IMG/VR virus record: IMGVR_UViG_3300027746_000016
Location: 30,966 to 94,965 of that record
DNA length: 64,000 bases
From: a virus
Strand: one strand, 5' to 3'
In this document: positions 1 to 64,000 of the stretch, piece by piece
Layout: the number at the start of each line of letters is the position of its first letter
Position numbering within the stretch: position 1 is the stretch's first letter
Notes under the pieces: generated by a model
Told to the model about the DNA's origin: nothing
Database searches by the model: none
The model's input: the letters and a program-made list of their open reading frames with translations, nothing else
Translations under genes and position numbers: made by a program

Positions 1-40
1 AACTGGTTCAGTTGCTCCATCTACTGGTTACGCTGCATAA
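1..40 (+). CDS. 3' end of an upstream gene (partial, ...TGSVAPSTGYAA*)
   Basis: Open frame from the window edge to TAA at 38-40, followed by a strong terminator; too short to identify. Confidence 0.5.
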   Translation, partial: TGSVAPSTGYAA

Positions 41-68
41 TCTTAATTGATTAACTAATAACTAAAGT

Positions 69-101
69 AAGAGGCTTTCCAAAAGAGAGCCTCTTCTTTT
101 T
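69..101 (+). terminator. Intrinsic terminator
   Basis: Stem AAGAGGCTTTC/GAGAGCCTCTT with CAAAA loop, then CTTTTT. Confidence 0.8.
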
Positions 102-117
102 GTGAAAAGACTCGCTA

Positions 118-124
118 ATAAATA
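118..124 (+). promoter_or_regulatory. Late promoter core ATAAATA
   Basis: Resembles the T4 gp55-dependent TATAAATA; recurs upstream of most virion genes here. Confidence 0.55.
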
Positions 125-163
125 ACTTTAGTAAATAATAAACTTAAAAATAATAAATTACAT

Positions 164-523
164 ATGAAATCAGTACTAAGCTATGAGCAATACCTGTTTG
201 AGAAAAAATCGCATAGCGATCTTGCAACCGGTACGCCTACAAAAGGTAAATCTGTTACTAAACAGGTAAATAACAATTTAACTGCAGGTACACCAAAAGG
301 AAAATCTGTTAAAAAATCAGTTAATTCAAGTACGTCAAGTTTACCAAAGGGTAGAGGATCTGTTCCTGGTAAATCAGTTAAGACCGGTACTTCAAGTTTA
401 CCAAAAGGTAAAGGCTCTGTTCCCGGTAAAAACGTTGACTCTAAATTTGCTAAGATAACAGTTAAAGGAAATTCAGTTAATAGGAAAGTTGATTCAGCAA
501 TGGCAAAGTTGCCAAGAAAATAA
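164..523 (+). CDS. Small Lys/Ser/Gly-rich repetitive basic protein, putative DNA-condensing internal head protein
   Basis: Repeats GTP(T)KGKSV and SSLPKG(R/K)GSVPGK; N-terminus MKSVLSYEQYLFE resembles the T4 capsid-targeting sequence. Confidence 0.6.
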   Translation: MKSVLSYEQYLFEKKSHSDLATGTPTKGKSVTKQVNNNLTAGTPKGKSVKKSVNSSTSSLPKGRGSVPGKSVKTGTSSLPKGKGSVPGKNVDSKFAKITVKGNSVNRKVDSAMAKLPRK

Positions 524-533
524 TTAATATTAT

Positions 534-1025
534 ATGAAATTTAGTGACGGTATGGAGTTTGATTTATCAGGCCCAATGCGAATTGAAGAACGTAGTGATG
601 GGTTATATGTAGTTGGCAATAATATGTTAATTCCAGTTAAGACAGTGGAAGATGGGTTATCAATAATAAAAAAAGAAGACCCAAATTATGAAATTGATGA
701 AGATTATACTGATTCTATGCATAGTTATGCTGAACCTACATTTGAATCATATAGTTATCGTATAATAGCTGAAGGTAATTCAATAAAAGACCTGGTTGGA
801 AAAGACGAGGAAGACGAATTAGACCTAGATGATGCCCGAGCAATTGGTCGTAAAATTTCTAAAATGAAAGGTGATGACCGTAAAAAATACGTAGGTATTG
901 TTAATTTTATGGGAGCATCTTGTAGAATTTATAATGAAATTTGGGCAAACTATAAACCAGTTGATCCATCTACTAAAAAATCAAATCGCGGAAAAGAATT
1001 CCAAGGCGATAAAAACATCGGTTAA
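534..1025 (+). CDS. Hypothetical protein (possible head core protein)
   Basis: 163-aa ORF in a late operon; internal TFESY...IIAE motif. Confidence 0.6.
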   Translation: MKFSDGMEFDLSGPMRIEERSDGLYVVGNNMLIPVKTVEDGLSIIKKEDPNYEIDEDYTDSMHSYAEPTFESYSYRIIAEGNSIKDLVGKDEEDELDLDDARAIGRKISKMKGDDRKKYVGIVNFMGASCRIYNEIWANYKPVDPSTKKSNRGKEFQGDKNIG

Positions 1026-1034
1026 CCGTATAAA

Positions 1035-1931
1035 ATGATTGGAGAAGGAATAATTGTTGAGTCAATTGCCAGCTTTAAAATTACATGGAAAAATCCAGGT
1101 AATGGAATGCAGGCAGTATGGGATCAAGAAAATCAGGTTATTGAACTTCATGGAAGCGATGTTTATCCAGACTTAGAGTTTGTTAGTGCAATGGGTCTCT
1201 CTACCTATTTTACATATTCAACCGCTGATAAAATTATAGGCAAATTAAAAGAATTAAATACCGTTATTGATACTGAATTAACCGAATTATATAAGTCAAA
1301 GGATCAAGTAACTGAAGAAAATACGATAAATAATAAACCACTTAATACCGATAATATCCCTGAAATTAAGCCTGAGGAGATTGATACAAAGGATGAAGTT
1401 ACTAATACTGAAGAACCTAAAGATGCGCCTAAGGAACCTGAGTCACCCAGCAAAGGATTTTCATATACGGTAACGGTACACGGAGATAAATTAAGATTTA
1501 TTGATGCAAGTTCAGAAACCTACAGTTTAGTAGTTAAGCATAAATTATCTAATAATATGGGAGTTAAAAAAGAAACTGGCGAAACTTTAGACAATAGTTC
1601 AAGAATTTGGGCAACGGTACAGTTAAGTGGTTTATTTAGTGAAACTCATAGATTTAATTTTGAAAAATTTAATATATCAACTGACTCAATTTCTGAAAAT
1701 TTATTGGTACAGATAATTCCATCGATTCAGTTAACGTTTAAGGCTGGAGAAAATATGGCAACACCAGAGGCTGAAAAAGAAACATATGTTAGTAAAATTG
1801 CACTCACTAAGAATCAAGCTAAATTAAAAGACTTACAAAAAGAACTTGATTTTTATAAAAAGCACGTAAAAGACAAAGGCCTTGATGCCCCTAGTGACGC
1901 AGAGGTTGAATCATATAAAAAACTTAATTAA
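1035..1931 (+). CDS. Hypothetical protein
   Basis: 298-aa ORF with acidic/Pro linker, co-oriented with neighbours. Confidence 0.65.
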   Translation: MIGEGIIVESIASFKITWKNPGNGMQAVWDQENQVIELHGSDVYPDLEFVSAMGLSTYFTYSTADKIIGKLKELNTVIDTELTELYKSKDQVTEENTINNKPLNTDNIPEIKPEEIDTKDEVTNTEEPKDAPKEPESPSKGFSYTVTVHGDKLRFIDASSETYSLVVKHKLSNNMGVKKETGETLDNSSRIWATVQLSGLFSETHRFNFEKFNISTDSISENLLVQIIPSIQLTFKAGENMATPEAEKETYVSKIALTKNQAKLKDLQKELDFYKKHVKDKGLDAPSDAEVESYKKLN

Positions 1932-1954
1932 TTAATAATTAGCAAAGTTCGTTA

Positions 1955-1961
1955 ATAAATA
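1955..1961 (+). promoter_or_regulatory. Late promoter core ATAAATA
   Basis: 20 nt upstream of the tail tube ATG. Confidence 0.6.
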
Positions 1962-1981
1962 ACTATAAAAAATAAGACAAG

Positions 1982-2593
1982 ATGGCAGGTCTACCTCATT
2001 TTAAAAATTCAACCGCTGGCCCCGCAAGGTATGAGCCAGTTTACCTTAATCAATTTGAGGTAATTATAACTCCGCCGCCAGCAATTAAGGCTAAAGCAGG
2101 ATGGGCATCTAATTTAACATTAGAACATGTTAAAAAAGTTGGACCTCTTCCTGAACTTGCAGGTAACGCCGGTGGTGCAATTATTACGCAAAAATATAAA
2201 TTTGCAGAAAGAGCATATGCAGCAGCTAAACCAGCTTCAACTCTTCATAAATTTGTAATTGACTTTGAACTAAACTTAAATAATACAAATGATAATTATA
2301 TCTATAATGCATTTAGGGCATGGGCAGATTTAATCTATAATCCAATGACAGGTCAACAAGGTTTAAAAGTAGACTATGCAGGAACATCAGCTGATGCTGC
2401 TTCTGTACAGGTTACAATGTTTAACCGAACTGGTGCAATATTTAGAGAATTTGTATTTGCTCCAGTATTTTTAGATACAACTAAATTTAATGAACTAACT
2501 CTAGACTATTCAGCAGAGGCTACTACTGGTATTGCATCATTAGCTGTACCGTTTGTTGCAGACAGGTATGTTGAAACCCGAGTAGGTCAATAA
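1982..2593 (+). CDS. Tail tube protein (T4 gp19-like)
   Basis: About 200 aa; EPVYLNQFEV, FRAWADLIYNPMTG..G.K.DY and LDYS patterns typical of gp19-family tubes. Confidence 0.75.
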   Translation: MAGLPHFKNSTAGPARYEPVYLNQFEVIITPPPAIKAKAGWASNLTLEHVKKVGPLPELAGNAGGAIITQKYKFAERAYAAAKPASTLHKFVIDFELNLNNTNDNYIYNAFRAWADLIYNPMTGQQGLKVDYAGTSADAASVQVTMFNRTGAIFREFVFAPVFLDTTKFNELTLDYSAEATTGIASLAVPFVADRYVETRVGQ

Positions 2594-2611
2594 AAAACAT
2601 TTATATAAAAA

Positions 2612-3298
2612 ATGGAAATGTTTAATGTAAAGCGCCGAGATAATCCATCCATGGATAATTGGTCAGATATAAAGAAACCTGCCTTTGGAGGACCCAAAGA
2701 AAAGGCTGATTTTGATAAAGCAAAGAAAACTAAATTAAAAGAATACCAACGAATTGTTGAGCGTAATCCTGATGCTGAAGGCGGACGTTTTAATCCAAAT
2801 TATGACTCTGCCTGGAAAGGATTTACGAGTGATATTATATATAGAACAGCAAAGAAAAAATCATATGAACCCATGTATTCAACACCAACAATTGCAGTAA
2901 TAAACGCAATAGAAGAAGGAAATATTATTAGATTCGAAGAATTTATTAATGAAAACTATGAATTTGATCCAAATGATCCGAATCCAGTTGAAGATCCAGA
3001 CGACCTAACAAAAAAAGACCTAGAAGACCAAGAAGGAATTATGGAAGAAGAAGATGAAGTTGATACATTTGATGAATTTGAAGAAGAAGAAGAATCAGTA
3101 GACTTAGGCTATGAAGTAGATGAAGAGCAATTAGATAAATTATTAGAAGAGTTCGGAGATGAACTTCAAACAATGATTACTAATATTTGTGAAACTATGG
3201 AAATGGAAAAATCTGAAGTTTGTGACTTATTATGTGCAGCAATTGAAAAGAAATGTACTGAAGAAGAAGATGGAGAAAATTTTAATGGCGAAGAATAA
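2612..3298 (+). CDS. Acidic protein, putative prohead core/scaffold component
   Basis: Basic N-half, IIRFEEFINE motif, then a very Glu/Asp-rich C-half. Confidence 0.55.
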   Translation: MEMFNVKRRDNPSMDNWSDIKKPAFGGPKEKADFDKAKKTKLKEYQRIVERNPDAEGGRFNPNYDSAWKGFTSDIIYRTAKKKSYEPMYSTPTIAVINAIEEGNIIRFEEFINENYEFDPNDPNPVEDPDDLTKKDLEDQEGIMEEEDEVDTFDEFEEEEESVDLGYEVDEEQLDKLLEEFGDELQTMITNICETMEMEKSEVCDLLCAAIEKKCTEEEDGENFNGEE

Positions 3299-3324
3299 TT
3301 TTAACTAAAAAATAGTTTTATATT

Positions 3325-3355
3325 AAAGCAGAGATATTATATTTCTGCTTTTTTT
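3325..3355. terminator. Bidirectional intrinsic terminator
   Basis: AAAGCAGAGATA/TATTTCTGCTTT stem plus T run between convergent genes. Confidence 0.75.
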
Positions 3356-3363
3356 ATTTAAAA

Positions 3364-3765
3364 TCATTGCCTTTTTTTAATAGTTTTAAGGTTTGGAATA
3401 TTCTCTAAATCTCCGTCTAAATCAATTAAACTTGGATCAAATACAACTTCTGGGTATGCCCCTATTAAAAAATCTAGAGTATTTAATATTGTATTTGGAG
3501 AAATATTTGAGTTAATATAAATTATCCTATTATATTTACGGTTTCTAACATTTACGGCTTTGTCTATTAATTTCTTAATTTCATAATTTATTAAAAAAGA
3601 TTGAATTTTATTTGGAACAACAATATCCTGCTCAAACTTTTCACGTATTATTTTAGTTACATTAAGAAGATAATCTGATTTTCCTTTTTTGTTTAGTGCA
3701 TGTACAAACTGTTTTAAATCCCTTACGAAAACTATTTCCAGTGATCTATCTGTGTTATCGATCAT
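3364..3765 (-). CDS. Hypothetical protein
   Basis: 133-aa ORF overlapping the dCMP deaminase stop. Confidence 0.65.
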   Translation of the reverse strand: MIDNTDRSLEIVFVRDLKQFVHALNKKGKSDYLLNVTKIIREKFEQDIVVPNKIQSFLINYEIKKLIDKAVNVRNRKYNRIIYINSNISPNTILNTLDFLIGAYPEVVFDPSLIDLDGDLENIPNLKTIKKRQ

Positions 3766-4228
3766 TTATGTCGATTTTTTTAACTTCAACTCCTGCTCTC
3801 CGCAAAAAGTCTAATCCGTTGGTATCACGGTATTCTTCTAAATATACAACTCTGGTAATTCCAGCCTGCATAATTAATTTACTACAGTCAGTACACGGAG
3901 AGTATGTTACATAGAGAGTAGAGCCATTACAACTTTGGGTTGATTTAGCAACTTTTAAAATTGCATTGGCCTCGGCATGTAAAACATACCATTTTGTTTT
4001 ATATTCTTTAAATGATCCATCTTCATTATTAATAGCCTCTTCACATTCATTTTCAAAACCAGCAGGCGTACCATTATATCCATCTGAAATAATTGAATTA
4101 TCTTTAACAATTAAGGCTCCAACTTTTTTACGGTTAGCATGTGATAATTGTGACCATGACTCTGCCATAGCGATATAAGTTTGGTCAAACCTGTGCTGTC
4201 TACTTGAGTACTTACGAGCAAGTATCAT
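3755..4228 (-). CDS. dCMP deaminase
   Basis: VGALIVKD, GYNGTP, HAEANAI and SPCTDC zinc-deaminase motifs. Confidence 0.93.
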   Translation of the reverse strand: MILARKYSSRQHRFDQTYIAMAESWSQLSHANRKKVGALIVKDNSIISDGYNGTPAGFENECEEAINNEDGSFKEYKTKWYVLHAEANAILKVAKSTQSCNGSTLYVTYSPCTDCSKLIMQAGITRVVYLEEYRDTNGLDFLRRAGVEVKKIDINDR

Positions 4229-5112
4229 TTTTTAATTTTTGAAATATTTTTATAAATCCATTTAATTAAACTATTACCGTCTTGAAAAATCAGGTATTGT
4301 TTATCTTCACTACTTATTGACTCAAATAGGGTTATTAAATTTGAACTTGGGGTTCCATCTATCTCTATTAAATTAGTAATAGGTAACGGTAATGATTCTG
4401 GTTTAAATTCAAAACCTAACATTTTAGAAGAAATATCATAGTGCTTATCATAGATATGATATGAATTAGAGACATGAGTATATGAACCAAGTTTTAATTT
4501 TGGATAAAATTCCTTTAAGTGAATATACATCTGTAATTGTAATGAACAGAAAAAGGCAACATCAGTTGGAGTACCCCAAATTGCATCATTACTTCTCATA
4601 AATACTGACATATAAAATTTATTATTTCTTATATGACAATTTGCATACATTGTACATACAAAATCTTTATTATCAGAATACTGATGAATTGGCATGTTAA
4701 AGTGCATTACTGCCTGCCTAGTATTTGGGTCTTTTATTAAACTTTGAATTGCCCATTGATATTGTGAATAATTATCAGAATTTTTAAGTGTAAAAATTAA
4801 ATTACCATAGGCTGAGTTAACTGTTCCATCTGGATTTTGGATAGATTCCCAAAACTTGGCCCATTGTGAAATAAATTTAACATCATTACGACCTAAATAA
4901 TACCATAACAATTCAGCCGCAATATAGCCAGTTTGAGATCCGCGTGTGTCATTTGTATATAAACAACTGGTTGGATCCTCAATAACTAGTGCAACATCTA
5001 ATAATTCTTTACTAGTAGTTCCACGAGCACCATTTTCTTCACCATTAACCAATAGGTAAGAAATTGAGTCTTTATAACAAGCGGCAAATGATTGACCATT
5101 AAATACTAACAT
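4225..5112 (-). CDS. Thymidylate-synthase-fold enzyme, dCMP hydroxymethylase/methylase type (T4 gp42-like)
   Basis: ELLWY, NSAYG, DNYSQY, DFVCT (catalytic Cys), MRSNDAIWGTPTD (Asp at the specificity position), HIY. Confidence 0.8.
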   Translation of the reverse strand: MLVFNGQSFAACYKDSISYLLVNGEENGARGTTSKELLDVALVIEDPTSCLYTNDTRGSQTGYIAAELLWYYLGRNDVKFISQWAKFWESIQNPDGTVNSAYGNLIFTLKNSDNYSQYQWAIQSLIKDPNTRQAVMHFNMPIHQYSDNKDFVCTMYANCHIRNNKFYMSVFMRSNDAIWGTPTDVAFFCSLQLQMYIHLKEFYPKLKLGSYTHVSNSYHIYDKHYDISSKMLGFEFKPESLPLPITNLIEIDGTPSSNLITLFESISSEDKQYLIFQDGNSLIKWIYKNISKIKK

Positions 5113-5118
5113 ATTTAA

Positions 5119-5146
5119 ATTATACTAAAAAAACAGATAATGGTTT
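5119..5146 (-). promoter_or_regulatory. Pre-late promoter AAACC-N17-TATAAT
   Basis: TATAAT ends 6 nt before the ATG at 5112; motif repeated at other replication genes. Confidence 0.6.
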
Positions 5147-6809
5147 AGTCTGATTTGATATCAGAGAAATGATCAGAATTTTCAATTAATAACTTAATAT
5201 CAAAAAACTCTTCAGGTAAAGGATCATGTGAAATTACAAAAATAGTCATATTATATTTTTTAGAAAAGGTTTTTAATAGGTCTACGACTCTATAGATTGA
5301 ATCTACGTCTAATGATGAAAATACTTCATCTAAAAATAATAAATTAACTTTATGGTGTTTTAATTTTAATAATTCTAAAATACACAATAGAACAATTAGA
5401 TTCATTTTCTTCTGTTCGCCAGCAGATAATGAATCTGGTGATATTTGAATTCCTAAATGAGTAATAATTGGATTAAATTCCAAATCAAATTCAAATGCAA
5501 ACTTAAATTCTAATAATTTAGAGGTTTTTAAAATTTTACGGTTTAACATTGGAATTATTTGACTCATTAATAGTCGCTTCATTCCATTATCTGATAGGAT
5601 ATCTTCCATTTCTTGAGAAATGGCCAATTTAGCCGAATAACCAGCCTTATCAGTTGTTAAATTAGTAATTTCTGACTCAATTGTTGAAATTACTCCATTA
5701 ATATATTCGGTACCAGTCCTTTTAGAGTCAATTTGGTTTAACTCAGATAACTCACGGTTAAGTGGGGATAATAGTCCATCAATTTTATAGAATGAGTCCC
5801 TAGATTCAACTTGTTCTGCCTTTTTTGTATTTAAGTCAGAATTAATTAAGTTAATATTTTCAACCAGCCCAGGTAATAAGTCGGATTGAGTTTTCTTTTT
5901 ATTTAATAACTTGTCTTTTATTGTAATATGTGTTTCATCAGTTAAGTCAGAAAGACAGTGTGGACACTTATTTTTAGAATATAGATCTAATTTTTTCTGA
6001 ATCTCAGTAATTGTATATTGAGTTGAGGCTTTTAAATCACGAGCAACAGTAATACTCTTTTCAATAATTCCAACTTGTGAATTTAAGCTGGTATAAACAA
6101 GTCGCTTTTCTTCTTTTTGATTAGATAATTTAGTAATTTCAGCAGTAAGTTCAGAAATTCTAACTGCTTTAGCTGAATTTAAATCTAATTTTAAATTATC
6201 AAGTTGAGAAATTGAATTTTGTAAAATTGAATTATTATTTAATAAAGTAGAATCAATTGAGTGGATTGAAGTTCTTAAGTCTTTAACCTCTTCTTTAACT
6301 ACTTTAGACATATCATTAACTATATCTAATCCAAATATTTTATCAATGATTTGACGTTTATCGTGCGGACTTAATTTAACAAAGCTTTTAAAATCATTAA
6401 CTGATAGGCTAATTGTATTTGAAAATACGTTAAATGGAATCTTAGTTAATTCTTCTTCAATAAATTCATCAACTCTACGTTTATCAGGTAAATTATGTTC
6501 TGAATTATTAATTAATAACTTTGAAAAATTAGGCTCTAAGCCTCTTTCTATTTCAATTTTATCACCGTTGGCGGCAATAAATTCAATATGAGTATAGGCA
6601 TTTTTATTTATGCGGTTTGGAATCTCTTTGGTTTTACGAATAGATGATTTACCATATAAGGCAACAGTTAATGCATCAGAAATTGATGATTTACCACTTC
6701 CATTTTTACCTTGAACTAAAATAAGTTGAGGATCTTCTGAAAATTTAAAAGTTTGTAATTTGTTTCCGTATGAACAAATATTTTTAAAAGAGAATTGAGT
6801 TATCTTCAT
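5145..6809 (-). CDS. SbcC/Rad50-like recombination ATPase (T4 gp46-like)
   Basis: Walker A GKNGSGKS, coiled coil with CPHC hook, LSAGE signature, LLFLDEVFSSLD, ISH. Confidence 0.92.
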   Translation of the reverse strand: MKITQFSFKNICSYGNKLQTFKFSEDPQLILVQGKNGSGKSSISDALTVALYGKSSIRKTKEIPNRINKNAYTHIEFIAANGDKIEIERGLEPNFSKLLINNSEHNLPDKRRVDEFIEEELTKIPFNVFSNTISLSVNDFKSFVKLSPHDKRQIIDKIFGLDIVNDMSKVVKEEVKDLRTSIHSIDSTLLNNNSILQNSISQLDNLKLDLNSAKAVRISELTAEITKLSNQKEEKRLVYTSLNSQVGIIEKSITVARDLKASTQYTITEIQKKLDLYSKNKCPHCLSDLTDETHITIKDKLLNKKKTQSDLLPGLVENINLINSDLNTKKAEQVESRDSFYKIDGLLSPLNRELSELNQIDSKRTGTEYINGVISTIESEITNLTTDKAGYSAKLAISQEMEDILSDNGMKRLLMSQIIPMLNRKILKTSKLLEFKFAFEFDLEFNPIITHLGIQISPDSLSAGEQKKMNLIVLLCILELLKLKHHKVNLLFLDEVFSSLDVDSIYRVVDLLKTFSKKYNMTIFVISHDPLPEEFFDIKLLIENSDHFSDIKSD

Positions 6810-6812
6810 TTG

Positions 6813-7301
6813 TTAAACAAAATAGGTTAAAGTTTGGCCTTCTACTACATCTAGTACTGATTTAAATATGCAAAGTTTATTAGGTGTATCAAATTCTCTA
6901 ATCATATTTGGATAATCACTAATTCCATATATAAGTCCATAACCTAATGGAATATTATGTGATTTTAAATTACTTAATGAATTTACATTGATTTTTGATT
7001 TTAATATTTCTATGTAGTCCGCATTTGATAATTCACCTGAATCTAGTCTTTTTATTAACTCCATTTCACCAAGTTGGGTAAATACTTTCATTTCATTATC
7101 TATAACCTCTTGATTAAGTATTAATTTTTTACCAAATTCTGGATTTGATTTAGTTAATATTATTGAATCTTTATTTGTTATGGTAAATACTGGACATACT
7201 TCAATTATTGTATTTTGAGGTATGTATTGAGTAGCAACTGCTTTAACTGAGGTACTGGTTTTTATAATTCTAACATAACTACTAATAAATGGGCTAAGCA
7301 T
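6813..7301 (-). CDS. Degenerate SET-domain protein (vSET-like, probably catalytically altered)
   Basis: IIEVCPV, LGYGLIY..S..PN and F....DV..GQTLT match minimal SET domains; NHS is replaced by GIS. Confidence 0.65.
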   Translation of the reverse strand: MLSPFISSYVRIIKTSTSVKAVATQYIPQNTIIEVCPVFTITNKDSIILTKSNPEFGKKLILNQEVIDNEMKVFTQLGEMELIKRLDSGELSNADYIEILKSKINVNSLSNLKSHNIPLGYGLIYGISDYPNMIREFDTPNKLCIFKSVLDVVEGQTLTYFV

Positions 7302-8409
7302 AGGTATTTTGGCTTTTTACAAATTGATGAATTTCTATAAATTTTTTAGCTAAATTCATTTTAATATCTTGAGAATATTCTTTTGATTTTAAATACATTT
7401 TAAAAATATCAGAAATATTAAATCCATCTTCTGGATTAAAGTCAGACTGCATTTCAGCATCAGCTTCAGTTTGATCAGTGTATGTAAAAAATTCTATTTT
7501 ACGGTGAGGTATATTAGAAATTTCTTCTAGAAATCGGGTAACTGATAATTTATTTGCAAAATTAATATTAATCATTATATCTATAAAATTATTACTAAAT
7601 TTTTTATAGATTTCAGAAATTGGTAACTCTAATATATTCATTATATCAAATTTAACAAAGGTTGGAGACTGTGTATTTTCAATAAATGTTTCAACTAAAA
7701 CTGGCGAATCTACCTCTAATTGATAGAATCCTTTAACATTACCAATATCTCCTCTATCCATTTGGTATGGAGTTCCAGTATATAAAATGTTATCACGCTC
7801 TTGTCTATGATGTATATGACCTCCATATACCCTTTTATAGGTATTTAGTGCATCAATTTCAATACCGTGCTCAACATGAGTCCATTTATTAAATTTTAAA
7901 CCTTTAATATCAGCATGACATATTATATATTGACATAAGTTTCTATAATCATTAACCTTATTTGATAAAACTGACATGTCTTCTATCCATGGTAACATTA
8001 AGAAATTATGAGAATGGTTAATTGTTAATATCTCTGGGCTCTCAAATACATGAATATTATCGGCTAAATAACTTAATGATTTTAGTGAATGAATTTCATT
8101 TTTATCTTTATAATAAACATCATGATTACCTATAATGATATAAATTCCTCTTTTAAATTTTTTAGATAGTTTTTTAAAAATATCAAAGGCCTCATTTTGT
8201 ATTCTGACATTAATAGATTCTCTAGAATGAAAAATATCTCCTTCTAAGATAAGTATATCCCGGTTTTCATCAAAATCTTCGTCTACTTTTGTTAGTAAAA
8301 AATCTAATAAAAAGTCTCGTTGAATATTCATCCATTCAACTGAATTATTTCGAATTCCTAAATGAAGATCTCCAACCAGTGTTATTTTTCTAATATTGGT
8401 TAAATTCAT
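7294..8409 (-). CDS. SbcD/Mre11-like nuclease (T4 gp47-like)
   Basis: GDLHLG, GDIFH, GNHD, GHIH and YTGTPYQ metallophosphoesterase motifs. Confidence 0.92.
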   Translation of the reverse strand: MNLTNIRKITLVGDLHLGIRNNSVEWMNIQRDFLLDFLLTKVDEDFDENRDILILEGDIFHSRESINVRIQNEAFDIFKKLSKKFKRGIYIIIGNHDVYYKDKNEIHSLKSLSYLADNIHVFESPEILTINHSHNFLMLPWIEDMSVLSNKVNDYRNLCQYIICHADIKGLKFNKWTHVEHGIEIDALNTYKRVYGGHIHHRQERDNILYTGTPYQMDRGDIGNVKGFYQLEVDSPVLVETFIENTQSPTFVKFDIMNILELPISEIYKKFSNNFIDIMININFANKLSVTRFLEEISNIPHRKIEFFTYTDQTEADAEMQSDFNPEDGFNISDIFKMYLKSKEYSQDIKMNLAKKFIEIHQFVKSQNTYA

Positions 8410-8411
8410 TA

Positions 8412-9068
8412 TTAAAACATTTTTAAGTTTTTAGATGATTTATCTAGAAATGAATATTTTTTATTTAATTCAATTAATAGGATTTCTTTATTATCATAAA
8501 TCAACATATCAAATAGCTTTTTATATTCCATGCAGGTTAATGCAGATATTGTATCTAATACATGAATTGAACTTACAAATACACTAGCAGATTCGCCTAC
8601 ACTAACACCATTTAATATTATTTTAAATAAATCATTAATTTCAGATTTTATAAATTTCTTCTTAGCCGGTTCAGGTCCCAATATTAAATTAACTTCATCT
8701 GATGTAGAAATAAATTTGTTTATATCAACTTGAGTTATTTTAAAATCAATACCATCAATATATTTTTCTTTATCATATAGATGATAGTCTGGAGAACTTG
8801 AATCTAATTTAATTTCATTATACGAATGAATTTCGTCTTCATCTTCAACCAGAGTAGAACCTGCATTATATGAATTATTAAATATTTTATCTGTTTTTTT
8901 AAGTTTAGCATAGTCAGCTTTACGTCTATCTAATTCAACTTGGTCTTCTGACTCTAAATCATCTTCAACTTGGTCAGATTCATCAGAATCTAATAACTCT
9001 AGAGTAGAATCATCCTGGTCTTCAAATCCTAAATCTTCAAATAGGTCATCATTTTTCTTTTTTGCCAT
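8412..9068 (-). CDS. Hypothetical protein with acidic N-terminus
   Basis: 218-aa ORF in the replication operon. Confidence 0.7.
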   Translation of the reverse strand: MAKKKNDDLFEDLGFEDQDDSTLELLDSDESDQVEDDLESEDQVELDRRKADYAKLKKTDKIFNNSYNAGSTLVEDEDEIHSYNEIKLDSSSPDYHLYDKEKYIDGIDFKITQVDINKFISTSDEVNLILGPEPAKKKFIKSEINDLFKIILNGVSVGESASVFVSSIHVLDTISALTCMEYKKLFDMLIYDNKEILLIELNKKYSFLDKSSKNLKMF

Positions 9069-9084
9069 TATTTTAGTATTTTTT

Positions 9085-10602
9085 TTAATTAATTAAACTT
9101 AATATATCATCATGTGAAGTATTAAACGGTCGGGCTAGAGCCTCTGCCATTGGAATTAAATTAGGCGGCAGGGTTGTTTGAGTTGTCTGTGCACTATGAT
9201 ATTGATTTCTCATTTGATTTTCTAAGGATTGAGTATCATCATCATCTGAATAAAATTCTGAGGCTGGATCCGTCTCTTCAATTAATTTAGCAAATTCATA
9301 ACTCATACGATACATTTTAAAACTTTCGTTATATCCACCATCTCTATTTGCAATCAATTTAATCTTCATACGTTTTTCCATAGGGCCTCTCATTAAGCCA
9401 AATAGCGAATCTACTGTGTGTACTAAACCAAATGACTCGGCAATATCTGACATACTTAAGTCTTGATCATCTACTGCATCTCTTTTAATTTGAGTTGCGG
9501 TAATAATACACCATTCGTTTCTAATTGCAATTGCTCTTAACTCTTCAGATATAACTTTAATTTTTTCATATGTACTGCCCTGCTCTCGCATAGGTCTCAT
9601 TAAGTTAATATAGTCAACTACAATAATTGTAAATTTCTTTCCAGTATTTTGTTGAACTTTTAAAAAATAATTCTCTATATCAATTGCAGTAGCCGTACCG
9701 GTAGGAAATTCTTTAACTTGTAACTCGCCAAGAGTTGAAACCGTTTCTTTTAATGATTTCATCTTATGAGTAACTTCATTTACCTGACTTGGGTCTAACA
9801 TTGCATCATATTCTTTAAATGGAATACTTAAAACCATTGAGCCTAATCTTTTCATGTATTTACGATCAGATAATTCAAGAGTAGCAATTCCTACTTGACA
9901 ACCTGCAACAAAGGCTCGGCCTGCAATATTAGAAAGAACCATTGATTTTCCAACCTTTGGTCGGCCTTGAAAAACAACAAGCGTTTTTGGGTTCCAACCG
10001 CCACCTAATGTTTTATCAAAAAACTTAAAGCCGGTAGGATTTCCTATTTTTGATAACTGTACGTGATCTACTGGATTAAAAAAATCTAAGCCCGATTCGG
10101 CATTAGTAAATGAAACATTTAATTTATCATTAAATTTAGAACGAACTTCATTTGTAATAAGTTCTACATTCTCAGGATTAATATCAGTTGTTTTTAAATA
10201 GGATAAGACATCAATAACTGATTCATTTAAATTTTTATAAAAAATAAAGGCCTTTGTATATTTAAATAAAAAGTCATAATTATAACTGGTTAAGTCAACC
10301 GCAAACACCTTATTAAATTTATCTTCCGGCAAATCTAAATTTGCTAGATTTGCAAGTTCCCTAAGTTCGTTCTTAGTTGGGACTTTTTTGTATTCTAAAA
10401 AAAATTTCTTGGATTCTCTATATAACCTTTGTAGGGTATCATCATTAAAATAATTAGCCTTTATCATTGGTATGATTTCTCTTTTATCTAGAGAATCATA
10501 ATTTTTAGGTTTAATTACAGTATCATTATCATCTTCAGTTAAGACAAAATTGAAAATTATTCTTTCAAGTAATTCAATATTCTCTTTAAAATCAATCATC
10601 AT
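9085..10602 (-). CDS. Replicative DnaB-family helicase (T4 gp41-like)
   Basis: Walker A GRPKVGKS, VKEFPTG, VVDYINLM, TATQ, IAESFGL. Confidence 0.92.
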   Translation of the reverse strand: MMIDFKENIELLERIIFNFVLTEDDNDTVIKPKNYDSLDKREIIPMIKANYFNDDTLQRLYRESKKFFLEYKKVPTKNELRELANLANLDLPEDKFNKVFAVDLTSYNYDFLFKYTKAFIFYKNLNESVIDVLSYLKTTDINPENVELITNEVRSKFNDKLNVSFTNAESGLDFFNPVDHVQLSKIGNPTGFKFFDKTLGGGWNPKTLVVFQGRPKVGKSMVLSNIAGRAFVAGCQVGIATLELSDRKYMKRLGSMVLSIPFKEYDAMLDPSQVNEVTHKMKSLKETVSTLGELQVKEFPTGTATAIDIENYFLKVQQNTGKKFTIIVVDYINLMRPMREQGSTYEKIKVISEELRAIAIRNEWCIITATQIKRDAVDDQDLSMSDIAESFGLVHTVDSLFGLMRGPMEKRMKIKLIANRDGGYNESFKMYRMSYEFAKLIEETDPASEFYSDDDDTQSLENQMRNQYHSAQTTQTTLPPNLIPMAEALARPFNTSHDDILSLIN

Positions 10603-10615
10603 AGGTTAAGTCGTA

Positions 10616-10963
10616 TTATGCTATTAAATAGTACTTTAAAAATTCAGATTCTGGCATAAATATAAATTCTCCTTTTTTAATTAATAATCCAGTATCTAAT
10701 AGGTCTTTAATTAAAATTTTTAATTTTGCTTTAAACGACTCATTTTTCATATGATCGCCAAATACATATTTTAAAGTTTTAGTTGAAAACTTAATATCAT
10801 TTGAGTCCCAGTCTTTCTCTTTTAATTCAGTTACTCTAACAATATGAGCCGCAACATCAAACATAAAATCTTGAGCGGATGGATAATTAGGCATTGCTGA
10901 ATGAACGCTTAATTTATATTTTATAGGTAATTCATCTTTTATCTTAAATATCATCTGAGTCAT
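10616..10963 (-). CDS. Hypothetical protein
   Basis: 115-aa ORF between recombinase and helicase. Confidence 0.65.
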   Translation of the reverse strand: MTQMIFKIKDELPIKYKLSVHSAMPNYPSAQDFMFDVAAHIVRVTELKEKDWDSNDIKFSTKTLKYVFGDHMKNESFKAKLKILIKDLLDTGLLIKKGEFIFMPESEFLKYYLIA

Positions 10964-12134
10964 CAGTTAAGTCTTCTAATTCCGCAGTTTCTAATGTATC
11001 AATTCCATCTTGTGTTTCAGGAAATTTAAAAGTTGGTTTAATAACTTTTTCGTCTAATTCAGTTAATACTTCATGTGTAAATAGTCTAGCTGAGAAAAAT
11101 TCTTTAACTGGAACTGCATCACCATTATGACGAATAATATAAGTTTTACCTAATTTCTTTGGTAAAAAATAAAAAGTTTCACCAGCAACTTCAAATTTTG
11201 AACACAGTTCAGATTCGTCAGACTTAAGTTTAGAAAATTCTTTTTCAGTAAGTTTATTACCTCTACCAACTCCGCATGATTCCCAATTAACATACTGTTC
11301 AAGGCCAACATATTGATTCATGCCTTTATGAAAAGAAATATGAAATTCAATATCAATTGGTCTGGATAATCTATTCTTTTTTGTTTTAGAACGAACAATA
11401 ATTCCAGTTGTAGTTTTAGCCTCATCGCGAAGAGTTCCTTTACTTAACATCAAGATAATTGATGCAGAGAATTCTGGACCTCCACCACCAGACATACCCT
11501 TTGGTGTATATTGATCCATTGAGGCATATGTATGATTTGTAAAAATAAAAGGAACTTTATAATTTGAAAGATCCAATGTTAATGATTTAAATAGTGATCT
11601 CATTTCTTTTGCACGAAGTCCCATATCTGCAGCATTTTTACCTGCCTCCATATCGCGTTGACTCTTATCAGTATCTAACATGCCTACTGAGTCTACAAAT
11701 AGTGCAAGCTTAAGTCCTGGATTCTCCTTGAGCGTTTCAATTAGATCATGCACATAGAATTTAACTTCACTAATAAGCCCCATACGTAAATATTTTAATT
11801 TAGTTAGGTCTACTCCAAATTTAACATAGTCGCCTGAGTCAATTGCACCTTCAGTATCAATGTAAATTACCATATAGTCTTTTTTCTGCAATTCACGAAC
11901 TGCATTTAGACATAAAAATGTTTTACCTGAACCCGAGTCTCCAGCAATTCCAATACTACGAGTATTAGGATATCCGCCAAATAGTGAGCCTGACATTTGT
12001 GCACTTAATAAATAATTTCCAGTTGGAATGTATTCTTCAATATCAGAAAAACCTCTGATTTCGATTTTAGATTTTACCTTTTTCTCGAGCAAGTCGTTAA
12101 ACTTTGCGAAAGCATCCATTGTTGATTTTGCCAT
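10944..12134 (-). CDS. uvsX: RecA/UvsX-like recombinase
   Basis: GDSGSGKT, YIDTEGA, FVDSVGML, ADMGLRAK, FTNHTY, SGGGG. Confidence 0.88.
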   Translation of the reverse strand: MAKSTMDAFAKFNDLLEKKVKSKIEIRGFSDIEEYIPTGNYLLSAQMSGSLFGGYPNTRSIGIAGDSGSGKTFLCLNAVRELQKKDYMVIYIDTEGAIDSGDYVKFGVDLTKLKYLRMGLISEVKFYVHDLIETLKENPGLKLALFVDSVGMLDTDKSQRDMEAGKNAADMGLRAKEMRSLFKSLTLDLSNYKVPFIFTNHTYASMDQYTPKGMSGGGGPEFSASIILMLSKGTLRDEAKTTTGIIVRSKTKKNRLSRPIDIEFHISFHKGMNQYVGLEQYVNWESCGVGRGNKLTEKEFSKLKSDESELCSKFEVAGETFYFLPKKLGKTYIIRHNGDAVPVKEFFSARLFTHEVLTELDEKVIKPTFKFPETQDGIDTLETAELEDLTDDSDDI

Positions 12135-12159
12135 AGTGTTTTAGAGTTTAATTCAATAT

Positions 12160-12186
12160 CTTGTACAATAAGATATATTCTAGTTT
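12160..12186 (-). promoter_or_regulatory. Pre-late promoter variant AAACT-N16-TACAAG
   Basis: Same geometry as the other AAAC(C/T) promoters, upstream of uvsX. Confidence 0.4.
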
Positions 12187-12773
12187 CAATTAAAATAAGA
12201 AACTAATAAAAAAGCACCAGATAGAATAGTTGAGTCAGAAAAGTCTCCATTTACAACTTGATGAAAGCCAAGTTTTACAATTTCAGAAGAGTCTTTATTA
12301 AATGGAGATTTAGCTAAAGTTCTAGTAAAATTAAATTGACTATCAGGTTTGCTAATATTAGTTAAGTCAATTGCATAACACTTAAATTTAGAAGAAATTG
12401 GTGTACTTGTTGAAATATTACCCAGATAAAAAATATCGTCTTCAGTAATTCCAAGCTCTTCAATATTTAAACCAGCTTCTTCTAATAATGAGCGGTATAT
12501 TGTATCAATTGGAGTTTGATCTTTAGATGGATCAACTGAATCTATAAGTAAAGTTGTATCAGTTTGACCAGTTGCATGATTTTCAAATTTTAATCCATAA
12601 ATAGATTTTATTGTATCATCTGCTGTTTTTTCAAATGGTAAAATTACAATATAATTGGTTTTACATGAAAGTACATTAGTCTTATCGGTATCTCTAGTAA
12701 GAGAGATTATTTCAATTTCACCATTTATATTTGGTAAATTCGATTTAGATATTTTAACTAATGGCTGTTGCAT
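12186..12773 (-). CDS. Nudix-fold-like protein with degenerate Nudix box
   Basis: TIYRSLLEEAGL resembles AxRELxEExG; VILPF strand upstream. Confidence 0.5.
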   Translation of the reverse strand: MQQPLVKISKSNLPNINGEIEIISLTRDTDKTNVLSCKTNYIVILPFEKTADDTIKSIYGLKFENHATGQTDTTLLIDSVDPSKDQTPIDTIYRSLLEEAGLNIEELGITEDDIFYLGNISTSTPISSKFKCYAIDLTNISKPDSQFNFTRTLAKSPFNKDSSEIVKLGFHQVVNGDFSDSTILSGAFLLVSYFN

Positions 12774-13434
12774 TTATTTTCTTCTTTTTATCTTGACCAA
12801 ATGACTTTACTAAAGAGTCTTTGATTGAATTTGTTGTTACACTATTATTTATATACATAGATAACCGGTTTAAAAATTGTTCTTTATCCTGAGAATTTGT
12901 ATACATCATCTTGAGTAGATTCTTGCTGGGTAATTTAATTGAAACGGTTAATGCTAATTCGGTATCTTCAAGTGCAAACATTCCAAATAAATCGCCGGCA
13001 TCAACTAGAGTAGTTGGAATATGTGCTGGAATAGTCGTTGGAACGGGTGGTTTCTCTTTAGCTGCATTAATTAAGTCATTTTTAAATTCTTCTGGAATTC
13101 CTGGAGCAATGTCATTAGAGTCACTTAGACTTGGAATATAATTAATTGATTGTATTTCAGCCATACTTAGTGCAGGCTGATCGTCCATTAACATCATTAA
13201 GTCACTACTTAATCGGTCAGTATCAATTCGACTACCGTCTGATAATTGGGCAATATATTTGCCGCGATTGCCTGGTTCAATCTCTACTACACTTACAATT
13301 TTACCCATTTTTGAACGGTCTTGAGTTTTAATCCATTGAAGTTTATTTCCTTGGAAAGTATTTTTAATTGCCATCAATTCTTCTATATCCATACCAGTTA
13401 TTATTTTTTTAAGTTTTTTTAGTAGATTTTTCAC
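12754..13434 (-). CDS. Hypothetical protein (true start probably ATG at 13392, MDIEELM)
   Basis: ORF directly downstream of the PolB fragment; no polymerase motifs. Confidence 0.65.
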   Translation of the reverse strand: MKNLLKKLKKIITGMDIEELMAIKNTFQGNKLQWIKTQDRSKMGKIVSVVEIEPGNRGKYIAQLSDGSRIDTDRLSSDLMMLMDDQPALSMAEIQSINYIPSLSDSNDIAPGIPEEFKNDLINAAKEKPPVPTTIPAHIPTTLVDAGDLFGMFALEDTELALTVSIKLPSKNLLKMMYTNSQDKEQFLNRLSMYINNSVTTNSIKDSLVKSFGQDKKKKINATAIS

Positions 13435-14800
13435 TGTCTAATTGCTCTTCTAATTTTTTCATTTCATTTTTTGTATCAACTCTACCATTATACAGTTTGG
13501 TTAAAATAGTTCGAGCAGCTGAGTCAAATTTATTTGTAAATATCGTACAATTCTTTGTTAAAATAGTTTCAGGATTTATTACAGTATCCGATTTAGATTT
13601 ACCAACATATGAGTCTGGCGAAATATTAAACTGTATTTGAATGTTTGGATACATTGATGCAAAGTCAAAACATGAAACATACTTATAGAATCCTGGTTCT
13701 GGTTTTGCAACATAGGCACCATCATAAGTTGCTTCATTTTCAACATCGCGTTTATCATTTGCCATATAGCGGCCACGTGCTAAAAATTCACGACACATTA
13801 AGGTTTCAGTAATGAATACTGCACTAAATACTTTTGATACGTCAACTTTTGCAAATTTAGATATTGCAAAAGCTACATCAAGTAATCCTAATTTATCTTC
13901 AATTAATTTAACTAGGATTGTATCAATTATATTGTATTTTACGAAATTTTCAATATCTTGTTGAGCTTCCATCATTGTTGCATAGGCACTATGTAATTTA
14001 GTAGTTCCCAATACAAGATTTGCAATATAGTCTAATTTATAATTCTCAACCACTTTATATGGTTTAGTGTTCATAAATACTTCCATGTAATCTAATAAGC
14101 CTAAATGGATTGGCATTTTATTTTTACCTATTAATTTAGCACATGGCATTTTTTCCATAGGATCAATACCTAACCGCTTACACCGGTTAATTAAATAAAG
14201 CCAGTCAAAGCCAATAACATTCCAACCAGTTAAAAATGGAATTTTAGGAAGAGCTTTATGAAAAAACATATTTAACATATCTTCTTCTTTTTCAAAATAG
14301 ACATATTTAATTGAAAAGATTTGACTGTGGGCTTTAAAATAGTCATTTACTTCATCTTGCATGGTAGAAACAGTTTTATTTGATAAGTCTTTCATGGTTG
14401 AAAGTACAAAACAAACGTTATCTTCATTTACAAATGTAATTAAATTAACTGGCATTAGAGCCTTTGCTGGATCAGGAAAATCTTGAGATGTTAATTGAAT
14501 CTCAATATCTAAATAATATTTTTTAGGGCTAAGATCTGAATATACTTTAACTAATTCATCTGGTGTTAATCTGGTTTGGGTTAATTCTTCTAGTCTAAAT
14601 CGATTAAGCCACTTATTTTGGGCTTTTTTTAAATATCGGTTATCCCAATTACGAAATTCAGTTGGGTTAGGCGTAAGCATCCAATTAAATAAGTCAGCTG
14701 ACTGAATTGGCTTTTTGATAAAAGCAATATTACCAGTTTCATCATAATATGAAATCATTAAGGTTGAGTCATCACTATTAAATTCAGTACTAATTATCAT
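13409..14800 (-). CDS. Family B DNA polymerase, N-terminal subunit of a split enzyme (exonuclease + motif A)
   Basis: ExoI YLDIE, ExoII GWNVIGFD, ExoIII YNIID, motif A FDFASMYP; ends before motifs B and C. Confidence 0.88.
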   Translation of the reverse strand: MIISTEFNSDDSTLMISYYDETGNIAFIKKPIQSADLFNWMLTPNPTEFRNWDNRYLKKAQNKWLNRFRLEELTQTRLTPDELVKVYSDLSPKKYYLDIEIQLTSQDFPDPAKALMPVNLITFVNEDNVCFVLSTMKDLSNKTVSTMQDEVNDYFKAHSQIFSIKYVYFEKEEDMLNMFFHKALPKIPFLTGWNVIGFDWLYLINRCKRLGIDPMEKMPCAKLIGKNKMPIHLGLLDYMEVFMNTKPYKVVENYKLDYIANLVLGTTKLHSAYATMMEAQQDIENFVKYNIIDTILVKLIEDKLGLLDVAFAISKFAKVDVSKVFSAVFITETLMCREFLARGRYMANDKRDVENEATYDGAYVAKPEPGFYKYVSCFDFASMYPNIQIQFNISPDSYVGKSKSDTVINPETILTKNCTIFTNKFDSAARTILTKLYNGRVDTKNEMKKLEEQLDSEKSTKKT

Positions 14801-14842
14801 TTATTAAAAATTAAGTGAATATTATATAGTTAATATACTAAA

Positions 14843-15295
14843 CTATGAACCGGTTGAGCCAAATCCACCAGCTCCACGAGCAGTTGTCTCTGAATAAACT
14901 TCAGATTCAGTTAAGCACTCAAGTATAGTAGGTTTTATAATTGGAGTTAATATAAACTGTACAAGTTTATCACCAGGGTTAATAGTAGCTGGAATCCAAG
15001 GTGATGTATTATATACATGTAGATGAATTTCACCTTGATAATCACAATCTACTACACATGCTCCAACTTGAAGTCGCTTTTTTGTAGCAACTCCACTTTT
15101 ATTATAGGCAATAAGTGCTGTGTCTATTGGAATATTAACTCTTATCCCACTTGGAATAAGTATTGATTCCCCAGGTGCTAAAACAATTTGAGTTTCACTG
15201 TTTGGTACAAAAAAATCTAGCCCAGCTGAGCCAACTGATCCATACTCTGGAGTTTTTACGTCTTTTGTTTTAATAAATTTAATAATAGATTGCAT
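14843..15295 (-). CDS. dut: Trimeric dUTPase
   Basis: AGLDF, KSG, VVDCDYQGE, QFI and RGAGGFGSTG motifs. Confidence 0.93.
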   Translation of the reverse strand: MQSIIKFIKTKDVKTPEYGSVGSAGLDFFVPNSETQIVLAPGESILIPSGIRVNIPIDTALIAYNKSGVATKKRLQVGACVVDCDYQGEIHLHVYNTSPWIPATINPGDKLVQFILTPIIKPTILECLTESEVYSETTARGAGGFGSTGS

Positions 15296-15387
15296 ACACG
15301 TATATATGATTTTGTTAAAATATAGTATTATATTGACTCTTTTATCATAAAAGTGAAAAAGGTTTAACTTTTATTGAGTAAATCTTT

Positions 15388-15458
15388 TATAAATAACTTT
15401 AATAGCAAAGTCCAAACATTAAAATCTTTAAAATTGGGAGTTGACTGATAAATAAATA
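15388..15458 (+). promoter_or_regulatory. Late promoter cores upstream of the sheath gene
   Basis: Exact TATAAATA at 15388-15395 and ATAAATAAATA at 15448-15458. Confidence 0.6.
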
Positions 15459-15483
15459 ACTTTAAAAATAATAATAGATCGAA

Positions 15484-18400
15484 ATGGCACAAAAATTAAA
15501 TTTGAATAATTATAAAGCTAGTGGTGTTTACACAGTTGAGATTGATGAAAGCTCAAATCTTAGCTTACCGTTATCTACTGGTAAATTAGTAATAGGTTCA
15601 AGTAAAAAAGGACCAATTAACTCAGTTGTATTGGTTAATGATACTCGTACATTAACTGCAGTATATGGAGAAATTGATAATAAATTAGAAAAAAACGGTA
15701 GTTTCTTTCATAGAACAATTGATGTTGCTTTAAGACAAGGACCAGTATATGCATTAAATGTATTACCAGTTAGTGCAACAGATAAAGCCTTTTTTAGAAC
15801 ATTTAATACTGAATCTGCTTCAAATAACTCAACTTTTAGTGAAAGTACAAATGACAGCGCAATGTCAAATTTTTATAATAGTCAAAAATTATGGTTTGCA
15901 GACACAGATGCAGTTAATAAGTATAAAAATATTGAATTAGGTGATGATTATATTGCTAGTCCAACTACATATGGTACAGCTGATCGCGATGCAAATAAAA
16001 TTTTAACAATGGTAAATCTTTCAAAGAAAGATATTACAACATGGATTAGAATCGCAGATACTACCGGTTATGATATATCAGTTAAAGATTATTATAAATT
16101 ATTAGGAGATACTGCTGAAGTTCCAGAATTTTTAAGCCCTGATGATATTATTGCTGACTTTTTTGTTGAAGTAATTGTGGTTGAAGGAGACTGGACTGAT
16201 AATTTAAAATTAGCAAATGACCCAGTTTATAGTCAATATTTTACAACAACTGGTATAATTGATGCTAAAATTGGAGATTTTGTTTCAATTAAAGAGGTTA
16301 CACTGGTTGCAAAAGTTCAAGGAAGTATAATTCCTGAATTTAAAGACCTAACTGGCACAACCGTTTCTATTGATGCACTATTTAATCGTAGATTTGCTCA
16401 AAGTGGAATATATTTAGCAATTGACTATAAGAAAATTGATTTAATGGATTTAACTAATGGTAGTTTTTCAAGTGGTTCAAGTACTGAGCCAATTTCAGAA
16501 CAACGCCTTGACTTAATTGGATCTGGAGTTGATGAATTAAATTCAGGTACAACTGATTTAAATGTAATTACTGAAACTAATTTATACACAGTAGATGATG
16601 ATACTAATGTTCATCAAGCTGTAAATTTAATTGATGTCTTAAGTTATAAAAAACCAGTATCTTCAGAGTTTTATTTTGAATTAGATAGTATTACAGCAAC
16701 GGCAGCAACTACCTATGCACAAGGTGACGTTTATATTTTTGTAACTGATACAGATACAATTGTTGCAACCGAAGGAAGTAAGTTATATAGTGCATGGGCA
16801 AATGGTTTTGTTAAAAACGGAGACTATTTAAAATATAGTTCAACTATTCTATATTTAGCAACTACTGGAGAAATTAAAACTAAAAATTCAGTTAAGTATG
16901 TTGTATTTGAAACATACAGTGATGTAACTAGAACAGTTCAAGTTAATGCACAAAAAACAACAGTAAATGGAGTTAATTTCTTATGGATTCAACAAGCAGC
17001 AGATGAAGATTTTTTAATGGACTTTGACTTAACTGACTCTGACTATTTTGTTTCATATTCGTATTTAGCTCCAAATAAATTAATTTTTACAGTTGATCCT
17101 ACCCTTTATGGTAACACAGCAAAGGGCGAATCAATTATAACAAATGCAGCACAAGGAATTGTATATGATGCAACTAAAAGATTACTAGTTGATTCATATA
17201 TGAAAGTTGGTCAATATATCAAAGCTAAAATTAAAACTGATGCAAATGGAGATCCTCTTTCTAGAAATAGAATGTTACAGATTAAATCAGTATACGCACA
17301 AAAGGTATTAAATATAACTGGCGGACCCTCAAGTGTACCAGGTTTAATAAGTTTAAAGTATACAATTACCTTATCTTCACCAAGTGATCCAAATATATTA
17401 GGTATTAATTTTGAAAGTGATACAACAATTAGAGCATATAAAGGAATAAAGAAATATATTACAAGTTTAGCCGGTGCAAAAATACCAGCAATGAATTTAT
17501 CTGAAGTTGATCTTTATCCAAATGGAACAGCTGCTCGTCAAAATGATATTTTAGATTTCTTATTTGACAGTAGTAATTTAGCAACTACTCTTGCTGATAA
17601 TGAGACTGTTGATTTTCGTTATATTATTGACTCGTTTGAAGGTCAAATCCAGTCTGGTTCAAAACAGCAATTGGCACAGTTAGCTGCAAATCATGGAAAA
17701 GCCCTGGCAATTTGTAATGCACCTTCATTTGCACAATACGAACGATCAGTAGATCCTAGCTTTATTGATTTTACAACTAGATTAGTTTCAACCGAAGCAA
17801 TTTCAACCGGTGGAGACCTAACATCAAATCCTTCATTTACATTTGGATTTGCAACTGGAGATAAAGGAGGTATTGCGGTTTCGACCTATTCTGCCTATTT
17901 TATGCCAAATGTAGTTATTTTTGAAAATGGTAAGAATAAATCTATTCCACCAGCAATGTATGTTGCAAATACCTTTATGAGAAAATATTCAAGCGGTAAT
18001 ACATTCTCAATTGTAGCAGGTAAAAATGGTATTTTAGCTGAACCAGAAATTAGTGGATTAGAATATGACTTAACTAATGATGATCGTGCCTATTTAGAGC
18101 CAGCCGGATTTAACTTAATTGTTAGACGTAGAGGTTTTGGAATAATGATATTCTCTAATAATACAGGTTTTCAAAGAGTAAGAAGTGCCCTAAATAATAT
18201 ACACGTTAGAGAAGCCTTAGTTACAATTGAAAGAGATGTTGAGAGAATTTTACTTAATTTCTTATTTGAATTTAATGATGCAACTACCAGAATGAGAGTT
18301 AAAACCTTAGTTAAAAACTACCTATCTGCCGTTCAAGAAGCTCGAGGTATTGCAACTGCTGAAGTTATATTTGATGATTCAAATAATGGAGTTGAAGTGC

Positions 18401-18537
18401 TTGAAAATAATGCTGGAATAATTGATATTATTGTAGATTTCCCAAGAGGAATACACAAATTTATCAACCGTATTACAATCACAAGAGCTGGAGGCCAATT
18501 AGCTTCAAGTTCTTCAGGATTTACACCTTCATTCTAA
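15484..18537 (+). CDS. Contractile tail sheath protein (T4 gp18-like) with large insertions
   Basis: SGVYTVEIDES and GSSKKGPINS N-terminus; IPPAMYVA, SALNNIHVRE, FLFEFND C-terminal sheath domain. Confidence 0.9.
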   Translation: MAQKLNLNNYKASGVYTVEIDESSNLSLPLSTGKLVIGSSKKGPINSVVLVNDTRTLTAVYGEIDNKLEKNGSFFHRTIDVALRQGPVYALNVLPVSATDKAFFRTFNTESASNNSTFSESTNDSAMSNFYNSQKLWFADTDAVNKYKNIELGDDYIASPTTYGTADRDANKILTMVNLSKKDITTWIRIADTTGYDISVKDYYKLLGDTAEVPEFLSPDDIIADFFVEVIVVEGDWTDNLKLANDPVYSQYFTTTGIIDAKIGDFVSIKEVTLVAKVQGSIIPEFKDLTGTTVSIDALFNRRFAQSGIYLAIDYKKIDLMDLTNGSFSSGSSTEPISEQRLDLIGSGVDELNSGTTDLNVITETNLYTVDDDTNVHQAVNLIDVLSYKKPVSSEFYFELDSITATAATTYAQGDVYIFVTDTDTIVATEGSKLYSAWANGFVKNGDYLKYSSTILYLATTGEIKTKNSVKYVVFETYSDVTRTVQVNAQKTTVNGVNFLWIQQAADEDFLMDFDLTDSDYFVSYSYLAPNKLIFTVDPTLYGNTAKGESIITNAAQGIVYDATKRLLVDSYMKVGQYIKAKIKTDANGDPLSRNRMLQIKSVYAQKVLNITGGPSSVPGLISLKYTITLSSPSDPNILGINFESDTTIRAYKGIKKYITSLAGAKIPAMNLSEVDLYPNGTAARQNDILDFLFDSSNLATTLADNETVDFRYIIDSFEGQIQSGSKQQLAQLAANHGKALAICNAPSFAQYERSVDPSFIDFTTRLVSTEAISTGGDLTSNPSFTFGFATGDKGGIAVSTYSAYFMPNVVIFENGKNKSIPPAMYVANTFMRKYSSGNTFSIVAGKNGILAEPEISGLEYDLTNDDRAYLEPAGFNLIVRRRGFGIMIFSNNTGFQRVRSALNNIHVREALVTIERDVERILLNFLFEFNDATTRMRVKTLVKNYLSAVQEARGIATAEVIFDDSNNGVEVLENNAGIIDIIVDFPRGIHKFINRITITRAGGQLASSSSGFTPSF

Positions 18538-18558
18538 TTAAAAAAGTTTAATACAAAT

Positions 18559-18590
18559 AAAAAAGGACCTCAATTTGAAGTCCTTTTTTT
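18559..18590. terminator. Bidirectional intrinsic terminator
   Basis: AAAAAAGGAC...GTCCTTTTTTT between convergent units. Confidence 0.8.
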
Positions 18591-18680
18591 ATTTAGGTCA
18601 AGCCAGTTAAGCCGTATCCACCAATCGGTTTAGAGGTCCGATAACCTTATTTAAAATAATAACCAAGCCGGCAGGTTAAT

Positions 18681-18968
18681 TTAATCTTTAATTAATTGTT
18701 TTTTTGCTTCGCACTTATCAATACGTGAATCAACGTAAGAGTGAAGCTGATCTATTCTTTGACCTGTTTGCTTATGCAAGTCATCGACTAAACGATGTGT
18801 ATCTTGGAAGTTTTTATCCAATCTATTTTCTGCATGGTGCATGTGATCTTCTATACTTTGTATTTGGTTTTGCTGTTTTAATACCTTCACAATACCCATA
18901 ACAATAACTGTTAATATAATAACAGCTACTACAGAGAGTACTCCAAAAGTAAATGATAGTGTTTCCAT
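18681..18968 (-). CDS. Small membrane protein (one N-terminal TM helix plus coiled coil)
   Basis: Hydrophobic FGVLSVVAVIILTVIVMGIV followed by a polar heptad region. Confidence 0.7.
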   Translation of the reverse strand: METLSFTFGVLSVVAVIILTVIVMGIVKVLKQQNQIQSIEDHMHHAENRLDKNFQDTHRLVDDLHKQTGQRIDQLHSYVDSRIDKCEAKKQLIKD

Positions 18969-19008
18969 ATGTTTATTTTGTTTTTTTAGTTGCCGGCAAG
19001 GCTACTAT

Positions 19009-19584
19009 TTAATCTTTTAAATTGGTAAAGATCTCTTCCAATACTCTAATTGTATCAGTTGAGTCATTATGAAAAACCGAGGTTCCACCGGCTGCTGCCC
19101 AATCCTCTAATTTTTTATGATTATCATCAATTAATATATCATTAGCTGACTTTGCAAATAGATATTTGTCTTTTGCAATAATAAGATGAGTTGTATCAGT
19201 TAACCCGTCAGGTTTTAATACGGGCTTTTCATTAATATTTAAATTACGTTTTACCCATTCAGTTTTACCAGAGACTGAGTGTTCTCCACGACTTGGAGAA
19301 GTTAAAATAGTTGGATTATATCGGCTAAGATAGTCCCATAATTCGCGGCCGTCTTTTGTCCATGGCAGTTTTTCCCAAAATGCAGAGCCACGGTCATCAA
19401 TTAGTTTCCAAATTGAGTTTTTTCCGTGTTTCTTATCGTATTCATTAGGTGTTAAATGATCTGGATTTGACTTAAGTCGCTTGAAACCTCGTTTAAAGTC
19501 TACTAAAACTCCATCAAGGTCGCAAAATACACGTTTATCGTCTATTTTTTCCTCGGTTATGAACTGTTTAAATTTTTTAAGCAT
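19009..19584 (-). CDS. HAD-superfamily 5'(3')-deoxyribonucleotidase-like phosphatase
   Basis: FCDLDGVLVDF, ILTS, K..W and ILIDD motifs; start placed at ATG 19584 (MLKKFKQFITE). Confidence 0.82.
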   Translation of the reverse strand: MLKKFKQFITEEKIDDKRVFCDLDGVLVDFKRGFKRLKSNPDHLTPNEYDKKHGKNSIWKLIDDRGSAFWEKLPWTKDGRELWDYLSRYNPTILTSPSRGEHSVSGKTEWVKRNLNINEKPVLKPDGLTDTTHLIIAKDKYLFAKSANDILIDDNHKKLEDWAAAGGTSVFHNDSTDTIRVLEEIFTNLKD

Positions 19585-19909
19585 GGTCGCTGATTTCAAA
19601 TGTTGTGTCTATATCTTTATTTAACACCGCAACTAGATCATTTGCCATAACTACATGAAAATCTTCACCAGCCCATTTAACATTTAGGCCAGAGTATCTT
19701 TGGTATAGGACATAATCACCTTCTTTTATTGGACACTCAGAATTTTTTGAAACCATATGGCCTACTGCAATAACAGTACCTGTATTTGGACGCTTTCGAG
19801 CCTCAACTGGTAAAATAATACCAGTCTCTGTCTTTTTTTCAACTGAATCTGGCTTAATTAGAATTCTTTCAAACAATGGCTTAAAGCCGGTTTTTGCATC
19901 TGTACTCAT
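19577..19909 (-). CDS. groS: Co-chaperonin GroES
   Basis: KPLFERILIKP, KTETGIILP mobile loop, GTVIAVG, GDYVLY. Confidence 0.92.
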   Translation of the reverse strand: MSTDAKTGFKPLFERILIKPDSVEKKTETGIILPVEARKRPNTGTVIAVGHMVSKNSECPIKEGDYVLYQRYSGLNVKWAGEDFHVVMANDLVAVLNKDIDTTFEISDHA

Positions 19910-21018
19910 TAGTTTTTATAATTTTTTTTAAATTTAAAATAGTTAAATCGCTTTCTATCATTTAACTTAACTGAATTTGCGATAGCCTCAGTTATCTCGG
20001 TTGGAAACATTGCGGTATGTAATCTGATAATAGAACGATTACGTAATAGGTTATTCTGGATCGCTAGAGTTTCGCTAGGCTCATCTATTTTTAAGACTTC
20101 ACATGTAATATTATTAAGTTTAGGCATAAATGCTGAGTCACCCGAATCAATTAGACTCTTAATTGTAGTCCAGTCAAATGATTCCTTAACGAGTTCAATT
20201 ACTCTAGCTGTTTTGGCTGGAGTTAATTTTGGATGAACTCTTGGAATATTATCAGATTTATCACCAGATAAAACTTTTGTTAAAATATCAAGAGCTGGAT
20301 CAATTATAAAGTGTTTATAGTCTTTTTTAGTAAGATTCTCTAATACATTTACCACAGTTGAATTATCTAATGAATCTATTTCAAAATTAAATAGGTCTAC
20401 ATCAGTATTTACAGAATCATTGATATCTGCAGTGGTATAGATTTTCTTAAATTTAGTCATCATTTTTGGCATTATCATAATTACTTTACGAGATCCACCT
20501 TCTAATAATTGAGTTAAGTCAGTATCAACTGACCAAATACAGATATCTTCATTTAAATTTTCGCAAATGTATGCAATTAAGTCATCGCCTTCAGCTCCAG
20601 TAACCCGATTTGATAAGATTCCATATTCCTCGGTTAGAGTAGGTAAAACTTCAGTTTGAAAGTAGTCAAAAAATAGATAAATTTTGTCATCATATTTGCG
20701 GTTACCTTTATATGAAAAGTCGCCAGCTCCATGATCTTCAAACTGCTCTTTTATAAATTTCTTTCTCCAACTCTTTGAGTCAAATACAAAAAATACCGAA
20801 GAGATATTTTCTTTAAAAGGAGCAAAGATACTACCTAAATAATTTAATGAAAACGATTTAAATGCATCTTTGCTAGCCTGTTTTAACATAAATTTATCAG
20901 TTGACCATAAATCTGAAACATAATATTTTTCGCCAATGCTTTTATTTGTAGATAGAATATTTTTTACAATACTTACTGCCACATTCAAAAATGCATTACC
21001 GTCTATTACTATGTTCAT
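19909..21018 (-). CDS. RNase H / 5'-3' exonuclease (T4 rnh, FEN-like)
   Basis: IDGN, VFDSKSWR, YKGNR, EGDDLIA, SVDTDLTQL, GDKSDNIP. Confidence 0.88.
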   Translation of the reverse strand: MNIVIDGNAFLNVAVSIVKNILSTNKSIGEKYYVSDLWSTDKFMLKQASKDAFKSFSLNYLGSIFAPFKENISSVFFVFDSKSWRKKFIKEQFEDHGAGDFSYKGNRKYDDKIYLFFDYFQTEVLPTLTEEYGILSNRVTGAEGDDLIAYICENLNEDICIWSVDTDLTQLLEGGSRKVIMIMPKMMTKFKKIYTTADINDSVNTDVDLFNFEIDSLDNSTVVNVLENLTKKDYKHFIIDPALDILTKVLSGDKSDNIPRVHPKLTPAKTARVIELVKESFDWTTIKSLIDSGDSAFMPKLNNITCEVLKIDEPSETLAIQNNLLRNRSIIRLHTAMFPTEITEAIANSVKLNDRKRFNYFKFKKNYKN

Positions 21019-21021
21019 AAT

Positions 21022-21342
21022 TTAGTTTTTATCAATTGAATTAACTTCTGGTTTTACACTTAATTTAGTAATTGATTTAGCAATTAATTCAGCTTCCTCA
21101 ATTGTATATGCGCCTTTTCCTTGAGCATGAGTGGCGGCTGCAATTAAAACAATTACAGCATGTTCAAGAGTTAAATTGTTTAAAAACTTATTGTAATCTT
21201 CTAGACTTTCATAGCTAATGCTAGATAGCAAAGTAGCTAATGGCTTCTTAGGATTAGTTTCAGAATTTTCAGTTTCAGTCTTGATTTCTTCAACTTCAGG
21301 TTTAGCTGGAGCAGCGGTTGTCATGTATGTAGAGTCTTTCAT
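21022..21342 (-). CDS. Hypothetical protein whose N-terminus copies the SSB tail
   Basis: 106-aa ORF; TAAPAKPEVEE. Confidence 0.7.
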   Translation of the reverse strand: MKDSTYMTTAAPAKPEVEEIKTETENSETNPKKPLATLLSSISYESLEDYNKFLNNLTLEHAVIVLIAAATHAQGKGAYTIEEAELIAKSITKLSVKPEVNSIDKN

Positions 21343-21418
21343 TTTAATATAATTTTTTAAAGATCATTAAATATTGAATCTAATTCATCAACTTCAGGTT
21401 TAGCTGGAGCAGCGGTTG
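21290..21418. repeat. Exact 31-nt direct repeat (21290-21320 and 21388-21418)
   Basis: TCAACTTCAGGTTTAGCTGGAGCAGCGGTTG occurs twice, 98 nt apart. Confidence 0.95.
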
Positions 21419-22400
21419 GTTTAGATGCAGTAGAGCCTAACATATCAGAGTCAATATCAATTGAGATAGAGGTACCCTTTGTTTGAGGAGCGGCTGGCGT
21501 AAATTCTAATGATTCTCCAGCTGGAGCAACAGTTCTTGAAATTGATTTTGTATTTGTAAAATGCTTCTTCATACGTTCATCCTTTAATCCACCTACTAAA
21601 TTATCAATAATTTGTTTATATGGAACAATTGCTTTGATATATTCTGCAACTTTTTCATATTCATAATCAGTCCAATCTTTATAGAAATATTGAGTTAAGT
21701 CAGGAGAATTTTCTTTAAAGTATTTAGAGACAAATTGCATTACCTTTGGATCATTAGAGGTTGGAATTTCCTTGCCTTGAGTTGTAATAATTAATGGGCT
21801 AACTTCGCTCATAAATTTACTTGAACTAAAATCTCTCCATGCTTTGGTTTTACGTTTAATAACTAGCACAAAATCTTTTCCAGCAGTTAATGAAAATGGA
21901 TTAACTTTTTGAATAGTCATTAACTCAGATTCTGGATTAATTTCCTGTTGAATTAAATTATCAATAGTATATCCATATGAATATATTTTAATTTTACCTT
22001 CCATGTTTGGATATTGTGGATCCTTTTTAATGTAAATACATGAATAGAAATTATAGTATCGGTTATAATACTTTTTAATTTCTTCTACAATTGAAGGCTC
22101 GTCTGTTGCTAATTTCTTTAATTCCATATCAAGAGACCATAAGATTGATGGACTTCCATTGGTAGAAGGACAATCAACGAGTAGGCGCTCATTGGTTAAA
22201 GGGTTAATTAATTTAGCAGCATACTTTTTGTATTTGCTCTTTGATGGATCTCCAACCCAAGGAATAAATCGAATAATCGATTTGTAAATTCCATTTTGTC
22301 CTTGATCTGGACCTGGATTGTAAATGTTGTCATCGGTTTTGCGTTGACTTGCGGCCTTGCCGGTAAAGTCGTCTGTGTTTAGATTGAATAGATCTTCCAT
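21357..22400 (-). CDS. Single-stranded DNA-binding protein (T4 gp32-like)
   Basis: IIRFIP, DPQYPNMEGKIKIYSYG, NPFSLTAGKDFVL, acidic tail ending DSIFNDL. Confidence 0.85.
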   Translation of the reverse strand: MEDLFNLNTDDFTGKAASQRKTDDNIYNPGPDQGQNGIYKSIIRFIPWVGDPSKSKYKKYAAKLINPLTNERLLVDCPSTNGSPSILWSLDMELKKLATDEPSIVEEIKKYYNRYYNFYSCIYIKKDPQYPNMEGKIKIYSYGYTIDNLIQQEINPESELMTIQKVNPFSLTAGKDFVLVIKRKTKAWRDFSSSKFMSEVSPLIITTQGKEIPTSNDPKVMQFVSKYFKENSPDLTQYFYKDWTDYEYEKVAEYIKAIVPYKQIIDNLVGGLKDERMKKHFTNTKSISRTVAPAGESLEFTPAAPQTKGTSISIDIDSDMLGSTASKPTAAPAKPEVDELDSIFNDL

Positions 22401-22435
22401 TTTTCTTTTTATTGATTTTTATATTACTTATATAA

Positions 22436-22463
22436 ATTATACTATATAATTTAATTCTGGTTT
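22436..22463 (-). promoter_or_regulatory. Pre-late promoter AAACC-N17-TATAAT
   Basis: Upstream of the SSB gene. Confidence 0.6.
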
Positions 22464-22467
22464 CAAT

Positions 22468-22497
22468 AAAAAAGGGCATAGTGATTAGCTTGCCCTT
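22468..22497 (-). terminator. Intrinsic terminator
   Basis: AAGGGCA/TGCCCTT stem; T run on the minus strand. Confidence 0.7.
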
Positions 22498-22519
22498 AAT
22501 TTAATAATAAGTAATTAGA

Positions 22520-22711
22520 TTATGCTTTAGGAGCAGTAGTCTTTGTTGCTTGAATGTGGGTACGACCTTCTTGACATGAAGCTTTAATTTCTTGTAAAAG
22601 GGCACGAGAACGAGTTCCAGCTGTTTTATTACCTTTTTCGTAAAATTTAGTAGTTTCAGTTTCTAATTGACTGATTGAGTTTTTAAGGGTTTCTAACCAT
22701 GTTGGTGTCAT
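22520..22711 (-). CDS. Hc1-family (bacterial histone H1-like) small protein
   Basis: KFYEKGNKTAGTRSR...EIK matches the Hc1 core KGNKAAGTRAR. Confidence 0.8.
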   Translation of the reverse strand: MTPTWLETLKNSISQLETETTKFYEKGNKTAGTRSRALLQEIKASCQEGRTHIQATKTTAPKA

Positions 22712-22733
22712 ATTAATATAGTATTTTTAGAGT

Positions 22734-22760
22734 ATTATATTAAGAAATATCACCCGGTTT
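22734..22760 (-). promoter_or_regulatory. Pre-late promoter AAACC-N16-TATAAT
   Basis: Upstream of the Hc1-like gene. Confidence 0.6.
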
Positions 22761-22805
22761 TAAGTATATTAAAAAACATCACTAATTTTAACCTTTAGCT
22801 AGTGA

Positions 22806-23357
22806 TTACTTTGATCTTAAAAATACTACTTCTAAATTGTCACTAGTTGGATTTTTAAAATTGTCATCTGAATCAAATGTAACATCAACTGTACCTTTAT
22901 CTACTCCAAGTAAACCATCGGTTACTTCTTCTTTAAACTCCGAGTAAATATTTGCAGGAAAGTCTCTTCTTCCAGCAAGGGCAGCCATTACTAAATCTTT
23001 ATCTGATTCCATTTTATGAACCTCTAACCACTTAGTAAGAGCCTCTGGCTCTATTTCATATTGAGTAAATCTCTTAACACCACCTTGGCCATCGTGTGCA
23101 CCGAACCATTTTTTATTCTCTGCATCCTGAATAAAAATAATTTTTGGAGAAGTAGTAGCCGCTGGAGTAACCGGCGGAGCATTCGGATCAGGCGGAAGGC
23201 CGGCTCCCATATCTGGAGGAGGTGGCATTGCCATATCTGGAGCAGGAGGCGGTGGCGGCGGCGGTGGCGGTGGTATTGCAGCATCTGGCGCAGGAGGTGC
23301 TGCAGGCTCATCCTCTAATAATAAATTCTTAAATTCTTTAAATTCTAATATTCTCAT
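22806..23357 (-). CDS. Polyproline-containing protein, putative internal head protein
   Basis: MRILEFKEFKNLLLE N-terminus, Pro/Ala linker with 11 consecutive Pro, globular C-domain; exact TATAAATA upstream. Confidence 0.7.
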   Translation of the reverse strand: MRILEFKEFKNLLLEDEPAAPPAPDAAIPPPPPPPPPPAPDMAMPPPPDMGAGLPPDPNAPPVTPAATTSPKIIFIQDAENKKWFGAHDGQGGVKRFTQYEIEPEALTKWLEVHKMESDKDLVMAALAGRRDFPANIYSEFKEEVTDGLLGVDKGTVDVTFDSDDNFKNPTSDNLEVVFLRSK

Positions 23358-23383
23358 AGGTATTAATTATATTTTTACTAGTT

Positions 23384-23391
23384 TATTTATA
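23384..23391 (-). promoter_or_regulatory. Late promoter TATAAATA
   Basis: Exact T4 late consensus 26 nt upstream of the ATG at 23357. Confidence 0.65.
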
Positions 23392-23392
23392 C

Positions 23393-23419
23393 AAAAAAAG
23401 CGGGAAATTAATTTCCCGC
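23393..23419 (-). terminator. Intrinsic terminator
   Basis: GCGGGAAAT/ATTTCCCGC stem plus T7 on the minus strand. Confidence 0.8.
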
Positions 23420-23436
23420 CTAAATTAGGTTATAGA

Positions 23437-23646
23437 TTAGTGAAGCCTTAAAGTTGAACCGGCTTGATGGATTGGATCATATGGGCAGTGTTTACAACCA
23501 TTTCCGCAACATGAACCTCGCTTTGTATGATATTGTTTGGTCATTATTAGATTACCGTTTTTGTAATAATAGTCGGCATTTTTATAACTACTAATATATT
23601 CAACATATAACTGATAAATCCAGTCATATTTAGCTGGAATTATCAT
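23437..23646 (-). CDS. Small Cys-rich protein (DUF5522-like)
   Basis: YYYKNG...T..YH.KRGSCCGNGCKHCPY. Confidence 0.75.
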   Translation of the reverse strand: MIIPAKYDWIYQLYVEYISSYKNADYYYKNGNLIMTKQYHTKRGSCCGNGCKHCPYDPIHQAGSTLRLH

Positions 23647-25499
23647 TGTATTTCACAAGCTCCTCCAGCACAGGCTAATTCGCCAGATAGGTCAGTATTA
23701 TCAACCATTTCAATAACTTTAGATAAGTCAATTCCAGTTAATGATTTTAACATTTCTTCGTATTTTTCTTCAGAGCAGTCCTCAAATGGAGCTTGAATAT
23801 AGGTTCCACCGTTATATGGTAAAACCGATAAGCCATTATAGAATGATTTATTATCCCACATCCATTCACCAACAGTTTCCCATTCGTCTGGTTTAATTGA
23901 AACTGTTGCAGAAATATTATGAGTATTTTGACCGGTACGATGACCAGTTTTTACCCAATTTGAATAAAAAGATTTTACTCTTTCTAGTAATTCAATTGCA
24001 GATTCATTTCTAAATATTGAACCGGCTGGTGCTTTTTGTGGAACTGAAATTACAGCAGTATCATGCGGACGGAAGTACTCATCTTCAAGTAGTTCAGGAT
24101 GATAAATTGCAAGATAAGAATAAATTGCCTCATTTTTTCCAACTCTAATTCTACGAATATAGTGATCATTATGCCATGCATGAATTCCAGAAGAAGTTCC
24201 CAATACCAATGATGAAGTTCCTGATGGTTTAATTGTAGTACATCTGGCTGATGCATTTATCTTAATTTGTTTTGCAACAATTACATTGGTTTCTTTTACT
24301 AGGTCAGCAGCCTGTTTAAGATCAAATTTTTGGGCTGATCCTGAGCCTATACCAGTCATACCAACACCAATTAAAGCATCCTTTTCAGTAGTACGTTGCC
24401 ATATTGGACGTAAATAATGAAAATTAGTATAGCCAGCTTGCAGAGTTCCAATAAATGAAGCAGCTTTAACTCTTTCATTTAAATCTTCTTGTGTAGTAAT
24501 ATCAGAGACATTAACTTCACATAAGTTACAAAATTGAAATGGACGTAGAGCAATTTCACAGCATGGATTAGTACCCCAATCTTTATCGTTTGACAAATAA
24601 ATTCCAGGTTCTCCAGTTCCACTTGCTTCAATTTTTTTCCATAAGTCCATAAAGAAGCTCTTAGTTATCTTATTTCTTAATAAGACCGCTGAGTTATTTG
24701 CTCGGCCCCTTTGTGGATTAAGTTCCCACCATGATCCACTCTTTGAAGAAATCATATTTTCATCATCTGCACTAAATAAAGAAATTAATGCAGCTCGACG
24801 AATACCTCCAGCCAATACCGCATCGGCAATATGACAAACAATATCGTGTACTTCAATACAAGATAATTTATCATTATCAACCTTAGAGTCAAGAATTCCC
24901 TGTATTTTAATTAAACACTCTTTTAAGGGTTGAGGGCCTGGTGCTTTACCACCTGACGTAACTAATAGTGCACCTTTTTGGCGAATATCAGAAAAGTCAA
25001 AATTAATAGTAGAACCACCTTCAAAATAAGACTTCATTAATAATTTAACCGCATCTGCCCAGCCTTCAATTGAGTCTCCAATTAAATATCTACGAGATTT
25101 AGTAGTATTAGGTTTTCTAATTTCTGGAAGTTCGTCAACATGGTGTTTCTGTACTGAATAGCCTACACCAGTTCCGCCTAATAATAAAAACATAATTTCG
25201 CCAAATGCACGCCAATCATCGATCGGTAAATATGCACAATTGTAGATACGATTTGGAGAAATTTCAATTGGTTTACCACCAAACTGTAAACTACGCATTG
25301 ATGGTAGAATTTTTTTATCATACACAAATTTATAAGTCTCATTAATCTCAGCAGTTAACTGTGGATATTTCTTTATGTGCATTTCTTTATTTCGAGTTAC
25401 AAGTTCTTCCCATGTTTCTCTTCTCTGTACATCATTACGAAACCTGGCGTATTTCATATAAACCGTTACGTCTGATAAAATTTCACTTGCTAAATTCAT
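23643..25499 (-). CDS. nrdJ: Class II (adenosylcobalamin-dependent) ribonucleotide reductase
   Basis: LPSMRSL, YNCAY, GGIRRAALI, TNPCCEI, CNLCE, TIKPSGT, C-terminal ACAGGACE redox pair. Confidence 0.9.
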   Translation of the reverse strand: MNLASEILSDVTVYMKYARFRNDVQRRETWEELVTRNKEMHIKKYPQLTAEINETYKFVYDKKILPSMRSLQFGGKPIEISPNRIYNCAYLPIDDWRAFGEIMFLLLGGTGVGYSVQKHHVDELPEIRKPNTTKSRRYLIGDSIEGWADAVKLLMKSYFEGGSTINFDFSDIRQKGALLVTSGGKAPGPQPLKECLIKIQGILDSKVDNDKLSCIEVHDIVCHIADAVLAGGIRRAALISLFSADDENMISSKSGSWWELNPQRGRANNSAVLLRNKITKSFFMDLWKKIEASGTGEPGIYLSNDKDWGTNPCCEIALRPFQFCNLCEVNVSDITTQEDLNERVKAASFIGTLQAGYTNFHYLRPIWQRTTEKDALIGVGMTGIGSGSAQKFDLKQAADLVKETNVIVAKQIKINASARCTTIKPSGTSSLVLGTSSGIHAWHNDHYIRRIRVGKNEAIYSYLAIYHPELLEDEYFRPHDTAVISVPQKAPAGSIFRNESAIELLERVKSFYSNWVKTGHRTGQNTHNISATVSIKPDEWETVGEWMWDNKSFYNGLSVLPYNGGTYIQAPFEDCSEEKYEEMLKSLTGIDLSKVIEMVDNTDLSGELACAGGACEIQ

Positions 25500-25606
25500 T
25501 TTCTTTTTTATTTTTTTAATGTTTCTAATTAAATATACTAAATTACCTGGCCTGTAGAGATAACTTTTTAATTATGACCTACTGGTAAGTTCATTACTTA
25601 ATTTAA

Positions 25607-25732
25607 TTAATGTTTTGTTAATTTACTTGATGCATTTTGAGTACTTAGCCGAATTTTATAATTAGTTTGTTTGTTAATAATTTGACTAATTTTATAAAAA
25701 TTCAACTTCTTAATTAAACTTGACTCTTGCAT
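25607..25732 (-). CDS. Putative 41-aa basic peptide (MQESSLIKKLNFYKISQIINKQTNYKIRLSTQNASSKLTKH)
   Basis: ATG...TAA ORF below the ORF-track cutoff; ATAAATA lies 6 nt upstream. Confidence 0.35.
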   Translation of the reverse strand: MQESSLIKKLNFYKISQIINKQTNYKIRLSTQNASSKLTKH

Positions 25733-25766
25733 CTAGGTTATTTATTATACCAATAACTGCTAAATA

Positions 25767-26951
25767 TTACGCGTTTATAAAATCTAATTTTAAAGTTTTA
25801 CGAATAGTATCAACTTTAAGAATTTTAACTTCTCCATCGTTAGGTATTCGGAATTTACCCTTAAGGTGATTTACATCATTTTTGAAAATTTCATTAGTTT
25901 CAGGAATCGTGATTTCAATGAAAAAATTATCTTTATTTAGGACAAAATTTAAGGTACGTCCTTCTATTTCAGTTTTTATTTTTTGCCAAGTAATTTTTTC
26001 TTGATCAACTTTAGCTAAATCATTTGTTAAAATAATTCTAGGTTCACCTTTTTTAACAATAATGTCCTTAATATAGAAATCTAATACATCACCTGATTTA
26101 AAAGTACTTGTGTCTTCAATATAATTAGCAAATTCAGATTTATGAAGTAATCCTGTATAATAATTTTGAAATTCAATAAATATTCCAAATTCATATGGTT
26201 TATTTGTTAAAATTCCAGTATATTTTTTACCAAATTCTAAATCATATACTTTTTGAGGAAGTGTATGTTTGATATATTTCTTGTATGAAATAATATATAA
26301 ATCATTAACGGAATCATAATTTTCTATCATTACTGGAATTTCAGTATTTAAGTAGTCATTAAAATCACGAATTACATTGGCAGCAGCATGAGATCCTGGT
26401 AAGAAACATTTAACGGTTCCTTTGTATAGCGCTAAATATCCACCTTTTACCAAGCTAATAACTTTAACATAAAACCATTTATCAGTTTTTAAGAAGTCGT
26501 TTAGCGTATCTCTATATGAAATTGCAGCACACTGTTTTTCAGATGCATAAAATTCTCCACTGTCAACTTTTGTAATAATGGCTTTAAATTCTCTAGGATA
26601 GTCTCCATTAACTAATAACGAAGGCTCTTCTGAAAAGTCTCTAAATGGAATAAATATTGAAGACTTTGAGTGTTTTTCATAAGTAACAATTAGCTTATTA
26701 TCAAAATCAATACTCTTTGCAATCACTGTACATAATTGGCCTTCACTAAAGTCTTTTATACTGATCATTGAATGAGAGCTATGACTTGAATACATTTCGT
26801 ATAGGTCTTGAGCATAGTTTTCTTTACAATAAATTTTCATACCAGCCGCTGAGTCTGACTCAGTTAATTTTATTGAGGTATTAAATTTTGAATTTGTTTG
26901 ACCGTATACTAGATCAAAATCTGGAGAATTTGGAATATGGGTAGTTTGCAT
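25767..26951 (-). CDS. Ribosomal protein S1-like multi-S1-domain RNA-binding protein
   Basis: VKGGYLA...CFLPGSHA and FGIFIEF....GLLHKSEF are S1 repeat signatures. Confidence 0.8.
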   Translation of the reverse strand: MQTTHIPNSPDFDLVYGQTNSKFNTSIKLTESDSAAGMKIYCKENYAQDLYEMYSSHSSHSMISIKDFSEGQLCTVIAKSIDFDNKLIVTYEKHSKSSIFIPFRDFSEEPSLLVNGDYPREFKAIITKVDSGEFYASEKQCAAISYRDTLNDFLKTDKWFYVKVISLVKGGYLALYKGTVKCFLPGSHAAANVIRDFNDYLNTEIPVMIENYDSVNDLYIISYKKYIKHTLPQKVYDLEFGKKYTGILTNKPYEFGIFIEFQNYYTGLLHKSEFANYIEDTSTFKSGDVLDFYIKDIIVKKGEPRIILTNDLAKVDQEKITWQKIKTEIEGRTLNFVLNKDNFFIEITIPETNEIFKNDVNHLKGKFRIPNDGEVKILKVDTIRKTLKLDFINA

Positions 26952-26969
26952 AGATTATTTGTATATAAA

Positions 26970-26996
26970 ATTATACAGAAAATTAACTATTGGTTT
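26970..26996 (-). promoter_or_regulatory. Pre-late promoter AAACC-N16-TATAAT
   Basis: Upstream of the S1-like gene. Confidence 0.6.
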
Positions 26997-27015
26997 TAAT
27001 TAAACCATATATAAA

Positions 27016-30000
27016 TTAAAGAATATGAGGATACGAAGCCAGATTAATAGGTGGAATTCCTGGAAATATACCTGGAGACTTTGAACTGAATATTAAAGAT
27101 CCAGTAGAGTTCATTGAAAATTTCCAAGCCAATTCATCAAGAAAAATAGTAAATAATGGATTTTTATGAGTAAGTCTTTCCCATGGAGGAAGATCATCAC
27201 TATTAAGGATTGGGTGAAATAGTCTAGCGGTCGCAACTGAAGTAAATGTAATAGGCGGAGCCAGTGCACATAGACTAAGCGATGCAATCCAGGCAACTGG
27301 AGATAATGTCGGCTCTATCTCTTCCAGTGCAAGTAGAGCACCAAGTTTAATAATATTAGTTAAAAGTGGATTTGCAATCATTAGTTTAAGACCTGGTGGA
27401 ATTTCAGAGTCAATTTTCATTATTGCAAGTTTTATTAAGTTAATTTGAAGAATAGCAGCCTCTACTATATTATATGAAAATGTTTTTAATGCCTTTGCAA
27501 TTGCAGCAATTGCGTCAACGATTGTTGCAATTGGAATAAGAATATCTTCAAATACCAAAGTAATAAGTTCCCTAACTACTTCAATTAGGTCAGCCGCGGT
27601 TAATAGGTATAAGTATTGAGAAATATCTATTGGAAATAATGGTAATTTAGGTAAACTAAACTTCTTACCAGTTTTTGAAATTACAGTTATAACGACAGTT
27701 TTAAGTATTGGATTTCCATTTGTATCTACTGCAATCGTAGAATTTGAACCAGCTTCTCCAACTATTTCAAGAGAAACCGTTAAATCTTTTCCGCAGGCAG
27801 TAGTAAGAACCTTAGTTATTAATTTTTTATCTACACTAGTGGTTGCAGTAATGGTTTGGGTTGAATTTGAACCTCCGCCTACCGTAAATGTATTAGCGGT
27901 TAAAGTAAGGGAACCTGATTCATTAGCATGTAATAATAATTTTAAAATTGCTTCAATTAGAGCAGCCAATCCTAGTCCAATTAAAGCTTTTATTAATGGG
28001 TCTAATGGAATAACAATTGGAACAAGCGGAGGATGTAATGGATTTACTGATTTTAAAACAGACAATGATGTTACCATTGGTATTACTGATTGTGTAATAT
28101 ATTGTATAAAACCGGCAATATTAGGTAAAGGAATTGGCGGAATCATTAATATTAACTGCTCAATTATAATTGGAATAAGTGTACTAGCTAAATCATTTGG
28201 AATTTGAGAAAGTCCCAATAATTCCATAATACTTTCAGCCGTTAATGAATTTATTAATGCATTAAAAAGTTCGTAAATAAGAGCAAGAGCAATTGCTAAG
28301 TCTGGAGAAACACCTGGAAATAATTCAACCGGTTTAACTTCACAGCACTTTTTATTTAGGTCAAATATATTTATTGCAGGTATACTAAGTAGAGCAACCG
28401 CCGTTGCTGATAATATTTTTTTAATTGTTTCTTGTCTAGCGGCTTTAGCTCTAAGTATTTCAGCCTTTTCAGCTTCACTGACGTCCTCATCAGTATCATG
28501 GCCGACATTTTCTCCCTTTATATAGTCTAATATACTTTTAAAAAAATCCTTTAATAAATCTTTAAAGTCTTTAATGCCTTGCTCAGTATTAAGATTAAAT
28601 GATGGATATTTTTTTAATAACTCTTTTACTTTTTTTGTTTCTAAAATTATTGCAATTAATGTAATAATTTGTTCTTGTAGGGTTGATACCAGCGGTATAG
28701 CTGAACCCAATGCAATTAATTCAATAATATCTTCAACACACTTAAGTACCTCAGGAAGACCTGGATTATGTTTAGATGCATCTTTTGGAAATTGTAAAAT
28801 TCCAAATTTCATTTTTTTATCGTAAAAGCTGGTAAAATCCTCAATAGTTGCATCAATTTGTTCTGGAATAGTTAGTGGATTTGCATCACGAGCAGCCTTT
28901 CTATCTTTTCTCTTTTTTGCTAGGTCCGTTTCGTTAGAGGCATCATCTTCTTGCTCTGCCCTATTTTTCCTAACTTTATCTTTAAGCGCAGAAATTGCAT
29001 TAATTGGTATATCACCAATTTTATTAAGTTGTTTATTAATATTACTTTGAATCTTAACAATATCGTTAGTAAATTCGCCTCCGCCAGCTCCAAGTAGCAT
29101 GGCTAACATCATTTCGGCTTCACTTAATTTATCTAAAAATGGAATTTTACCAGCGGCGATATCCTCAGCAATTTTGGCTAATCTAGCAGCCTTTTCAGCA
29201 GCGGCAACAACACTTAAAGGAGACATTAATGCGCCCTTTATTGGCTGACCTTTATATGGATTCTTTATATTTATTCCCAATGGGTTTTTGGAGTCTGGAC
29301 CATTATCTAATTCATATCCAAGAACAAGTGGTTTATTAGTGGCTGGGTCACTGTACAACCAGGTTGGATTGGTTGATACTGCTAAATATTTACGTCCATC
29401 TGGTCCAAAATACAAAACATATAAAGACGGTAAAGGAATTGGAAATGGAATTATTCTAATTTCATCATTGTTTATATCAAGTGTTACTGGATTTCCATTT
29501 ATTACGGCAGTTATTGCATCTACTACTACTTTTTTGCAAGTAATTGGTAATCCTAGTATTATTACAATTGTACCTAATGGCGTAGGTATTGAAATTAATG
29601 GTTTATAGAATTGAGGTAATGGTAGTGTAAGTATACCTACTCCAGGAATAGGTACAAATGTATTAATTGGATAATATCTAAATCCCGAATTTGCTGGAGG
29701 AGGTCCAGTTGTGTCTGGAAATGGAAGTATTGATACTTTATTTAAACTTCTTGTAAATTCTTTCCAATAACATTGTGATGTAAAATCTGGAAGGCCTGAG
29801 TCATTTCCATCAACTGTTCTAATAATAAATGGATCCTTTCCTAATTTAAGTCTAGCAGCTACTTCACAATCGTCAGCCGGTTTTTCAATAGAAGCGGCTG
29901 CCTCTTTAAAACATGGAATTTCTAAAATTTTAGCAGTTAAAATGGTTGGGTCTAGAGAATTTTCCTTGATTATTAGCTGTAAATTTTCTAATTCAGTTGT

Positions 30001-31980
30001 GCAGTCGGTTAGTCTATTAGTAATTAATAAATTTGATTGTAGATAGGCTTGATACACAGTAGACAGTGTAGGATCTGGATTATATGTAAATGTATTTTGT
30101 AAATTCTGTAAGTTATTATTTACAGAATAGGTAACTGGCTTTGAAAATTTTATATACGAGTTAACTATTTTATTAAATAAAGTAGCAACTTCTCTGCGTG
30201 CAACAAGTTTAATATCATTAACTATATCATTAATTACTGAAGGATATATTTCAGTACGCTCTGTATTAATTTTATCTGTAATATTTTTACCTAAGTCTTC
30301 ATAAAATTTAGAATAGGTTTCTATATTTGAAATATAATATGTTCTTTTATTTGATTCACTGTCATCATCAAGAGTATTATCAATTTTTTCAGTAATAATA
30401 GCAGCATCAGGTGTATCTTTTAAACTTGGATCAATCAGAAAACGACTAAGACTAAGGCCTCTTTCCGCAAGGGTAAAGAAGTTATTAATTGGATTTGATA
30501 ATTTATTATAGAGTCCACTATATGGATATGGGAAATATCCATTATATAATAAACCAGGTATCTTAGAATAGTCAGCTCGACTTCTTCTACGTGGAAGATT
30601 ATTGTAGTCGAAAAATGAGTCAAGATCTTCAGGCTCAGTTATCTCGGAGTCCTCTTCATCTTTACCAAATTTAGTAATTGTATAAACATCATCAAATATA
30701 TTAGTAGTTAAATACGGGCTGTTTTTAATAGGAATAATAGTGTCTGGAGTTATATCTATTACTGGATTGGTTAACTTACCTTCTGAGTCTTTCACATTTA
30801 TATAGCCAACTGATCCATCTTCTAACTCAACTGGCAGTTTAATTCTTACAAAGTTACCATCAATAATTCTAGGAACTAATTTTAAATTAAGTATTGTAAT
30901 ATCACTAGGATTACTTGGAATAATTTGAGTTTTTAAGCCCACTGAAATTTGGCCAGATAGTTTTGAAAATAATTCAGAAATGTCATATGCAAGAGTCGAT
31001 ACGTTAGCAGCTTCGGTATTAAGCAAATCAATCCCGTTTAAAATTTGAGACTGGGCTACCAGTGCTTCATTTTGAAAATTTAGTTTTTCTTTATGTGCAT
31101 GTGCTAAGTTTTTAAGTAGTGTAATCCATGTATTTAGCTCAGGCAATTCATCTCTAATATAGTTTACGTATTCAAAAGATTGAGTAAATATACGAGCTGC
31201 GTTAGTTATATTTAAATTTAATACAGTAGAATCAGCATTGGCATTTATATTATCTATGGTATCAAATAAGTTAAGAGTTGGTGAGTTTGCGTTTACTGGA
31301 TCTAATTTACTAATTGCTAAATTAATATTAGCTTCAGTATTATTTTTAATAATTCGATAGGTATTAATAGCAGTAGCGTAAACAATAGTTGAGGGATATA
31401 AATTAGAAAACTGGGCAATTTTAGTAATAATAGCGGAAATAAAACCGTCTTGGTATCCTTTTGCCGCGTCGGTTGCTTGCTCCGCAACAGAATACAGTAA
31501 ATAGGTATCTTTGCTACTTGGAATTTTTCCGGCAATTGTGAGAGTAATTTGGTCAATTTCGGTTGACAGCCTATCAACTTCGTCTTCCCAATACCTATAT
31601 TGAGAGGCAAGAGGTTCCGTTATATCAACTATTGAATTAAAAAAATCAACCCTTTCTTGACTGTATATTTTAATAATATCAAGGTTATCAATAAGCTCTT
31701 CAACTTTAATCTTAACGATTGAGGCTTTTATACTGGTTGGAACTTTTGCAGTTTCAATTGCAATTATCTCTTTGATTTTTTCAGTAGCTTCTGGAATACA
31801 GCCAGTTTTAGAAAGTGTATCTTCAATTGTAACGGTTGGGTTAGTAATTAAAATATCAGGATCAGCAACCGTTTTGATACAGGCTTTTGCCTTGGCTAAA
31901 TCAGCCTCAGTAAATATAATATTTGGGATAGCCTCACATTTAACCTGATTAATTATGTCCTTAAATGTTAATTCTGACAT
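27016..31980 (-). CDS. Large hypothetical protein (1654 aa) with hydrophobic Ile/Leu/Pro-rich C-terminal half
   Basis: Uninterrupted ORF; helical/coiled-coil segments and several long apolar stretches. Confidence 0.75.
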   Translation of the reverse strand: MSELTFKDIINQVKCEAIPNIIFTEADLAKAKACIKTVADPDILITNPTVTIEDTLSKTGCIPEATEKIKEIIAIETAKVPTSIKASIVKIKVEELIDNLDIIKIYSQERVDFFNSIVDITEPLASQYRYWEDEVDRLSTEIDQITLTIAGKIPSSKDTYLLYSVAEQATDAAKGYQDGFISAIITKIAQFSNLYPSTIVYATAINTYRIIKNNTEANINLAISKLDPVNANSPTLNLFDTIDNINANADSTVLNLNITNAARIFTQSFEYVNYIRDELPELNTWITLLKNLAHAHKEKLNFQNEALVAQSQILNGIDLLNTEAANVSTLAYDISELFSKLSGQISVGLKTQIIPSNPSDITILNLKLVPRIIDGNFVRIKLPVELEDGSVGYINVKDSEGKLTNPVIDITPDTIIPIKNSPYLTTNIFDDVYTITKFGKDEEDSEITEPEDLDSFFDYNNLPRRRSRADYSKIPGLLYNGYFPYPYSGLYNKLSNPINNFFTLAERGLSLSRFLIDPSLKDTPDAAIITEKIDNTLDDDSESNKRTYYISNIETYSKFYEDLGKNITDKINTERTEIYPSVINDIVNDIKLVARREVATLFNKIVNSYIKFSKPVTYSVNNNLQNLQNTFTYNPDPTLSTVYQAYLQSNLLITNRLTDCTTELENLQLIIKENSLDPTILTAKILEIPCFKEAAASIEKPADDCEVAARLKLGKDPFIIRTVDGNDSGLPDFTSQCYWKEFTRSLNKVSILPFPDTTGPPPANSGFRYYPINTFVPIPGVGILTLPLPQFYKPLISIPTPLGTIVIILGLPITCKKVVVDAITAVINGNPVTLDINNDEIRIIPFPIPLPSLYVLYFGPDGRKYLAVSTNPTWLYSDPATNKPLVLGYELDNGPDSKNPLGINIKNPYKGQPIKGALMSPLSVVAAAEKAARLAKIAEDIAAGKIPFLDKLSEAEMMLAMLLGAGGGEFTNDIVKIQSNINKQLNKIGDIPINAISALKDKVRKNRAEQEDDASNETDLAKKRKDRKAARDANPLTIPEQIDATIEDFTSFYDKKMKFGILQFPKDASKHNPGLPEVLKCVEDIIELIALGSAIPLVSTLQEQIITLIAIILETKKVKELLKKYPSFNLNTEQGIKDFKDLLKDFFKSILDYIKGENVGHDTDEDVSEAEKAEILRAKAARQETIKKILSATAVALLSIPAINIFDLNKKCCEVKPVELFPGVSPDLAIALALIYELFNALINSLTAESIMELLGLSQIPNDLASTLIPIIIEQLILMIPPIPLPNIAGFIQYITQSVIPMVTSLSVLKSVNPLHPPLVPIVIPLDPLIKALIGLGLAALIEAILKLLLHANESGSLTLTANTFTVGGGSNSTQTITATTSVDKKLITKVLTTACGKDLTVSLEIVGEAGSNSTIAVDTNGNPILKTVVITVISKTGKKFSLPKLPLFPIDISQYLYLLTAADLIEVVRELITLVFEDILIPIATIVDAIAAIAKALKTFSYNIVEAAILQINLIKLAIMKIDSEIPPGLKLMIANPLLTNIIKLGALLALEEIEPTLSPVAWIASLSLCALAPPITFTSVATARLFHPILNSDDLPPWERLTHKNPLFTIFLDELAWKFSMNSTGSLIFSSKSPGIFPGIPPINLASYPHIL

Positions 31981-32022
31981 TAACTATGAATAGTTATTTT
32001 ATTTTATCTATAGTCATTTATT

Positions 32023-32060
32023 AAAAAGTAAATGCCTGAACAGATTACTCCGGTCAGGCA
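32023..32060 (-). terminator. Intrinsic terminator after groEL
   Basis: TGCCTGACCGGA-GTAA-TCTGTTCAGGCA hairpin then TTTACTTTTT on the minus strand. Confidence 0.75.
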
Positions 32061-32092
32061 AGACTCGTCGATGGCTATGGACTATTATATAA

Positions 32093-34427
<2,335 letters not shown>

Positions 34428-34632
34428 ATTTTTAATTTAAAATTAGATTAATTAATAAAAATATACTAAGATTTTCAGAAATAGGCCTCTAAGGTACCTA
34501 GGAAGCTAAGAAACTAATTATCTTTATAATTATAATTAAAAAGAATAAGTAGACTAAGAATCTAAGGCTCTATACCCACCCAACACCCTTTTTTTACAGT
34601 AACTATTTAAATAGTTTTAATTATTTTTCTGA

Positions 34633-34659
34633 AAACTCTATTTTTTTTACTAGTAGAAT
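34633..34659 (+). promoter_or_regulatory. Pre-late promoter AAACT-N16-TAGAAT
   Basis: Upstream of the resolvase-sigma pair. Confidence 0.5.
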
Positions 34660-34682
34660 ATGTAAAATGACTCGTATGAATC

Positions 34683-35351
34683 TTGTTAGTAATAGGAATA
34701 GACTTTTCAATACAATTTCCAGCAGTTTGCATCAGTAGAGACTTCAAAAGTTTCAACTGGATTGCCTGCGTCAATACTAAAACCACTAAAGTTCATAAAA
34801 AGTTTCTAGACGATATTGAGTTAGAGTATAAATCTATTAAATTTATTCATTTGCCAAGTAGAGAAAAGAACCATGCTACTTATTCTGCAATTGAAAGGTC
34901 AAAATTATCAAATTATTCAACCCTAGTAGACAGTCTTGTGACAGAAATACTAGCCCAAGTGAAAACTGACGATAGAGTAATAGTTTCTATTGAAGGAATT
35001 GCATATGGGGCGCAAGGCAATGCCCTTATCGATATTGCCCAGTCTACGGGTATGTTAAGAAAGTCAATTTTAGATAGATTATTAACTGGTCATGCTGAAA
35101 AACTGTTTATATTTTCACCTGGAGAACTTAAAAATGCAATTGGTGCAAAAGGTAATGCCTGTAAATTTGATATTTATGAAATTTTTAAAAATTCACCTAA
35201 ATTAGCAATAGGCAGCGATCTACATAATTCAATAAATAAATATAATGACCAAATACTTAAAGGCCAAGACGTTAAATCTCCATTTATGGATATGATTGAC
35301 TCGTATTTAGCTGTACTTAAAATATACGAATCACTAAAAGAACCCAACTAA
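34683..35351 (+). CDS. RuvC-like Holliday junction resolvase
   Basis: IGIDFS, SIEGIAYG, ELKNAIGAKGNA.K and DMIDSY acidic motifs. Confidence 0.75.
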   Translation: MLVIGIDFSIQFPAVCISRDFKSFNWIACVNTKTTKVHKKFLDDIELEYKSIKFIHLPSREKNHATYSAIERSKLSNYSTLVDSLVTEILAQVKTDDRVIVSIEGIAYGAQGNALIDIAQSTGMLRKSILDRLLTGHAEKLFIFSPGELKNAIGAKGNACKFDIYEIFKNSPKLAIGSDLHNSINKYNDQILKGQDVKSPFMDMIDSYLAVLKIYESLKEPN

Positions 35352-35352
35352 T

Positions 35353-35796
35353 ATGGCTGAAGAACCTATTAAACCCAAGAGTAAAGCAAAACAGAGTAAA
35401 TACTATATTAATAATAGAGACTTTACCAATGAAATTATTAGGTGCAAACACGGCAGACTAAATGCAGAAACAGGTTATCAGCACACAGCTGGAGAACTTT
35501 CACCAATTGCAATTAACTACTTTATACTACTTGCAAACCGGGCTATTTTAAAATTAACATTTTCAAATCCATTAGATCGCGAGGACTGTATTCAGTCAGC
35601 TCTGCTTGACCTTTTAAGATATTGGAGAAATTTTAATGAAGAAAAATCAAATAATGCATTTGCCTATTTTACACAAATTGCAAAAAATGGATATGCTAAA
35701 GAATATAAAAAGATTCATAAACATATAGGTAAAGGCGAAAAGGTTGAATTTGTATCTTTAAGTTTTAGCGGAGACTCTGAAATTTATACAATTTAA
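35353..35796 (+). CDS. Late-transcription sigma factor (T4 gp55-like)
   Basis: YYINNRDF, REDCIQ, NFNEEKSNNAFAYFTQI. Confidence 0.85.
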   Translation: MAEEPIKPKSKAKQSKYYINNRDFTNEIIRCKHGRLNAETGYQHTAGELSPIAINYFILLANRAILKLTFSNPLDREDCIQSALLDLLRYWRNFNEEKSNNAFAYFTQIAKNGYAKEYKKIHKHIGKGEKVEFVSLSFSGDSEIYTI

Positions 35797-35865
35797 TCAT
35801 TTATTACCGGCAGTCAATAACTCCTATTACTGGCGCTTTTAAATCTAATCGGCATAAATGTTTTG

Positions 35866-35872
35866 ATAAATA
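35866..35872 (+). promoter_or_regulatory. Late promoter core ATAAATA
   Basis: 24 nt upstream of the ATG at 35897. Confidence 0.6.
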
Positions 35873-35896
35873 ACCCAAAGTACTCTAATAATAAAA

Positions 35897-38800
35897 ATGA
35901 ATATTGATAATCTAGTATTTTTTGATAAAAATGGTGAATCTTATAACTTCGGCCAAACCAGTTCTGGAAACTGGGAAGGCGCCGACTATTTTTTACCAAT
36001 ATCACTGGAACTATACGATTGCTCCAATATTTTTATTTTAGAAAATACCAATGGAGTGTATACCTTTCCTAAAATGGAATCAGGTTCAAGCTTTGAGGTA
36101 AAATGGAAAACTGCAAATAATAAAACTAATTTATTTTTATTTAATGTATTAGTCCAAGGAACTGGTTCTGCTGCCTATAACTATCTTGATAAACAGGAGT
36201 ACCTTACAATTAACCATAGTGATTTTGGACAGACTGGAACCCTTGCTTTAACCTATCCATTACAGTTAAATATTGCATTTACTCCATCTGATGAAATTGC
36301 ATATGCTAGAGTTTTACAAATTTATTATAAAACAACAACTACCTCAACCCTAGTATTAGAGCTCACGTTTTATGGAGAAGGAGAGGGCGAAGATGAGAGA
36401 CTTCGGATATGGTTAGCTAACTTTGGAATTAAATTTAATAGACAAGATGCTCTACTATTAAAAGATTATGATTTAAAAGAAGGATTAGTTGATTATAAAG
36501 AGCTTAATGCAATTAGAAAATTAATACTTGTAAACCGCGATCAAATCTATCCGTATATTGGAACCTATAAGGGTTTATTAAATATACTTAGCTTAATGGG
36601 TTATCGTGACGTATTAAGAGTAAAGGAGTATTGGAAAGATATTGATACACGATCTCCTTATTATACTAAATTTGCAATGGTTGATATTACTGATTTATTA
36701 AATATCACCGAGGACGATACTCTTGATTTAGTTGATACCAATAATCAAATAAAAACTGGCAGTAAATTTGAAAAAACAGAATTTCTTGCTTTAGCCTATC
36801 AATTTTCAAAAGCTGGAGATACATATGACGACGATGGCTTACCTAATGTTATTACAACTACGGATTTTACAGTAAATGAAATATTTTTTAAATTATATGG
36901 GGTTGTTGTAAAATTAAAAGATGAAATTATACCAATCAATGTTGTAATTAAAGATATTATAGGAGAATTTATCTATTTTGAAAAATTTAATATTCGATAT
37001 TGGATAGACGAAACCACAATTGAATCATTTAGTCTTAGCGATGAATACCAAATTAATATAATTGAACCGCCTGACTATGTTTCAAGCTTTAACCATACAA
37101 TTAGTGCAAATAATTTAATATCGTTTAATGGTGCGTTTGTACCTAGTAATAATACAGTAGATACAATTCAAAATGCAAATTCTAACTATTTAAAAATTAG
37201 AGACATTAAATCCCTGTATCGTAAGGCTAATGGAATTTCAATATTTCCAGAAACATCATTTAATTTAGGACTAACTGATCCGTACGATGAAAGCCAATAT
37301 TATTCGGTTGATAAAAAGGATACCTTAATCCAAGCAATATCAGACTACTATTCAACAATTAAATCATTTATTTTTGAATATCCAAATAGTGTAAGCCCAT
37401 TAGATCAGGGCGATGATACTTCAGATAAAATAGGGTGCCCAATTGTATTAGAGGCATATGTTCCAGATTTAACACTACAACAGTTAGATGGAATACAATT
37501 TATTGATTTTATAACAGTAGCCGCAACCACTTCATCGAGTACAAATACAATCGGTACCGGCCTTAAATATTTTAGTTGTGCAACCATACAGCCGTTTGCA
37601 GTAGGCGACTATATTAAAGTATATCAATCAGCTAATTATACTAATTATATGATAGGCCGAATTACTGAAATAAACCCGCCTAGCATGTCGGGTAATACAA
37701 TAATAATTGATGTATATTCTTATAATGGAGAAGGTACACTCACCGGCTGGACCGTACAATTAATTGATAGACACTTTACAATCGGTAATCTTAAATATAA
37801 AAATGTTTATGAAATTGAATGGATTATAACAGGTCCTCAAAATTATAGATTTGAATGGAGAACCAGTACTATTGGTACTAATAAAATTCCTCACATATTA
37901 CCACATACTGGAGAATATACAATTGAGGTTAGAGCTCATGACATGTCAGGGGCAGTCTCTATTAAATTTAAAAAACTTACAGTTTCTCCAGACCAACCTC
38001 TTATCCAAGTTTTTACTAAAATACCTGATAAATTTAGATATGATTTTAAGAATTTACATAATATAACAATTGGAGACTTGGCAGATAGCCCATTATATTA
38101 TCCATATGCAAATGTAATAAACGCCGGCCTATCTTCAATTTCAAATCACTATTTAGATTGGAATACCTACTCTAATTATTATGGAGTAGGCTCAAACCAT
38201 AATGATATTAAACTTTCAAATACAAAAAATTCATTAATTCCATATTCTCAATCAACTGACACAATTAAAAATAATTGGGGAACAGGTTCAGCTAATGGAC
38301 AGGCCACTATTTCTAATTATTTAACTGTTAGCCTTGGAGATCTATACCATGTTAACTTTAGTAATTTTGGATTGACTGCCGATCAATTAGATGGATTCTA
38401 TATTACGCTAAGAGGCGAAGATTATCAATATAATTTAAACTCAAATTTAGTAGCAATTAAATTTGGTGGATTTGATGAAATTAATTTAACTACACTCGCT
38501 AATCCAACAATTGAAGAGCTATTAAACTATTTACAAAATACTTCTGAAGCTGGCTTATCTAATTATTCATATAAAATAATTGAAACAATAGTAGGGCCTA
38601 GCGCACTTCCTCTTAGCCGAATAAAAGCAACCGCTAACTATCAGGATCCGCAAAATCATTCAATTATTAAATTAATATCTATTGTAACTGGATTAGATTC
38701 AAGCCTAAATAAATGGACTCCAAGTTCTGCTAATTTAACAATATCATCAACTGATCCATTAGTATACGGCCCATCTAGTTTACCCCAAACGGTATACGGC

Positions 38801-39676
38801 CCATCTAGTGTACCTGTACCGGCAATAACCGATGGAGAATATACCTTAACCGACTTTGGCGGTTCTGAGACTCTATATGGCAATACCTATTTAGCAGTAG
38901 GGGACCGATTAAGAATTCAAAATGACAATGGCGACTATATAGAAGGAACTATTACTCAAATGACAGTTGGCCAAACGGTTATTATAATTGATGAAGCTCA
39001 CGGAGCAGGCATCCTATCTGATTTTAACCTATTTTTAATTGATACAGTATACACATTTAATAAACCAGCCTCAGTATTTAACCAAACTGAACTTAATAAA
39101 ATTCAACAGAATTTATCACAAGTAAAGTTACGAATTGATGAAGACTTGCTATTTTTAGACTGCCCGTTTGCCGATTGTCTGCAGACCTTAAACCCATATA
39201 CTCCAGCGGCTGCATCCAATATTAATTATTGGATTGATAAAGACTTTGTTAAATATGATAATTCAGAAACTAGCCCATCGTCTATTCCAGCAAGTCAAAC
39301 AGGTTATTTACCATCAAACTATGATGAAAATTCATTTAATTTAAGTAATATTAAATTAACATACGGTTCATTAATTGTTCCATTACATCATCCTATTTTT
39401 ATTACTATTGCGAACTTAGTTTCAAATATTGAAACTGTATGGACTTTAAACTTAAATGGCCAACTTATTGTAAAAGTTATTTCAACTTCATATTTTATAT
39501 GGAGATTTACTAAACCTGGTACTTATACGCTTGATATTGACTCAGTTGACACTAGAGGAAATCACTCAATTTCAACTTCTAGTATTATAGTATCAACCCT
39601 AGTTACCCCAAGTGAGTATAAAAACTATATTGAAAAACAATTAAACATTAGAAAGTATAAAATAGAGCATAGTTAA
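35897..39676 (+). CDS. Large virion structural protein (baseplate-like, PKD/Ig-like modules)
   Basis: IGTYKGL..ILSLMGY..LRVKEYW wedge-like motif; GEYTIEVRA and FTKPGTYTL PKD-like motifs. Confidence 0.6.
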   Translation: MNIDNLVFFDKNGESYNFGQTSSGNWEGADYFLPISLELYDCSNIFILENTNGVYTFPKMESGSSFEVKWKTANNKTNLFLFNVLVQGTGSAAYNYLDKQEYLTINHSDFGQTGTLALTYPLQLNIAFTPSDEIAYARVLQIYYKTTTTSTLVLELTFYGEGEGEDERLRIWLANFGIKFNRQDALLLKDYDLKEGLVDYKELNAIRKLILVNRDQIYPYIGTYKGLLNILSLMGYRDVLRVKEYWKDIDTRSPYYTKFAMVDITDLLNITEDDTLDLVDTNNQIKTGSKFEKTEFLALAYQFSKAGDTYDDDGLPNVITTTDFTVNEIFFKLYGVVVKLKDEIIPINVVIKDIIGEFIYFEKFNIRYWIDETTIESFSLSDEYQINIIEPPDYVSSFNHTISANNLISFNGAFVPSNNTVDTIQNANSNYLKIRDIKSLYRKANGISIFPETSFNLGLTDPYDESQYYSVDKKDTLIQAISDYYSTIKSFIFEYPNSVSPLDQGDDTSDKIGCPIVLEAYVPDLTLQQLDGIQFIDFITVAATTSSSTNTIGTGLKYFSCATIQPFAVGDYIKVYQSANYTNYMIGRITEINPPSMSGNTIIIDVYSYNGEGTLTGWTVQLIDRHFTIGNLKYKNVYEIEWIITGPQNYRFEWRTSTIGTNKIPHILPHTGEYTIEVRAHDMSGAVSIKFKKLTVSPDQPLIQVFTKIPDKFRYDFKNLHNITIGDLADSPLYYPYANVINAGLSSISNHYLDWNTYSNYYGVGSNHNDIKLSNTKNSLIPYSQSTDTIKNNWGTGSANGQATISNYLTVSLGDLYHVNFSNFGLTADQLDGFYITLRGEDYQYNLNSNLVAIKFGGFDEINLTTLANPTIEELLNYLQNTSEAGLSNYSYKIIETIVGPSALPLSRIKATANYQDPQNHSIIKLISIVTGLDSSLNKWTPSSANLTISSTDPLVYGPSSLPQTVYGPSSVPVPAITDGEYTLTDFGGSETLYGNTYLAVGDRLRIQNDNGDYIEGTITQMTVGQTVIIIDEAHGAGILSDFNLFLIDTVYTFNKPASVFNQTELNKIQQNLSQVKLRIDEDLLFLDCPFADCLQTLNPYTPAAASNINYWIDKDFVKYDNSETSPSSIPASQTGYLPSNYDENSFNLSNIKLTYGSLIVPLHHPIFITIANLVSNIETVWTLNLNGQLIVKVISTSYFIWRFTKPGTYTLDIDSVDTRGNHSISTSSIIVSTLVTPSEYKNYIEKQLNIRKYKIEHS
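38762..38815 (+). repeat. Tandem duplication GTATACGGCCCATCTAGT (VYGPSSxP twice)
   Basis: 18-nt identical units with a 30-nt period. Confidence 0.9.
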
Positions 39677-39686
39677 TATATGCTTA

Positions 39687-39693
39687 ATAAATA
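39687..39693 (+). promoter_or_regulatory. Late promoter core ATAAATA
   Basis: 22 nt upstream of the ATG at 39716. Confidence 0.55.
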
Positions 39694-39715
39694 ATAAAGA
39701 AAAAATAAATAAAAA

Positions 39716-40882
39716 ATGGCATTTACCGAAACAACCCTAAACACATCTTCATTATTGGAGACAACTTTTATCTCAGATATGAGATTAATAGTTAATGCAA
39801 ATAATATAATTGTTAAATCCAAAGTAGAAGATATTATTAATACTCTTCAAATTGATTTAGTAAATAAATATATTGGTGTTGATATTCCAATTCAACAATT
39901 ATATACCAATGATGCAGTTATTTCAAATCAATTATTATTTAAAAGCGGTACTTCTGGTACTTCTGGTACAATTGCAAGTTTAACTCAGACGGCTGGAACC
40001 TCAGCATTCTTAGCGGATAATATAAACTTTACCAAAACCTTAACCTCATTAGCGGCTGGTTCTAAAGTATTAACACCATCAGTTGTTATTGGAACGACTG
40101 TAGGAAACGCAGCAGTTAGCTTTCCAACATCTGGCGGATCTGGTATTGTAGATAGAGGTTTACACGTAGGCGATGCAACTACACCGATTAGTGCAAATTT
40201 TTATGGAGAAGTTAATATTAAAAAACAGGCAGCGGTTCAAAGTTATAATACTGACTTTGATACAGTAGGTACCGTTAGACTGCTCGAGTTAACATCAGCC
40301 ATTACAACTCCAACTTCTAGTAGTGCACTATACGCAAATTTAACACTTTCAAAAACAGATCCTCAGTTTATATATATTAATTTAAAAACTCCGGCTGCAT
40401 TTACCCTAGCTGCAACCAATCCAATTTATTTACTATTACATGAAGATTTTACATCAACTACAAGTAGACCAGTTGCAGGTCAAACCTTTACTATTATTTT
40501 AAATAACTTACTTAATAATAGTAATGTTGAAATAAGCACATCAACTTGGCCTCAAGCCCAAGTTGCATCAGGTACCGCTGCAGCTATTAATATTATATCA
40601 GGTTTTACACAAACTGCCAGCGCAGGAGCTTCAGCCTTAAAATCTGGTTATATAAATGGTGCACTATGGCCATCTCTTCCAACCACAGTGACCGGTGCAA
40701 TTACTGCACTAACTGCTACATCACCATATCTACAATACGTTCGGCTTTATAATAGGAATGTTCAAGCCGCGGCTATACCTAAACCTAGAGCAACAAGTGT
40801 AAGTTTTACAAAAACTGAACACTCAACTAATTTTTCATATTACACAGTTACAAATAGTAATAATATTGCTATTATAAACTAA
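39716..40882 (+). CDS. Putative virion fibre/structural protein
   Basis: Thr/Ser/Ala-rich, beta-rich; late cluster. Confidence 0.55.
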   Translation: MAFTETTLNTSSLLETTFISDMRLIVNANNIIVKSKVEDIINTLQIDLVNKYIGVDIPIQQLYTNDAVISNQLLFKSGTSGTSGTIASLTQTAGTSAFLADNINFTKTLTSLAAGSKVLTPSVVIGTTVGNAAVSFPTSGGSGIVDRGLHVGDATTPISANFYGEVNIKKQAAVQSYNTDFDTVGTVRLLELTSAITTPTSSSALYANLTLSKTDPQFIYINLKTPAAFTLAATNPIYLLLHEDFTSTTSRPVAGQTFTIILNNLLNNSNVEISTSTWPQAQVASGTAAAINIISGFTQTASAGASALKSGYINGALWPSLPTTVTGAITALTATSPYLQYVRLYNRNVQAAAIPKPRATSVSFTKTEHSTNFSYYTVTNSNNIAIIN

Positions 40883-40902
40883 TAAAACTAATCTAACTAT
40901 AA

Positions 40903-43119
40903 ATGGCAGTTGCTCCACTAATAAAACCAATTCAGACACAAAAAGGAATGTTTTATACATTTCAAAGTTCGCTTGAGGATTTAACCTTAACTTTTAATAA
41001 TACTAATAAGTTTAAATTTTCTAAATTTGCACTTTTACGTATTCCTGAAATTGGAATACCTACCACATTGGCTACTGATAATAATGTTCAGTTTTTAGCT
41101 CTTGGCGAGTCTCCATTATTAGAAGGATTAAGTGCAAATCAAAATATAAATTTAGCCCTTAGTTTTCAAAATTATGCTCTTAACTTTGAGAGTTTATTAA
41201 TTTCACAAGCTGCATATAAAAGAGAAGAGAAGTTAAACGTATCGGAAAGAGTTTTTTTTAAATGGTTAAAGGAGTTAGGCGCAATTAGATGGAGAGACGC
41301 TGCTGTTGGCGAAGCAATTTCAGGGTTGCGTTCAGGGTTGTCAGCTAGCGAAGCCCGGTGGGCTGAGGATTGGGGAGATGCTGGTAGCACAACCTATAAC
41401 CGAGTAGTTAAATATATTGCAGATATTGATGTAATTAATTCAGTTCGTAATAAAGATAATTCATATAGTGAAATTTATATTCATGTACCAACAACAGTAG
41501 GTACTACTCCAACTATTTTATTTAATTCAATCGCGGATCATAACTATCATCCGGATATGCTTATTATGAATTCTCCCGGTGATCCATTAGATGTAGAATA
41601 TTTAAATGGCCGACACTATAACGATACTCATCCATATTCTGGAATGCATTTACGCGCATATTATGATCTAGATTCAGATTTAGTTAATCATGGAATATCT
41701 GACGTAGTTAATACCAATATTGCGTGGAATACCGAAATTCCTGACTGGTTAGATTCTGCTAATAATTATATTTTAAATACTAACCCTACTGGAATAGGTT
41801 ATTGGTGGGGATCAAACCAATTATTAAATGGTTATCATACAGATAAGGCTGCATATTATGGTGCCAAAATAGGAAAAGGAACATACAATGGGGTATCCGC
41901 ATCATCACAATTTAAAACTCAAAAAATTTATAAGGAATATCCCTCTACTAACCTAGATGTTGAATATTTAAGATCAACCCTAGATGGAGTAGTTATTGAT
42001 TTTAAATTATCAAATTATCAAGTAGCCGCGGCTAATCCAGATATTAAAAGTTTTGCTCAATTAGCAGACTCAGTTTCAAATGCAGATTTTGAATTTAATG
42101 CAATTCTTGTTTATTATGATGTATACGATCCTATTGATCCATCAATTAGTGAAACTAACTTATATGGTGTCTATTTTTTAAACAAGATAGAACAAACTGG
42201 TATTAATTTTATTATTCCAACAATAACTAAAGAAAAGCCAAATGTAATTAACCGAACTAACGGTAATGCTTTTGCCTATAAAATAAATCTTAAATTTGAT
42301 ACATCAATTGAAGATGTTGCAGTTGAAAGATCGATAAATGACTTTACCACATTTGGATTAGATATGTTTCTTGATGTATTAACTGAATTTAGTAAATTAA
42401 AAACTAAATTTAATGATAAATTAGTAGAACTTTCTAATTTAAAAATTGATTTAGAAGCAGCTACTGCTGCTATATTAAATACAAATGGATTAACTGAATT
42501 AAGCACTAGACTAAGCAGATTAGAACAAACAGTGTCTGCCTCAACCTCTGCTTTTGAAAACTCATCATCAATTACTAATTTAATTACAAGTCTAAATCTT
42601 AGATTAAATAATTTTATTACTGGCAAAAGCTCTTTATCTACCAGTTATGATCTAGAACCATTTAAACCAGGTCAAGGTATTGAATTGGATAAAACAGTTC
42701 CACAGCGATTAACAATTTCGTCAACTGTACAAGCCTATTCAAAAATAGTTGACATTAATTTAGCATCAAGCACTTCAAATATATTTACTGAATCATTAGG
42801 TACCTCAAATACCTATATAAAACATAGTAGTGGATTAGTATTTAGCCTATCTTCAGATTTTGAGATTAGAATAAATAATTCACTAAATTTTTGGAAAAAT
42901 GGTCAAGTTTTAAAAATTGTATTTGATTCTCAAATAATACCAACTAACTATAATATTAAAATAAAAACAGATGTTAAGAGTAATTACGGTGTAACCATTG
43001 CTACATTAACCGCATCTGATTTTCCAATATCATATGGTAGAACTGGAAGACCTATTGTTGAGATTACGTGTATTAATTCACAAAACTTAACATTTCAAGT
43101 TGATAAAATAATAAGATAA
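40903..43119 (+). CDS. Putative virion structural protein (baseplate-associated)
   Basis: 738 aa in the late cluster; FEFNAILVYYD..NLYGVYFL motif and a coiled coil. Confidence 0.55.
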   Translation: MAVAPLIKPIQTQKGMFYTFQSSLEDLTLTFNNTNKFKFSKFALLRIPEIGIPTTLATDNNVQFLALGESPLLEGLSANQNINLALSFQNYALNFESLLISQAAYKREEKLNVSERVFFKWLKELGAIRWRDAAVGEAISGLRSGLSASEARWAEDWGDAGSTTYNRVVKYIADIDVINSVRNKDNSYSEIYIHVPTTVGTTPTILFNSIADHNYHPDMLIMNSPGDPLDVEYLNGRHYNDTHPYSGMHLRAYYDLDSDLVNHGISDVVNTNIAWNTEIPDWLDSANNYILNTNPTGIGYWWGSNQLLNGYHTDKAAYYGAKIGKGTYNGVSASSQFKTQKIYKEYPSTNLDVEYLRSTLDGVVIDFKLSNYQVAAANPDIKSFAQLADSVSNADFEFNAILVYYDVYDPIDPSISETNLYGVYFLNKIEQTGINFIIPTITKEKPNVINRTNGNAFAYKINLKFDTSIEDVAVERSINDFTTFGLDMFLDVLTEFSKLKTKFNDKLVELSNLKIDLEAATAAILNTNGLTELSTRLSRLEQTVSASTSAFENSSSITNLITSLNLRLNNFITGKSSLSTSYDLEPFKPGQGIELDKTVPQRLTISSTVQAYSKIVDINLASSTSNIFTESLGTSNTYIKHSSGLVFSLSSDFEIRINNSLNFWKNGQVLKIVFDSQIIPTNYNIKIKTDVKSNYGVTIATLTASDFPISYGRTGRPIVEITCINSQNLTFQVDKIIR

Positions 43120-43124
43120 TTTAA

Positions 43125-46100
43125 ATGGCTGATAACACAACCCTATCCGACTTTTTAGCTGAACTCGGAGTTGATATTAATAATATGCAAGAGTTTTTAA
43201 TTAAACTCAATGAAATGTTAACAACACCGAATCCTACTGTAACATTTACTCAAACATTAGCAAACGGAACAACCAGTGCACCTATTCAGGTTGCATCCCA
43301 TGCAGGCTTAATAAGAAAAGTAAATGATATTGATAGTAAATTTAATTCTCTACTAGGTGCAAATGGTAATAGAATCACAGTTACCTCTAATGGAGTAACT
43401 AAAAGTTTTGAACTACAAGACATAGCCTCTGTTATAAAAGATTTAAATGCAGTTTCATCAAAGTCTCTTGTAAAGCCAGAATATTTTAATGTAAAAACAA
43501 ATTGGTTTTTTGAATCATTTTTAAGTCCATTAATTTATATTGACTTAGATGTTAGTAATATTATAACATCTGATGTTGATAAATTTGAAATAACTCGAGT
43601 TATTATACTAAATACATTAGATAATTTTGCTTATTTTGATACTGTATATAAAGGTCAAACTAATATACTATATACTACTGCACTTGCTGATTTAACAGCC
43701 AATTCAATTGGATACACAATTGATGTAAACGAACAAAGTCTACCGCCAGCTCGTAGTAGAAACTCTGGGAATTTTCAAATTATTGGAATAAACACAGCTC
43801 GTGTTTCTACAACTGACATCATTGCATCTTCTATTATTACAACAAATAGTTATACATTAGATACTATTCGATATTCTAAATATATAGATGGCTTAGATAA
43901 CCCTATGCAAGAAACCTTAGCTATTAATGATATATTAATAACTAGCGATAATTCGGAATATAAAATTAACTCAATAAATCCTACCACAAATTCAGTAATA
44001 TTAACTAAAATATATGGCAATCAGGCAATTACAACTGAAGGTGTTGGCTCAACTCTTTCAATAAAACCTGATCTTTTAATTAGTAATAACCTTCAAGTAA
44101 ATGTTGGATTTAATGAACGTCAAATAATTTTCTTTAGACCAATTAGTACAAGATTAAAACAAACAACTTCACAATATTCTCAAGGAATTGGCCTATACAC
44201 AAATGAATTAACAATAGCCCAAGCCACTGGACCCAATATTACCTTATCTAAATATTACCAAAGCTTTATATCAGATTTTAGTTTATTATTTACTGAATAT
44301 TCAAAAGAAAAGAAAATACCAGCATCAATTGGAGTTACACCAATTGCACCAACACTAGTTAATACTAACTTTGTGGTGGTTCAAGATAATGATCATATTA
44401 AACAGGATGATGACGTTAATAGTGTAAAAGCAAGTATTTCATCACTAGAGACAGTTAAAACACAAATTAGAGAAAAGGATTCTCAAATTAATAGCTTACG
44501 AAATGAAATAAATACAAATTCTCAATTAACGGCTGCGGCTAAAGCCCAAAAAACTTTAGAATTAACAACACTAACTGCGCAAAGAGCTACGTTAAGTACT
44601 CAATATTCAAGTACAATTTCAACAATTACTACTGCAATTTCAACCGTACCGACTCTAATTAAACCTCCAGCTTATTCAGTTAAAGGAATGTGGTCAATTC
44701 CAGCAGCCACCGAATCGCCTGATGGATATGGTTTTCAAGAAATTGTTCAATTTAAAGTTAGATATAAAATATTGAATCGGTCAGGTCAATCTGCTGCTAC
44801 TACTCCAACCCGTGTGGCCAGTACAACTGGATCAAATGCAATTGGCGTAATTTCTGCATATAAAGAATTTCTAACTAAAGCTAGGTCTAAAGAGTATAAT
44901 CCAGTTACTGGTTTTTATCAATGGGCCGTTGAAGATATCGTAAATCCAGATATTGTAAATAGTAATCAATTAGAAATACCAATAGGCAAAGGCGAAATAA
45001 TTGAAATACAGATAAAAAGTTTATCTGAAGCAGGTTGGCCGGATTCTCCAATTGAATCAGCCTGGTCTAATATTATTCAAATTTCATTTCCAGAAAATCT
45101 TACAGTTATTGAAGATGCCAGCGTAGTTTCGCAAAGAATATTTGCAGAGGAAGCTAAAATTAATTTTAAAACGGAATTAGGCGCGCAAGGATTAGACCTA
45201 CACTTAGGTACTGCATTTAGTAGTGCAGATAAGTATTATGCGCATAGAGCAGAAGACATTGCTAGCGGGTTCTTTTCAACAGGCGGAGGAATTATAAATC
45301 TTTTTTCAAAATTACAAACAATATCCAATACACTTGAGTCTATTCAAGCAACGTTAGCTAGCGGAACTGGCACATTGAAGGTAAGTATAATAGACGGAGC
45401 CAATAATCAAATTACTGTAACTAATGGTCAAACTATTGAACTTAATGCAGGTAATTATAAAGATCAAATTCAAAATGGTGGTATCTATGAACACGGCAAA
45501 GTAATCACAAGACAGTATACCATTCAATTAGAAAATACTTCACAAACCGCACTTCAATTGATATCAGCATTGACTGGCGCACTTGGTCAAATTGCAACAC
45601 TATCAAACCCAATAAATTCACCATCTGAACCATACCATACCTCATTAAGATATGATCTTGCTCCTCTTGTAATTAATTCAGCGGTAATTGGAACAATTGG
45701 AGGTTTTACAAACACCAATGGCTATCAGTCTTCTCAAGTAAAAGGCCAAATAATTTATAATAGAGCACAATCAGTAGATCTAAGTAATAATTTAATAGAA
45801 GGTGATAGACTTGCAATAACTGCCCAAGATCCAAATAATATTTCGTATAATACTACTGATACTGGGTACATTAACTATGACTATCGAGGAAACACAATAA
45901 ATGGAACAACTGTTCCATATGCACTAGGCCACTATCTTCCATTTGATCCAACCTTATCTAGCTTCACTATTCAAAAAAATACCACAAGCTATCAATTATC
46001 AACAAATTCAAATGTTTGGAATGGAACACTAGACGTGAGTGGAGCGCCAGTCGGTGGAGGACTATTATCGGAATTTTGTATATCAACCGATCACCCAGAC

Positions 46101-46760
46101 ATTAAATTAAATGGAGCATTCAATAACAATTGGAACCAAATTTATAGACCTACTAGCCTGTCAACTGTAACAAGTCAAAAAACTTTACCGTTTAGCCATG
46201 CAGTTCATTTTGAAACAAGCGAAAATGAAATATTGAATGCATTAGGCGCAAGATATTTTCAACAATCTGCATATAGATTACCAGTAGCACCTTCTATTTC
46301 TGGACAAACTCGAACGTTTAAAGAAATTAACTGCCCTATAAAAACTTCATTTATTGATAATGACAAATATTTAATAGGCAAATATACCTGCGGTGCATAT
46401 CTATTCATTTCACCAGGTTCATATCAAGCAATTGGATCAAATGCAGTTAGCCCAACTATAACAAAGAGGACTGTTGAATTTGGCTCAGCTAATTCTATTC
46501 AAATACCATTAAAATTTCAATATCGAGTTTCTGACTATTTAGCAAATGTTGGTGGAAATAGACCAGAAATAAGCTTAACAAATATTAAATATTCTAAAAA
46601 GTTAGGATTAGATATTTATTTAAAAGATGAAACCTTTTCTTTTGACATTTTAGCAACAGTAAAGTATCAAAGTGAAACTGCATCAGTTACTCCACTTTCT
46701 CAAATTGCACAATCTGGCGCAATTAGTCAAAGTGATTTAGTCGCAGTAGTTGGAGGATAA
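43125..46760 (+). CDS. Putative virion structural protein with central coiled coil
   Basis: 1211 aa; FN3-like segment IEIQIKSLSEAGWP..ESAWS. Confidence 0.55.
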   Translation: MADNTTLSDFLAELGVDINNMQEFLIKLNEMLTTPNPTVTFTQTLANGTTSAPIQVASHAGLIRKVNDIDSKFNSLLGANGNRITVTSNGVTKSFELQDIASVIKDLNAVSSKSLVKPEYFNVKTNWFFESFLSPLIYIDLDVSNIITSDVDKFEITRVIILNTLDNFAYFDTVYKGQTNILYTTALADLTANSIGYTIDVNEQSLPPARSRNSGNFQIIGINTARVSTTDIIASSIITTNSYTLDTIRYSKYIDGLDNPMQETLAINDILITSDNSEYKINSINPTTNSVILTKIYGNQAITTEGVGSTLSIKPDLLISNNLQVNVGFNERQIIFFRPISTRLKQTTSQYSQGIGLYTNELTIAQATGPNITLSKYYQSFISDFSLLFTEYSKEKKIPASIGVTPIAPTLVNTNFVVVQDNDHIKQDDDVNSVKASISSLETVKTQIREKDSQINSLRNEINTNSQLTAAAKAQKTLELTTLTAQRATLSTQYSSTISTITTAISTVPTLIKPPAYSVKGMWSIPAATESPDGYGFQEIVQFKVRYKILNRSGQSAATTPTRVASTTGSNAIGVISAYKEFLTKARSKEYNPVTGFYQWAVEDIVNPDIVNSNQLEIPIGKGEIIEIQIKSLSEAGWPDSPIESAWSNIIQISFPENLTVIEDASVVSQRIFAEEAKINFKTELGAQGLDLHLGTAFSSADKYYAHRAEDIASGFFSTGGGIINLFSKLQTISNTLESIQATLASGTGTLKVSIIDGANNQITVTNGQTIELNAGNYKDQIQNGGIYEHGKVITRQYTIQLENTSQTALQLISALTGALGQIATLSNPINSPSEPYHTSLRYDLAPLVINSAVIGTIGGFTNTNGYQSSQVKGQIIYNRAQSVDLSNNLIEGDRLAITAQDPNNISYNTTDTGYINYDYRGNTINGTTVPYALGHYLPFDPTLSSFTIQKNTTSYQLSTNSNVWNGTLDVSGAPVGGGLLSEFCISTDHPDIKLNGAFNNNWNQIYRPTSLSTVTSQKTLPFSHAVHFETSENEILNALGARYFQQSAYRLPVAPSISGQTRTFKEINCPIKTSFIDNDKYLIGKYTCGAYLFISPGSYQAIGSNAVSPTITKRTVEFGSANSIQIPLKFQYRVSDYLANVGGNRPEISLTNIKYSKKLGLDIYLKDETFSFDILATVKYQSETASVTPLSQIAQSGAISQSDLVAVVGG

Positions 46761-46776
46761 AATAATTAATTAAAGA

Positions 46777-49700
46777 TTGTCTACGAATATTTCATATACT
46801 AAATTAGCGGACCGTAATGTAAGCTTTGGATTAATTAGAACTAACCCTAAATTAACTTCAAACGTTAAACTTACCGTTGACTCAGCTGGTGATCTTTGGT
46901 TAAATTCAATCGATGCAACTAATGAATTGGCTAATCGAAAATACAAAAAGTTTAGAGTAAATCCAAACTCAAATCACCCAGTTAATATATATAAGTTTTA
47001 TGATTATGGAAATACTCCATCAAATATTTCATTTGCACTAGGGTCAACAATTAACACTGATTCGGTTGCAAGCAATTTAAAAGATCAATATGATTTTGAT
47101 TTATATTCTAGTGGTGCAAAGTATTTAACCTCAAGATTATATGATGAAAAATTTAGTTATTTTGCACCATTATATTTAGATAAAGTTTTACCTGAATATT
47201 TTGTTATTTTTAAAATACCTGGAGCATCAAACTATACAGTAGGCGAATGGAAATCTAAACTTGCAGATCCTAATTTCAGTAAATCAGATTTTGCACTTGA
47301 TCTTTTTAAAAATGCAAAAGCGGTTGAGACTATTTTAATAGATGAAACTACTAATATTGGAAAATATATTAGAAGAATTCAACTTGATAAACAGTATAAC
47401 AAAAACCCATTATATATTAATTTTAAAAACGATGCAAATTCAACATATCGAGGTCTTTCAATTACGTCTGGTACATATACTGAAATACCGCTTTTGTTAA
47501 ATTTAAATAGATCAATTCCTCAATTAAGACTTGAAAAAAATATAATTAGTGGTTTTGAAAATAATAATTTAATTTATCCAAGAATATTAAATTTAGAATT
47601 TTTATTTAACGATTTAATATCTCCAGAATATGAAATTAATAGATATTTTGGAATATACTGTAATTCAATTGATCTTGAAGAATTTGATATTGATATTCCA
47701 GCAATGTATAATGCAACTGAGGATAATTTAAATTCGCTAATGACTATCTACAAACAGTCTGATACAATTTCATATAATTTAACTAATCAGAATGGAGTTG
47801 TACTTAGAGGAACTAATGTAGAGTCTGATTTAAGTTATTTAAACTCAGCCCTATCAAATAAAGACCTATTATATTTTCCATATTTAAAAACAAAAGACCG
47901 AGAATTACACTTATTAAATATAAAAGCTCCAAATTATTCAATACCTACCTTTAGCCAAACGGGTCAAACCGTAATATTTTCAGTAGATGATACCTCATTT
48001 GATATAGGCAAAACGTTTGGCGCAGGGGACTTATTTTCTCAAGAACCGGCAGTTAAGTATTCATTAGATACACGAGCAGCAGTTTCAATAACAATTAATA
48101 GCATACCAGCCCACTTAGATGTATTAAGAATATATCATCCAGCTGGTTCAATATTTAATAATAGTGAATCACATAGTAAATACGATGATATTGTATTTGT
48201 AAATAACTATTTTACAAGTGTAGATACTAAATATTCTTTAGAGTATCCAACCATCTCAATTGTTAATTTTAATACATCTGATCCAAATAGTGGATCACCA
48301 ACATTTAGCCCAAATACATCAGAATTAATTGGTACTCAGTATAAATCAAGTATAAATGGATCTAAATGGATATGGAATGGAAATTCATATATACCAGGAG
48401 TATTAGGTTCTAGAATATATGTAAATATTAATAATGCTGAAATTAATTCAGTAGGGTTTACGGATTTAACGCAATTAGCCCAAACCATTGCAACAATTGT
48501 AAACAACTTTACTAATACAACTCTATTAGGTTCAAGTATTACAAACAGTGTTTTTATACAAGTCTCTGAGCCAGGTCATAGTTATCCAGACTTAGCAATT
48601 AAATATATATCACCAACCTCACGCATCTATATAAATGGAAAAAATACTGCAGATATTGTATATGCGGATGGAGGATTTGCAAAGATGAACCAGCCAGTAA
48701 TATCATTTGCTAATATTGAAAATATAAAAGCTGAATTACCTAATATAATTGTTAAAACCGCAACTGACTGGTCTAAAATTAATAGAATATGTAATTCTAC
48801 GTCCATACTTAATTCTAAATTAACTGAGTCAACTCTTTCTAATTATTTAAATACCGCAACGTTAATACTAGAAGATAACGAAGAAGTTCAAATCACCTAT
48901 AATTCAATTGAACTTAGAAAAATTGTAAAACCTAAGTTAGGTATTTTATCAATGTTTGAAATTAAGGATTTTAATTTTGAATATCATTCAACTCAATATT
49001 CTAAAATACCAGAAATTGATTTATATCAATATTATTATATACCTAAAGATATTGCTATTTTAGATTTTACTAAATATGTATATAGAGCAATTGGTTCAGG
49101 TATAATTTTAGTAAACGAAACTCAATATACTATATCCGTAGGTTCAACACAATATATTTCACAAAGCCTATTGGGTTTACATAAATATTCTGTACTTTCT
49201 GGAAATGTAATATTAATTCAAACCAATTTAATTCCTCAAAACCAGGCAGCTCAACGTCTTGATATTGCAATACTAGATCAGGATCAAAACTTTCAAAATT
49301 TTACTGGATTTTTTGGATTTGGAGCAGACCATAGTGCGCCGGACCCAAATTCAACAACCTATCAATATAAAGAAAAATTTAAAACTAACAATTTAATTAG
49401 TGAATATGCTGCATACTTAGAGAATTATTCAACTGAATTTGCAAATGATAGTAAAATTATTCCGTATATTTCAAAATGGGGAATCATTGACTCAACCGAT
49501 GCTAGAGGCAATCCGTACCGATTAAATTCTGATATTTTATTTGGAAAAGATAATTTTGGACCATCACATAGAGAAAAGTCACCAAATGCTGAAAAGCTAA
49601 CACATGAATGGTTTTATATTGAATCTGATTTTAACTATTCAAGTAATATTGACCTACTTAAAGAAAATTATTACTATTTTAATTCTCCATTAGATATTAA

Positions 49701-52700
49701 TTTATTAATTAGTGAGGCTTCTTATTTTGAAAAATATTTTACATACGTTCCAACTCTTGATAATATTGAATTAGATTTTCCACAGTTTAGATATTCTAAA
49801 TTAATGAATAATTCATTTAGCCGTCAATATAATACACTATTTAATGGAATACAATTTAAATTTTCAGAATTAGATAAGGAAGGTTTAGTTTTACCTGGAA
49901 CTACCCGATTTGAAGACTATAATTTTAGTATTTTATTAAAACCTGTACCTGAGGATTTAATAAATCCACAATCTCCAATTAAATATAGGGTTATTGAAAA
50001 TATTAATGCAAAGTCAATATTAATATTGATTGAAGTTGCGCTTGGTGATATTTCAAAAATTAGTAACGAATTATTGTCTATTCCAACTGACTCTGACTTT
50101 GCTAGGGATAATCGAGTTGACCAAAGTAATATATTAACGGGTAATGGTCTCATCACTGAGGATCAAATTAGTAGTTTTCAAATTGACACAATCGTTGATG
50201 TAACTTCACCAGATCCAGTTAAAAAATTATATACCAATAATTACTATTTAGATTTAATAGAGGCATTTACTGGGGCAACGGTTACTGATGCAATAACTGG
50301 AGAGTCGATCGTTAATGATAGAGTTAATGGAGTATATGTACCAAAGGCTGGCGAAACCGCGTTAGTTAAATATACAGACACACATAGCATTATTCTTGCA
50401 TTTTCTGAAAGTAAATTATTTAATGAAATAGAGTCAGGTAATATTACAAACGGCTCAGTCAATAATAAAAATCTTGATCAAAAATTTGACACAAGTAAAA
50501 TATTGCCAGCATACATATCTACTGCAATTAGTCCAGGTATATATGGACCATCTAATTTACCGTTACCTGAACCAAAGTCTGTAATTTATTTAGTTAAAGT
50601 GGTTGACTATCGATCAATTGGATTTCCTCCAACCTTAACTGGATTAAGCAAATTAAACCTAAATATAGTTAAGCCGGCTCTATTATCAATATTTGGAGAT
50701 TATAGAATTTCATTTAATTCAAATGGTGTCTCTAATTTAACCTATGCCTTTTTATATGCAGCCACCGATAAAAAATATAATACAACAGCCTCTGCCTTTT
50801 CAACGGTTAAGCTTGCAGTTGGGGTTGATTTAAGCCCAGGTTCAATGAAGTTAACTGAGAATGGCTATTTTATACCTGGTGCAAATCTTAAAAATCTTCC
50901 CAAAAACTATTTTAAATTAGAGGAATTTATTAATCCAAGTAGTGCAAGTCATTCAACTCTAACTACTCCAACTAATGGAGATATTGCACCGCTACCTGCG
51001 TTTTCTCCATTAATGTTTATTAACTCAATTGGTGAAATTTCAATATTATTAAAAACCAGCGCAGAATTTAATAATAATTTAACAAATACCTCATTAGATA
51101 TTAGTCGATCTGGGGCAACTACCCATGCACTTAAAACTGTAAATAACAATTTATTAATAATCGATTCACCTACTGTTATTTATGATATACTAAGTGAAGT
51201 TATTCCATCTATTACCTCTGGTACTACAACTACTACCACGCTAGCCGGTGGTGTAACTACTACTACCACTACCGTTATTAGTCAATTAAATTTAGCGATT
51301 AACTATGTTGGACAAAGCGTAATAACTAAATCATTTACTCTTCCGTCTAAATTTAAAATTGGAGATATTGTTAAAATATATGCTATTGCTCAACCAACGG
51401 TTCATTATTTAATTGGTGCGGTTACTTCGGTAACTGAGACTGTATCTAATAGTGGAAATTTTTATAAACTTACCGTATCCGTGCGTAGCCAAACCACTGC
51501 AAACACATCACATGTTCCAGATTGGGGTATTACCTGTACACAAAATATTATTGTATTAAAGCCTGCGGTAGTTACCAATGCTTCTACTGGAGTTAACCAG
51601 ATTACATTAAATAAATCAAATTTTCCAAGTGGATCATCCCCTGAGTGGTTATTAAATACTCAACAATTTCAACTATTTGGTGGTAAAAATTACTTCTTAA
51701 ATTTATTTAAGAATCTATCCTTTGCTAATTTTAGTGAATTATTATTAAATAATTCCGATTTAATTTCCTTTGAATCATATATGGATGGAAAACTTTTACC
51801 TGGTAAACAAATACAAATATCAATTGAGCAAGCTGATCAAGTTAATAAAACTACAATTATTTCAACTGGTCCAGAGTTTGTTCAAACTGCAAGTCAACAA
51901 TTAATGGGCGGAGTAATTCATAAAGAATCGGTTTCTATTCCATACGAGATTTTTAGATATTCTGGAGAATATGATATTGTGTATAAACCGGTTTCTGGTT
52001 TTAAATTTAATTCTAAATTAGGCTCAACTGATTTATCTGCAGCCAATGTATTTTTTAATACTGAGATTAAAAATTTCTTTACTATACCTGAATTTTATTT
52101 AGTTAAATATGCTGAATCTAAAATTTTAGATTTTGAAGATTCTGACACTTATTTACCAGTATATCCATTAATTAATGAGTCACCTATTGATAAAACAAGT
52201 TATAATACCCTATCTAGTAGTTGGGATTTTAATTATCATAGGTTATATACTACTAAAACTGACTATACTCTAATACCTGGAAGTAGAAGAATTACCGAAG
52301 ACTATTCGTTTGTTTCAAAGCTTATTAATTTACCAATGAGCCTTACGGCTGAGTCATTTAATGCAGTTCAAGTAACTACTACTAATTTTGAAATAACTGA
52401 TGCTCAGTTTAAACAATTAACGGTAAATGGACAAGCCGTTGATATTATATATGCAACATTCCAAAATGAAATTAGACTTAAAATAAACTTAGAGCTTATA
52501 ATTTCAAAGGCCCTAATTACAAATGGATTAAGGTTCCAGTTTAATAAATTTTTTAGAAAGGATGGAAATAGCATATTAACTACTGATCCTCTAGTCTTTG
52601 GAACTTTAACCCAAGAACAATATCTTTTAAATTATTGTAAAGATAATTTATCTAAATTATATACTCTAGACCTTGCTGAATTTTATATAAAAGGAATCAA

Positions 52701-52920
52701 TTCTCCAATTATAAATGATACCTTTGTTAATACTAAGTTTATTAATTTTTCTCAGGTGTCATATGATAATTTAGTAAGTAACGGATATGCACTAGACTCA
52801 AATTTTATTCAAATAAATAACACAGGTTCCGCAATATTAACTGGCTCAATACCAACTGGCTTAATACCAAATGGCTCAGGATTTAGCGTAGTTCCAAAAT
52901 TAAAAATTAACTATATTTAA
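46777..52920 (+). CDS. Very large putative virion structural protein (2047 aa)
   Basis: Uninterrupted ORF with TTG start in the late cluster; Thr-tract insertion. Confidence 0.6.
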   Translation: MSTNISYTKLADRNVSFGLIRTNPKLTSNVKLTVDSAGDLWLNSIDATNELANRKYKKFRVNPNSNHPVNIYKFYDYGNTPSNISFALGSTINTDSVASNLKDQYDFDLYSSGAKYLTSRLYDEKFSYFAPLYLDKVLPEYFVIFKIPGASNYTVGEWKSKLADPNFSKSDFALDLFKNAKAVETILIDETTNIGKYIRRIQLDKQYNKNPLYINFKNDANSTYRGLSITSGTYTEIPLLLNLNRSIPQLRLEKNIISGFENNNLIYPRILNLEFLFNDLISPEYEINRYFGIYCNSIDLEEFDIDIPAMYNATEDNLNSLMTIYKQSDTISYNLTNQNGVVLRGTNVESDLSYLNSALSNKDLLYFPYLKTKDRELHLLNIKAPNYSIPTFSQTGQTVIFSVDDTSFDIGKTFGAGDLFSQEPAVKYSLDTRAAVSITINSIPAHLDVLRIYHPAGSIFNNSESHSKYDDIVFVNNYFTSVDTKYSLEYPTISIVNFNTSDPNSGSPTFSPNTSELIGTQYKSSINGSKWIWNGNSYIPGVLGSRIYVNINNAEINSVGFTDLTQLAQTIATIVNNFTNTTLLGSSITNSVFIQVSEPGHSYPDLAIKYISPTSRIYINGKNTADIVYADGGFAKMNQPVISFANIENIKAELPNIIVKTATDWSKINRICNSTSILNSKLTESTLSNYLNTATLILEDNEEVQITYNSIELRKIVKPKLGILSMFEIKDFNFEYHSTQYSKIPEIDLYQYYYIPKDIAILDFTKYVYRAIGSGIILVNETQYTISVGSTQYISQSLLGLHKYSVLSGNVILIQTNLIPQNQAAQRLDIAILDQDQNFQNFTGFFGFGADHSAPDPNSTTYQYKEKFKTNNLISEYAAYLENYSTEFANDSKIIPYISKWGIIDSTDARGNPYRLNSDILFGKDNFGPSHREKSPNAEKLTHEWFYIESDFNYSSNIDLLKENYYYFNSPLDINLLISEASYFEKYFTYVPTLDNIELDFPQFRYSKLMNNSFSRQYNTLFNGIQFKFSELDKEGLVLPGTTRFEDYNFSILLKPVPEDLINPQSPIKYRVIENINAKSILILIEVALGDISKISNELLSIPTDSDFARDNRVDQSNILTGNGLITEDQISSFQIDTIVDVTSPDPVKKLYTNNYYLDLIEAFTGATVTDAITGESIVNDRVNGVYVPKAGETALVKYTDTHSIILAFSESKLFNEIESGNITNGSVNNKNLDQKFDTSKILPAYISTAISPGIYGPSNLPLPEPKSVIYLVKVVDYRSIGFPPTLTGLSKLNLNIVKPALLSIFGDYRISFNSNGVSNLTYAFLYAATDKKYNTTASAFSTVKLAVGVDLSPGSMKLTENGYFIPGANLKNLPKNYFKLEEFINPSSASHSTLTTPTNGDIAPLPAFSPLMFINSIGEISILLKTSAEFNNNLTNTSLDISRSGATTHALKTVNNNLLIIDSPTVIYDILSEVIPSITSGTTTTTTLAGGVTTTTTTVISQLNLAINYVGQSVITKSFTLPSKFKIGDIVKIYAIAQPTVHYLIGAVTSVTETVSNSGNFYKLTVSVRSQTTANTSHVPDWGITCTQNIIVLKPAVVTNASTGVNQITLNKSNFPSGSSPEWLLNTQQFQLFGGKNYFLNLFKNLSFANFSELLLNNSDLISFESYMDGKLLPGKQIQISIEQADQVNKTTIISTGPEFVQTASQQLMGGVIHKESVSIPYEIFRYSGEYDIVYKPVSGFKFNSKLGSTDLSAANVFFNTEIKNFFTIPEFYLVKYAESKILDFEDSDTYLPVYPLINESPIDKTSYNTLSSSWDFNYHRLYTTKTDYTLIPGSRRITEDYSFVSKLINLPMSLTAESFNAVQVTTTNFEITDAQFKQLTVNGQAVDIIYATFQNEIRLKINLELIISKALITNGLRFQFNKFFRKDGNSILTTDPLVFGTLTQEQYLLNYCKDNLSKLYTLDLAEFYIKGINSPIINDTFVNTKFINFSQVSYDNLVSNGYALDSNFIQINNTGSAILTGSIPTGLIPNGSGFSVVPKLKINYI

Positions 52921-55319
52921 TGGCAATAAACATCAACCTAAAAGAAGTATTTTCAAACGATAGTGCTGGAGACATTTCATCTAAATTAAATTTTAATTTT
53001 AATCAGCTGCTTGCACTAGGTGTAGGCCAAGGCGGTCTACCTGGAGAAACTGGATCAAGCGGTTCAGCTGGACCAATTGGACCAACTGGCCTGCCTGGAA
53101 CAAATGGTCCAGTGATTTGGTCATCTACTAGTGGATCAACCTCAGCGCTAGGAGCAAGCTCGCCTGCAAATTCAGTAGTTGGCGACTATTACATTAGCGA
53201 TACTGCGATTTATAAAAAAAATGAAGCTGGTACAAATTGGGAAGTTATTACAAATTTTAGTAATATATTTAATGCAGTTTCGGTAGCCGGCACAGTCTCA
53301 TGGCAAACTGGCATAAACAGTTCTGCTATTTCTAGACTTATTGTAAATACTAGAAATTCAAATGGCATTGACCGAATTACTACTCTTGGAACCAGCGGAA
53401 ACTATACTACAAATTTTCCAAATTGGAAAGCCTCAGACGCTACTTCTCAAAATTCACAAGCTACACTTTTTAATTTTGATGCAAATACCGTAAAATATTA
53501 TATTGCAGGTAGTGCTGATACTAATGGATATACGGTTACGCCGACTACCCTTAGGGCAGGTAATGCATTAACCGATGAGGTTTTTCCGTATACTTCACTA
53601 CTTTCTCTATATTCATTTTTTAATAGCGCAGATGCACCAACCGAATCAAGTCAATATTCTGGAAATATTGGATATAGACATCAACTTGAATTAGGGTCAG
53701 TTGACGAATTGACTGAGGGTTTACATGGAACTGCTGGTACAAGTTCAACCTATGTAGTAAGTCCAACCTATCAAAATTTAAGAATTAGAAAATATAGAAT
53801 GGCAGATACTAGTGGAAGTTTTGGTGGAAATAGTGTTATTCTAACTGATTTTAATCTACATGCAGCGGATGGAATAACTACACCAGCCCTAACCTCAAAA
53901 ATGAAATGGAGAGTTAATAAAAAAACCTCTGCAACTAATAGTACAGGTTCAGTAATTACCATGACGTTAAATCCTGGAATAACTGAGGCTAGTGCAAGCG
54001 ATAGCATTAAAACAAGTTCAATTTCTGGAGTTGATGGTATTCATTTAGTATCTAGCGAAGGCCCATTTAAATTAGCAATAGGGTTTGACTCAACTAATAT
54101 TGCTAATAGTACAAAAAAGGCTATAATTAGTTCAGACGGTACAGACACCTTAACTTCAATTACATTTGCTAAATTACCAATTACTGTAACCAATTCATCT
54201 GCTAATATTACATTGGCGACTACTGGAATTACCTCAAATTCAGCTATTACAATTTCATCAACTGCTACCCCAGGTGCAGGCACTGATAGTATAGTACTAA
54301 GCACAAATAGTGGCGGCGATATAGGTTTATATTCTGGGACAAGCGGTAACTCTATTAGAATTGGAGGAACTAAGGCCAATCCAGCAATTACTATTTTAAA
54401 TACCAGATTAGCAAGTGCCATTCCATTTGCAACCTCTACTGGTACAGTTCCTACCTATTCAAGCAGTGATGCAAATACTCTCGACGAATATCAGGAAGGT
54501 ACATTTGTGCCAACAATTAGCTATTTATACAATGGCAGCCCTAAGGCTCTAAGAACAAGCGGCTCTGGTGTATTAAGTGCAAATTCTCCAACTATTAGTC
54601 AAAACTATGGAATTTATACAAAAATTGGAAAATTAATTCAATTTACACTTAAATTTTCAATATCAAATTGGTACATCAATAATACTTCATCTTTAGCCCC
54701 GAGCGATGACAATCCAGCCGGTGGTGCACAGGCTCCGCTTAATGCATTTACCTCATATGATAATATTGATGCATTAGATGTTGGAAATATTGCGAATGAT
54801 ACACCATCTGGTACTTGGCATCACTATTACGGTCGAGAACAATATCAACTTGCAATATCTGGAATACCAAATCATTTTCCTGATCTTAACGGAACTGGCC
54901 AAAGCGGCTATGGAACAGCAGATATGCAATTTAAGGTTTCATTAAATCCAAGAAATACTTCAAATACAGCCGCGTGTATTAGAACCTTCCCAATGGACTA
55001 TTCTTTTGGAGGAACGGGCGGAGTTGGAACAAGTGGCAAGTCAACTCATCCATTTGAAGCGATTGATCCATCTTCTATTTATGCAAAAATTGTTAGAACT
55101 GATCAGGGAACTCAAAATGTTTATCCTGAACTTAGACTATATGGTAATCGTAAAAGTTATTCTGCAAATCCTACCCTTTTAAATAACGTAAGTGGAATAC
55201 GCTCAAACGTATCAATTTATGATTTTTTAACCATTAATAATCAATCAGAAGCCAACGGTAATACAATTGATGTTGTTATAAGCGGTAGTTATTTAACTGG
55301 GCATACGCAAGCCGTTTAA
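52920..55319 (+). CDS. Tail fibre-like protein with short collagen-like segment
   Basis: D..SKLNFNF N-terminus, (GXY)n GLPGETGSSGSAGPIGPTGLPGTNGP, DANTLDEYQEGTFVP fibre motif. Confidence 0.7.
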   Translation: MAININLKEVFSNDSAGDISSKLNFNFNQLLALGVGQGGLPGETGSSGSAGPIGPTGLPGTNGPVIWSSTSGSTSALGASSPANSVVGDYYISDTAIYKKNEAGTNWEVITNFSNIFNAVSVAGTVSWQTGINSSAISRLIVNTRNSNGIDRITTLGTSGNYTTNFPNWKASDATSQNSQATLFNFDANTVKYYIAGSADTNGYTVTPTTLRAGNALTDEVFPYTSLLSLYSFFNSADAPTESSQYSGNIGYRHQLELGSVDELTEGLHGTAGTSSTYVVSPTYQNLRIRKYRMADTSGSFGGNSVILTDFNLHAADGITTPALTSKMKWRVNKKTSATNSTGSVITMTLNPGITEASASDSIKTSSISGVDGIHLVSSEGPFKLAIGFDSTNIANSTKKAIISSDGTDTLTSITFAKLPITVTNSSANITLATTGITSNSAITISSTATPGAGTDSIVLSTNSGGDIGLYSGTSGNSIRIGGTKANPAITILNTRLASAIPFATSTGTVPTYSSSDANTLDEYQEGTFVPTISYLYNGSPKALRTSGSGVLSANSPTISQNYGIYTKIGKLIQFTLKFSISNWYINNTSSLAPSDDNPAGGAQAPLNAFTSYDNIDALDVGNIANDTPSGTWHHYYGREQYQLAISGIPNHFPDLNGTGQSGYGTADMQFKVSLNPRNTSNTAACIRTFPMDYSFGGTGGVGTSGKSTHPFEAIDPSSIYAKIVRTDQGTQNVYPELRLYGNRKSYSANPTLLNNVSGIRSNVSIYDFLTINNQSEANGNTIDVVISGSYLTGHTQAV

Positions 55320-56110
55320 ACCTTTAATTTAAATGGAATGCTCTTTTGCTTTTCCAATAGTCTATGGAAATCTAACAGAGCATTTGCATCAAAGCCATGC
55401 AACTGATTCATAATTCGATTTAATAAAATTGTATCTTTTGCTAAATAAATTCGGTTTATTGGATCTATATTAAGTCCGCCGCCAATTACCATTACATTTT
55501 TATCAGGATCAAAATCGTTAAGTAGTGGCATCTCTTTTAATAGTCGGTCTTTAAATTTATTTTCTTTTAAATTAGGTAATTTAATAGTTTTCATTACTGA
55601 TACCGAATATCCAAGATTTCTAGTACTTTTTAAATTTAACTTAATAATTTCATAGTGATCTGGCTCAAGCGTTTTACACACTAAATAAACCCGGTCTTGA
55701 TTATGAATCCAGGAATTATTAAAATAAAAATGTATTTTTTCTAAACTTAATATCTGTTTCTCTAAATATTCAGTCATTGTCTCTGCTAAAATTAACGAAG
55801 TTTCTTTGATAATTTCTTTACCTAGACTATCTGTCTTTTGAGAAAGCTGGGAAATAACTGATAATAAATTAATATTTGTATTAACCACATTAAGACCAGA
55901 ATCATATAATTTACCATCTGATATAATTGTATTAATGTTTAAATAGTGAAAAACAATTTCATAAAAATTATCAAATTTTCCAAGTTCTAGATTTTTAAGA
56001 TATGCCTGTTTTGCCCCAAGAAGAAGATATGTATAATATTCAAGGTCGACTTTATATGCTTGACAGATCCAGGTAGGGTCAAGTATTTGTTTAGGGTTTA
56101 GAGATTTCAT
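55316..56110 (-). CDS. Hypothetical protein (start reassigned to ATG 56110, MKSLNPKQ)
   Basis: ATAAATA at 56131-56137 on the minus strand precedes this ATG; the longer start would overlap the divergent gene. Confidence 0.65.
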   Translation of the reverse strand: MKSLNPKQILDPTWICQAYKVDLEYYTYLLLGAKQAYLKNLELGKFDNFYEIVFHYLNINTIISDGKLYDSGLNVVNTNINLLSVISQLSQKTDSLGKEIIKETSLILAETMTEYLEKQILSLEKIHFYFNNSWIHNQDRVYLVCKTLEPDHYEIIKLNLKSTRNLGYSVSVMKTIKLPNLKENKFKDRLLKEMPLLNDFDPDKNVMVIGGGLNIDPINRIYLAKDTILLNRIMNQLHGFDANALLDFHRLLEKQKSIPFKLKV

Positions 56111-56130
56111 AAAGTAACCCAGTTTATTAT

Positions 56131-56171
56131 TATTTATTTGAGAGGTATTTCCGGTAACACTGGGATAAATA
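56131..56171. promoter_or_regulatory. Divergent pair of late promoter cores
   Basis: TATTTAT at 56131-56137 (minus) and ATAAATA at 56165-56171 (plus). Confidence 0.55.
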
Positions 56172-56188
56172 ACAAAAAGATGGTTTAA

Positions 56189-58258
56189 ATGCAAATTGTA
56201 GCTTATAAAATAATACCAGACGTATCTAAAAATTCAATTAGTTTCAGTAAAAATTACAGGATTTTTTCAACCGGAGAACCATTAGAGCAGGCAATTCAAA
56301 TAACTGGGTTTGTTGATGATATTGACTTGGGTTCAGCCAATTCAACCTACCTTATTAGAAAATTAAGATATTCAACAGATAAGGCCAACTGGTCGCTATG
56401 GTATTCATTTACTGAAGACAATTTAACTAATTTAACAGATTTAGCATTCTCAGAATCTAATATTTTCTTTGAGGTTAAATATGAATATGACGACTCTACG
56501 TATAGTGCAATCACAACCCCATTAGCTGTAAATGAAATAAAAATTAGAGTTAAGAGTTCTAAAATACAGGCTGATTTATTTACACCAACCACATATTGTT
56601 CATCAGAACAGTGTCCGGCCCTAATTGCCGAACGTGAAGCAAGCTTTAAACCATATGAAATTAATACAGCAATCGGAATTGCTCATGAATTAAGCTTTCA
56701 AACCAATAAATTATTTGGGCATGAGGTTATCTATTTTAAAACTGAGCCAGATAGAGAAGGAACTGATTTTATATTTAAAGAATATACCTTATTTAAAACA
56801 ACAGACCGCCAGTGTATTAAAATACTGGTACCTGACAATAAATTCCCAGATAATAAGCCGAACTTTACTGATTTTGGAGTTGATTTTGCAATGGATGTAC
56901 CATTTGAAATTCATATTGATAATACCTATTTTCAAATGATTTTTGGAAAAAAGTCTCAGCCTAGAAAACGCGACTACATATTTATTCCATTGGTAAATAG
57001 AATGTACGAAATACAGGGTTCATATCTATATAGAGGATTTGGACTAGAGCCAATCTATTGGAAAATCCAACTGGTTAAATTTAATCCAAATATTGATATG
57101 TTTATGAAAGCCGCAGATCGAACGTTTTTAGATAATATTATTGTATCGACTGAGCAATTATTTGGAGCAGAGGCTGAAGTTCAGAAAAAAGATGCACTTA
57201 ACAAACAGCAATTTTCTACTATTTCTACCAAGTTTGATGAATCCAGACAAAGATTACACCCAGACATAAAAAATAAAATTTTAGATATTACTTTTAACTA
57301 TTCTCCACTAATTGAATATTATTATGACCTGAGCGGAGTATTGCCTGCACTCGTTAATTATACATTAACCGAATCTGCATCGTCCTCTGCTCAAATATTG
57401 ACAACAACCTCTCCATATGAAGTTTATGCATATGAATCCAGTAATATTTTTAGTAATTGGCTATCAAACAATTTGGTTACTGGTGATGCTGCTGTAATTA
57501 ATGCAACCCAAAATGCGGTAATTAAAATGAATGGCCCAAAAGATTCATTTACTGCTTCTGGTAAATATGTAGTGGTTGAGGGTTATAAAAACCTTGGCCT
57601 AAAATCAACTGAGCGTAGAAATTTAGTAGCCACGGCTAATGTAATTCAACTTAAGCAGGCTGAGCATGCAATTGTCTATAAAAAGCCAGCCTCAACTACT
57701 GATACTCCAAATATGACATTTAGCGCAATTGTTAACTTTAATAGGGTTGCCCAGAATGTGATATTTTTTAGAGGATATGATGATTATACACAAAAAGGAT
57801 TAGTCATCTCAGGCACAATTGTAGATAACTCAGGTGTACCTAATCTAACCATTTATGTCAAAATAAATGAAACTCAATATTCATTTCCAGTAGGTAATAT
57901 TGAATATTTAAAATGGTATCCACTAATTGTTCCAATTTCATCTGAATTTAATCAACTTGAGGTTAATATGTACTCCCTAAGACAGGACCCTGCGAATATT
58001 AAAAACTTTAATAAAATTCTTCCAGTGTATTCACATTATGTAAAAACTCAAGCCTTTGCTTTTAATACAACTTCATCTTGGTCAATTCCTAGTGCTAATT
58101 ATTCAATTGCAAATATTAGACTATTTAATACAATGATCCAGACTGAAGATCATGAATTTATTGTAAGTCAACTGTTTATTAGGGATGAATCTGTTCTTTC
58201 AATAATTGATAATGCCCGACCTAGATTAAATATTCCATTTATTGGAATTAATAGATAA
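56189..58258 (+). CDS. Neck/head-completion protein (T4 gp14-like core) with extra N- and C-terminal domains
   Basis: LFGHEVIYF, FG.DF, QPRKRDYIFIPLVNRMYEI resemble gp14; beta-rich LamG-like C-terminus. Confidence 0.55.
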   Translation: MQIVAYKIIPDVSKNSISFSKNYRIFSTGEPLEQAIQITGFVDDIDLGSANSTYLIRKLRYSTDKANWSLWYSFTEDNLTNLTDLAFSESNIFFEVKYEYDDSTYSAITTPLAVNEIKIRVKSSKIQADLFTPTTYCSSEQCPALIAEREASFKPYEINTAIGIAHELSFQTNKLFGHEVIYFKTEPDREGTDFIFKEYTLFKTTDRQCIKILVPDNKFPDNKPNFTDFGVDFAMDVPFEIHIDNTYFQMIFGKKSQPRKRDYIFIPLVNRMYEIQGSYLYRGFGLEPIYWKIQLVKFNPNIDMFMKAADRTFLDNIIVSTEQLFGAEAEVQKKDALNKQQFSTISTKFDESRQRLHPDIKNKILDITFNYSPLIEYYYDLSGVLPALVNYTLTESASSSAQILTTTSPYEVYAYESSNIFSNWLSNNLVTGDAAVINATQNAVIKMNGPKDSFTASGKYVVVEGYKNLGLKSTERRNLVATANVIQLKQAEHAIVYKKPASTTDTPNMTFSAIVNFNRVAQNVIFFRGYDDYTQKGLVISGTIVDNSGVPNLTIYVKINETQYSFPVGNIEYLKWYPLIVPISSEFNQLEVNMYSLRQDPANIKNFNKILPVYSHYVKTQAFAFNTTSSWSIPSANYSIANIRLFNTMIQTEDHEFIVSQLFIRDESVLSIIDNARPRLNIPFIGINR

Positions 58259-58270
58259 ATACTATAAGAT

Positions 58271-59623
58271 ATGTATACTGATATAAACAAGCGAAACCTA
58301 TTTGAAAATGTAAATCTTGGATTTGAATTCGAGTTTTTTTCACCAACTAGTAGAAAAGAACTTTCTGAAAAATTAACTAAATATCTTGGTAAAAAGGTAG
58401 AATGGTCTGAATCATATCATTCACGTCAACCGGTATCTCAAAACGTATTTAAAATTGAACCTGATTTTTCAGGCGGATTTAAAATGAATGAGCTTATTAC
58501 TGGAGTAATGCCGTATAATGAAGCAATTCATGTAATGTTTAAGGTTTTTAATTTTATTGCAGAACATGGATTTACCAGTGAAAGAACAGGAATTCATATT
58601 AATATTTCATTAAATGAGGATGCTTTAGAGCTAAAAAGTAAATTACAGACCCTAAATGTATTTAAATATATTTTAAATTTAGATGAGGCTAAAATATTTG
58701 AAATGTGGCCATCTGCGAAATCTAGGACCCAAAGAATTTATAAAAACTCAGTATTAAATATTTATCCAAAAACTAAATTTATTGCTGAAAAAAGTTTGCT
58801 ATATTCTGGTCCAGCAAATCCCAGTAATTTTAACCTACCACATTCTAAATATTTTGGTCTAAATTTTACAAAGTTATCAAATAATTATCTTGAAGTTAGA
58901 TATGCAGGCGGTGAAGGTTATCAAAATAAACGAAAAGAGTCAGTTGACCTAATTAACTATATAGCAGAGAGTCTCTATTCAGTTTTACAAACCAATAATG
59001 AATACTCAGTAAATGAAACCCGAAAAATAAATGATATATTAAAGGTTCATACTGATTTAATAAATTCAGTTAAAACATTTGAAGGATTTAAGAGATCATA
59101 TCCTGAACTTGAACTATATATTGACTTAAGAGATGATCCTCGAATTGTTGAAGCTAACTATGCCAATGTTAAAGAAAAAATATTTGAGTTAATTACAACT
59201 GGTAATCTCCGAAAAGGCTTAATTAATTATGATACTTCGGCCCAACGCCTTCAATTAAAGGACTCAAAACTAAAAGAGGGATTTTCAATTAATAATATTG
59301 ATTTTATAAATTGTTCAATTGAAGGAGAAATCACAAATTGTAACCTATTTGGTAGTAAAGTAAGATCATCACATATTAGAGAGTGTAAGATTATAACCGG
59401 TAATGATATACGATATTGTTATATTAAAAATTGTCAATTTGAAAGAGATGGAGTTAACCGAATTGACCTTACCTATATTAAAAGTAAACCTGAATATCCT
59501 ATTTATGCTGATTTAAATGAGTGTATTATTAGATCAGGCACGCTTGGTTTAAACTGTAAAGTTGATTCAAAAACAGAATTTATAAAAGCATATACACCAT
59601 CCAATAATTCAGATAAGTTATAA
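58271..59623 (+). CDS. Putative amidoligase (COOH-NH2 ligase type 2) with C-terminal beta-helix-like repeats
   Basis: GFEFEF, IEPDFS, ELITG, TGIHINIS, KYFGLNF, LEVRYAGG; NCSIEGEITNCNLFGSKVRSSHIRECKI repeats. Confidence 0.72.
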   Translation: MYTDINKRNLFENVNLGFEFEFFSPTSRKELSEKLTKYLGKKVEWSESYHSRQPVSQNVFKIEPDFSGGFKMNELITGVMPYNEAIHVMFKVFNFIAEHGFTSERTGIHINISLNEDALELKSKLQTLNVFKYILNLDEAKIFEMWPSAKSRTQRIYKNSVLNIYPKTKFIAEKSLLYSGPANPSNFNLPHSKYFGLNFTKLSNNYLEVRYAGGEGYQNKRKESVDLINYIAESLYSVLQTNNEYSVNETRKINDILKVHTDLINSVKTFEGFKRSYPELELYIDLRDDPRIVEANYANVKEKIFELITTGNLRKGLINYDTSAQRLQLKDSKLKEGFSINNIDFINCSIEGEITNCNLFGSKVRSSHIRECKIITGNDIRYCYIKNCQFERDGVNRIDLTYIKSKPEYPIYADLNECIIRSGTLGLNCKVDSKTEFIKAYTPSNNSDKL

Positions 59624-59637
59624 TACGATTAGCAATA

Positions 59638-59644
59638 ATAAATA
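59638..59644 (+). promoter_or_regulatory. Late promoter core ATAAATA
   Basis: 25 nt upstream of the GTG at 59670. Confidence 0.55.
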
Positions 59645-59669
59645 AAGAAAAAGATACCAATTAATAAAC

Positions 59670-62630
59670 GTGGCAGTTCAAGTTAAACTTACCTCAGTTA
59701 AAAAATTAAGTTCAGTTAGTACAGCGTCAATGGTTGAACTATCTAACTTTAATTTTACAGCAATTGCATCTGCCGTTAGAGAATTTTTAGTATCTATTAA
59801 TTATCAACAAGGAGTTGATGCAGTATCAGTTGATATTAATACAATTTCAGCCGATACTTTAAATATTAGAAATGGACTTTCGGTATATGGTGCTCAATTA
59901 GAAAGCGGTAATTATCCAAAAGTTATTGAATTAGACCCAAGCGGCTCAATTATTTCTAAAAATATTATATTAGAGGATGTAGTTGATGCAAAACGAGTTA
60001 GATTAAGAGTTTTTGGACTTTTACCAAGTGTAGGTATTCCTGGTGAACTCGTATATATCGGTACTCAACTTTCTAAATCTGAAGGAATTTATGTTTGGTT
60101 AAATTCAACCGGCTGGACCCTAGTTGCTGGAACAAATGGAGTTGCTAAGTGTATGCAGGAGGTTTCAATGACAGCCACTGCTAATGTTATTAGTGCAGAT
60201 AATTCGGTTGTTTCTCCTCAAGGTTTATTTCTATTTCCAGCCCCGCTTGCTGCAACTGGTTTTTTATTATTTGTTAATGGCCATCAAATTACAGTAGGAA
60301 ATTCGGACTTAACTGCCCCGGCCTATTTAAGTAAAGATTCAGGAGTCACAGCCTCTTCTTTTAATGAAGTTGATGTGACTGACCAACTATGTTGGAATCC
60401 ATCGGTTGCTGGATTTAATTTAGATACTTCTGATACAATTACACTAAGGTATTTTACAGAAGATCCATATTGTTCACAAACTGGCTATACTTGCATAACC
60501 GGAATTGCAAGTTCTTCTACTACTACCTGGAATCAATTTACTATTCAAATAATTGGAACCCCAACTGAGCCTGGCCCAATTACTATTTGTAAAATACCTA
60601 ATTTAACCGCCGGCTCTGCCACTTTACCTACCGGTTATTCATTAAGTAATACAATATTATCATATACAATATCCGATCCAACTGGAATCTATCCAACTGG
60701 AGCAATTGTTAAATTTAAAGTACCTCAATCACTAAGTGAAGCCGAGTTTAATTTAATTAAAATATTTCATGAGGTTGATTCAGTTCTAGTTGATGAAACC
60801 GTTAAGGTTGGAGATATTGCAGGAGATTTATATATTCCAAACTATGCAAGCCGATTAATTTATGCACAGGTAGATTCATTTAGTCCATTTTATTTAATTC
60901 AAGGCCAGAGTATCACAACTACGACTAGTTCAACAAGTACAACAACTACGCTTAACTTAACTACAACTACTACATGTGCGCCTAATTTAATAAATTATTT
61001 AATACCTAGTGTATTAGCACCAACTCAAATTACTTTTTATGGAACTCCAGCTGGGCCATTTAATGTCGTATTTACCGATTCATTAGGAGGAGTACACGAC
61101 TTAACCGGAATAATTGGATCAATGATTAGCTTAGGTTGGAATTTTAACTTATCTAATCCAAACTATTCAGGTATTCCATCTACTGTTGGAACATATGTAT
61201 TTACAAATTCATCAAACTGTTCGTATACAATTTCCGTACCGGTACCTGAGCTTAATACAACCACGACAACTACTCAAGCCTATGCTGGTGGAATTACATC
61301 TACCTCTACCACATCTACAACAACAGCGTCATGCGCAAACTCATTAACTGCAACCCCTAATCCATTTAATAATCCAACCACTATAACTTTTATAGGCTCG
61401 CCAATCGGCCCATATTCAGTTATGTTTACTGAATTAGACAGTGGAATTCAATACTATTTAGGTGCAGGAATTAAAACACCATGGGTATTTGATAGAAAAA
61501 ATTACTATTTGGGAGCAATTAATAGTTCATATGGAACTTATAAATTTATTTCACCTACTTGTACTATTAATATACCAGTAATTCGAGTAACAACCTCAAC
61601 CAGTACTACCAGTACATCAACGAGTACTACCAGTACCTCAACTAGTACTACCAGTACATCAACGAGTACTACCAGTACCTCAACTAGTACTACCAGTACA
61701 ACTACTGCAGCCCCAACTACTACCAGTACATCAACCAGTACTACAAGTACAACAACAGCTGCACCGACTACTACAAGCACATCAACTAGTACTACCAGTA
61801 CAACTACTGCAGCCCCAACTACTACGAGTACATCAACCAGTACTACCAGTACAACAACTGCTGCTCCAACCAGTACAACAAGTACCTCAACTAGTACTAC
61901 TAGTACGACCACGGTTGCTCCATCATTCCAAACACTAACCGGCTATTCTAATAGTAATTCAACTAAATTCTGTGCAGCTAATGCAAATGCAGCATTTACT
62001 GTCTATACTGCAACTGACTCAACCCTAGCCTCTGCGTATGCTAATGGTGCTCAGATTTTCTCAGACACTGCATTAAGTAGCCTAGCTGCTGCTGCCATTT
62101 ATGGTAATTCAGATGGAGGTGGCGGAACCATTTGGTATACTTGGGACGGTAATACATTTACCACTACTGGTACTTGTGCAGGCGGTTCAACTACTACAAG
62201 TACAACAACTGCTGCTCCAACCAGTACAAGTACAACAACTGCTGCACCGACTACTACCAGTACCTCAACGAGTACTACGAGTACAACCACAGCTGCGCCA
62301 ACGAGTACAACAAGTACCACAACTGCTGGCCCAACCAGCACTACGAGTACAACAACAGCGGCTCCGCCTGCATACCAAACACTAACCGGATATTCCAACG
62401 CTAATTATCCTAAGTTCTGTTCAGCCAATGCAAATGCCGCATTTACGGTCTATACTGCAACTGATTCAACACTAGCCTCTGCGTATGCTAATGGTGCTTC
62501 TATTTACTCAGATACTGCATTAACAACCCTAGCGACGGCTGGCGTTTATGGTAATTTAGATGGAGGAAGCGGGGTAAATTGGTATACTTGGGATGGTACT
62601 ATGTTTACCACTACCGGTTCTTGTGCATAG
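59670..62630 (+). CDS. Mucin-like modular virion protein (Thr/Ser/Ala/Pro tracts separating Cys-paired domains)
   Basis: (TSTSTTS)n and TTTAAP repeats; two near-identical ~85-aa C-terminal domains. Confidence 0.75.
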   Translation: MAVQVKLTSVKKLSSVSTASMVELSNFNFTAIASAVREFLVSINYQQGVDAVSVDINTISADTLNIRNGLSVYGAQLESGNYPKVIELDPSGSIISKNIILEDVVDAKRVRLRVFGLLPSVGIPGELVYIGTQLSKSEGIYVWLNSTGWTLVAGTNGVAKCMQEVSMTATANVISADNSVVSPQGLFLFPAPLAATGFLLFVNGHQITVGNSDLTAPAYLSKDSGVTASSFNEVDVTDQLCWNPSVAGFNLDTSDTITLRYFTEDPYCSQTGYTCITGIASSSTTTWNQFTIQIIGTPTEPGPITICKIPNLTAGSATLPTGYSLSNTILSYTISDPTGIYPTGAIVKFKVPQSLSEAEFNLIKIFHEVDSVLVDETVKVGDIAGDLYIPNYASRLIYAQVDSFSPFYLIQGQSITTTTSSTSTTTTLNLTTTTTCAPNLINYLIPSVLAPTQITFYGTPAGPFNVVFTDSLGGVHDLTGIIGSMISLGWNFNLSNPNYSGIPSTVGTYVFTNSSNCSYTISVPVPELNTTTTTTQAYAGGITSTSTTSTTTASCANSLTATPNPFNNPTTITFIGSPIGPYSVMFTELDSGIQYYLGAGIKTPWVFDRKNYYLGAINSSYGTYKFISPTCTINIPVIRVTTSTSTTSTSTSTTSTSTSTTSTSTSTTSTSTSTTSTTTAAPTTTSTSTSTTSTTTAAPTTTSTSTSTTSTTTAAPTTTSTSTSTTSTTTAAPTSTTSTSTSTTSTTTVAPSFQTLTGYSNSNSTKFCAANANAAFTVYTATDSTLASAYANGAQIFSDTALSSLAAAAIYGNSDGGGGTIWYTWDGNTFTTTGTCAGGSTTTSTTTAAPTSTSTTTAAPTTTSTSTSTTSTTTAAPTSTTSTTTAGPTSTTSTTTAAPPAYQTLTGYSNANYPKFCSANANAAFTVYTATDSTLASAYANGASIYSDTALTTLATAGVYGNLDGGSGVNWYTWDGTMFTTTGSCA
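61590..62370 (+). repeat. Low-complexity coding repeats encoding TSTSTTSTTTAAP units
   Basis: ACCAGTAC/ACTACC-rich arrays at about 61590-61920 and 62188-62370. Confidence 0.9.
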
Positions 62631-62644
62631 CACACACTTAACTA

Positions 62645-62671
62645 AATCCATAACTAATTTTTTAGTATAAT
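62645..62671 (+). promoter_or_regulatory. Pre-late-type promoter AATCC-N16-TATAAT
   Basis: TATAAT ends 5 nt before the glycosyltransferase ATG (near-leaderless). Confidence 0.45.
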
Positions 62672-62676
62672 TTAGT

Positions 62677-63633
62677 ATGTTAACAAAGAAAATCATATTT
62701 TTATCAGCTCAACCAGATGTGCCGTATTTTCATTGGCAAGTTGAGGTAATGATTCATAATTTTATTAAACACGGAATTAATCCAAATTGGATTGAAATTC
62801 TATGGGCCTATGATAATGAACCTTCCGTAGAACTATTATCATTAAGCGCAAAGTATCCATATGTTAGATTTTTTAGCTATAAAAAAACCCCTATTGATAA
62901 TTTTGGATATATTCCAATTCTAAGACCTGATATTATTGAACAGCATTTTATTAAGTATCCAGAACTTAGAGGTGAAACTATTTTATATCATGATTCAGAT
63001 ATTATTTTTAGAGAATTACCAAATTTTGATGAAATGCACGGGGATCTTTATTGGTATTTAAGTGATACAATTTCGTATATTGGTGCTGAATATATTAGAT
63101 CAAAATCAAATGATCTATTTGTTGATATGTGTAATATTGTTGGAATTTTACCAGAGGTGGTTGATCAAAATCAAAAAAATTCAGGTGGAGCCCAATATTT
63201 AATGAAAGGTGTAACCGCTAATTATTGGAAAGGTGTAAAAGATGATTCACTAGCTCTTTACAAATATATGGTAGATCGAGAAAATTTAGAAAGAACTACC
63301 TTAACTCCAGAAGAATTACAGGTGTATAATCCAGTTCAAAAATGGTGTGCTGATATGTGGGCAGTTCTTTGGGGAGCTTGGAAATTAGGTGCACAAACTG
63401 TAATTGAGCCAGGCCTTTCATTTAGTTGGGGTAGTTCTAATTTAGCTGAATATTTAAATAATAATATAATGCACAATGCTGGAATTACCTCAAATCAAGA
63501 AGGCAAGGTTTTTTATAAAGGCGAATTTATTAATAGAAATCCATTTGAATTTGATTTTTCCAATATAGATCAGGATACTGCATCTGCTAAATACGTAGAT
63601 GCAATTATTTATGCAAAAGAAATGAGGTCCTAA
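62677..63633 (+). CDS. GT-A glycosyltransferase resembling SGT1/HPAT (GT96/GT95) protein O-glycosyltransferases
   Basis: YFHWQ....IHNF, YIPILRP, HDSDIIFR (DxD), SGGAQY, WCADMWAVLWGA, MHNAG. Confidence 0.7.
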   Translation: MLTKKIIFLSAQPDVPYFHWQVEVMIHNFIKHGINPNWIEILWAYDNEPSVELLSLSAKYPYVRFFSYKKTPIDNFGYIPILRPDIIEQHFIKYPELRGETILYHDSDIIFRELPNFDEMHGDLYWYLSDTISYIGAEYIRSKSNDLFVDMCNIVGILPEVVDQNQKNSGGAQYLMKGVTANYWKGVKDDSLALYKYMVDRENLERTTLTPEELQVYNPVQKWCADMWAVLWGAWKLGAQTVIEPGLSFSWGSSNLAEYLNNNIMHNAGITSNQEGKVFYKGEFINRNPFEFDFSNIDQDTASAKYVDAIIYAKEMRS

Positions 63634-63655
63634 TTTATTATCTAGGTTTTTGCTG

Positions 63656-63662
63656 ATAAATA
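63656..63662 (+). promoter_or_regulatory. Late promoter core ATAAATA
   Basis: 27 nt upstream of the ATG at 63690. Confidence 0.55.
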
Positions 63663-63689
63663 ATATCAGAAGAAAAAACCTTTACCTAG

Positions 63690-64000
63690 ATGTCGAATAA
63701 GATTAAAATTAAACAAATTGACCTTGCCGGGGTTTCTCAAGATAATACTAAAACTAGATTTCTAGCAATAAATGATACTGGAACAGTAGTATATTGGAAT
63801 GATTCTCCACAGGCTGGAACAAGCGGAACCGGTGGATCAGGCTCTAGTGGAACTTCAGGTACATCAGGTATAAGTGGAACTTCAGGTACATCAGGCATAA
63901 GTGGTTCTTCTGGAACTTCCGGCATAAGCGGTTCAAGTGGTTCTTCTGGAACTTCCGGCATAAGCGGTTCAAGTGGTTCTTCTGGAACTTCCGGCATAAG
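63690..64000 (+). CDS. 5' part of a (Gly-x-Ser)n repeat protein, MSNKIKIKQIDL...GTSGISGSSGTSG; runs off the window
   Basis: ATG at 63690, open to the window end; 9-nt-period repeats from about 63815. Confidence 0.75.
   Translation, partial: MSNKIKIKQIDLAGVSQDNTKTRFLAINDTGTVVYWNDSPQAGTSGTGGSGSSGTSGTSGISGTSGTSGISGSSGTSGISGSSGSSGTSGISGSSGSSGTSGI

Follow-up and report, generated by a model that had tools for sequence, protein, structure and literature searches.

Virion glycosylation is known from the mycobacteriophages Che8, Corndog and Myrna (Freeman et al. 2023, Cell Host Microbe), where phage glycosyltransferases are reported as proposed or shown to attach O-glycans to regions of virion proteins that are rich in Ser/Thr. 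Among plant and algal enzymes, HPAT (GT95) and SGT1/SERGT1 (GT96) have been described as mutually related and are Golgi type II membrane proteins (PMC8012813), and GT95 is predicted to be GT-A-like (PMC8476585), as is the enzyme analysed here. The locus studied lies in a record of 94,965 bp with 82 ORFs from a large, uncultured phage. The mycobacteriophage pattern, in which a phage has a glycosyltransferase of its own and structural proteins of the virion contain Ser/Thr-rich segments, is found here in sequence, gene context suggesting that the Ser/Thr-rich 986-aa protein is part of the virion, probably of a tail or baseplate appendage. The hosts differ, however, the examples here being a Bacteroidota-type jumbo phage and Bacillota phages. 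Furthermore, in contrast to the short C-terminal tails reported for mycobacteriophage proteins, the tracts in the window (the whole 64,000-nt stretch of DNA analysed) are long internal linkers of a modular protein. As with plant HPAT and SGT1, the phage enzyme is associated with repetitive structural proteins rich in hydroxy-amino acids, whereas it has no membrane anchor and its likely acceptor is Thr, not Hyp or Ser-Hyp4. We propose, with a probability of roughly three in four, that the enzyme is a peptidyl-Thr/Ser O-glycosyltransferase acting on the tracts of the upstream 986-aa protein, and that glycosylated stalks are the product.

ORF calls confirmed the three-gene locus at the end of the window, with all three ORFs on the + strand and at the coordinates of the original prediction. 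The candidate acceptor, a modular protein of 986 aa (59670..62630, +), was defined from its ORF, translation and S/T composition; its start codon is GTG, which aligns with an ATG start in relatives. It had been described as mucin-like with well over a hundred Thr/Ser residues, and it does contain 344 of them (211 Thr and 133 Ser), 181 inside four tracts. Its conserved N-terminal region (aa 1-408), 46-62% identical to the proteins preceding the enzyme in the related loci L004-L011, is followed by four small globular modules, which are separated by tracts of Thr/Ser/Ala/Pro. Tract 1 (aa 409-438; 60894..60983, +) was delimited at a sliding-window S/T fraction of at least 0.6, and tracts 2 (aa 537-562; 61278..61355, +) and 4 (aa 829-899; 62154..62366, +) also by sliding-window S/T fraction. 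Tract 3 (aa 635-757; 61572..61940, +), with 66 Thr and 33 Ser, is built of TSTSTTSTTTAAP-type repeats. The protein has 15 S/T runs of five or more residues, the longest of 39, and is the sole carrier of long S/T runs among the 82 ORFs of the record. No Pfam or PHROG family was matched by it, and the model of its N-terminal region (pLDDT 56) gave middling matches to beta-sandwiches.

The enzyme (318 aa; 62677..63633, +) belongs to phrog_4417, a group of unknown function, and has no Pfam match at E <= 1, PF01501 (GT8) included. Its AF2 model (pLDDT 97, pTM 0.93) is a single Rossmann-like alpha/beta/alpha domain of the GT-A type. In the VIA structure comparison the best 26 matches were all GT-A transferases with Z of 10-14.6, and the best-matching solved structures, all GT-A, were glycogenin (14.6), Skp1 alpha-GalT (14.3), LgtC (14.1), UGGT (13.9) and GlyE (13.5). 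Foldseek returned 260 PDB matches at E <= 1e-3, of which all 50 listed were glycosyltransferases, the top ones from GT8, GT24, GT6 and GT34. The identification as a glycosyltransferase with a DxD motif (HDSD) is thus borne out, and the motifs YFHWQ, YIPILRP, HDSDIIFR, SGGAQ and WCADMW occur in the predicted order. D106 and D108 of the DxD, together with H266, are invariant across 47 homologues of 34-76% identity; we take this conservation down to 34% identity to argue for a conserved catalytic site. From what is known of such families, the two aspartates and the C-terminal His would act as metal and nucleotide ligands. The combination of DxD and C-terminal His is also that of the GT8-type retaining enzymes, to which the model aligns at Z 13.5-14.6 over 211-246 residues (rmsd 3.3-4.4) and several of which act on proteins or protein-bound glycans. 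One such likeness in fold is to GlyE, which in the pneumococcal serine-rich-repeat protein pathway adds sugar to a protein of that type. Membership of GT8 itself was rejected, since sequence identity is 6-13%, the profile probability 13% and PF01501 unmatched, leaving a relative at the level of fold. The alpha- and beta-GT DNA glucosyltransferases of T4 have the GT-B fold; no T4-type DNA glucosyltransferase chain, and no non-GT fold, was found among the structure matches listed, a result which by fold alone is compatible with other GT-A DNA-modifying transferases. Neither a signal peptide nor a transmembrane segment was found in the enzyme (maximum Kyte-Doolittle 19-residue mean, 1.07).

Kinship with the plant GT95/GT96 enzymes, which had been proposed from the order of motifs, was analysed by profile comparison with 24 bacterial members of the HPAT family PF23452. 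The alignment used (A2) consisted wholly of bacterial proteins above the PF23452 threshold, named by JGI as peptidyl serine alpha-galactosyltransferase or hydroxyproline O-arabinosyltransferase. Against it, hhalign matched the phage family with a Prob of 95.7% and an E of 9e-9 over 225 columns, aligning the motifs YxxWQ, YxP, DxD, WxA[DE]MW, IxH and KxxY, which the phage family and the bacterial PF23452 members have in common. The controls gave 13% (E 2e-3, 60 columns around the DxD) for a 5-sequence GT8 alignment, about 1% (1.1%) for the reversed PF23452 alignment and 0.3% for GT2/GT7C-like domains. In the ESM Atlas, PF23452 was carried by 22 of 30 named look-alike clusters. A search with the bacterial PF23452 alignment returned two bacterial fusions only, and a PF23452 match was seen in just one of the 47 homologues (E 0.23). 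The proposed kinship therefore stands at the profile-profile level against the bacterial members, whereas the Pfam HPAT threshold is not reached by the enzyme, PF23452 being absent across the whole record. Since it falls below that threshold, the enzyme is better placed in a sister family than in GT95/96, and the computational support is for a distant relative of the HPAT (GT95/GT96) lineage.

We then compared gene neighbourhoods in 72 distinct viral loci. In these phylogenetically non-independent loci, whose enzymes share 39-75% identity, a run of at least seven S/T residues was encoded at position -1 in 74% and at position -2 in 21%, and at all other positions from -7 to +7 in 0-6%; the positional count was also made in an S/T-density version. 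Linkage to Ser/Thr-repeat genes had been set beforehand as the point on which the prediction could fail, and the count at -1 sustains it. No Thr-run gene lay at -1 or -2 in 16 of the 72 loci (22%). The 94 partner proteins formed 24 clusters that are dissimilar apart from the tracts, indicating that what the partners share is the tract rather than common descent of the gene pair, and the number of these families lessens the concern over the non-independence of the loci. The enzyme gene lies directly 3' of an annotated major tail protein gene encoding a C-terminal poly-Thr tail in Bacillota prophages and in phiFL1A, and in 10 of 12 such loci a poly-Thr end is also present on the capsid-sized protein at -6. 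These poly-Thr C-termini on tail-tube and capsid-sized proteins resemble the C-terminal capsid and tail-tube sites reported for mycobacteriophages. Since the pairing of enzyme and poly-Thr recurs in many unrelated phages, the enzyme probably coats Thr/Ser stretches with sugar.

The fused bacterial relatives have neighbourhoods of another kind. C39-peptidase ABC exporters were found in 31-32 of 52 loci, along with HlyD and LanC-like genes, adjoining GG-leader peptides with Thr-run cores, a gene layout which is that of modified-bacteriocin export clusters. In this they resemble the glycocin-type systems. Glycosylated ribosomal peptides are made, for example, by sublancin-type S/O-glycosyltransferase systems, the known glycocin transferases being of the GT2 type. 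The bacteriocin-like clusters stand outside the phage locus. Other homologues are fused to additional glycosyltransferase or methyltransferase domains, the enzyme domain being mostly N-terminal and the constant part.

The genes of the locus differ in their upstream elements. A late-promoter-like motif, ATAAATAA, lies about 25 nt 5' of the poly-Thr gene (59638..59645, +) and again 5' of the downstream collagen-like gene (63656..63663, +). A TGATAAATAAC-like element is kept at the same place 5' of the orthologous poly-Thr gene in L004-L011, the copy 3' of the enzyme gene and 5' of the collagen-like gene is conserved there as CTGATAAATAAC, and the motif core recurs 5' of the sheath gene and of those at 35897, 56189 and 63690. 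ATAAATAA is a putative promoter. Directly 5' of the enzyme ATG is instead a AGTATAATTTAGT element (62664..62676, +), near-identical in L004-L011 and L084 with the remaining spacer variable, which may be a -10/-7-type promoter element or a translation-initiation region. The enzyme gene had been assigned a pre-late promoter and its two neighbours late ones; distinct conserved upstream elements are indeed present, but the difference in timing is a reading of the motifs only.

The same prediction had cast the downstream gene as a second substrate. Its 5' part (63690..64000, +) contains an open-ended ORF of 103 aa (63690-63998) which ends where the contig ends, and its (Gly-Thr/Ser/Ile-Ser)n repeats match the collagen triple-helix repeat PF01391 (E 1.1e-7) and tail-fibre PHROGs. 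Collagen-like genes at +1 to +4 from the enzyme in relatives reach 2200-2900 aa. Such a gene is found downstream of the enzyme only in this phage's own lineage, at 4% at +1 and +2 overall, and so has no family-wide linkage. It is a neighbour of the enzyme gene, and a role as its target is not supported.

We envisage that a soluble, metal-dependent (DxD and His) GT-A enzyme, made in the infected cell, would transfer sugar from a nucleotide-sugar donor to the hydroxyls of Thr, and of Ser, in the four tracts, by a retaining mechanism if the GT8-like nearest structures are a guide. The O-glycosylated linkers would become stiff, protease-resistant, mucin-like stalks that space the small globular modules on a probable tail or baseplate appendage, where they may serve in shielding, adhesion or stiffening. 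Elsewhere in the record is a glycan gene cluster (Glyco_trans_1_2, GT10-like, DUF5672, GT2-like, hexapeptide acyltransferase and O-methyltransferase-like genes), whose enzymes may build further on the first sugar or decorate it. That cluster, and the many homologues fused to a second GT domain, which show that multi-step glycans are built, would also suit an enzyme that elongates or branches a glycan begun on the Thr tracts by a host or phage initiator. We regard this as unlikely, because in the small siphoviral prophages no other transferase was seen in the structural module, where the enzyme adjoins a poly-Thr tail protein; the HPAT family, which stands nearest to the enzyme in sequence, bears the names of peptide-initiating enzymes; and in fused forms the enzyme domain is most often N-terminal and is the part that stays constant.

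The acceptor could also be something other than protein, for instance bases of the phage DNA or a polymer of the host envelope (teichoic acid, LPS or capsule), with the Thr-rich neighbours reflecting shared late or structural operons. DNA glucosylation and serotype conversion are the best-known roles of phage glycosyltransferases (PMC12619734), the GT-A fold does not indicate the acceptor, and more than a fifth of viral loci are without an adjacent Thr-run gene, as mentioned above. However, the enrichment is confined to -1 and -2 rather than spread over the structural module generally, it holds over unrelated partner families, the neighbourhoods of the bacterial relatives are those of peptide export, with Thr-rich leader peptides, and not of DNA modification or the envelope, and the enzyme lacks the membrane segment or signal peptide that an envelope-facing enzyme would need; such a target is thus quite improbable. 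That the tracts are plain, unmodified flexible linkers beside a non-catalytic or otherwise employed transferase-like protein is hardly credible, for although low-complexity Thr/Pro linkers are common in secreted bacterial proteins, the DxD and His are invariant in the homologues and the tight coupling of gene order across families would be left without explanation.

The preferred reading, O-glycosylation of the Thr/Ser tracts, extends with somewhat less assurance to the family as a whole. We lean towards phrog_4417 and its fused bacterial relatives making up a large family of peptidyl-threonine O-glycosyltransferases, so far undescribed and comprising 848 clusters at 50% identity, as a prokaryotic and viral sister of plant GT95/GT96, in which a bare poly-Thr run would serve as a portable glycosylation tag on at least 24 unrelated virion proteins and Bacteroidota would use the tag on exported leader-peptide bacteriocins. 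Among the carriers of the enzyme family are phages of Enterococcus, Staphylococcus, Lactobacillus, Clostridium and Bacteroidota, and phiFL1A, VPE25, phiCTP1 and Chryseobacterium phage MA9V-3 are carriers in culture. If this is true, the poly-Thr tag would be attached by phages to tail tubes, capsid-sized proteins and fibre or baseplate appendages.

The window forms the final 64 kb of a 94,965-bp IMG/VR virus record whose completeness is estimated at 37%, a figure pointing to a phage of roughly 250 kb. Among its products are a tail sheath of 1017 aa, a chaperonin of GroEL type (window 32093-33664; phrog_5725, E 1e-160) and a ribonucleotide reductase (window 23643-25499; phrog_367, E 4.5e-126), and its GC content is about 31%. 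Its host is likely to belong to the Bacteroidota, to judge by the low GC, the nearest cultured phage and a 254-kb contig (69% identity) that had been binned with a Bacteroidetes MAG. Three ORFs, all on the plus strand, lay exactly where the original prediction had placed them. Translation of the first (59670-62630) gave a 986-aa protein with 211 Thr and 133 Ser residues, in which 181 Ser/Thr residues fall within four Thr/Ser/Ala/Pro tracts (aa 409-438, 537-562, 635-757 and 829-899) between small globular modules; it is the only product of the 82 ORFs of the whole record to carry long Ser/Thr runs. The second (62677-63633) encodes the enzyme, 318 aa long, whose HDSD motif occupies residues 105-108. 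The third, which begins at 63690 and is cut by the contig end, encodes (Gly-Thr/Ser/Ile-Ser)n repeats of the Gly-X-Y type seen in collagen, and it matched Pfam Collagen (E 1.1e-7) and tail-fibre PHROGs.

The enzyme matched phrog_4417 alone, a family of 'unknown function' (E 5e-63). No match was found in Pfam or NCBIfam, the PDB yielded only chance-level sequence matches whether the query was the protein itself or a profile, and the 8-kb region had no megablast match among cultured phages; full-text literature searches yielded no description of the enzyme family or of poly-Thr tails on phage proteins. Clustered at 90%, the family numbers 2802 relatives, and at 50% identity it forms 848 clusters; it is present in 77 cultured phage records, from phages of Lactobacillus, Enterococcus, Staphylococcus, Lactococcus and Clostridium to Chryseobacterium phage MA9V-3, the closest relative among these records (40% identity). 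An AlphaFold2 model built with 47 homologues (pLDDT 97, pTM 0.93) consisted of one GT-A domain. Its best solved matches were GT-A structures, namely glycogenin (Z 14.6), Skp1 alpha-galactosyltransferase (Z 14.3), LgtC (Z 14.1), the UGGT catalytic domain (Z 13.9) and GlyE, a transferase of serine-rich-repeat proteins (Z 13.5), and Foldseek concurred; by structure, the protein is a glycosyltransferase, as had been proposed. Residues D106, D108 and H266 are invariant in the 47 homologues and, as read from the alignment, match the DxD-plus-His layout of metal-dependent GT-A enzymes. Hydrophobic segments in the enzyme are all too short to anchor it in a membrane. The GT8-like character of the nearest structures, and that only, hints that the mechanism may be retaining. 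Many homologues carry added GT2, GT6, GT7C-like, GT25-like, Gly_transf_sug or methyltransferase domains, among them P0205 (1161 aa), P0206 (992 aa), P0131 (779 aa) and P0127/P0128 (575-597 aa), and these extra domains imply that multi-step glycans may be built by single polypeptides.

The assignment of the enzyme to a plant-type peptidyl glycosyltransferase family had rested on motifs, and the kinship was therefore tested computationally. Of 30 named clusters returned by a look-alike search of the ESM Atlas, 22 carried the HPAT family (PF23452, of the GT95/GT96 lineage); the families GT95 and GT96 are themselves described as kin (PMC8012813). A search of genomes with the PF23452 model recovered genuine bacterial members (E 1e-28 and 1e-24), and their relatives all carried PF23452, many bearing the JGI names 'peptidyl serine alpha-galactosyltransferase' or 'hydroxyproline O-arabinosyltransferase'. 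When the phage family was compared, profile against profile, with an alignment of 24 bacterial PF23452 proteins, the probability was 95.7% (E 9e-9, 225 columns), with the motifs YxxWQ, YxP..(R/N), DxD, WxA(D/E)MW, IxH and KxxY in register. The controls gave 13% over 60 columns for an alignment of GT8, structurally the closest solved family, 1% for the reversed HPAT alignment and 0.3% for the GT2/GT7C-like second domains of fused homologues. On these profiles the kinship of the enzyme to HPAT, as seen against bacterial PF23452 members, is real and specific at the superfamily level. To that extent the proposed plant-type kinship has computational support; the enzyme is not a member of the HPAT family itself, having failed to reach the threshold of the HPAT HMM. 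Searches of the phage record and five genomes with PF23452 and DUF7164 gave one HPAT match, in one of the genomes (G002), and none for DUF7164, and no plant extensin-glycosylating enzyme was among the solved chains searched. When relatives longer than the HPAT alignment members were sought, two bacterial fusion proteins were the only ones returned. In P0364 (1204 aa, Arenicella sp.) and P0365, a 2OG-Fe(II) oxygenase of prolyl-hydroxylase type (PF13640, annotated in P0364 only) is fused to HPAT (PF23452) and to a GlcNAc-transferase (PF11397), an architecture that looks like a complete hydroxylate-then-glycosylate pathway in one polypeptide.

Linkage to Ser/Thr-repeat genes was examined through gene order. 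ORFs were called in 80 related IMG/VR loci, 72 of them with distinct enzymes (39-75% identity), and neighbours were scored by position relative to the enzyme gene, a Thr run being defined as seven or more Ser/Thr in a row of which at least four are Thr. Such a run was present at -1 in 74% of the viral loci and at -2 in 21%, and in 0-6% at each of the remaining positions between -7 and +7; scoring by density instead (40 residues with Ser/Thr making up at least 60%) gave 64% at -1, 22% at -2 and at most 6% elsewhere. No adjacent Thr-run gene was found in 22% of the viral loci. The linkage of enzyme homologues to Ser/Thr-repeat genes, on which the original prediction depended, is thus borne out by the enrichment at -1 and -2. 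The tracts of the partner proteins are of the same kind as those of the 986-aa protein, being TTTTTTAAPTTTT-type linkers between small domains. When the tracts were masked, 94 partner proteins from 83 loci fell into 24 clusters without detectable mutual similarity, and the constant feature is therefore the tract and not one particular protein. PHROG annotation of ten diverse partners named one, as a major tail protein. In MA9V-3 the enzyme gene (L001:8013-8918) is preceded by Thr/Ser-rich proteins (L001:5618-8007), all annotated as hypothetical; the -1 neighbour has 428 aa and a peak Ser/Thr density of 0.62, and the -3 neighbour 245 aa and a peak of 1.0.

Prophages of Bacillus, Clostridium, Staphylococcus aureus, Halobacillus and Gracilibacillus, together with Enterococcus phage phiFL1A, carry the enzyme gene directly 3' of a major tail protein gene, so labelled from the annotation in phiFL1A. 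The major tail protein there ends in a C-terminal poly-Thr tail, e.g. ...PYPTTTTTTTTTGA, and a capsid-sized protein encoded six genes 5' also has terminal poly-Thr in 10 of 12 loci; in some loci a head-module protein of roughly 107 aa beside the capsid-sized protein has the same poly-Thr end. These tail and capsid-sized proteins lie at about 4.3-8.0 kb in each of the loci L142, L144, L151 (the S. aureus prophage), L157, L158, L159, L162, L163, L143 and L003. In mycobacteriophages, according to citing papers, capsid and tail-tube subunits carry glycans at their C-termini. The poly-Thr C-termini of the Bacillota prophages and phiFL1A mirror, as a sequence pattern, the glycan sites described there.

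Bacterial chromosomes provide a further setting. In 52 of 80 bacterial genome loci, from Chitinophaga, Pedobacter, Sphingobacterium and Mucilaginibacter, the enzyme domain is joined in one polypeptide with another transferase domain, without an adjoining Thr-run protein. Genes for a C39-peptidase ABC exporter (31-32 of the 52 loci), HlyD (24 of 52) and a LanC-like protein (12-13 of 52) accompany the fused form, and a GT11-like gene is also present in bacterial clusters. By gene content these loci are bacteriocin/RiPP-like clusters, for example L089:1-16930 of Chitinophaga filiformis. Adjoining the fused genes are small double-glycine-leader peptides with Thr runs in their cores, of up to 13 consecutive Thr (L126:2253-2498); others lie at L103:7262-7531 (minus strand), L135:7608-7856, L124:3948-4175, L137:4000-4236 and 6452-6724, L111:12273-12515 (minus strand) and L091:4179-4373. 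A composition-shuffled control gave none in 51 loci. Bacterial members therefore also adjoin Thr-rich peptides, and these Bacteroidota leader peptides may represent a so far undescribed class of exported peptides that carry glycans. Bacillota prophages and bacterial chromosomes thus point, as two independent contexts, to the same pairing with Thr tracts.

The collagen-like protein had been put forward as a second substrate. Its counterparts in relatives (+1 to +4) are proteins of 2200 to 2900 aa, and collagen-like Gly-X-Ser genes occur 3' of the enzyme only in this phage's own lineage (L004-L011 and L084), with no family-wide enrichment beside the enzyme. Since family-wide linkage is lacking, the collagen-like gene was rejected as a co-substrate.

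The 986-aa protein is probably a virion component, given that its gene stands within a block of very large genes of structural type and shares an upstream motif with them. Its N-terminal 408 aa, folded from an 8-sequence alignment (pLDDT 56, residues 1-117 unmodelled), best matched ZU5/FIIND/GAIN-like and Ig-like beta-sandwiches (Z 6-8.8) and some phage baseplate chains (Z 5.8-6.5), matches that were set aside because their Z values fall within the stated noise range of the tool. The gene directly 5' (window 58271-59623) encodes a 450-aa protein whose N-terminal 130 aa weakly match Amidoligase_2 (PF12224, E 1.5e-5), and is syntenic in relatives as a 449-450-aa ORF at -2. Relatives preserve the 13 nt before the enzyme ATG (AGTATAATTTAGT, 62664-62676) almost unchanged, in a spacer that is otherwise variable. 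A TGATAAATAAC-type element is conserved about 25-35 nt 5' of both flanking genes, the poly-Thr gene and the one that follows the enzyme, and it is also present before the sheath gene and further structural genes. The enzyme and its neighbours carry different conserved elements, and the claim that their signals differ therefore holds; the labels 'pre-late' and 'late' attached to them are interpretive. A GATAAATAA/ATAAATAA motif, always on the coding strand and conserved in relatives, lies 25-40 nt 5' of the sheath gene and several large structural genes (window 15447-15455, 35865-35873, 56164-56172, 59638-59645 and 63655-63663) and looks like a late promoter of this phage lineage. GATAAATAA shows no over-representation across the window, with 5 occurrences where 3.6 would be expected, and its position before structural genes and its conservation are the only, suggestive, grounds for a signal role.

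The phage thus encodes, immediately after its sole Thr-tract protein, a GT-A enzyme that is soluble, has a conserved DxD/His site and is homologous to the peptide-glycosylating enzymes of the HPAT family. We propose that this enzyme would transfer sugar from a nucleotide sugar onto the Thr, and Ser, hydroxyls of the tracts of the upstream protein. Transfer would occur in the cytoplasm, before or during assembly, and the glycosylated tracts would form mucin-like, extended, protease-resistant stalks. The same record holds a glycan-type gene cluster on the minus strand (L173:1636-6546, equivalent to G000:C1:19635-24545 of the full record), about 7-11 kb before the window start, with Glyco_trans_1_2 (E 3e-15), GT10 fucosyltransferase-like (1.4e-11), DUF5672 (1.2e-19) and hexapeptide acyltransferase (3e-11) members, a weak GT2-like and a weak O-methyltransferase-like protein and an unassigned 220-aa protein. 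Its enzymes might conceivably extend and decorate the first sugar. The original observation is confirmed, and the interpretation drawn from it is largely right except for the collagen-like substrate.

To our knowledge, virion glycosylation by phage-encoded enzymes has been documented essentially only for mycobacteriophages, in which it alters antibody recognition. Within this known kind of system, comparison of the loci gives good support to what would be a new enzyme family and a new acceptor signal. If the family acts as its gene order implies, sugar-coated virion proteins would be widespread, occurring in large aquatic phages and also in cultured phages and prophages whose hosts are Enterococcus, Staphylococcus aureus, Lactobacillus, Lactococcus and Clostridium, with a bearing on phage stability, adsorption and immune recognition in therapy. 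A large family of 'unknown function' would gain a function and a very simple acceptor signal, a poly-Thr run. The plant extensin-glycosylating enzymes would gain bacterial and viral relatives, and in Bacteroidota a class of bacteriocin-like peptides bearing glycans would be indicated.
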